Shown: one piece after another, positions 1-32,000 of the stretch | How the letters are laid out: each line of letters begins with the position of its first letter | Position numbering within the stretch: position 1 is the stretch's first letter | Source of the DNA: Pyrolobus fumarii 1A | Lineage (GTDB): Archaea; Thermoproteota; Thermoprotei_A; Sulfolobales; Pyrodictiaceae | Direction of reading: 5' to 3' | NCBI RefSeq assembly: GCF_000223395.1 | Contig: NC_015931.1 | Coordinates: 1,410,001 to 1,442,000, forward strand | DNA: 32,000 bases | Notes under the pieces: model-generated | What the model saw: only the letters and a program-made list of their open reading frames with translations | What the model was told of the DNA's origin: nothing | Databases searched by the model: none | Program-made: the position numbers and the translations under genes

Positions 1-121
1 ACCCGGTATACGCGGCACGACAAACACGTTACCGTCACATTTCACTCTTGTCACGCTCGTTACACGTATAGGCGCAGCTATCTCTTCAGAGAAGCCCTCA
101 AAATACAGACAAGACCTTGAC

Positions 122-568
122 TTAACCCGGTATACAATCTCTACCCGATCCGCCTGCAACCCATAACACCTCCGCAAGCAACTTGAAGATTAGACCCCAG
201 CGCACGACCCCACGGGGGTTACACGAGCCTGCTCTACAACTCCTTAGAAGAGATACTAGCCTCTCATCCACGAGGAGTTCGCCAACCTCCCTGGCAAGCC
301 TCTCGTCAACAACACCACGTAGACTATACACCTGGGCCTCAACCGCAAGATCCGTCAACAGCACCTCTAGACTACTGATACGCTCGGCCGAAGGGGGTAT
401 GCCCGAGCCAAACACATTTTCAATGGCACTTGAGGCACGATACAAGATCCAGGCCAAGGGATACACACGTTCAGCGCCAACACGTGATACAACACTTCGG
501 ACATCCTCTATTATGCTACCCAACTCTTCTCTCTCAAGACGCGCTACAACATTCTTCAAGCTTAACAT
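122..568 (-). CDS. hypothetical protein (148 aa), no family recognised
   Basis: Intact ORF with ATG start. GGAGGTG Shine-Dalgarno-like motif on the minus strand (plus coords 578-584), 9 nt upstream of the ATG. The overlapping plus-strand ORF 183..623 is S/T/R-rich and looks like an antisense shadow. Confidence 0.6.
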   Translation of the reverse strand: MLSLKNVVARLEREELGSIIEDVRSVVSRVGAERVYPLAWILYRASSAIENVFGSGIPPSAERISSLEVLLTDLAVEAQVYSLRGVVDERLAREVGELLVDERLVSLLRSCRAGSCNPRGVVRWGLIFKLLAEVLWVAGGSGRDCIPG

Positions 569-801
569 TCACGCATCCACCTCCTATCACCCGGGGATGG
601 CGAGCAGGCTGGCAGACAACTGAGGGTAAACCCCGGTGAAGAGCAGGCCACCAGCCGACCCTAAAACAGAGCACAACACATGTGAATATAACAACAAATA
701 CTCCCCACAGCAAGGGTGGGCAGGGGCGCGCGACCGGGAGAGGTTTGGTGTAAAAATGGAGCTGGGGGTGTTTGACTCCCGGGGCCCGACACGCTGCGGA
801 C

Positions 802-1032
802 TTAGGCGGTGGCGTGCTGCTCGACTGCCTGCTTACCAGCGTCGGTGATCTGGTACCTGCCGTCCTCTAGCCTCTCAACATAGCCTAGCCTCACGAGCTT
901 CCTCATCTTGGCGGCGACGCGGCGGCCGTCCTCGCCGATCCTCTCAGCGATCTCCTTGGGGCGTAGCGCGGTACCAGCCTCGGCGAGCGCCTTGAGTATC
1001 TTAATGTCTAGCTCGTCTAGGGTGCTAGCCAT
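802..1032 (-). CDS. small winged helix-turn-helix DNA-binding protein (MarR/Lrp-N-like, ~76 aa)
   Basis: Sequence MASTLDELDIKILKALAEAG..PKEIAERIG....VAAKMRKLVRLGYVERLEDGRYQITDAG follows the typical wHTH pattern. There are two in-frame ATGs (1047 and 1032). I prefer 1032 because an A/T-containing box (plus 1055-1062) lies about 26 nt upstream. Confidence 0.7.
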   Translation of the reverse strand: MASTLDELDIKILKALAEAGTALRPKEIAERIGEDGRRVAAKMRKLVRLGYVERLEDGRYQITDAGKQAVEQHATA

Positions 1033-1252
1033 CCTACACCCACCCATTCCGGTTCTATCATCGATTAGGGATGGGGCGTTTTGCTCTTTTGGTCGGCCCA
1101 GAGCGGAGAAACAGGTATCATTCCTTTAACCACACACGATTATGCTATGCTCCCGCTGCAGCTGGTATTAGTGACCCGTTATGCTTGACTCGTGGTACCG
1201 CCAAGGACGTGACGTGAAGGGTATTATCAAGTGCCCAGATAAAAGTATGGGT

Positions 1253-1531
1253 CTAGAGGCTAACCACGCCTCGAAAGGCTTGCCAGGCTGGCATTCTTGC
1301 AACCCGCTTAGCCTTTGCCAATAAGAGCTCGAGCTCATCGTCTTTGGCGTAGTCTAGTGGCTCGCCGCGTCGGTCGTTCTGCTCCCACCGGTTATAGAGT
1401 TCTTGGAGGATACGGGAGACTTCCTCGTCAGCATAGAAGAGCGCCGAATGCCAAGGGCTCATGTTGCTCAATATCATCTCAAGTTCTTTGCGAGCATCCT
1501 TTCTTACGAAAAACTTGTCAATAATACCCAA
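1253..1531 (-). CDS. hypothetical protein (92 aa), translationally coupled to serS
   Basis: TTG start 4 nt after the serS stop, preceded by AAGGGGTGA (SD-like) inside the serS 3' end. No family recognised. Confidence 0.5.
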   Translation of the reverse strand: MGIIDKFFVRKDARKELEMILSNMSPWHSALFYADEEVSRILQELYNRWEQNDRRGEPLDYAKDDELELLLAKAKRVARMPAWQAFRGVVSL

Positions 1532-1535
1532 TGGC

Positions 1536-2927
1536 TCACCCCTTCCCGCCTCTCTCCCTCTTCACGGGGTGTATTGCATCCTTCGGCGCCTTTGGGAATG
1601 GTTCGAGATACTTGCGAAGCACCTTAGGGATAACGATGGTACCATCTGGCTCCTGGAAGTTCTCTAGGATAGCCGTTATAGTCCTCGTAGATGCAATTGC
1701 TGTTGAGTTAAGCGTATGGACATACTCCTTCTCCATGTTCTTGCGCACGAGACGTATGTTCAAGCGATAAGCTTGCCAATCGGTACAGTTGCTAGCTGAT
1801 ACCATCTCGCGGTATCTACCCTGTGCAGGCATCCAGGCCTCAAGGTCGTACTTCTTTGCAGCTGGCGCGCCAAGCTCCTGTGCACATATTGCTACAACAC
1901 GGTAGGGGATGCCAAGTCCCTTGAACAGCTCCTCTGCGTTGCGTATAAGCTCCTCGAGTATTTGGCTTGACTCTTCAGGTTTGGCAAATACAAACTGTTC
2001 CACCTTGTGGAACTGATGCACCCTGAATATACCTTTGAGGTCTCTGTTACCAGCTCCAGCTTCTTTACGGAAGCATGGCGACACTCCAACAAGTTTTATA
2101 GGCAAATCGTCCTCGCGTATCTCCTCGTTCATGTAGAGCGCTGCCAATGGATGCTCGGACGTTGCTATGAGGTAGAGGTCTTCATCCTCTATCTTGTAGA
2201 TCGCGTCTTTGAACGTCTCTATATCTATTACGCCCATTATGACGCGGTGTCTCAACATGTAAGGCGGAAGTACTAGCCTATATCCACGCTGTGTCAAGAA
2301 GTCTATAGCGTACATCAAGAGGGCAATGTCTAGCCATACGAGATCGTCAAACAAGTAGTAGAAGCGCGAACCTGCCACCTCGGCAGCCTTCCTGGTATCG
2401 CCAAGCTTGAGAACATTTTCAAGCATATCAGCGTGGCCCACAGGCTTCTGAGCTATAACCTCGTGTTCTACGCGGAATCCCCACCTTTCCGTTTGCTCCT
2501 TGAACTGGTCAATGTGACCCTCCCACACCTTTGGTTTGCCCCAGAAGCGTATCGGTATACCCTCAACGCCTTCGGGGCAGACAGGTACGTCGGGTAGAAC
2601 TATGTTCGGTAGGCCCCAGAGCAGTTTCTCGCGCTCTTCTTCTATACGCTTTAGCTCCTTCTCTAACTCTTCTCGCAGCTTTAGTAATCTCCTTGCCTCC
2701 TCGATGAGCCGCTTTCTCTCCTCCGGGTCACGTGCCTTTGCAATCATGCGTGTGACTACATTATGCTTATGCCGGACCTCGTTAACCTCTTGTAGCTTCT
2801 TTCTCCATAGCTCGTCAAGCTCTCTAACTCTATCAGCTATGCTTGTGTCAAGCCCCCTTTTCCTAAGGGACTCTTTGTAAGCCTCAGGATTCTCTCTAAT
2901 TAACTTCAATACACTCCACAGCGGCAA
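1536..2927 (-). CDS. serS: seryl-tRNA synthetase
   Basis: 463 aa. N-terminal coiled-coil arm ([19 protein letters not shown]...) followed by a class II aaRS core ([46 protein letters not shown]-like, TLNSTAIA). Confidence 0.95.
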
Positions 2928-3106
2928 GCCCTACCCACCATCAGACCCATCTCGCAGCCTAGAATAACGGTGAGCCAAAAGTGGTATTGTAGGGGTGAGG
3001 AGGCCCCTACCATCTCTCTGAGCCCGGGTGTTCCGGGCGATGTTGAAGTGGTCCTCGCCGACCGTAGTTTATACACGGGGGCGCTTCTCGTCCTACGGCC
3101 TACCAG

Positions 3107-3991
3107 GTGCATAGTTTGGCAGGTAGGCTTGTGTTTAGCGATGCTCACGCTCACAGTAATCCCGTGAAGGGTATTGGCGCGAAGCGAATAGCCGAGAAGT
3201 TTAGGAGCATAGGTGGTTGGTTTATCGCACTTGTAGCACTATCACCTTGGCACTATGGCATCGATGCTAGGTTGGAGTTTGAAGCGTACCGCAAGATGAT
3301 AGAGATTCACATGCGTGAGTGTAAAGCAGCCAAGGAGGCTGGGCTTCGAGTTGCATGTCTAGCGGGATTCCATCCTGCCGATGTGGACAAGCTCTTGGAG
3401 AAAGGGCTTAACCACCTGAAGGTGCTCGAGCTAGGGTTGAAAGTCGTAGAGTATGTCGCTAGGCTCTGTAAGGAGGGGCTGCTGGACGGTATTGGGGAAG
3501 TTGGGCGTCAACACTACACTACACGTCCAGAGAACGTAGCAATCTCAATGGAGATTGCGAGGCGTGCCTTAGAGCTTAGTAGAGACTACGATTGTATAGT
3601 TCACCTGCATCTCGAGAACGCTGGCGAAATAACGGTAAAGCTTACAGAGCTTGATGTAGAGCGCATAGGGGCAAGAAAGGAACGCCTACTGTTACACCAC
3701 TCGAAACCAGGAGTAGCATCGTACGCTGTGCAACATGGTTTCTACGCCACATTGCCTGGGAAAGAACAGCTGCTTTCATACTACTTCGGTAATTACTCGC
3801 AACTAGTTGACAGGGTGCTACTGGAGTCTGATTATATAGACGACCCTAAGAGGCCATGCGTGTCGTCATGCCCCTGGGAGGTCGTCGAGAGATTAAAGAG
3901 ACTAGCCAATCAAGGCGTGATAAGTGAAGAGGTACTCTACAAGATAAACGTGGATAATGTCGTAAAGTTCTATGGCGTTGAACCCCCGTGA
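3107..3991 (+). CDS. TatD-related metal-dependent hydrolase (TIM-barrel, archaeal COG1099-like)
   Basis: N-terminal FSDAHAHSNP metal-binding HxH motif, an internal IVHLHLEN histidine motif and a length of 294 aa. GTG start. TATA-like GTTTATACAC at 3066-3075. Confidence 0.75.
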   Translation: MHSLAGRLVFSDAHAHSNPVKGIGAKRIAEKFRSIGGWFIALVALSPWHYGIDARLEFEAYRKMIEIHMRECKAAKEAGLRVACLAGFHPADVDKLLEKGLNHLKVLELGLKVVEYVARLCKEGLLDGIGEVGRQHYTTRPENVAISMEIARRALELSRDYDCIVHLHLENAGEITVKLTELDVERIGARKERLLLHHSKPGVASYAVQHGFYATLPGKEQLLSYYFGNYSQLVDRVLLESDYIDDPKRPCVSSCPWEVVERLKRLANQGVISEEVLYKINVDNVVKFYGVEPP

Positions 3992-3994
3992 GCG

Positions 3995-5398
3995 TTACCC
4001 GATGTTTACTACTTTCAACGCCTCCTCCTTAGACAGTTTGACCACACTCATGTAGCTCTCAGATAACACCTTTAGATCAGGGTTGTTGCCCTGTATCATA
4101 ACCGTATGGAGCCTTGCCTTTGCTTTAGCCAGGCCTCTCCTCACAGCCTCTATGGTTACCTTGTCTTCACCATCAGTTATCAACACTATGTCAGCAACAC
4201 CGCTTCTCTTACCTGCAAGTATATCTTCTATTGCAGCTAGGACTGCACGTGTTATGTCAGTACCGCCATTAGCCCTTATCCTCGCTATGTAGTCCAGAAG
4301 CTTGACCAGGTCGCGTCCTCGTGCGTTTTTAGGCAACTTTAGTGGCGGGTATGGAATGCTATCGAAGAACCGTACATAGTAATCACGTCTCTCGCGTGCA
4401 GCACGCTGTGCAAGAGCAAGCGCAACAGCCTTAGCCCATAGTATCTTCGTGCCCATCATACTACCCGACTTGTCTAATAGTACGTACAACGGTCCATGAG
4501 ACTCTGGGAGAACCTTTCGGTAGAGTAGTAGACTACCCTCGCTCAGCTTGTATGCAAGGAATTCCGGTGGCAACGCTAGCTCAGAGGGTACTATGCGTTC
4601 CACGTCGCTACCTAGCTCGTACCCGTCTAGCTCGCCACGTGGACTCTTACGCACCTTTCTTCTGAATCGTGTCTCGCCCTCTTCTATTGACTTGAGCATT
4701 TCTAGTATGTTGCGTACATCAGTGTTCCTTGCTAATCGCAACACATCTGTTATACTGTCCTCGAGCGTGAGACTGCTACCGGTTCCTGCTACGAAGCGCG
4801 CCGCAAGCATCTGTATCTGTTTGGCTGTCTCGGCGTGCGACCATGCCGTCTGTAGTGCACGGCTAATTGCACGGTGCAGGTTAGAATCGTAGTCGTTGCC
4901 AACCATATCCGATTCTCGTCCTTCGCCACTCTTCTGCTCAAGACTGCTAGGCATCTGTTGCGACATATTACTCGACTCGCGAACCAACGTCTCCATGAAT
5001 ACCGCTGAGACTACCATACTGGTTGACGAGTCTGCTATCGTATAACGTCTAATCTCCTCAAATTTGTCCATACTCATGATGCGCGATAGTATCTTAAGCT
5101 GGATGGCGCGCTTCGCATCCTTAACTCTCGAGGCATACTCGCGGTTAATCATTGGCACTGGTAAGAAGAACATATAGTAGGTGCTCACAGCGAACACATC
5201 ATCGACAAAGTCTGGAAGTTTGTCATTGTCTACCAGTTTACGCACAAGAGACAGTACCCTCTCGCCACGATACTGTACCGCAGGATCATCATAATTGACA
5301 CCAACTATTAGCCCCTCACCACCACGAGTAGCCTCCTTAGTCTCAACCTTCTCGTCAAACTGATGCATCAATCTCTCACCCAGAAGAGAGCCTACCAA
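3995..5398 (-). CDS. von Willebrand factor A domain protein, ViaA/CoxE-like partner of the upstream AAA+ ATPase
   Basis: C-terminal VWA domain with MIDAS residues (LLDKSGSMMG = DxSxS, GGTDITRAV, LITDGED). About 290 aa of N-terminal domain has no recognised motif. The start lies 2 nt after the stop of the ATPase gene. Confidence 0.85.
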   Translation of the reverse strand: MVGSLLGERLMHQFDEKVETKEATRGGEGLIVGVNYDDPAVQYRGERVLSLVRKLVDNDKLPDFVDDVFAVSTYYMFFLPVPMINREYASRVKDAKRAIQLKILSRIMSMDKFEEIRRYTIADSSTSMVVSAVFMETLVRESSNMSQQMPSSLEQKSGEGRESDMVGNDYDSNLHRAISRALQTAWSHAETAKQIQMLAARFVAGTGSSLTLEDSITDVLRLARNTDVRNILEMLKSIEEGETRFRRKVRKSPRGELDGYELGSDVERIVPSELALPPEFLAYKLSEGSLLLYRKVLPESHGPLYVLLDKSGSMMGTKILWAKAVALALAQRAARERRDYYVRFFDSIPYPPLKLPKNARGRDLVKLLDYIARIRANGGTDITRAVLAAIEDILAGKRSGVADIVLITDGEDKVTIEAVRRGLAKAKARLHTVMIQGNNPDLKVLSESYMSVVKLSKEEALKVVNIG

Positions 5399-5400
5399 TC

Positions 5401-6540
5401 CTACATGTGGAGCTTGTAGGACACCTTACTTAGCAACTCGTCTATCTCTGATATTATTTGCTGGGCTAGTGCCCTAACCGCCTGATCCTCTGTATCCTTC
5501 ATAATGTGGATTACCTTACTCTTAGCAACCTTAAGACTACGGAACAAGTCAACAAGCCTTGGGTCGTAACTCTTCAGGGTATCAACCAGCCTTGCCGCCT
5601 CACGTATGTTCATACGTATATCGTTAAGCTCTTTGAGATACTTTTCAGGTGTCTTTAGCTCCTCGGAGAGGATTATAGAGACCCGGTCGAAGTCCTCAAT
5701 GTCCTTCGGAGCAATGTATTTAAGTACTAGCAGGTCGGTTTCCTGGGCTACCATCCTACCCTCCAGGATAGCATTAGCTGCTATGAGCTTCAACGCCTTG
5801 CCCTTACGCCTGTCTGTGAGATGTATACCCCTCTCCTCGAATACAGCTATGAGCCTCAACAGCTTTTGTTTAATAGGCTCCAAGTCGACCTGGAATACCA
5901 GTTTATGAGCCTCCATCAAATCCTCCATACTCATGACGGGCTTAGGTTCTGGCAGCTTACCCGACTCTATCATCCAGGCAGCGTCAAGGAGCTCACCCCA
6001 CTTGTTTTCCGGAAGCGGCCTCGTGTACTGTCTTACGAGGAATCTATCATACACAGCCTCTAGTTCCGGCTCATCGGGCACCCGGTTGGATGCGCCGACA
6101 AGCGTCCACAGAGGCACACGTATCTCAGTATAACCGTCGTACCATACACGCTCCTGCATGATGCTCAATAGAGCGTTGAGTATCGCAGAGTTAGCGTTGA
6201 ATACCTCGTCGAGGAACACTATCTCAGCTTCGGGCAGCTTACCTTTCGTTATGCGCACATACTTTCCTTCCTTCAACGCAGCAATATCAAGCGGCCCAAA
6301 GAGTTCTGATGGCTCTGTATACCTGGTCAACAGGTACTTGAAGAAGCGCGCCTTGAGTAACTGGGCTGCCCTCCTAGCGAGGGCTGACTTGGCTGTACCG
6401 GGCTCACCTATGAGTATCACATGTTCACGAGCAAGCAACGCAAGTGTGATAGCACGTGCTTCTTCCTCGCGCCCGACAAATGGAGCTGCAAGCTCCTCGT
6501 AGAAGCGCCTAACTGTTTTAATCACGTCCTGCTTGACCAA
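5401..6540 (-). CDS. AAA+ ATPase, MoxR family (RavA-like)
   Basis: Walker A GEPGTAKS, Walker [11 protein letters not shown], and [18 protein letters not shown]. The last closely resembles the RavA-type segment as I recall it. 379 aa. Confidence 0.9.
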
Positions 6541-6567
6541 TACTTTCTACCTCACCAGGGTGACTAG

Positions 6568-7254
6568 GTGCCCGTGGATAATGGTAACACTAAGACACAC
6601 CCTATTAATCTGCCCTTCTTCACACACAACACTCGAAACATACTCGTAATCGGTTACGGCATTCTGACTGCACTTGTAGCGTACATCCTCAGCGACCTGG
6701 GCTACGCTACGGGCTTCTCACTAATGGGGCCGCTAGCACCACGCGTGTGCATCCCCCGAGGCAAGATAGCCTGGAGATATACGCTACGCCTCCTACCCCC
6801 ACTAACATCGATAAGATTGCGGCTCCGCAACAAGAGTACATGTATTCGCGAGACACCGAACCTACTAGGATACGCTGCAAGACGTCTCGTAGCTCACGGC
6901 ATTCCACTCATTGCAACACGATATGCACACCGTTTAGCCGAGAAGAACGACAACTACAGCATAATCTACGTCGCGTACTGCCCGCCGAGATACGTGGTTG
7001 ACGAACACATCGACCAGGTATACGCGTGTAGGTGCACAAAGCATAGTGATTACATACTGGTTAGTGACCCGAGAAGTGCTCCTCCCGGCTGTACCTGTAA
7101 CTTGCTAGACGCTTGTGTCACAACTCGTCACGATACAGTATACATTGAATTCGAGAATGAAGTTGCTGTCTTCATACCGAATATTGAGAATCTTGAGCCA
7201 ACAGTAGAGGAGGTTATGAGCAGGTGGGGTCGGCCCTCACACGGCTCAGCATAG
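6568..7254 (+). CDS. doubtful ORF / hypothetical protein (228 aa) with a Rossmann-like N-terminal segment
   Basis: This is the only long ORF in a 790-bp gap. GTG start. Composition is atypical for this window (8 Cys, many R/T/H/Y/P, few E/K). NILVIGYGILTALVAYILSDLGY resembles a dinucleotide-binding beta-alpha-beta motif, but the protein is too short for a full oxidoreductase. Confidence 0.3.
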   Translation: MPVDNGNTKTHPINLPFFTHNTRNILVIGYGILTALVAYILSDLGYATGFSLMGPLAPRVCIPRGKIAWRYTLRLLPPLTSIRLRLRNKSTCIRETPNLLGYAARRLVAHGIPLIATRYAHRLAEKNDNYSIIYVAYCPPRYVVDEHIDQVYACRCTKHSDYILVSDPRSAPPGCTCNLLDACVTTRHDTVYIEFENEVAVFIPNIENLEPTVEEVMSRWGRPSHGSA

Positions 7255-7331
7255 GAGAGACTTTCTCAGATCCGAGATCGGTCTCCATCCCCTAGTGTCC
7301 TTTATCCTACTGGCTGTTTATCCGCGTAACG

Positions 7332-7856
7332 GTGGCCGGTGATCTGGGTTTGACACGCCCATCGCACTTGGCAATCGTACTTTTTACGTTTACTTTAGGC
7401 TTACTGCTCGGCCTAAGTGCCCCCATAAATATATCACAGTTACAAGAGATTGCTAGCTATGCTCTTGCTCTACCACCCGTGGGCTTCATGCTCTACATAC
7501 TTGCAAACAACTTGTTCGTGACACTCATTGCTGTTATAGGTGGCTTGATAGCTGTAACCCCCCTCTTCATAGCATTTGTGAACGGTGTTGTAATAGGCTC
7601 TGTAGTCACCATCGCGACAAGCTATTATTCGCTACCTGAGGTACTCTGGTTGATACTACCGCACGGTGTATTCGAGATACCTGCATTGCTTCTAGCTTGC
7701 AGTCTAGGCCTCGATGTAGCACACGACGTGGTTAACCACGGGTTTATGTACGCCTGGGCTAGGCTCGGAGAAAAATTACAGACGTACATATTAATCATCA
7801 TTTTGCTAATTATCGCTGCTATAATAGAGACGTGCATTGCATACTACAGAGCCTAA
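7332..7856 (+). CDS. SpoIIM-like (DUF95) integral membrane protein
   Basis: Multi-pass hydrophobic protein with the family-typical segments ILANNLFVTL, FVNGVVIG and LPHGVFEIPALLLACSLGL. Confidence 0.7.
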   Translation: MAGDLGLTRPSHLAIVLFTFTLGLLLGLSAPINISQLQEIASYALALPPVGFMLYILANNLFVTLIAVIGGLIAVTPLFIAFVNGVVIGSVVTIATSYYSLPEVLWLILPHGVFEIPALLLACSLGLDVAHDVVNHGFMYAWARLGEKLQTYILIIILLIIAAIIETCIAYYRA

Positions 7857-7962
7857 ATCAAGGTCTATCTGTTTCGTATCAGCACACGTTTTACCTACAG
7901 GGGATGCTCGGGAGCTTTGCCTATACCCCCGTGAAGCGCTAACGAGTAACCAGAAGTAGAGG

Positions 7963-9123
7963 ATGGTTACAATGCGTTACTGGTACGACCTTAATGGTGC
8001 GTGGATGTACTATAGGCCAGACGCTGTACACGTATGGTTCGACGAGGATGTGAAACGCAGGCTAAGCTGGTATTACAGCGTCATGAAGGATATGAAGCCG
8101 GCAAAGTTCATGATTGTGAAGAAGATTGACGCGGGAGAAGACCCCGCGAAGCTGGATACAGAAGCGTTATGGGAGCTGCACGATAGACTGTCGAACGAGG
8201 CTAAGAGGCTGTGGCGACTAGCTGTTAACGATAGATTTGGTTGGAGGGATTTGCGTGAAATTCCGGAGCCACGATTCTCCCTACTTGATGTGAAGGTAGA
8301 ACTAGCGCATAGGACGTTACGCGCATGCACGTTTTGTGAGAGAAGATGCAGGGTTGACCGTAGAGCTGGAAAAGTTGGCGTCTGCAGGCTAGATTGGAGA
8401 GTGTACGTTCATAGCTGGTTTCACCATCTCGGAGAGGAAGCCCCGCTTGTGCCAAGCGGCACAATATTCTATGGCGGGTGTAACTTCCGCTGCGTGTTCT
8501 GCCAGAATTGGGATATAAGCCAGACAAACGTTAGGGGTGGCGTGGAAGTAGATGCACAGAAGCTTGCAAAGATACAGCGTGAATTAAGAGTAACTGGTGC
8601 TCGCAACATAAACCACGTTGGCGGTGATCCAACACCAAACCTTCATGTTATACTAGAGTCTTTCAAGTACCTTGATGTTAACGTCCCTCAACTATGGAAT
8701 AGCAACATGTACCTTACATTAGAGGCTATGAAACTCCTCGTTGATGTTATTGACATCTGGCTACCAGACTTCAAGTATGGTAATGATAAGTGTGCAGTTA
8801 GACTATCAGCTGCTCCGCGCTACTTCGAAGTAGTGACACGCAACTTGAAAATTGCTGCGGAGAACGGCGATATGATAATAAGACATCTAGTCTTGCCCGG
8901 TCATATCGAGTGTTGCACGAAACCGGTTCTACGCTGGATAGCGGAGAATCTACCGAAAGACAAGATACTCGTCAATATAATGGACCAGTATAGGCCGGAG
9001 TATCTAGTCGCAAAGTATCCCAATCGCTGGCTTGATATAGCGAGGCGGCCCACAAAGGAGGAAATTGAGGAAGCTTACGAGTATGCCCGGAAACTTGGGA
9101 TCCGTTTCGAACCCGTAAGCTGA
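7963..9123 (+). CDS. radical SAM protein, PflX-like (pyruvate formate-lyase activating enzyme homologue, COG1313-like)
   Basis: CNFRCVFCQNWD CxxxCxxC radical SAM cluster motif. An upstream accessory Cys cluster CTFCERRCRVDRRAGKVGVC. 386 aa. Confidence 0.85.
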   Translation: MVTMRYWYDLNGAWMYYRPDAVHVWFDEDVKRRLSWYYSVMKDMKPAKFMIVKKIDAGEDPAKLDTEALWELHDRLSNEAKRLWRLAVNDRFGWRDLREIPEPRFSLLDVKVELAHRTLRACTFCERRCRVDRRAGKVGVCRLDWRVYVHSWFHHLGEEAPLVPSGTIFYGGCNFRCVFCQNWDISQTNVRGGVEVDAQKLAKIQRELRVTGARNINHVGGDPTPNLHVILESFKYLDVNVPQLWNSNMYLTLEAMKLLVDVIDIWLPDFKYGNDKCAVRLSAAPRYFEVVTRNLKIAAENGDMIIRHLVLPGHIECCTKPVLRWIAENLPKDKILVNIMDQYRPEYLVAKYPNRWLDIARRPTKEEIEEAYEYARKLGIRFEPVS

Positions 9124-9129
9124 TGTCTT

Positions 9130-10047
9130 TCACCGTTTGCACGCAATGCCTACAACTTCGCTGATATTACTGAATCCTTTTCTCTCGAGATACTCTCGAA
9201 GACTTGTAACAATCTCGTGTACAACTCCTAGACCCTTATCGAATAACGCGGTGCCAACCTGCACTGCGCGTGCACCAGCTGCTATCAGTTCTACCGCATC
9301 ACGCCACGTGTAGACACCACCTACGCCGACAATGTCTACGCCAGTCTCACAGTAGACATCGTAAACAGCTCTTACAGCAACAGGGTGAATAGCCCTACCG
9401 GATAACCCGCCAACAATACCACCAAGTACAGGCCTGAGAGTCTCTACGTCAATAACCATTGCGCGTATCGTGTTTATCAATACTACAGCGCTTGCACCGG
9501 CCTCTACAAACTCCAGAACCCTTTCGGGCAGCCTATCGAGGAGACCAAGCTTCACCCATACCGGTCTGTCGCCAACTACCGCTACAATCGACTCGACTAT
9601 CATTTTTGACAGTTTACGATCATAGCCCACTTCAAGCCCTCTACCCTCTGCATGTGGGCAACTCAGATTGACCTCTATTGCATCGGCACCAGCTTCTACG
9701 CTAACCTCTGCAAGCTTGGCTGCTTCCTCTGGGTTACCGGCCGCTATGCTAACAATCACTGGTTTGCCGTAGGCTTTTGCAGCACGCACAACCTCCGGGA
9801 TTCCGTTAATACCTGGATTGGCGAGTCCCACTGAGTTAACATACCCGGCTTCTACGGGGATTATCACTGGGGTTGGATTGCCTTCACGCTCCTCCATGGT
9901 GAAAGATTTCGTTACAACTGCGGCAACACCAGCCTTTACTAGCTCTGCAACGCCGCTAGAATCAACTGCAAGTATGCCACTAGCATTCATCACTGGATGT
10001 TCTAGTTTCAACTTACCTACTTCCACTGCTAGACGAGAGTCTCGCAA
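9130..10047 (-). CDS. pyrD: dihydroorotate dehydrogenase, catalytic subunit (class 1B)
   Basis: LEHPVMNASG N-terminal motif, active-site NLSCPH (catalytic Cys) and a TIM-barrel FMN pattern. It sits in a cluster with pyrK. TTG start at 10047, with an alternative GTG at 10026. It overlaps the pyrC 3' end. Confidence 0.93.
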   Translation of the reverse strand: MRDSRLAVEVGKLKLEHPVMNASGILAVDSSGVAELVKAGVAAVVTKSFTMEEREGNPTPVIIPVEAGYVNSVGLANPGINGIPEVVRAAKAYGKPVIVSIAAGNPEEAAKLAEVSVEAGADAIEVNLSCPHAEGRGLEVGYDRKLSKMIVESIVAVVGDRPVWVKLGLLDRLPERVLEFVEAGASAVVLINTIRAMVIDVETLRPVLGGIVGGLSGRAIHPVAVRAVYDVYCETGVDIVGVGGVYTWRDAVELIAAGARAVQVGTALFDKGLGVVHEIVTSLREYLERKGFSNISEVVGIACKR

Positions 10048-11317
10048 CGTTCACACCCCAGCCAGGCTTTACACATACACATCCCTCGCGATAGACGAGT
10101 TTACCTCTCACGATCGTTGCTATAGGCTCTCCTCGATACGCCCAACCATCATACGGCGATAGCTTAGCTTTCGAAAATGTATCGTAGGCCACTATCCTAC
10201 CCTCGCGTTTTAGATCCACAACCGTATAGCTTGCTATGCAGCCAGGCTCTATACACCCGTACGACTCCAGACCTATTATCGAAGCAGGCTTCGTTGATAA
10301 AATGTTGACAGCGTCATTCAGGCTTAGCAAGCCCTTGGATACGAGCGTTAACACAAGACGAACATAATGCTCGAGTGAAGGTATACCTGGGGGACACTCG
10401 CTAAACTCTCCCATCTTCTCCTCAACAGCATGAGGCGCATGATCTGTTGCAATAGCATCTATTTCACCAGATACTAAGGCGGCTATCAATCCTTCACGCT
10501 CCTCGGACGGCCTAAGAGGCGGGTTAACCTTGGCGATACAGCCAAGCTCCCTCTCATCACTCGCGTCAAGAAGGAGGTGATGCGGCGTCACATCAACAGT
10601 CAATCCACGTGCTTTGGCACGCCTGAGAAGCCCAACGCTAGAAACGTGCGTTACGTGTATCCTTACTCCGCGAGGAGCCAACTTGAGCACCTCTTCAAGT
10701 GCAGCTATTTCTGACTCTACGGGTCTACACTTCCACCTCTCTCCAGGGGCACACCCTTCACGAATGAAGCCAGGATGCTCCGCATGAAGAACCACAATAA
10801 GATCGCGCCTCCAACTCTCGTAGAACACCTCTTCAAGTGCATCACGTCTATATAGATCCTCAGGATACACCTTGAATCCTACTATGGAGCCGGTAGACGC
10901 TAGCCTAGCTGCTTCGCCGGGGACCTCGGGAACACCAGCATACACGCCATAATCAACAACAGCGTTACGACGCAATGCCGAGAGTTTTGCCTGCAAAGCA
11001 TCGACGTTGTTGATGCGAGGAGAGGTATTTGGCATATCAACTACCAGTGTTACCCCGCCTGCCGCCGCTGCGAGAGTACCGCTCAATTCATCCTCTTTGT
11101 ACGAGAACCCGAGGCCACGAAGATGAACATGTATGTCGACGACCCCTGGCAGTATGTAAACACCGCTCCCCGTGAACTCTACCTTCTCGTCACTCCAGTG
11201 GCACGAGCCTCTGGTAAACCCATCTACACGCCCATCCCGCACACATACACAACCTTCAATCATCTCTCCGGAACGAGGATCATAGAATCTCCCGTGGATG
11301 ACTACATCGCACATCAT
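10013..11317 (-). CDS. pyrC: dihydroorotase
   Basis: Amidohydrolase metal motifs VDIHVHLRG and ATDHAPH. 434 aa. 4-nt overlap with the pyrK stop. Confidence 0.93.
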   Translation of the reverse strand: MMCDVVIHGRFYDPRSGEMIEGCVCVRDGRVDGFTRGSCHWSDEKVEFTGSGVYILPGVVDIHVHLRGLGFSYKEDELSGTLAAAAGGVTLVVDMPNTSPRINNVDALQAKLSALRRNAVVDYGVYAGVPEVPGEAARLASTGSIVGFKVYPEDLYRRDALEEVFYESWRRDLIVVLHAEHPGFIREGCAPGERWKCRPVESEIAALEEVLKLAPRGVRIHVTHVSSVGLLRRAKARGLTVDVTPHHLLLDASDERELGCIAKVNPPLRPSEEREGLIAALVSGEIDAIATDHAPHAVEEKMGEFSECPPGIPSLEHYVRLVLTLVSKGLLSLNDAVNILSTKPASIIGLESYGCIEPGCIASYTVVDLKREGRIVAYDTFSKAKLSPYDGWAYRGEPIATIVRGKLVYREGCVCVKPGWGVNVARLSSSSGSR

Positions 11318-12072
11318 TCTAGCAGCCTCCGTATCTCCGATGCTGTAAAGACCGGACCGTCCCTACATAGCAGAGGGCCTCCAGGCCATAATCGACATGA
11401 GCCGCAGAAACCAACACCGCACTTCACAATAGACTCCATGATAGCGATTAGCTTGTCACCAGCAAGTCTATAGACAGCTTTCATCATTGGAAGTGGACCA
11501 GCTGATATAACAACATCTGCGCTGGTTACCAGCTTCTTTACAAATTCAGGCTCTGTAACTAATCCCTCATAGTCACACGGGCCACCAACGCCATCTTCAC
11601 ACACAACAGTGACGTCAACACCATGATGTTCGAACACTTCCCTTATGCCAGCCTCCTCCCTGGATCTAAACCCAAGCACAATGTTTACGTCATATCCCCG
11701 AGCCCCAAGGACGCCCGCAGTGTAGAGAATAGGTGCTACGCCACTACCCCCGCCAACAAGCAACACTTTATGTACATGGACGTTCATTACACTCGATATA
11801 CCGCGGCCAAGAGGGCCCATAACTCCTATCGCATCACCTCTCTTTAACTCGTGTATATGTTTCGTTGTCTCGCCCACGCTCCTAACGATAAACTCCGCAC
11901 CTAGGCTATCCATCCACGCTATGCTCATAGGTACAGCCTCTAGACCAGGCACCCATAACATCACAAATTGCCCTGGGTCGGCTGTAAAACCAAGAGGCGA
12001 TACCCTCAGCCATGCAAGCCCTCCATATCGCTTTACACGCATCACCCTAACGCTAACAAATTGCGTACCCAA
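11314..12072 (-). CDS. pyrK: dihydroorotate dehydrogenase electron-transfer subunit (FAD / 2Fe-2S)
   Basis: FNR-like fold with PMSI, GGGSGVAPI and a C-terminal CGVGFCGSCRL Fe-S motif. Confidence 0.9.
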   Translation of the reverse strand: MGTQFVSVRVMRVKRYGGLAWLRVSPLGFTADPGQFVMLWVPGLEAVPMSIAWMDSLGAEFIVRSVGETTKHIHELKRGDAIGVMGPLGRGISSVMNVHVHKVLLVGGGSGVAPILYTAGVLGARGYDVNIVLGFRSREEAGIREVFEHHGVDVTVVCEDGVGGPCDYEGLVTEPEFVKKLVTSADVVISAGPLPMMKAVYRLAGDKLIAIMESIVKCGVGFCGSCRLWPGGPLLCRDGPVFTASEIRRLLE

Positions 12073-12074
12073 GG

Positions 12075-12551
12075 CTAACCCTCCAGTATCTGCTCGAGTA
12101 TGTCCTCTTCACTCAACATAGATCCGCAGTAGATGCATTGCAGTTTTACAGGGCTTCTCGACACTACACGGAACTTGGGTTCGATTGGCTCGTTTTCCTT
12201 TCTACTTATACAAGTCGGATTCTTACACTTCAATACGCCTGCTACAATCTCTGGAAGTTCGACACGTCTCTTCTCCACAACGACATAATCCTTCACAATG
12301 TTTATCGTTGCCGTCGGCGCGATAAGCGCTATTATGTCAGTCTCGCGAGGATTAAGCATACGACCCTCGACTTTCACAATATCCTTTCTACCCAGCTTCC
12401 TACTCTCAACGTTCATCACAAGTGCCACCTTGTAACCCTCTCTGCCGGTTATACCGAGTATCTTGAGTACAGCCAGCGCGCGGCCAGCCGGTATATGGTC
12501 TATAACCGTGCCTTCACGTATCTTCCTGACTAGCAGCTCCGAGTTCTTCAC
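12075..12551 (-). CDS. pyrI: aspartate carbamoyltransferase regulatory subunit
   Basis: [17 protein letters not shown]-terminal domain and a C-terminal zinc domain CKNPTC...CIYCG. 4-nt overlap with pyrB. Confidence 0.93.
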
Positions 12552-13489
12552 GCCTTCTCACCCCCGAGTATGAGATAGAGAAGTGCCATGCGTAGGGGTA
12601 CACCAAGTCTAGCTTGGTAGAAATAGGCTGCTTGAGGCATAGTGTCGACACGCGGGTCTATCTCATCAACCTTCGGTAGAGGGTGGAGCACACGTAGCGT
12701 ATCCTTACCTTTCGACACAATATCTGGAGTTACACGGTAGCTGCCTCGAACTCTCTCATACTCCATGGGGTCTGGGAATCTCTCGCGCTGAATCCGGACA
12801 ACGTAGAGAACATCAAGCTCTTGTATCACATCTTCGAGCCTCTCAACTTCTTGCATTTTCAATCCACGTTCGCGCAGCACCTCACGAACCTCTTCACGAA
12901 CGCGAAGCTGTGGCGGCGAGATAAGGTAAACCATGCGTGGCTTGAACAGCGTCAAACCATATAGGAAGCTAATAGCGGCTCTACTATATCGAAGGTCGCC
13001 AAGCACACCATAAACAAGTCCGTCCGGACTACCGAATAGCTTTCTAACCGTGTATAGGTCGAGCATAGCTTGCGTCGGATGATGTTGTTTTCCGTCACCA
13101 GCGTTTATGACGGGATGTTCTGCAACCTCAGCCGCATATAGTGCTGCACCCTCAAACTTATGTCTAACAACTATAGCATCAGCATACGCGTCGAGCATCC
13201 TGATGGTATCAGCGAATGATTCCCCCTTGGCAACACTAATTGCCTCTTCAGAGGTAAACCCTATTGTCTCGCCGCCAAGTCTCTTCATAGCTGCTTCGAA
13301 GCTCAATCGAGTACGAGTAGATGGCTCAAAGAAAGCGAGAGCAAGTATACGACCCTCCAGTAGCCGCGGCACATGACCCTCGTGCAACATCCTCTCGAAA
13401 CGATCAGCCTCCTCGAATAACATCTCGAGTTCTTCGCGGTTGAAGTCCAGTATGCTGATAACATCACGGCCTTTAAACGTGCCCACCAC
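12548..13489 (-). CDS. pyrB: aspartate carbamoyltransferase catalytic subunit
   Basis: STRTR carbamoyl-phosphate motif, HPTQ and a HPLP-type C-terminal motif ([10 protein letters not shown]). GTG start. Confidence 0.95.
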
Positions 13490-13523
13490 GACCCTACACT
13501 ATCGCCCTCAACAAAACCTCGAT

Positions 13524-14162
13524 TTAACGCTTGCCCATAATACATTCCCTGAGCTTTTCAACACCCCTTTCCGCCAGCGTTCTAAGTGACAAAACCGGAT
13601 CATCCGCCCATGCAATAGCACGCCCGATTATCTCATAGTCCGCACCAGCACAGATAGCCGAGCCAGGCTCAGCACCCTGAGCCCCCACGCCCGGCGATAC
13701 CAACACTATGTCAGGATAACGGCCTCTTGCTTCCCTGATAACCTCGGGGCGTGTAGCTGGTACAACGAGCCCCCAAGGTTTAACCCTCTGAACTACCTTG
13801 TCTACAACGTCTCTACAAGTGTCTAGTGTCGCTCTTGCACCTGGATGACTCATCGAGTATACTAGTATAAGCCTGGCCCCCCTCTCAGACAGAAACTCTG
13901 AAAGCTCGTCAAGCGCACCCTCAACACCAACAAATGCATGCGCTATTACAGCATCGAATGCATCAACGATATCCTCTAGGACAAGTCTCATAACGTGACC
14001 TATATCAGCTAGTTTTAGGTCAAGCACACGCAGACCTTCAAGCCTGCTGAAAATATTGTACACCCTGTCTATGCCGGCACGTAGTAGCAAAGGCCAACCA
14101 ACCTTGAAACCCGCCACCCGCCCACGCAGCACATTGACTCTTGCTTGGAGCCATTCATCCAC
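13524..14162 (-). CDS. pyrF: orotidine 5'-phosphate decarboxylase. The coordinates give the minimal ORF from the first canonical start, and the true 5' end is probably near 14225.
   Basis: DLKLADIG (DxKxxD), SMSHPGA, VSPGVGAQG and IIGRAI motifs. In-frame upstream codons encode SRVIVAFDPP, the conserved first beta-strand with its Asp. There is no ATG/GTG/TTG between the in-frame TGA (14244-14246) and GTG 14162. See the finding for this region. Confidence 0.9.
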   Translation of the reverse strand: MDEWLQARVNVLRGRVAGFKVGWPLLLRAGIDRVYNIFSRLEGLRVLDLKLADIGHVMRLVLEDIVDAFDAVIAHAFVGVEGALDELSEFLSERGARLILVYSMSHPGARATLDTCRDVVDKVVQRVKPWGLVVPATRPEVIREARGRYPDIVLVSPGVGAQGAEPGSAICAGADYEIIGRAIAWADDPVLSLRTLAERGVEKLRECIMGKR

Positions 14163-14221
14163 ATCAGCACTACGCGGAGGATCAAAAGCAACAATAACAC
14201 GGGATGCATACTCTTCAAGTT

Positions 14222-14539
14222 TCAGGCTTCTCTCACCTCGTTCTCAACCCACACGAGATACTCTTGCAAACCCTTTACGACCTTGACTGCGATTACCTCA
14301 GGAACCTCATACGGATGCACACGCTTGACAAACTCTATGAGCTCATCCAATCTCTCCTCAACAGTCTTAAGTACTATTAGATCCTCTTCATCGCGCTCAA
14401 CCTTACCCTTCCACCAGTACACACTCTTGACGCCACTAATCACGTTGGCACAAGCCGCAAGCCTAGATTCGATTATCTTGCCTGCTATCTCCTCACCCTT
14501 ACCCTTCGGCGCTGTAATGAACACTACAACAACGCTCAA
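14222..14539 (-). CDS. cutA: CutA divalent-cation tolerance protein homologue
   Basis: 105 aa. VVFITAP...IA..IIESRLAACANV....SVYWWKGKVE..EE..LVLKT and HPYEVPEVIA are typical CutA1 segments. TTG start preceded by AGGTGAT (SD). Confidence 0.85.
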   Translation of the reverse strand: MSVVVVFITAPKGKGEEIAGKIIESRLAACANVISGVKSVYWWKGKVERDEEDLIVLKTVEERLDELIEFVKRVHPYEVPEVIAVKVVKGLQEYLVWVENEVREA

Positions 14540-14551
14540 CTCACATCACCT

Positions 14552-14764
14552 TCACTGTTCACCGCCTATAGCTGCACGAATATGCTTCTCAAACTCCTCG
14601 ACACTCATATCTTCGCGGTGCTTAGGAAGCTCCACTACAACTACACGGCCACGTACAAATAACCGAAGCACATCCTTATCCTTATACCTGTAGACATCAA
14701 GTTGTTTAACACGCAGCTTTTCAAGCACCTCAAGATATTTCCTGAACTTCTTCTTGTACGCCAT
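14552..14764 (-). CDS. small hypothetical protein (70 aa from ATG 14764; a 121-aa form from GTG 14917 is possible)
   Basis: Basic and charged small ORF directly upstream of cutA, with a 12-nt gap containing the cutA SD. The palindromic TTTAAA box at 14801-14806 lies about 39 nt upstream of ATG 14764. The longer form would overlap the upstream gene's 3' end. Confidence 0.45.
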   Translation of the reverse strand: MAYKKKFRKYLEVLEKLRVKQLDVYRYKDKDVLRLFVRGRVVVVELPKHREDMSVEEFEKHIRAAIGGEQ

Positions 14765-14900
14765 GGCTTGCTCCCAACGCCACGGGTATAACCCATCTAG
14801 TTTAAACCACTCTCTGCCAACACAGAACGTACACGGGAGTGACGAGCATTCCGGCTCAACCGAGCCTATGGCGATGTGGAGGGCCAGGACAGCTGACCCT

Positions 14901-15608
14901 TTACCCACCAATAGCATCTATCACATCGAGTACTTCATTCCTGCACGCCCAGGGCCTGGGCTTACACCTGGCTACACGCTTTAACAAGTTGTACAACACT
15001 CTGCTTATTTTACCACACCGCATCTCGGGATGCCCACCTAATGCGATATACACGGTTAGCCTTCTAGCCTCGTTGCTCACATCCTCTATAGTACCGCACC
15101 CCACCACACCATCGTCAAAATAGTCACGCAGCCTTCCCAGTTCCTGCATAAAGCCTCTGGAAGCCATCCAGAGATGAACCTCGAGATCCTTCACAACTGT
15201 ATATGCTACATGCACTGACCTCAAATCATTATATTCGCAGAGAGCAACAACATAATACTCTTGCGAACCGTGAAGTATGCTATGTGCAGCCTCATGCACT
15301 AACATCGCTCTACGGGTAGACCCTTCAACATTCACAATGTCCTCTACTATGACATGGATACGTGGATATCCTGCCCACGCCTCATGGAACAAGCCACCCT
15401 CATACTCGGCATTAACAACGATGTCATTGTGTACAGGCAGCTTGACATGCCCTCTCGTCTCGTAGATGTGCACCTCAACGTATTCTGGTCGCTCAATTTG
15501 ATACACATCGGTTAATGTGCGAGCAACAAACTCCCTGACAGCCGAATCAACATTGCCATGCTCGATAATGTATACTCCCGGAGCCATTACCATAGATACC
15601 CTTGTCAT
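14901..15608 (-). CDS. predicted zinc metallopeptidase-like protein (HExxH motif), family not recognised
   Basis: 235 aa with MLVHEAAHSILHG (HExxH followed by H/G). ATG start preceded by GGAGGA. Confidence 0.65.
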   Translation of the reverse strand: MTRVSMVMAPGVYIIEHGNVDSAVREFVARTLTDVYQIERPEYVEVHIYETRGHVKLPVHNDIVVNAEYEGGLFHEAWAGYPRIHVIVEDIVNVEGSTRRAMLVHEAAHSILHGSQEYYVVALCEYNDLRSVHVAYTVVKDLEVHLWMASRGFMQELGRLRDYFDDGVVGCGTIEDVSNEARRLTVYIALGGHPEMRCGKISRVLYNLLKRVARCKPRPWACRNEVLDVIDAIGG

Positions 15609-15661
15609 CAGCGAGGTCCTCCATTCATCACGCGCTCAGCACAAATCGGCCTCATCACAAT
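15606..15661 (-). ncRNA. C/D box sRNA (2'-O-methylation guide)
   Basis: The minus strand reads GTGATGA (C, 15658-15652), a 12-nt guide GGCCGATTTGTG, CTGA (D', 15639-15636), GCGC, GTGATGA (C', 15631-15625), a 13-nt guide ATGGAGGACCTCG, then CTGA (D, 15611-15608). All four boxes are canonical and the spacing is canonical. An A/T box TATACCTTATAC (plus 15676-15689) lies about 24 nt upstream. Confidence 0.7.
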
Positions 15662-15760
15662 AGTTGTAAATGCCGTATAAGGTATACAAGCGTGACGCAA
15701 GCTAAACACGATAATACCCCCACTAATACACCTCTATCGTCTAGTGGAGGCCTTACTCTC

Positions 15761-15946
15761 ATGCCATCTAGCCTCATTTCAAAGACGCTGAACATAGACG
15801 ATATACTCGATGTTGAGAGGCGAGGCAACACGTTGATCGTGTACACGCGTGATGGAGAGCTTCTGAACCTTCCATATAACAGCGTAACTGCAAGTCTCTA
15901 CTGGGAGATTAAGATACGAAATCGAAGGAGAGCTTTTGGACTCTAA
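15761..15946 (+). CDS. small hypothetical protein (61 aa)
   Basis: ATG at 15761 preceded by GGAGG 10 nt upstream. The longer ORF-track form (15602..) would overlap the C/D sRNA and has an S/H/T/N-rich N-terminus. A T5 tract at 16017-16021 lies downstream. Confidence 0.35.
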   Translation: MPSSLISKTLNIDDILDVERRGNTLIVYTRDGELLNLPYNSVTASLYWEIKIRNRRRAFGL

Positions 15947-16110
15947 TCTCTGCGAGAAACTACCACTACCACCACTGGCCTGAGGAGACTGCCACCCAGC
16001 CCTGCGTATCTACGTCTTTTTAGCCCTGCTTGAGTCTCGTCTCATTTTCGCTGCTATCAATTTCTTTGCAGCAGCACTAATAGCAAAGTTTTGTGATAAC
16101 CGTGATGCTT

Positions 16111-16126
16111 AGCCTGAATTCAGGCT
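16111..16126. repeat. perfect 16-bp palindrome AGCCTGAATTCAGGCT
   Basis: Read directly from the sequence. It is followed by CTGTTTTTAAAA. Confidence 0.9.
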
Positions 16127-16143
16127 CTGTTTTTAAAATGTGT

Positions 16144-16168
16144 TTTGTATAATGTGCTATTATACAAA
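16144..16168. repeat. AT-rich inverted repeat TTTGTATAAT-gtgct-ATTATACAAA (10-bp arms, 5-nt spacer)
   Basis: Read directly from the sequence. Confidence 0.9.
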
Positions 16169-16243
16169 GGTATGATGTGGTAACAACTCGGTGACGCCGG
16201 GACTACCTAGGAGGGTGGAAGTGGAGGACTCTACTATCCTCGG

Positions 16244-16263
16244 TCCAGTGGAAGCAGGGGGGT
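16244..16263 (+). promoter_or_regulatory. origin recognition box (ORB)-like element TCCAGTGGAAGCAGGGGGGT
   Basis: Dyad TCCA-NN-GGAA followed by a G-string ending in GGGGT. This is the architecture I recall for archaeal Orc1/Cdc6 ORB sites, for example the Aeropyrum CTCCACAGGAAACGGAGGGGT. A partial copy, GTGGAAG, lies 33 bp upstream (16215-16221). Confidence 0.5.
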
Positions 16264-16273
16264 CTGCGAGTGT

Positions 16274-17056
16274 CTATGAGTGGCTGTGCAGCTGATGGCT
16301 TTCTAGACAATCGTCTATCACTCTTCGGGCTTGTTTTGAGAGGCCTATACGCGCTCCCATTCTGCGATCGTGATAGATGTAGATCAGATCCTTAGCCTGT
16401 AGCTTTCTCAGCGTTGATAGTAGCCAGTGATGGTCGGCTGACAGCCTTTCTTGGAGCTGGTCTATGTACAGGTAGGTTTTGCCCCAGGTCGAGTAGTGGT
16501 CGAGTATGGCCTTAAGGACTTCCTTTTCTTCTTCGTCAAGGTTCGGTTCGTAGATGGAATATAGTTGTCGTGCGCAGAACTCCCTCCTTTGTCGTTCGTT
16601 GTCGACTATACTGATACGCTCGGCAATAAACGGCAAAGAATTGCGGTATTGTCCATGTGGGTGATACGCTGTCTTGTCGTTTATTGCCGGGGTTGTAGGA
16701 GCGGCAAGAATCTGACGTGCTAGTATAGCGTAACGGTCGAGTTGACTGTCTGTGTATCTTTGTAGGACTTCGCGGGCGAATTCCTCACCTAGCGGCGTTA
16801 GTCTCCAGTAGCCATTCTCGTATTCGAAGAGGCCTCGTGTCTTCCAATAGCTCAGATAGCTAGAGATGTATCTGCTTGTGAACCCTAGTATCTGTGCTAT
16901 CTCGGCGGCTCTCATGGGTCTTGAGTATAAGAGTACTGCTATGGCTTCGACTATGCGGCTTCGAGGCCCTATTCTTGTCATCTTCTTCCTTTTCTCTTTC
17001 TCTGCTAGTTGAGTGGCGAGAATCTCGGCTATTCTCTGTAGCTCCTTATCGTTCAC
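16274..17056 (-). CDS. double winged-helix DNA-binding protein, WhiP/Cdt1-like candidate replication initiator
   Basis: 260 aa. The N-terminal wHTH is MRAAEIAQILGFTSRYISSYLSYWKTRGLFEYENGYWRLTPLG. The second wHTH-like module is EKEVLKAILDHY...YIDQLQERLSADHHWLLSTLRKLQAKDLIYIYHD. It lies next to the AT-rich/ORB region. The family assignment rests on architecture only. Confidence 0.75.
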   Translation of the reverse strand: MNDKELQRIAEILATQLAEKEKRKKMTRIGPRSRIVEAIAVLLYSRPMRAAEIAQILGFTSRYISSYLSYWKTRGLFEYENGYWRLTPLGEEFAREVLQRYTDSQLDRYAILARQILAAPTTPAINDKTAYHPHGQYRNSLPFIAERISIVDNERQRREFCARQLYSIYEPNLDEEEKEVLKAILDHYSTWGKTYLYIDQLQERLSADHHWLLSTLRKLQAKDLIYIYHDRRMGARIGLSKQARRVIDDCLESHQLHSHS

Positions 17057-17287
17057 ACTATCCCCGCGTTATGTATGCGTGTTTGACGGTTGAGTTGTGA
17101 AGGGGGTAGTGATACACTGGGGTATTCGGATTGTGGCGTGTGCAAGTGTATAATTGGGCGTGCGGCGCATCTATCCGATACTGAGGGCTGTGATGTAGTG
17201 AGCGGTCTCTGAGTTCCAGGTGCTGACACTCCCATGGACTGAGCCCTCTTTATGAACCACTAGTAGCTCTAGACATGGCTGGGCGCT

Positions 17288-18235
17288 GTGAGGAGTCTCG
17301 CCGGTCGGCATTTGCTATGGCTTGGCGATTTCGAGCCCTGGGAGATAAGGCGATTTGTGGAGGTAGGGTTGGAGCTCAAGCGTAGATACTATGCGGGTGA
17401 GCGGATAATCCCTGTATTGCGTGGCAAATCTGTAGCCCTGATCTTCGAGAAACCTAGTACAAGAACCCGTGTTAGTATGGAGTTAGCCGTCTGGCAACTT
17501 GGAGGTTATCCAGTGGTGCTTAATGCTAACGAGATGCAGCTCTCTAGAGGCGAGCCCGTGAAGGACACGGCACGTGTACTGTCTAGGTATGTTGATGCAA
17601 TAGCTGCTAGAGTGAAGAAGCATGAGACGCTTGAAGAGATGGCGAGGTATTCGAGTGTCCCAGTGATAAATATGCTGAGCGATTTTTCACACCCGCTTCA
17701 GGCGCTCGCCGATGTAATGACGATATGGGAGCGTTTCGGGCGTGTCGAGGGTGTATCGGTAAGCTATGTGGGTGATTGTGGGAACAATGTCGCGCATAGC
17801 TTGCTACTGGCTAGCGTCGCGCTTGGCGCGAAGGTGCGGCTAGGCTGTCCACGGGAATACAGGCCGGATGCGCGTGTGTTGCGTGCAGCGGAGGAGATGA
17901 GTGCGAAAAGCGGCGGTAGCTTTGAGATATATGATGATCCCGCCGAGGCTGTTAGAGGCGCCGACGTAGTCTATACTGATGTGTGGGTTAGTATGGGTCA
18001 AGAGGGTGAGGCAGAGGTTAGACGGGAGAAGTTACGTCCGTACCAAGTCAATGAGGAGCTAATGAGGTTAGCCTCGAGAAACGCTGTGTTCATGCACTGT
18101 CTTCCCGCTAGACGTGGTGAAGAGGTAACAGAGGATGTTATCGAGAGCCCGAGAAGTATAGTGTGGGAGCAGGCGGAGAACAGGCTACACGTCCAGAAAG
18201 CAGTATTAGCGCTTATTCTGGGCGGACTCTCCTAA
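17288..18235 (+). CDS. argF: ornithine carbamoyltransferase
   Basis: [22 protein letters not shown] and HCLPA motifs. GTG start. TATA-like CTTTATGAA at about 17246-17254. Confidence 0.93.
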
Positions 18236-18545
18236 CCTTAACACCAAGCTCTTTAGCCTTCTCCATAGCTTCCTTGGATAGCTTTGGACCGGAGCCATAG
18301 AGGACTAGCACTGGCTTAGCGTTTATGCTCTTAGCCTTCTTCGCGATGGCCTCGACAACTTCAGGGCCATAGACCTTGCTCTCTGTGAGCACATCGATGG
18401 CGTATATGGTACCCTCCTTCTCTGCGCGTATCGAAACTCTACCCTCGCTTGTCTCAAACCCAACCTTTACACTATAACCAGCCTCTACGTATAGCCCGGC
18501 GACGTAACCCTCGGGGCCAAACTTCTCCCTCAGCTTCTTTTGCAT
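18213..18545 (-). CDS. small PD-(D/E)xK (Mrr-cat / restriction-endonuclease-like fold) protein, ~110 aa
   Basis: The pattern [17 protein letters not shown]....[30 protein letters not shown]....PVLVLYG resembles Mrr-type catalytic cores (E...D...ExK). ATG at 18545, with an alternative GTG at 18584 that lies about 24 nt from the A/T box at 18604-18614. The 3' end overlaps argF by 23 nt, convergently. Confidence 0.5.
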
Positions 18546-18604
18546 GAAGACTATGCGCGCGAGGCTCAACCGTATCCACCCCACGGCGCGACAAATTGCC
18601 TCGC

Positions 18605-18614
18605 TTTTTATAAG
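18605..18614. promoter_or_regulatory. TATA-like box TTTTTATAAG (near-palindromic, could fire in either direction)
   Basis: The strongest A/T box in the 18546-18759 gap. It is about 29 nt upstream of the predicted 5' end of the plus-strand C/D sRNA candidate and about 24 nt from GTG 18584 on the minus strand. Confidence 0.4.
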
Positions 18615-18638
18615 TAAGCTGGGGTCAGTGTATTCCCG

Positions 18639-18701
18639 TTGGCGTGATGAGAGGCTGGCCCACCCACGCTGAATGGTGCTGAATGAACCCGCGGCTGACA
18701 A
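18639..18701 (+). ncRNA. candidate C/D box sRNA (non-canonical first spacer)
   Basis: GTGATGA (C, 18644-18650), an 18-nt spacer, CTGA (D', 18669-18672), ATG, GTGCTGA (C', one mismatch, 18676-18682), a 12-nt guide ATGAACCCGCGG, then CTGA (D, 18695-18698). Short TTG/CAA terminal pairing. The C-to-D' spacer is longer than the usual 12 nt. Confidence 0.4.
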
Positions 18702-18759
18702 GCTATCAGCGCTCCCGTATTAGCTGCCGAGTTCTTCAATCCGGCCGGGGCGGCACCCC

Positions 18760-19062
18760 GTGGCGGAAATCCTTGGCATCGCTGGGGCAGCACTGATAGT
18801 GGTTGCATGGGCAGTTGCGCTGCGTATGCCGCCACCACCAGTAGGCTTGTCAGGGCTATACGCAGTGGGTAGCCTCCTCCTGACGCTCTATGCCATTAGG
18901 CGCGGTGACCCCATATTCACGCTGCTGAATGGACTTGCATTCATACTCGCTGTTGTTAACGTAATGCGGGTTAGAGGCGTTTATAGAGCCGGAGGGTTGC
19001 GAGAGCAGGGCGTCAAACGTGGCGGTGAGGCAAATCTTCAGGGCGATGGACAAGTTCGGTGA
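18760..19062 (+). CDS. small hydrophobic membrane protein (100 aa, ~3 TM)
   Basis: GTG start and three hydrophobic segments. Its 3' end overlaps the 5' end of aglB. No family confidently recognised. Confidence 0.5.
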   Translation: MAEILGIAGAALIVVAWAVALRMPPPPVGLSGLYAVGSLLLTLYAIRRGDPIFTLLNGLAFILAVVNVMRVRGVYRAGGLREQGVKRGGEANLQGDGQVR

Positions 19063-21334
19063 GAGACTAGCATCGGGAAAGTTAAGGCTGGTACTCTATA
19101 CCTCTATACTCGTACTTTCTGTCATACTTGCAGTGATGCTTAGGGGGCTGGCCTGGCCAGTATGGGTGAAATACGGAGTCTATATTGACGCGTTTGACCC
19201 GTGGATAGAATACTGGACTGCAAAGTATCTGTACACGCATGGTTTGAGCTCCTGGTGGGACCTGAGACCGCCGAACCCCGATGTGATGAAGTTCTGGTAC
19301 CCATGGGGTCGAGACTTTACGAGATCCTCATACCCCCTAGTCCCCATGTTAATCGCGTCAACCTATCCACTAGTGTCGTGGATGCTTAGTTTCGAGCAAT
19401 GGGCTGCATGGGTGCCTCCCCTCGCCGGCGCAGCCCTCGTTATAGTAGTCTCGTGGCTACTGTACAGAAGGTATGGTTTGCTCGCTGGGGTGACCGGCGC
19501 GTTACTGACTGCAATGCTTCCAGCGTCACTTGATAGAACGCTCCTCGGCTTCATAGAGAAGGAGGGCGTTGTACTCCCCCTCGTGATACTCTCGGTATAC
19601 TTAATGTCGCGTAGTCTAGACAACCTCGATAACCCGGTGAAACGCAGAGTCTATGCATTCGCAGCTGGACTTGCTGGCGCGCTGGTAGGCCTAGGATGGG
19701 GTGGCTACCTGCTACCCGTGTTTGTAGCTGCACTCTCAGTTGTTCTACTCCCCGCGGCAGGGATACGAGTCAAGAGAGAGTACATCGACATACCAATCCT
19801 ATACTGGGTTGGCCTACTACCAGCTATGCTCTTCTCTAGATGGCGCGGCATAGGCGCTATGATCGGTATGCCTGGTGGCGTTCTGCTAGCAGCTGCGGCA
19901 GGCGTGATTGTACTCGCATACCTCTACGACATGGTTGAAAAAAGACGTACAAGATTCACGAATGTGTTACGCACCGTATTGAACTCGCCAGTGCGCTATA
20001 CTCTCGCAACCGTCTCGCTGCTGACAATAGTGTTCATTGTAGGCGTGTTTACGGGTATAATGCCAGCTAGGTCGGCATTCTTGCTACTACCAGGTGCACT
20101 CAAGACAGTCATAGTAGAGCAGCGAGGCCCGCTTGTCGAGTCTATAGCGGAGCATGCAGCAGACCCTGTCAAGGCTATTAACGAGGCTACACTAATGGCT
20201 GTGCTCTTCGCGCTTCTCGGCATAATATATCTTGCATATCGCGTGCTTATGCGTGGTGTAGCGGGCGACATCCCGGTACTGGTTGCAACATCTGTAGGAT
20301 ACTATGCGATGTTCAACGCAGCATACTTCCTCCAGACGGGTGGTGTTTTCACTGCGCTTGCTGCTGCCGCTCTCCTCGGAGTTGCTAGTGAATACCTAAC
20401 GCCTGGGGCACAGCGTGGACGCAGAAGAGTCCACACTGTTGAATCGCAAAGTGTGGTCAGGGTACTCGCCGTAGTCGTAGCTGTGCTTCTCGTGCTAAAC
20501 GCTGGCATCAGTGTTGCTCTAAAATCGCCGCTCTACGCCACGCGGCTCCCGCTGGTGCTAACCTCCGGTGTATCCACAACAGCCTACATACCATCGTGGT
20601 ACATGTTCCTCAAGTATATCAATACGAGCACGCCGTCAGACACAGTAGTCGTCTCGTGGTGGGACTATGGTTACTGGTTGAGTGTTGTTGGCGATAGGGC
20701 CTCGTTAGCAGATGGCGCGACAATGAATGCTACCCAGATTAGTCTACTTGCGAGGATACTTGTTGGCGACTATCATGAAGCCGTTAAGCTGCTCGAGAAG
20801 CTAAAGTGTAGACCTAACAGGACGTTGATAGTAGCATATGGGCTCTACCAGCTGGTTAGGCAGGGCGATAGAGTCGTAGCTATGTTGTTGCCGACTGCAG
20901 GCGACCTACCCAAATCATACTGGATGATAAGAATTGGCGGGCTACCCCTCAACGAGTATATAGGCGATATCCCGGTAAACGTTGGAGGCAACACAGTCAC
21001 AGTTAGAACGTTTAACGTCTATAGTGAGGCTTTCCAGAATGCCTTGTTGTACAGGTTGTTGTTCCAAGCGCCACTAATGTTGAACGAGGAAAATGTGGTC
21101 AAGTTTGTCGATAAGCGTATAGAGAGTATAGTAGATGGTGCCGAGATAGTGCCTGCGCTCGCTATACCACTTAGAGGCAACCAAGTTGCGATAGTTGAGT
21201 TGCAAGGGTCTGCGACAAGGCTTCTAGCTGTGCCAGAAGGGTTCCGACATGCAGTGGTGTCAGCATATCCGTTGATGGCATCTGGTAACACGGTCGTTGC
21301 TGTCATAGTGGCAGCTTTCGAGTGGACCGGTTAA
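19019..21334 (+). CDS. aglB: archaeal oligosaccharyltransferase AglB (STT3 family)
   Basis: 771 aa with about 13 N-terminal TM helices. The first-loop acidic motif YIDAFDPW and the signature WWDYGYW (VVSWWDYGYWLS). GTG at 19019, with an alternative ATG at 19046. Confidence 0.93.
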   Translation: MAVRQIFRAMDKFGERLASGKLRLVLYTSILVLSVILAVMLRGLAWPVWVKYGVYIDAFDPWIEYWTAKYLYTHGLSSWWDLRPPNPDVMKFWYPWGRDFTRSSYPLVPMLIASTYPLVSWMLSFEQWAAWVPPLAGAALVIVVSWLLYRRYGLLAGVTGALLTAMLPASLDRTLLGFIEKEGVVLPLVILSVYLMSRSLDNLDNPVKRRVYAFAAGLAGALVGLGWGGYLLPVFVAALSVVLLPAAGIRVKREYIDIPILYWVGLLPAMLFSRWRGIGAMIGMPGGVLLAAAAGVIVLAYLYDMVEKRRTRFTNVLRTVLNSPVRYTLATVSLLTIVFIVGVFTGIMPARSAFLLLPGALKTVIVEQRGPLVESIAEHAADPVKAINEATLMAVLFALLGIIYLAYRVLMRGVAGDIPVLVATSVGYYAMFNAAYFLQTGGVFTALAAAALLGVASEYLTPGAQRGRRRVHTVESQSVVRVLAVVVAVLLVLNAGISVALKSPLYATRLPLVLTSGVSTTAYIPSWYMFLKYINTSTPSDTVVVSWWDYGYWLSVVGDRASLADGATMNATQISLLARILVGDYHEAVKLLEKLKCRPNRTLIVAYGLYQLVRQGDRVVAMLLPTAGDLPKSYWMIRIGGLPLNEYIGDIPVNVGGNTVTVRTFNVYSEAFQNALLYRLLFQAPLMLNEENVVKFVDKRIESIVDGAEIVPALAIPLRGNQVAIVELQGSATRLLAVPEGFRHAVVSAYPLMASGNTVVAVIVAAFEWTG

Positions 21335-21341
21335 CCTTCTA

Positions 21342-21380
21342 GCGTAGTAACACTACGCCGCTAGTCAATGCCCTCTTTTT
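21342..21380 (+). terminator. putative aglB terminator: hairpin GCGTAGT-aac-ACTACGC followed by CTCTTTTT
   Basis: A perfect 7-bp stem at 21342-21358 begins 8 nt after the aglB stop. A T5 tract lies at 21376-21380, and archaeal termination uses oligo-T. Confidence 0.45.
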
Positions 21381-21431
21381 ACCATACGATACCCCTAGGG
21401 TTGGCGTACAATCAGCCAAGGTGCCTAGACA

Positions 21432-21725
21432 TTGCCGTGCGATCCCAGTATCGTGCGGAGGGCGGGATTCCTAGTGTTGTTCGCAGCGGTACGCGCAGCT
21501 ATGCGCGGTGATAACGAGCTGCGTGAGGCTTTGGAGATGCTTGCTCTGCGTCTGGATCTTCTTGCATCCCTGGATATGCCAGTTACACTCGACCCCGAAG
21601 TTGAAAGAATAATACGCAAGATAGGTAATCGCATAAGCGATGGACTAGAATGGGTCATGAACGAAGTGTGTGATATGCTAAAGTGCATGGGTCTCACTTG
21701 TAAACCTAGCGGCGGTACTTCTTAG
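21432..21725 (+). CDS. hypothetical small helical protein (97 aa from TTG; 74 aa from ATG 21501)
   Basis: The plus-strand product is charged and helical (MRGDNELREALEMLALRLDLL...), whereas the overlapping minus ORF is S/R-rich junk. Start uncertain. Confidence 0.4.
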   Translation: MPCDPSIVRRAGFLVLFAAVRAAMRGDNELREALEMLALRLDLLASLDMPVTLDPEVERIIRKIGNRISDGLEWVMNEVCDMLKCMGLTCKPSGGTS

Positions 21726-21750
21726 GTCAGAGCTTGTTGGCTGCGCATTA

Positions 21751-22011
21751 ATGGGGGCCGGAATGTACACTGTCTACACCTTCGAGCTAGAGGGTCGTCT
21801 GAGAGTTGTCGTCTACTCTAGCGAAGGAAGGGTTGAAGAGCTGGTAACCGAGGGCGAGCGTGTTGAGCTTAAAGGTGCTGAGAGTGTAGCGTTAATATCG
21901 GGATTTGAGAGGCCTGGTCTTGTTGCTAGGTTCGCTTCACGCCCGTGTGTAGAGAAGACGAGCTGGGGGGTGGAGGTGCATCCCTGTGGAACTGGTAGTG
22001 GAGAAGAGTAA
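21751..22011 (+). CDS. hypothetical small beta-rich protein (86 aa)
   Basis: Intact ORF overlapping the next gene by 26 nt. No family recognised. Confidence 0.5.
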   Translation: MGAGMYTVYTFELEGRLRVVVYSSEGRVEELVTEGERVELKGAESVALISGFERPGLVARFASRPCVEKTSWGVEVHPCGTGSGEE

Positions 22012-22402
22012 GAGCCGTAGAGGCCTGCACGCTATAGTGAGGAAAGTGTTTGTCGTGTCGCGTAATGGGAATGTTGTCGAGGTTACTGGGCCCCGTGTGG
22101 GGGCGGCAGAGAAGACCTACTCGCGGGGCGAGGCTTACCTTGTAAAAGTCCAGCCTGGTAAAGACGATGTTGTTGTGTATGTAGTGCTTGTGAAGGGGCT
22201 AAGAGGGCGCGTCAAGGGTTACTTTGAGGTGTATGACAGTACTGGAAGGCTTGTTTATCGTGCCGTCTACCGTAAGTTGAAGCTCCGTTATAGCAAGGGT
22301 GATCCTAACTATGCGTGGGCGGTGAAGCTCGTAGTAGAGAAGTTGGATATCCCGGTCAAGAAGTATAACCTTGTACCGGCATGGCTAAGAAGGGGCCGAT
22401 GA
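21986..22402 (+). CDS. hypothetical basic beta-rich protein (138 aa)
   Basis: GTG start preceded by GGTGGAGGTG (a strong SD) 8-10 nt upstream, inside the previous ORF. No family recognised. Confidence 0.6.
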   Translation: MELVVEKSKSRRGLHAIVRKVFVVSRNGNVVEVTGPRVGAAEKTYSRGEAYLVKVQPGKDDVVVYVVLVKGLRGRVKGYFEVYDSTGRLVYRAVYRKLKLRYSKGDPNYAWAVKLVVEKLDIPVKKYNLVPAWLRRGR

Positions 22403-22459
22403 CCGGCCTTTCGGGCCGTTAGGATCCGATGCGGTATTCACGGACCGGGGGAGGCCCTC

Positions 22460-22750
22460 ATGGTGACACCCTGGAGGTTGCGTCCCCTAATAGAGCGTGA
22501 AATTAAGCGCATGCTAGTAGATGAGGCTAAGCGACGTGGCGTCGACCCACGTCAGTTAATAGAGTGGCTTCGCGAGGAGCATGGCATGCAAATAGGTGGT
22601 GCGCCAGATTGGCGTAGGGTAGAGAAGGCTATAGTCTCGAATACAGAGATTACGAGCTACGAGCTTGCATCCTTCCTCCAGGAGCTGGGTGTAGAGATAC
22701 CGGAGGAGAAGTGGATTGCAATCCTCAGGAAGTATGGTATCAGAGTGTAG
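22460..22750 (+). CDS. hypothetical small helical protein (96 aa)
   Basis: ATG preceded by GGGGGAGG 7 nt upstream. No family recognised. Confidence 0.6.
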   Translation: MVTPWRLRPLIEREIKRMLVDEAKRRGVDPRQLIEWLREEHGMQIGGAPDWRRVEKAIVSNTEITSYELASFLQELGVEIPEEKWIAILRKYGIRV

Positions 22751-23327
22751 TATTTGCCGGTTATACGAGATTGCCGTTGAGGTTTCTAAACCTAAGCGAG
22801 GTGTCAAGCCAGGTTTCGATCCCGAGCATGTCATAGGGTATATACTGCTAGCTGCTCGTGGCCCAATAGGTAGGCCTCTTGCAGCGAAGGCACTGGGCAT
22901 AGGTGACACAGCTGCTAAAACGATGATACGTAGGCTTCGCGAGATAGGTGTGATAGAAACCCGTGGCAGGGAAGGCTCAAGTTTAAAGCAAGAGCTCAGG
23001 CAGATTGTGGAGAACATACATTTCTGTCAGAACGGTAATTGTATTGGTATCAACATTTGTGGAATTGATGTATGTGAGGCATCACGTGGGCTAAGCAAAG
23101 TGCTCGAGTTGCGTGATAGTCTAGTGAGTCGTGGCGTTACGCCGCTGCTAATACTTTGTTGTTCCTCGGGATTTGTAGCTCCTGGTGCACCTCACGATGT
23201 AGTAGACGGTCTAATATCAAGTTGCTTGGAGTGTGAAGGACGCGACATTTGTGTCGTGCTTGGGGGTGATATCGGGTTAGTCGAAGTTAGCAGAGTAATC
23301 TTGGCTATTGCTAAGGTAGTATGCTAA
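22734..23327 (+). CDS. putative wHTH regulator with a Cys-rich C-terminal domain (possibly the archaeal DUF4443-type)
   Basis: HTH-like segment PLAAKALGIGDTAAKTMIRRLREIGVIETRG, followed by CQNGNCIGINICGIDVC plus CC and CLEC motifs. ATG at 22734, with an upstream TTG at 22716. It overlaps the previous ORF by 17 nt. Confidence 0.6.
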   Translation: MVSECSICRLYEIAVEVSKPKRGVKPGFDPEHVIGYILLAARGPIGRPLAAKALGIGDTAAKTMIRRLREIGVIETRGREGSSLKQELRQIVENIHFCQNGNCIGINICGIDVCEASRGLSKVLELRDSLVSRGVTPLLILCCSSGFVAPGAPHDVVDGLISSCLECEGRDICVVLGGDIGLVEVSRVILAIAKVVC

Positions 23328-23914
23328 TCTTCAGTTGTGATTTCCCTTATGCGTGCAACCCCATCTATCTCCCTGATTATTCTCACAACGGCGGGTGGTA
23401 CTAGGTGCTCCCATGCTCCACCTGCTGCTATAAGACGACGAATGTGCTCGCCTCTAAGCTCGTTACGGTTAAAAGCGGGAGGCTTCTCAACTTTGATGCC
23501 AGCCTCGCGGAAAACACGTGCTATCACAGGGTTCCTCGTTATTATTGATTCAACGGGCGGTACGTGGGTTAACACGTAATGGGCAGCACCTACATGCACC
23601 TCCATGGTCGGCAATGTCGCTGTTATGATCCTTGATAAGTCGATGCCAGCTTCTCGTAGAGCTTCGCGTATCATCCAGATGCGTTCACCTGCGGTGAAAG
23701 GGTTGCGGGGGGTGTGACTCTCGCTCGCCATGCCTACCATTATGACTATCTCATCGTATTTTCGCTCCTCTAGAGCCCACTTGACGACCATGAGGTGGCC
23801 GAGATGGAATGGCTGGAAGCGCCCGAAGAACAACGTGCGTCTAACCAATACGGGTATCCCCGGCTGCAGGCCGGGTGGTGAGTGATAGTGGATAAAGGTG
23901 GTGTATCGTGGCAC
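23324..23914 (-). CDS. nicotinamide-nucleotide adenylyltransferase (archaeal NMNAT)
   Basis: GRFQPFHLGH nucleotidyltransferase motif (HxGH type) close to the N-terminus, and family-typical length. The longest ORF starts at GTG 23914. TTG 23848 (LVRRTLFFGRFQPFHLGH) would give the usual short N-terminus. Confidence 0.88.
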   Translation of the reverse strand: MPRYTTFIHYHSPPGLQPGIPVLVRRTLFFGRFQPFHLGHLMVVKWALEERKYDEIVIMVGMASESHTPRNPFTAGERIWMIREALREAGIDLSRIITATLPTMEVHVGAAHYVLTHVPPVESIITRNPVIARVFREAGIKVEKPPAFNRNELRGEHIRRLIAAGGAWEHLVPPAVVRIIREIDGVARIREITTED

Positions 23915-25041
23915 GCATACTATTCTTGGTAAACCCTATTGCGGGGTTAGGAGGGCCTAGAGGATTACGTGGTACTGATGAGGATATTGGTAGAAGGTTG
24001 TTGCTAGAGTATCGTAGCGAGCCTCCAGCTTACGCTCGTGCAAGGAGATTCCTTGCGAGGTTGAGAAAGCTAGGGTGTGTCAAGAAGATAATGTCTGTGG
24101 CTGGCGGCATGGGTGCCGAGTTGGCTCGTAGTGAGGGTTTTGACGTAGAAGTTGTTTACGAGTCTCGTGAGTGGCCTACGCGTAGCACGGACACAGTTTC
24201 TGCCGTTATGGAGGGAATCAGCAAAGGCGTAGACATTGTAGTGTTTGTCGGTGGCGATGGTACGGCTAGGCTTGTTGCGGACGCGCTCGTTAAAATGAAT
24301 GCGATTGACCGGATAGTTGTGTTGGGTGTCCCGGCTGGAGTCAAGATGTACAGCTCGATATTCGGTGTAAACCCTGAGGCTGCAGCAGATGCACTGTGTA
24401 ACTTCCTTGTTGGCCGGGCTGTTGCGTGTGAAGGTGAGGTGGTCGATGTTGATGAGGAGGCTTTTAGGCGAGACGAGCTGCGTCTAAAGCTATACGCGCT
24501 AGTAAAGAGCATATGTGCGCCAGGTGTTGTCGGTATATCGAAGCAGCCTAGTATATCAACTAGTGAGGAAGAGGAGAACAAGCTAGCCATAGCGAGATAC
24601 ATTGTCGAGCGAATGGAGAAGTGTAGTCTTTACATATTAGGCCCGGGGTCGACTGTAGCAGCGATTGCTAAAGTACTAGGTAAGCCGAAGACATTACTCG
24701 GTGTTGATGTGTATCATGGCCATGTTCCAGTGGCGCTTAACGTTGACGAGGAGACGCTTTACAAACTGGTTACGAACCATCCAGGAAAGAAGTACATAAT
24801 AGTCACGCCTATAGGAGGGCAGGGTTTCATATTAGGTAGAGGAAATCAACAAATATCTCCACGTGTGATACGCGCCGTTGGAGTAGACAATGTGATAGTG
24901 GTTGCTACTTGGAGTAAGATTCGCTCACTTCGTTACAGGTTAAGGGTGGATACTGGCGATCCAGAGTTAGACGACGCTCTTAGAGGGTATAGGCGTGTGG
25001 TGGTCGATTATAACGAGGAAGTTGTTGCTAAGGTTGAGTAG
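23908..25041 (+). CDS. ATP-NAD kinase-like protein (COG3199-type predicted NAD kinase)
   Basis: VVFVGGDGTARL GGDGT motif of the NAD kinase / diacylglycerol kinase fold. 377 aa. GTG start preceded by AAGGTGGTG (SD). Confidence 0.75.
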   Translation: MARILFLVNPIAGLGGPRGLRGTDEDIGRRLLLEYRSEPPAYARARRFLARLRKLGCVKKIMSVAGGMGAELARSEGFDVEVVYESREWPTRSTDTVSAVMEGISKGVDIVVFVGGDGTARLVADALVKMNAIDRIVVLGVPAGVKMYSSIFGVNPEAAADALCNFLVGRAVACEGEVVDVDEEAFRRDELRLKLYALVKSICAPGVVGISKQPSISTSEEEENKLAIARYIVERMEKCSLYILGPGSTVAAIAKVLGKPKTLLGVDVYHGHVPVALNVDEETLYKLVTNHPGKKYIIVTPIGGQGFILGRGNQQISPRVIRAVGVDNVIVVATWSKIRSLRYRLRVDTGDPELDDALRGYRRVVVDYNEEVVAKVE

Positions 25042-25660
25042 AGAGGAGCCAAAGTGCAAGGAATGCTATCGATGCGTAGATGCCAGCAGCGTAGAATAGC
25101 GGTCTATCGTCGCAGAGTGTTCTAGGTCTTGCTGCCGCTAGCGCCAATTGTGGAGCGGCAAAAGCTGCTACGAGTGTACTAGGGTCATTTGTCAACAGGT
25201 ATACCAGTATACCGCTTGCTATGCTTGCTGCTAGTACAGCCTCGGCTAGCCTGGCACTGACAGTCTTAAAGATGGCATAGGTAGCTAGTAGTGCAGCTGC
25301 AAAAGCGGCTATATGGAGCGGGTCTATCTGGGCAGTGTACAGCCACGCTGCGAGAGCGAAGAGAGATGCGTATAAGGGCAGGAAGCCTGTCCTGTACAGT
25401 ATGCAGCTATAACCCTCGAGGTTTATTGGAGGGTTTCTCCAGCCAGCGGCGAGCAGCGCCACATGAACTATTGTTACGGCGGCAACAGTGTCAAGGTCGT
25501 AGCCAGCCATGTGTAGCGAAAGCGCGAATACTCCAGTGTACAACCCCGCCAGTACAACATCTAGCATTGTGACGCTCTTCTTGCCTATAGGTCCAAGCGC
25601 CTTGGCGATTCTCTCTTCCACTCCCCGTGCCCCCTCGGCCTTAGAGAGTATACCCCACAA
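25028..25660 (-). CDS. hypothetical Ala-rich integral membrane protein (210 aa)
   Basis: Five to six hydrophobic segments. TTG start, with an alternative ATG at 25567. No family recognised. Confidence 0.55.
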   Translation of the reverse strand: MWGILSKAEGARGVEERIAKALGPIGKKSVTMLDVVLAGLYTGVFALSLHMAGYDLDTVAAVTIVHVALLAAGWRNPPINLEGYSCILYRTGFLPLYASLFALAAWLYTAQIDPLHIAAFAAALLATYAIFKTVSARLAEAVLAASIASGILVYLLTNDPSTLVAAFAAPQLALAAARPRTLCDDRPLFYAAGIYASIAFLALWLLSTQP

Positions 25661-25723
25661 AGCCCTATATGATAGCAGAAGATTAGTTGCATGGTCGGGA
25701 ATAGTACGTAGAGTCTAAAAAGC

Positions 25724-26488
25724 TCAGAAGATGTCATGGAACCCTCTGAGCTGGAGGAGCAACCTGTATGCGGCGACGCGCTTCTTGTCGACGAAGAGCG
25801 GTGTTAATGCAATCCCGGCTATGAAGCCGCCGATGTGGGCCCAGAAGGCGACACCTGTTGGCAGTCCACCGGTTAACGTGGCCATACCCATGAAAAGCTG
25901 GTAGATGAACCAGAATAGTATGAAGACTCCTGCGGGTACTACCACTGGCATAGGGAAGATCAACCAGAATACCAATGCTCTTATCAACGAACGAGGATAG
26001 AGTAGCAGGTATGCACCGAGTACGGCTGATATTGCACCGCTCGCGCCGATTGCTGGCACAAGCCATGGATCCACGCCAGTAAACGAACGGTAGTTTAGGA
26101 GAGCTTCCGGGGGCATCATGGCGATGCTTAACACGTGGAAGGCCACGGCAACTAACCCGCCAATAACGTAGAAGGCGAGATACCTAGCTGGTCCCATGGT
26201 AGCCTCGATGTTGTCACCAAAGATGTATAGGAATAGCATGTTGCCTAGGAGATGGTCTAAGCCGCCATGGAGAAACATGTGTGTTAGTAGACGGTGTAGC
26301 TCAACACCGTTTACCAGGAGGAAGGGTACAAGGCCATACTTGAGCACGATCTCGTTGTAAGAATGTGCACCTAGTAGACCGGGAGCTAACACGCCAATAA
26401 TGAAAATCGCGACATTGACGGCTATCAGTAGTGGATTGACAAGTGGGCGATGCAGGTAGACGTTCGTATCTTCGATCGGTATTGCCAA
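25724..26488 (-). CDS. rhomboid family intramembrane serine protease
   Basis: HMFLHGGLDHLLGNMLFLYIFG (the HxxxN region), the catalytic GASGAISAVLGAY (GxSG) and a downstream AHIGGFIAG histidine. Confidence 0.9.
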   Translation of the reverse strand: MAIPIEDTNVYLHRPLVNPLLIAVNVAIFIIGVLAPGLLGAHSYNEIVLKYGLVPFLLVNGVELHRLLTHMFLHGGLDHLLGNMLFLYIFGDNIEATMGPARYLAFYVIGGLVAVAFHVLSIAMMPPEALLNYRSFTGVDPWLVPAIGASGAISAVLGAYLLLYPRSLIRALVFWLIFPMPVVVPAGVFILFWFIYQLFMGMATLTGGLPTGVAFWAHIGGFIAGIALTPLFVDKKRVAAYRLLLQLRGFHDIF

Positions 26489-26575
26489 GCTTTACTGCAC
26501 CGGGTTGAAGTAAGCGAAGATACCAGAGTGAGATAAAGGACTTTGGCTATAGCAGTCTCCTGCTGCAAACTTGAG

Positions 26576-27454
26576 ATGAGACTCATGTTGGCGAGGCTGG
26601 GTGGACACCTAGCAATTGTAGAAGCGTTGAAGTTGACAAAGCCTTTGCAAACTATGATGCTCCTTGTAGGGATGTACGCCGGCTTCTACGCGGGTGGTGG
26701 TATCGTCAAACCGCTATGGTTTCACATACTGATAGGTCTGCTCGGTTTCCTCGCGATAGCTGCTACGACCGCAGTCAACATGGTGTATGATGTTGACATT
26801 GATAGTATCATGGAGCGTACACGTAACAGGCCGTTGCCTCGAGGCGTATTTAGTAGGCAGCGGGTGCTCATTCTGGCGACAATCACAATAGTGTTGACAG
26901 CAATAACATCTTGTATACTTGTTAACGTCTACTATGCGGCTGCGATAGTAATAGGTTATCTTTCAGACATCTATGCGTATACTCTCCTTACGAAAAGACA
27001 TACATGGCTAAGTGTGTTTGCAGGTTCGATTGCGGGGGCTTCACCAGCCGTTGGGGGCTATGCTGCTGCAAGGGGTTATGTTGATGTTGATGGTCTGCTT
27101 ATAGGTGCTCTGATAGTTGCGTGGATACCTGCGCACATCTGGTCACTAGTGATACATTATGATGAAGATTATAGGCGTGCACGAATACCAATGCTTCCAG
27201 TGATCAAAGGGTATAGGGTAGGTGTGGTAGGCTCTACGTTGAGTATAGTGTTGACAGTTGCTATAGCAACTGCCATATACGTTAGAGGGCTCATGAGCCC
27301 GGAGTTCTATATCGCGGGTGTTGCTGCGGGTAGCGCTGCTGTGTTAATGCTATTGAGAAGGTGTAGGCCGGGCAGTTGCATTAAGACGTTTAGAGTGGTT
27401 AATATGGTGCTTATGCTCTTTCTCCTAGGCGCGGTGCTGTCTAGTATTCTCTGA
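26576..27454 (+). CDS. ctaB: protoheme IX farnesyltransferase (heme O synthase), UbiA superfamily
   Basis: LKLTKP N-terminal motif and NMVYDVDIDSIMERTRNRPLPRG (NxxxDxxxD...MxRT..RPL). 9 TM. Alternative starts at TTG 26543 and ATG 26585. Confidence 0.85.
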   Translation: MRLMLARLGGHLAIVEALKLTKPLQTMMLLVGMYAGFYAGGGIVKPLWFHILIGLLGFLAIAATTAVNMVYDVDIDSIMERTRNRPLPRGVFSRQRVLILATITIVLTAITSCILVNVYYAAAIVIGYLSDIYAYTLLTKRHTWLSVFAGSIAGASPAVGGYAAARGYVDVDGLLIGALIVAWIPAHIWSLVIHYDEDYRRARIPMLPVIKGYRVGVVGSTLSIVLTVAIATAIYVRGLMSPEFYIAGVAAGSAAVLMLLRRCRPGSCIKTFRVVNMVLMLFLLGAVLSSIL

Positions 27455-28505
27455 GAGCTATCCACTCCTCTAGTAGCAGCTGTTCGACACTGCTTGGTAT
27501 GGTGCCGCTCCTCTTCGGCAGGTATATTCGAAAACTCTTCTTTGTTCGAGGTGAGGAGGGAGTCTCTCTCCTATAGATGTAGAAGGGTTCGCGCAGTGCG
27601 TTTATAGAGCGGAACGCCTCTATGACGGCATTTACAGCTTCGTCAAAGTCGGTGGCTTTGCGGATAGCGCTTAGAAACTCTACACGCCTATAACCGCGGT
27701 TCAAGCAAGCTGTTACCTCTCCATAGGGCGTGATGCGCACCCTTGTGCACCCTGCACAAAAAACGGGGTTACCCACTGGCCCGACAACCTCTACTTCAAC
27801 GCCGTTATCCATTTCTAATATCACTCGATTGTGAAGGTCGCTTCTATACTTAATGTGCCTAGTGCGCTTCTCCAGCCTTTTGATTATCTGGGTGTAAGGC
27901 TCGTGGAACTTGTCAAACGTATTCTTATCGATATTGACTGGGTGTAGCTCTATAATCTGGAGCTTAGCGTTAATCTTGGCAGCGAAGTCTATCAGGTCCT
28001 CTATCTCATCTGTGTTTAAGCCGCGCAGGGCAACTACATTGATTTTTATGCCTAATCCTGCCTCGTGTGCAGCGAACAAACCATCTAGTACGTTCTTGAG
28101 GCCATCGACGCCAGTTATCGCGCGAAACCTTTCCGGTCTAAGCGAGTGTAAGCTAACGTTAACCCGTCTCACACCGTACTCTGCAAGACCCTGTGCATAC
28201 CTAGCTAGGAAGTACGCGTTAGTCGTCATAGATATCTCGGCCCTAGGATTGTAAGCATGTAGAGCCTTCACGACCTCGAGTATATCATGACGTACCAGGG
28301 GCTCTCCGCCAGTTATCTTATAGCTTATGACACCAACGCGTTTAGCCGCCTCAGAGACGATCGCGTAATCCTCAGGTTTCATCTCTTCCCTATCGCGCGG
28401 CTCCATACCCTCCGAGTGGCAAAAGAAGCAACGAAAGTTGCATCTTAGCGTGACCACAAACCGTACGTTCAGTAATGGACGCCCGTATCTATCCCAAAGG
28501 GGCAC
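27441..28505 (-). CDS. moaA: GTP 3',8-cyclase (molybdenum cofactor biosynthesis protein A)
   Basis: LRCNFRCFFCH radical SAM motif, ITGGEPL and a C-terminal CxxCxRxR cluster region (FCAGCTRVRITPYG). It has a C-terminal extension of about 40 aa relative to what I expect. Confidence 0.9.
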   Translation of the reverse strand: MPLWDRYGRPLLNVRFVVTLRCNFRCFFCHSEGMEPRDREEMKPEDYAIVSEAAKRVGVISYKITGGEPLVRHDILEVVKALHAYNPRAEISMTTNAYFLARYAQGLAEYGVRRVNVSLHSLRPERFRAITGVDGLKNVLDGLFAAHEAGLGIKINVVALRGLNTDEIEDLIDFAAKINAKLQIIELHPVNIDKNTFDKFHEPYTQIIKRLEKRTRHIKYRSDLHNRVILEMDNGVEVEVVGPVGNPVFCAGCTRVRITPYGEVTACLNRGYRRVEFLSAIRKATDFDEAVNAVIEAFRSINALREPFYIYRRETPSSPRTKKSFRIYLPKRSGTIPSSVEQLLLEEWIALREY

Positions 28506-28692
28506 TAGCCACGACCCCTAACGGGACACAAGAAGTGTGAGGTTTATTCAAGATTATACGGGTTTGAAGTTGAGGAAGTCCAATCCCCAAGACTCAGGGC
28601 ATTATCGCTGGATTAAAGAGAGGTGGCAACCGGGCACCTCTTTGGTAGAGGCGCATAGAGCGCGGGCGCCAAGGCAGCGGTGGTGAGCACAC

Positions 28693-28920
28693 ATGGAGCA
28701 ACGCGTGTTATGCCCGCGGTGTGGCGGCAATATGACCTACTTTATCGAGGTTGAAGGCGGGAACAGTAAACGAGTGCACTATTACTACAAGTGTGTTGTC
28801 TGTGGCTACAAGCTAGACGATTTGGTTCTTGTTGTCAGACGCAAGGATAGACGCATCGAAATCGAGGCTCTAGAACCGCAGCGCCAACTAGTATACCCGA
28901 TTAACGTCGTGCGAAAATAA
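28693..28920 (+). CDS. small zinc-ribbon protein (75 aa)
   Basis: CPRCGG ... CVVCGY four-Cys ribbon. ATG preceded by GGTGGTGAG (SD). Confidence 0.55.
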   Translation: MEQRVLCPRCGGNMTYFIEVEGGNSKRVHYYYKCVVCGYKLDDLVLVVRRKDRRIEIEALEPQRQLVYPINVVRK

Positions 28921-28942
28921 ACGGAGGTGGTATAGGCGCGCC

Positions 28943-29569
28943 TTGAGGTTTTTGCACGCCATAGCCAAACTGTTTCGCACCATTCGCGAGATACCACGTC
29001 TCGCTTCAATGGTTGGTGCAGAGAGCATAGCCAGACGTATGTTCGTAACCAATGCTTTTGACGGTCTATTATCGGCGCTGGGCATTATACTTGGATTGTA
29101 CATAGCGGGAATGAGCGTGCCGCAATCGTACATAGGTGCCGTTGCAGGCGGGTCGGGTGTCATGGGGCTTTTCAGTGGTTTCGTAGCAACATATCTATCG
29201 GAACGTGCTGAGAGGCTTAGAGAGCTGCGCGAAACAGAACGTGTTATGCTTCATAGTCTTGAGGGTAGCGTATACTGGCGCGCGGCGCGCCTGGTACCCA
29301 TATACGTTGCCTTCTGGAGCGCTATGGGTGCAACGCTACCGCCGCTACTCTCAACAACACCCTTCATTCTAGCAGCGTATTCAGGTGTTCTTGTTACACT
29401 TCATCACATTGCAGCCTCGATATCGCTGATACTCGTGTTCATGTACACGCTTGGCTTCTACATGGGTAAGATTAGTGGCGAGAATCCTTGGCTAAGCGGT
29501 CTACGCTTTCTGTCGATAGGGGTTGGCGCCACACTATTCATGAGCACCCTCAAGTTGATAGTCGGTTAA
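28943..29569 (+). CDS. VIT1/CCC1-family-like membrane protein (putative Fe/Mn transporter)
   Basis: RRMFVTNAFDGLLSALGIILGLY resembles the family's N-terminal GxxDG-type helix. A central charged helix (ERAERLRELRETE) is followed by C-terminal TM helices. TTG at 28943 or ATG at 29009. Confidence 0.55.
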   Translation: MRFLHAIAKLFRTIREIPRLASMVGAESIARRMFVTNAFDGLLSALGIILGLYIAGMSVPQSYIGAVAGGSGVMGLFSGFVATYLSERAERLRELRETERVMLHSLEGSVYWRAARLVPIYVAFWSAMGATLPPLLSTTPFILAAYSGVLVTLHHIAASISLILVFMYTLGFYMGKISGENPWLSGLRFLSIGVGATLFMSTLKLIVG

Positions 29570-29707
29570 TGTGCGGGCCTCAGGCCAGCGAAGAGTGCAT
29601 CATCGTTCAGCTCCGCCGGAATACCTCATCGGCCCTTTGTAGGATTCGTGTCCAAGACTCCGGTATTAATCTGGGCGTCGGATTGTGGGGCAACGGGGGT
29701 TGCCACC

Positions 29708-30982
29708 ATGAAGCCCGAAAAGCTAATCTTTCTTGTACTCGACGGCGTCGCTGACTCTATAACGCAGCACGAGCCCACAGCCCTAGAGGCGGCTGAAAAA
29801 CCAGCACTAGATTCTCTCGCAAAACACGCTGTCTATGGGCTTGTCTATCCTGTTGCTCCCGGTGTGGCACCGGAAAGTGATGTTGCTGTTCTTTCATTAC
29901 TAGGGTACGAGCCAGAGAAGTACTATACAGGTAGAGGTCCACTTGAAGCGCTTGGGGCCGGGCTGGAGATCAAAGAGGGTTACGAGGTGGCATTTAGAGG
30001 CAACTTCGCTACCATTGACGAGTCCACCCTGAAGATAATCGATAGGCGTGTTGGGCGTAGCCTGACGAGTGAGGAAGCGCGTAAGCTTGCAGAATCTCTG
30101 GATGGAATGGAGCTGAGTGGGGGCGGTTACGCTAGGGTTCGAGCAACTGTTGGTCATAGGGTTGTTGTGATAATAGGTAGTAAAGTGAACAGACTTAGCG
30201 ATCAAGTCGAGAATATCGACCCCGCCTATGTAAGGAAAGGGTTAGTTTCGGTTGCAGTGCCAAACCCGGACATGAGGCTAAGGAAGTGTAAACCACTTGT
30301 CGATGCGCCAGAGGCAAGGGAAACATGTAGGCTCGTTGACGAATTCGTTGCGCGTGCAATAGAAGTGCTCTCTAAGCACCCCATCAACGTTGAGAGAGAA
30401 AGAAAGGGGTTGTTGAAAGCTAATGCCGTCATACTGCGTGATGCGGGTGGAAGACTTCCACGTATGCCGAAGCTGCAGGACATTTATGGTCGCAAGTTTG
30501 CCGCCGTTGTGGAGATGCCCGTTGAGCGTGGAATAGCTAAGGCGGCTGGCATGAAGATAGTTGAGGTTAACCCGCCCAGCGGTGATCTTAGGCGTGACCT
30601 CCCAGAGCGATTAGATGCCACGCTGCGCGGCCTAGAAGAGGCTGATGTAGTTTACGTTCATCTGAAAGGTCCAGACGAGCCTGGTCACGACGGCGACTTT
30701 GAGCGTAAAAAGAAGGCTGTTGAGTTGATAGATGAGCTGTTCGTGGCGCCACTACTGGAGAAGGTTGATCTCGAACGAGTAGCAATCCTCGTTACTGCAG
30801 ACCACGCTACACCATGGCCGCTGAAGAGTCATAGTGGCGACCCAGTACCCTTCATTCTATCGTGGAAAGGGTTCAGTGGAGGTCCAGGCGTATTCAATGA
30901 ACGTGCTTGCAAGAATGGTATCAAGTTAGAGCATGGGTGGCAACTCCTGCCTTTTACTGTCGAGAAGCTAGGATGGAAGTGA
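29708..30982 (+). CDS. apgM: 2,3-bisphosphoglycerate-independent phosphoglycerate mutase, archaeal type
   Basis: KLIFLVLDGVAD N-terminal metal motif, YVHLKGPDEPGHDG and TADHATP. The ORF track begins at 29648, but the conserved N-terminus fits ATG 29708. Confidence 0.9.
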   Translation: MKPEKLIFLVLDGVADSITQHEPTALEAAEKPALDSLAKHAVYGLVYPVAPGVAPESDVAVLSLLGYEPEKYYTGRGPLEALGAGLEIKEGYEVAFRGNFATIDESTLKIIDRRVGRSLTSEEARKLAESLDGMELSGGGYARVRATVGHRVVVIIGSKVNRLSDQVENIDPAYVRKGLVSVAVPNPDMRLRKCKPLVDAPEARETCRLVDEFVARAIEVLSKHPINVERERKGLLKANAVILRDAGGRLPRMPKLQDIYGRKFAAVVEMPVERGIAKAAGMKIVEVNPPSGDLRRDLPERLDATLRGLEEADVVYVHLKGPDEPGHDGDFERKKKAVELIDELFVAPLLEKVDLERVAILVTADHATPWPLKSHSGDPVPFILSWKGFSGGPGVFNERACKNGIKLEHGWQLLPFTVEKLGWK

Positions 30983-31089
30983 GAGGTGCTCAGCAGCGCC
31001 CGGACAGCTTCGGCATCCCCCATGCGGGGCTAGTCTCCGGTCCACCTCAGCATCCAGTAGGATACGACGGAGCGGCAGGTGTTTGAGCC

Positions 31090-31983
31090 TTGCGGGTATG
31101 GGATCCCGGGAGAATAACTAGGCTTTCAAAGCTCAGTGTTTATGCGAGATTGGTGCGAGTAGAACACACGCTATTCAGCCTACCCTTTGCCACCATAGGG
31201 CTTTTGGTTGCGCGTGCTACAAACCCGGTGATCTACGCATTGTCTTATCTCGCGCTTTTCGGTTTACGTGCAGCAGCAATGAGTTTCAACAATGTCGCAG
31301 ATGCCGATATAGACGCGTTAAACCCGCGTACTAGCAAAAGGCCCGTTGTAACGGGCATAGTGTCGACGCGCGAAGCGCTGGCAATTACATTGCTAGCAAT
31401 CATGTTATACTTCGCCGCAGCATACTCTATCTGTATACCTGCTCTGCTTTACGCGACGCCGCTCTTACTGCTAGCCCTATCCTACCCCTATGCAAAGCGT
31501 GTGCATCCACTGCCTCACTTGCATCTAGGGCTAGTCCTGGGAATGTCCGTATTCGGCGGATGGGTTGCAGGCATGTGTAGCACGTCGTGTACCGGTGCTA
31601 ACCTTTCTCTCAGTAACGCGCCATGGCTCATAGTATTTGGGGTCGCTCTCTGGGTCGCCGGCTTCGACGTGATATACTCGACCATGGACTACGAGTTCGA
31701 TAAAAGGATAGGCCTCGGCAGTATACCAGCCCTCCTCGGCCCTGAGCGTGCACTCAAAATAGCTGTGATGCTGGAGTGTTTAGCTGCAAGCCTATGGACA
31801 CTGGGCGCACTCTTGTACTCCGGGATTTTTGCGGCAATAACCAGCCTAGCCGCCGGTACAGTGGCCGTAGGTGCATCTCTACTTGCGCTCAAAAGTACAG
31901 ATAATATACCGAAAGCTTTCAACATGAATCTAGCCGTGGGGTTCATCGCCCTACCCGGCTTTGTGCTAGATATGGTGGCCTAA
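31090..31983 (+). CDS. UbiA-family aromatic prenyltransferase (4-hydroxybenzoate polyprenyltransferase-like)
   Basis: VRVEHTLFSLPFA N-terminal motif, NNVADADIDALNPRTSKRPVVTG (NxxxDxxxD) and a second Asp-rich motif DVIYSTMDYEFD. 8-9 TM. TTG start. Confidence 0.85.
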   Translation: MRVWDPGRITRLSKLSVYARLVRVEHTLFSLPFATIGLLVARATNPVIYALSYLALFGLRAAAMSFNNVADADIDALNPRTSKRPVVTGIVSTREALAITLLAIMLYFAAAYSICIPALLYATPLLLLALSYPYAKRVHPLPHLHLGLVLGMSVFGGWVAGMCSTSCTGANLSLSNAPWLIVFGVALWVAGFDVIYSTMDYEFDKRIGLGSIPALLGPERALKIAVMLECLAASLWTLGALLYSGIFAAITSLAAGTVAVGASLLALKSTDNIPKAFNMNLAVGFIALPGFVLDMVA

Positions 31984-32000
31984 GCTGGTCTTTCAGGACC

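Follow-up and report, generated by a model that had tools for sequence, protein, structure and literature searches.

This locus raises the question of whether the non-coding gap at 15947-16273, which lies beside a gene for a predicted origin initiator, is a chromosomal replication origin of Pyrolobus fumarii 1A, and which class of origin it would represent. The 327-bp gap sits within the 32-kb stretch of DNA analysed here (the window) and extends from the stop codon of a 61-aa ORF on the plus strand (15761-15946) to that of a convergent 260-aa ORF on the minus strand (16274-17056). The same 327 nt are free of gene calls in an independent annotation of identical public contigs. The 61-aa ORF is conserved and is also called as a gene, and its C-terminus, LYWE(V/I)KIRNRRRAFGL, is common to Hyperthermus and Pyrodictium abyssi. 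As the other candidate gaps in the window are shorter or contain small ORFs, the initial annotation was reasonable in calling this gap the largest clearly non-coding stretch. An RNA gene was considered as an occupant of the gap and set aside, given that the whole window contains no tRNAs and no Rfam match at the gathering score; a permissive Rfam-type scan of the gap returned a single, meaningless miRNA match, which falls on the inverted repeat described below. The direct 8-mer TCTGCGAG, found at both gap borders, was also disregarded because about 0.8 such pairs would be expected anyway by our own estimate.

The gap had been singled out as the region of lowest G+C, and this depends on the scale at which composition is measured. 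The lowest-G+C segments of the 32 kb fall in the gap both at 90 nt (16079-16168, 31.1%) and at 150 nt (16037-16186, 35.3%). At 42 nt, however, the gap minimum ties with 7771-7812, and the G+C of the whole gap is 48%, which is nothing unusual in a window of 50.9%. The hand-counted values of about 33% for 16081-16170 and 21% for 16127-16168 were accurate, with measured values of 33.3% and 21.4%. We regard 16037-16186 as an AT-rich core and a candidate duplex-unwinding region. The GTTTTGT word that had been described as repeated occurs twice, at 16088-16094 and 16142-16148.

The 260-aa ORF abutting the gap is whiP (Pyrfu_1524), which encodes a predicted origin initiator with two winged-helix domains. 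Its product is 100% identical to Pyrfu_1524, which carries the UniRef name 'Replication initiator protein WhiP', and 51% identical to Aeropyrum pernix WhiP. Comparisons of Pyrfu_1524 with named WhiP proteins give E-values of 1e-44 to 1e-83, and it belongs to one family with the WhiP proteins of Pyrodictium, Stetteria, Sulfurisphaera tokodaii, Saccharolobus, Metallosphaera, Acidianus, Sulfolobus acidocaldarius and Ignisphaera. Among Pfam and NCBIfam models, none matches the ORF above threshold. An AlphaFold model (37 homologues, mean pLDDT 84.5) places winged-helix units at residues 34-86 and 175-239, joined by long helices, with a disordered linker at residues 119-142. Given the family homology and the two modelled units, the earlier description of a double winged-helix gene was right, and the gene is whiP. 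When compared with PDB folds, the model matched generic MarR-type winged-helix proteins alone and therefore does not inform a relationship to Cdt1 or Rep. Pyrfu_1524 is thus a WhiP orthologue with both the homology and the tandem winged helices of the family. The gap directly follows whiP on the downstream side, and whiP has OTCase and NAD kinase genes in its vicinity here as well as in Sulfolobales.

The position of the gap relative to whiP is the one occupied by known origins. Sulfolobus oriC3 maps immediately downstream of whiP and requires WhiP and no Orc1/Cdc6 protein (PMC3607249), and the two A. pernix origins, both MFA-active, are the counterparts of Sulfolobus oriC1 and of the WhiP-dependent oriC3 (PMC10769869). 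The 2026 Ori-Finder-Arch preprint describes the 'WhiP-type oriC' as an IR(+)/ucm/IR(-) arrangement beside whiP, in which the IR is TACTACTACTAC and the UCM is TTATACAAAC (10.64898/2026.08.15.744077). The Saccharolobus and S. acidocaldarius gaps in our comparison read ACTACTACTA ... ATTATACAAAC ... GTAGTAGTAGTAAT / GTAGTAGTAGTAATCTATTTAA, which is the published IR(+)/ucm/IR(-) order.

Within the AT-rich core of the Pyrolobus gap is a perfect inverted repeat, TTTGTATAAT/ATTATACAAA, at 16144-16153/16159-16168. The initial annotation reported this AT-only repeat correctly but gave it minor weight, whereas it is the decisive element. On its sequence, the repeat is two copies of ucm, the diagnostic element of the gap. 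Copy 1 (16143-16153, minus strand) reads ATTATACAAAA and copy 2 (16159-16169, plus strand) reads ATTATACAAAG; each agrees with ATTATACAAAC at 10 of 11 positions, deviating at the last base, and each is a predicted UBP binding site. The two copies are inverted relative to each other with 5 bp between them and lie 105 and 121 nt past the whiP stop, within the range of the family. They are the only sites in the 32 kb with at most one mismatch to ATTATACAAAC, where 0.45 would be expected. With the motif written as TTATACAAAC and at most one mismatch allowed, the sites are found at 16143-16152 and 16160-16169, with one mismatch each. A third, weaker ucm-like word with two mismatches lies at 16129-16139.

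The weight of this motif comes from its distribution downstream of whiP, which we followed through 75 non-redundant loci (cultured genomes and 80 metagenome loci). Almost every whiP-downstream gap of the set contains ATTATACAAAC or its complement. With at most one mismatch and within 400 nt of the whiP stop, ucm is found in 67 of the 75 loci, spanning Sulfolobales and Desulfurococcales, at a median position of 87 nt, as compared with 0.016 ucm sites per 400 nt in the rest of the same loci (382 kb). Pyrolobus is the only one of the 75 with two copies within one mismatch. All three origins of Sulfolobus and the two of A. pernix contain this motif, which takes its name from 'uncharacterized motif' (Dhanaraju et al. 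2025, PMC12141716). S. islandicus oriC1 does not function without it, and its binding protein, UBP, makes contact with MCM (PMC12141716). UBP also has 329 ChIP peaks across the S. islandicus genome (PMC12141716), and ucm alone is therefore no origin marker. Two genes were considered as sources of UBP and rejected, as neither the 61-aa neighbour nor the 108-aa gene downstream of Saccharolobus oriC3 has a PDB sequence match.

Of the two inverted-repeat arms that flank ucm in WhiP-type origins, the one at the far, whiP-distal border is recognisable. This arm, AACTACCACTACCACCACTGGCCTGAGGA (15958-15986, plus strand), contains a TAC-triplet repeat that would correspond to the inverted-repeat element of the class. 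Its triplets, TACCACTACCAC at 15961-15972, match TACTACTACTAC at 10 of 12 positions, and the arm aligns with GTAGTTGTGGTAGT of Hyperthermus and GTAGTTGTTGTAG of Pyrodictium abyssi. At the whiP-proximal border, the best match to a TAC arm is 8 of 12 (four mismatches), the level of the orientation control, and no such arm can be recognised there. The two borders are nonetheless joined by a 24-nt inverted repeat in which 15963-15986 pairs with 16237-16260 at 18 of 24 positions. Next to the proximal border is a second, purine-rich box, CCTAGGAGGGTGGAAGTGGAGGACT (16208-16232, plus strand). Read in the sense of whiP as CTCCACTTCCACCCTCC, it resembles the Pyrodictium CT(T/C)CCACCCCTAC that follows the whiP stop, a putative homology judged by eye.

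A further signature of the class lies inside the whiP ORF itself. In S. islandicus, WhiP has a ChIP peak within its own ORF, on repeats that were footprinted at nanomolar affinity (Samson et al., PMC3607249). The Pyrolobus ORF contains three repeats of the CAATAAACGACAA motif (16589-16689, minus strand), the apparent counterpart of these intragenic sites. Two are direct (16674-16689 and 16589-16604) with a spacing of exactly 85 nt, and the third, between them, is inverted (16621-16636) and complementary at 15 of 16 positions. For 30 of the 75 whiP ORFs, the best internal repeat has this same geometry, with direct copies spaced 85 nt apart and an inverted one at the centre; S. acidocaldarius, P. 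abyssi and A. pernix, whose pair is a perfect 15-mer, are among them. In Pyrolobus the repeats lie within codons 123-157, a segment that takes in the linker modelled as disordered. We count these as predicted WhiP-binding repeats and as a further feature shared with the origin class.

Strand composition and gene orientation also change at the gap. Cumulative GC skew across the window is lowest at 15.5-16.5 kb. Because coding strand confounds cumulative skew, we fitted the third-codon-position GC skew of each of the 37 genes in the 32 kb, a small sample, with two predictors, the coding strand and the side of the gap on which the gene lies. Side had much the larger effect (0.125, t = 5.2, compared with 0.037, t = 1.5, for strand), indicating that third-codon GC skew reverses at 14.9-16.1 kb whichever strand is coding. 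A scan of breakpoints between the 37 genes gave 16110 as the best position, with 14909 and 15684 almost tied. Coding bases are 76% on the minus strand to the left of the gap and 72% on the plus strand to the right, so genes on either side are mostly oriented outward from it. Right of the gap, the plus strand is richer in G than in C, which is the polarity expected at an origin and not at a terminus.

These observations, read alongside the characterized systems, make it very probable that the gap is the P. fumarii orthologue of the WhiP-dependent chromosomal origin represented by Sulfolobus oriC3 and A. pernix oriC2, with the predicted origin comprising the entire intergenic gap (15947-16273). 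The earlier proposal of an origin beside a WhiP-like gene, in the oriC3 arrangement, is thus supported by the identity of the gene as a whiP orthologue, by the position of the gap just downstream of it and by the presence in the gap of ucm, the motif that defines crenarchaeal origins. As the WhiP-associated type is already known, the find is sound but largely expected. In the literature searched, we found no paper on P. fumarii origins.

From the Sulfolobus and Aeropyrum work we infer how such an origin would operate, including WhiP and UBP binding, MCM loading and firing. WhiP produced from the adjoining gene would bind the repeats in its own ORF (16589-16689) and the arms at 15958-15986 and about 16208-16263, and the nucleoid protein UBP would occupy the inverted pair of ucm sites (16143-16169) within the AT-rich core. 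MCM would then be recruited and the DNA opened in the core at 16.04-16.19 kb, after which forks would depart bidirectionally.

The whiP-proximal border arm (16237-16263, plus strand) carries a different element, the ORB-like box TCCAGTGGAAGCAGGGGGGT (box 16244-16263), with its G-string toward whiP and its dyad pointing into the gap. To score it, we used an ORB pattern, TCCAGTGGAAACNNNGGGGT, set beforehand from the literature and combining the consensus dyad, the 3-nt Aeropyrum spacing and a GGGGT G-string. The pattern has a single match in the window, at 16244-16263 with one mismatch, where 0.02 matches would be expected at up to three mismatches. The box is thus present where the initial annotation had placed it, and the GTGGAAG half-copy reported 33 bp upstream is found at 16215, within the purine-rich box. 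Aligned without gaps, the ORB-like box matches 15 of 22 positions of the 22-mer TCTCCACAGGAAACGGAGGGGT, which we take to be A. pernix ORB4. The exact A. pernix ORB4 20-mer has no match in the compared whiP loci. The box also resembles the archaeal consensus CTTCCAGTGGAAACGAAAGGGGT, and the oligonucleotide TCTCCACAGGAAACGGAGGGGT is printed in PMC5376975.

Across 468 kb of whiP loci, a relaxed form of the pattern matches four times, and every match comes from a cultured member of the Pyrodictiaceae (Pyrolobus, Hyperthermus, P. abyssi and P. occultum). Each is found 7-32 nt past the whiP stop in one shared orientation, with ACCCC, GCT.C and CTGGA as invariant columns, indicating that the box is a conserved, lineage-specific element. 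None of the other approximately 70 whiP gaps contains such a box, which is not general in WhiP-type origins. Conservation in the syntenic gaps of relatives, which had been proposed as a check, therefore holds for these four Pyrodictiaceae but not beyond them, and the dyad TCCA.TGGA is whole only in Pyrolobus, with half of it kept in Hyperthermus and both Pyrodictium species. The G-string of the box overlaps an apparent degenerate CTACCAC arm in Hyperthermus.

At the whiP-proximal border, the box may add a putative Orc1-1 site to the WhiP-type origin, which is the least certain step of our interpretation. An extension of this idea, which we offer tentatively and consider rather unlikely, is that the Pyrodictiaceae have a hybrid origin in which an Orc1-1 box replaced the proximal TAC arm, such that Orc1/Cdc6 would specify one side and WhiP the other. 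If true, two unrelated initiators would each load one MCM hexamer, and in Pyrolobus two inverted UBP sites would lie between the Orc1 and WhiP sides. The box could serve to tell if Orc1 works together with WhiP at a single origin.

It is improbable that the box has the leading role, as it would in an Orc1/Cdc6-type (ORB-DUE-ORB) origin at which Orc1-1 initiates on the box and the adjacency of WhiP is incidental. This explanation draws on the single mismatch to the pre-set pattern, the similarity to TCTCCACAGGAAACGGAGGGGT and CTTCCAGTGGAAACGAAAGGGGT and the retention of the box after the whiP stop in four Pyrodictiaceae, and S. solfataricus Orc1-1 does bind oriC3 in vitro (PMC3607249). Origins of that type, however, have at least two inverted ORBs around an AT-rich DUE, and the Pyrolobus gap has one box. 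Consistent with the initial count of one convincing copy, there is no second inverted ORB in the gap; the partner sequence, GCCAGTGGTGGTAGTGG, lacks both G-string and dyad and reads as the TAC-repeat arm. The restriction of the whole dyad to Pyrolobus and the lack of a box in some 70 other whiP gaps also argue against Orc1-1 as the principal initiator. Similarly, no ORF of the window has an Orc1/Cdc6 domain, as had been observed initially, and an adjacent orc1/cdc6 gene, although not universal, is usual for this type; the A. pernix and H. butylicus origins are likewise without one. Moreover, oriC3 is described in the literature as having neither an ORB nor a mini-ORB, and in S. islandicus it fires without any Orc1 protein.

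Another alternative is a relic, in which the WhiP-type module has been kept but no longer fires and now serves, for example, WhiP autoregulation or as a UBP chromatin site. The degenerate proximal TAC arm, the imperfection of both ucm copies and the expanded spacing are compatible with decay, and UBP and WhiP sites in Sulfolobus also have non-origin roles. We nevertheless assign a relic only a slight probability. Third-position GC skew and gene orientation both switch at the gap, which counts against it because such a switch needs long-term fork divergence. In addition, whiP is intact with its intragenic repeats present, and in each of the two orders where orthologous origins have been tested, they are active.

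The perfect 16-bp palindrome AGCCTGAATTCAGGCT (16111-16126, plus strand) had been offered as a further clue to an origin. The palindrome is present, but such palindromes are expected 0.53 times per window and at least one occurs in 41% of shuffles, and a longer one, of 18 bp, lies elsewhere in the window (27255-27272). It has no counterpart in the gaps of relatives. Together with the CTGTTTTT that follows it, it resembles a terminator for plus-strand transcripts coming from the small ORF, and no other such site occurs in 15500-16600. Being at chance level, unconserved and terminator-like, the palindrome is probably not an origin element. That the entire gap is an ordinary convergent spacer, whose AT-richness and palindromes are explained by the terminators of whiP and the small ORF, would fit the converging flanking genes and a palindrome at chance level with a terminator-like T-run, but is very improbable, as it accounts neither for the ucm pair nor for a conserved ucm at this position in 67 of 75 loci from two orders, and leaves the skew switch, the conserved box and the TAC arm unexplained; no RNA family matches inside the gap.

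Read as a WhiP-type origin, the gap gives a precise candidate origin in an organism whose growth extends to 113 °C. It also shows that Sulfolobales, Desulfurococcales, Ignisphaera and Pyrodictiaceae have a WhiP/ucm module in common, including the 85-nt-spaced repeats in the whiP ORF. For annotation, this member was already predictable from a whiP-plus-ucm rule. Three features are modestly new, namely the duplication and inversion of ucm in Pyrolobus, the ORB-like box in place of the proximal TAC arm in Pyrodictiaceae, and the 85-nt geometry of the intragenic repeats that is kept across orders.

Among characterized origins, oriC3 of Sulfolobus and Saccharolobus shares with the Pyrolobus gap its place directly after an orthologous whiP, an AT-rich centre that contains ucm, a far-border arm of GTAG/CTAC triplet repeats, the 85-nt-spaced repeats in the whiP ORF, and nearby OTCase and NAD kinase genes. 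The Pyrolobus gap is longer (327 bp, compared with about 190 bp in Sulfolobales and oriC3) and has two inverted ucm copies where oriC3 has one. Its proximal border holds the G+C-rich ORB-like box, whereas oriC3 has a TAC arm there, and its distal arm is richer in G+C (TACCACTACCAC) and lies 171 nt from ucm, as opposed to about 40 nt in oriC3. While oriC3 has been mapped experimentally, the Pyrolobus origin is predicted from sequence.

A. pernix oriC2, whose activity was confirmed by MFA, belongs to the same order-level lineage as Pyrolobus. It has a WhiP that is 51% identical, a gap downstream of whiP and a compact, palindromic ucm-like TTTTGTATCATTACAAAC. It differs from Pyrolobus in keeping CTACTAGTATCTACTACAA after the stop, in having no TCCA..GGAA..GGGGT box and in its downstream neighbour genes. 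Sulfolobus oriC1 (ORB3-DUE/ucm-ORB2, Orc1-1-dependent) resembles the Pyrolobus gap in having ucm in an AT-rich region with flanking initiator sites, and in an ORB dyad plus G-string like that at 16244-16263. However, oriC1 needs two inverted ORBs and adjoins orc1-1, whereas Pyrolobus has one ORB-like box and whiP, and no orc1.

In the syntenic gaps of Hyperthermus butylicus, P. abyssi and P. occultum the order is as in Pyrolobus: the whiP stop, the ACCCC..GCTTC..CTGGA box, TTTATACAAAC, an arm of the GTAGTTGTGGTAGT type and the conserved small ORF. The gaps of these three relatives each contain a single ucm together with an inverted repeat, GGTATTCTTGC..GGGAATACC, that is absent or degenerate in Pyrolobus. 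Of the four syntenic gaps, only that of Pyrolobus has a second copy of ucm and a perfect dyad in its ORB-like box.

Repeated elements are present within the whiP ORF itself, which encodes a predicted origin initiator with two winged-helix domains. In Pyrolobus, CAATAAACGACAA-type repeats at 16589-16689 are spaced by exactly 85 nt and enclose an inverted copy, and counterpart repeats with the same spacing are found in other whiP loci, at 3222-3327 in S. acidocaldarius (L091), 5378-5477 in L006, and 5375-5481 in L008. Of 75 whiP ORFs, 30 have this 85-nt-spaced pair and its central inverted copy as their top internal repeat, over a range that runs from Sulfolobales to Pyrodictiaceae. The Pyrolobus repeats correspond to codons 123-157, a span that takes in the disordered linker (residues 119-142) and also encodes conserved motifs around N.K and L.FIA. 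Because the repeats occupy codons with conserved motifs, the same bases of whiP appear to serve both as a predicted DNA-binding site and as coding sequence.

The gene neighbourhood of whiP is also kept across orders (window 17288-18235 and 23324-25041; 277-2916 in L089-L091), with ornithine carbamoyltransferase and NAD kinase flanking whiP in both Pyrolobus and Sulfolobales. A CggR_N/DUF4443-like gene likewise accompanies whiP in Sulfolobales (L089-L091), Hyperthermus, and Pyrodictium abyssi, and an Nre-family gene is found close to whiP in Sulfolobales, Aeropyrum, Hyperthermus, and Pyrodictium. Farther along the window, its longest perfect palindrome (18 bp, CAGTTGCTATAGCAACTG, 27255-27272) falls either inside the UbiA-family ORF at 26543-27454 or at its end.

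At the other edge of the predicted origin gap, a conserved 61-aa ORF (15761-15946, plus strand) is convergent with whiP. Its basic C-terminus, LYWE(V/I)KIRNRRRAFGL, recurs in Hyperthermus and Pyrodictium abyssi, and searches against Pfam, NCBIfam, and PDB returned no informative match. An unannotated C/D box sRNA lies at 15606-15662 on the minus strand. Its layout reads GTGATGA, a 12-nt guide, CTGA, GCGC, GTGATGA, a 13-nt guide, and CTGA; archaeal C/D families in Rfam match it over the full length below threshold (sR2, E = 0.003), and the boxes and both guides are kept in Hyperthermus, Pyrodictium abyssi, and one Desulfurococcales MAG. The ATG listed for the 235-aa ORF at 14901-15608 falls within this sRNA (position 15608), and as a result of this overlap the listed start codon is probably wrong.

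The orientation of ucm, the crenarchaeal origin motif bound by UBP, is lineage-specific relative to whiP (L009-L088). Sulfolobales, Ignisphaera, and Pyrodictiaceae carry it in the whiP sense (46 sites); Aeropyrum-like, Caldisphaera-like, and other Desulfurococcales loci carry it antisense (22 sites); and both orientations are present in Pyrolobus. Between ucm and the box after the whiP stop, many Pyrodictiaceae-like gaps contain an inverted repeat, GGTATTCTTGC(N4-5)GGGAATACC (L007, 5808-5833; L008, 5829-5853; L092, 3810-3835; L001, 3341-3362; L002, 4954-4976). The equivalent place in Aeropyrum-like and Acidilobales-like gaps holds (A)TATTATGGT. Pyrolobus shows no more than a degenerate GGTAGTCCCGGCGTCACC.
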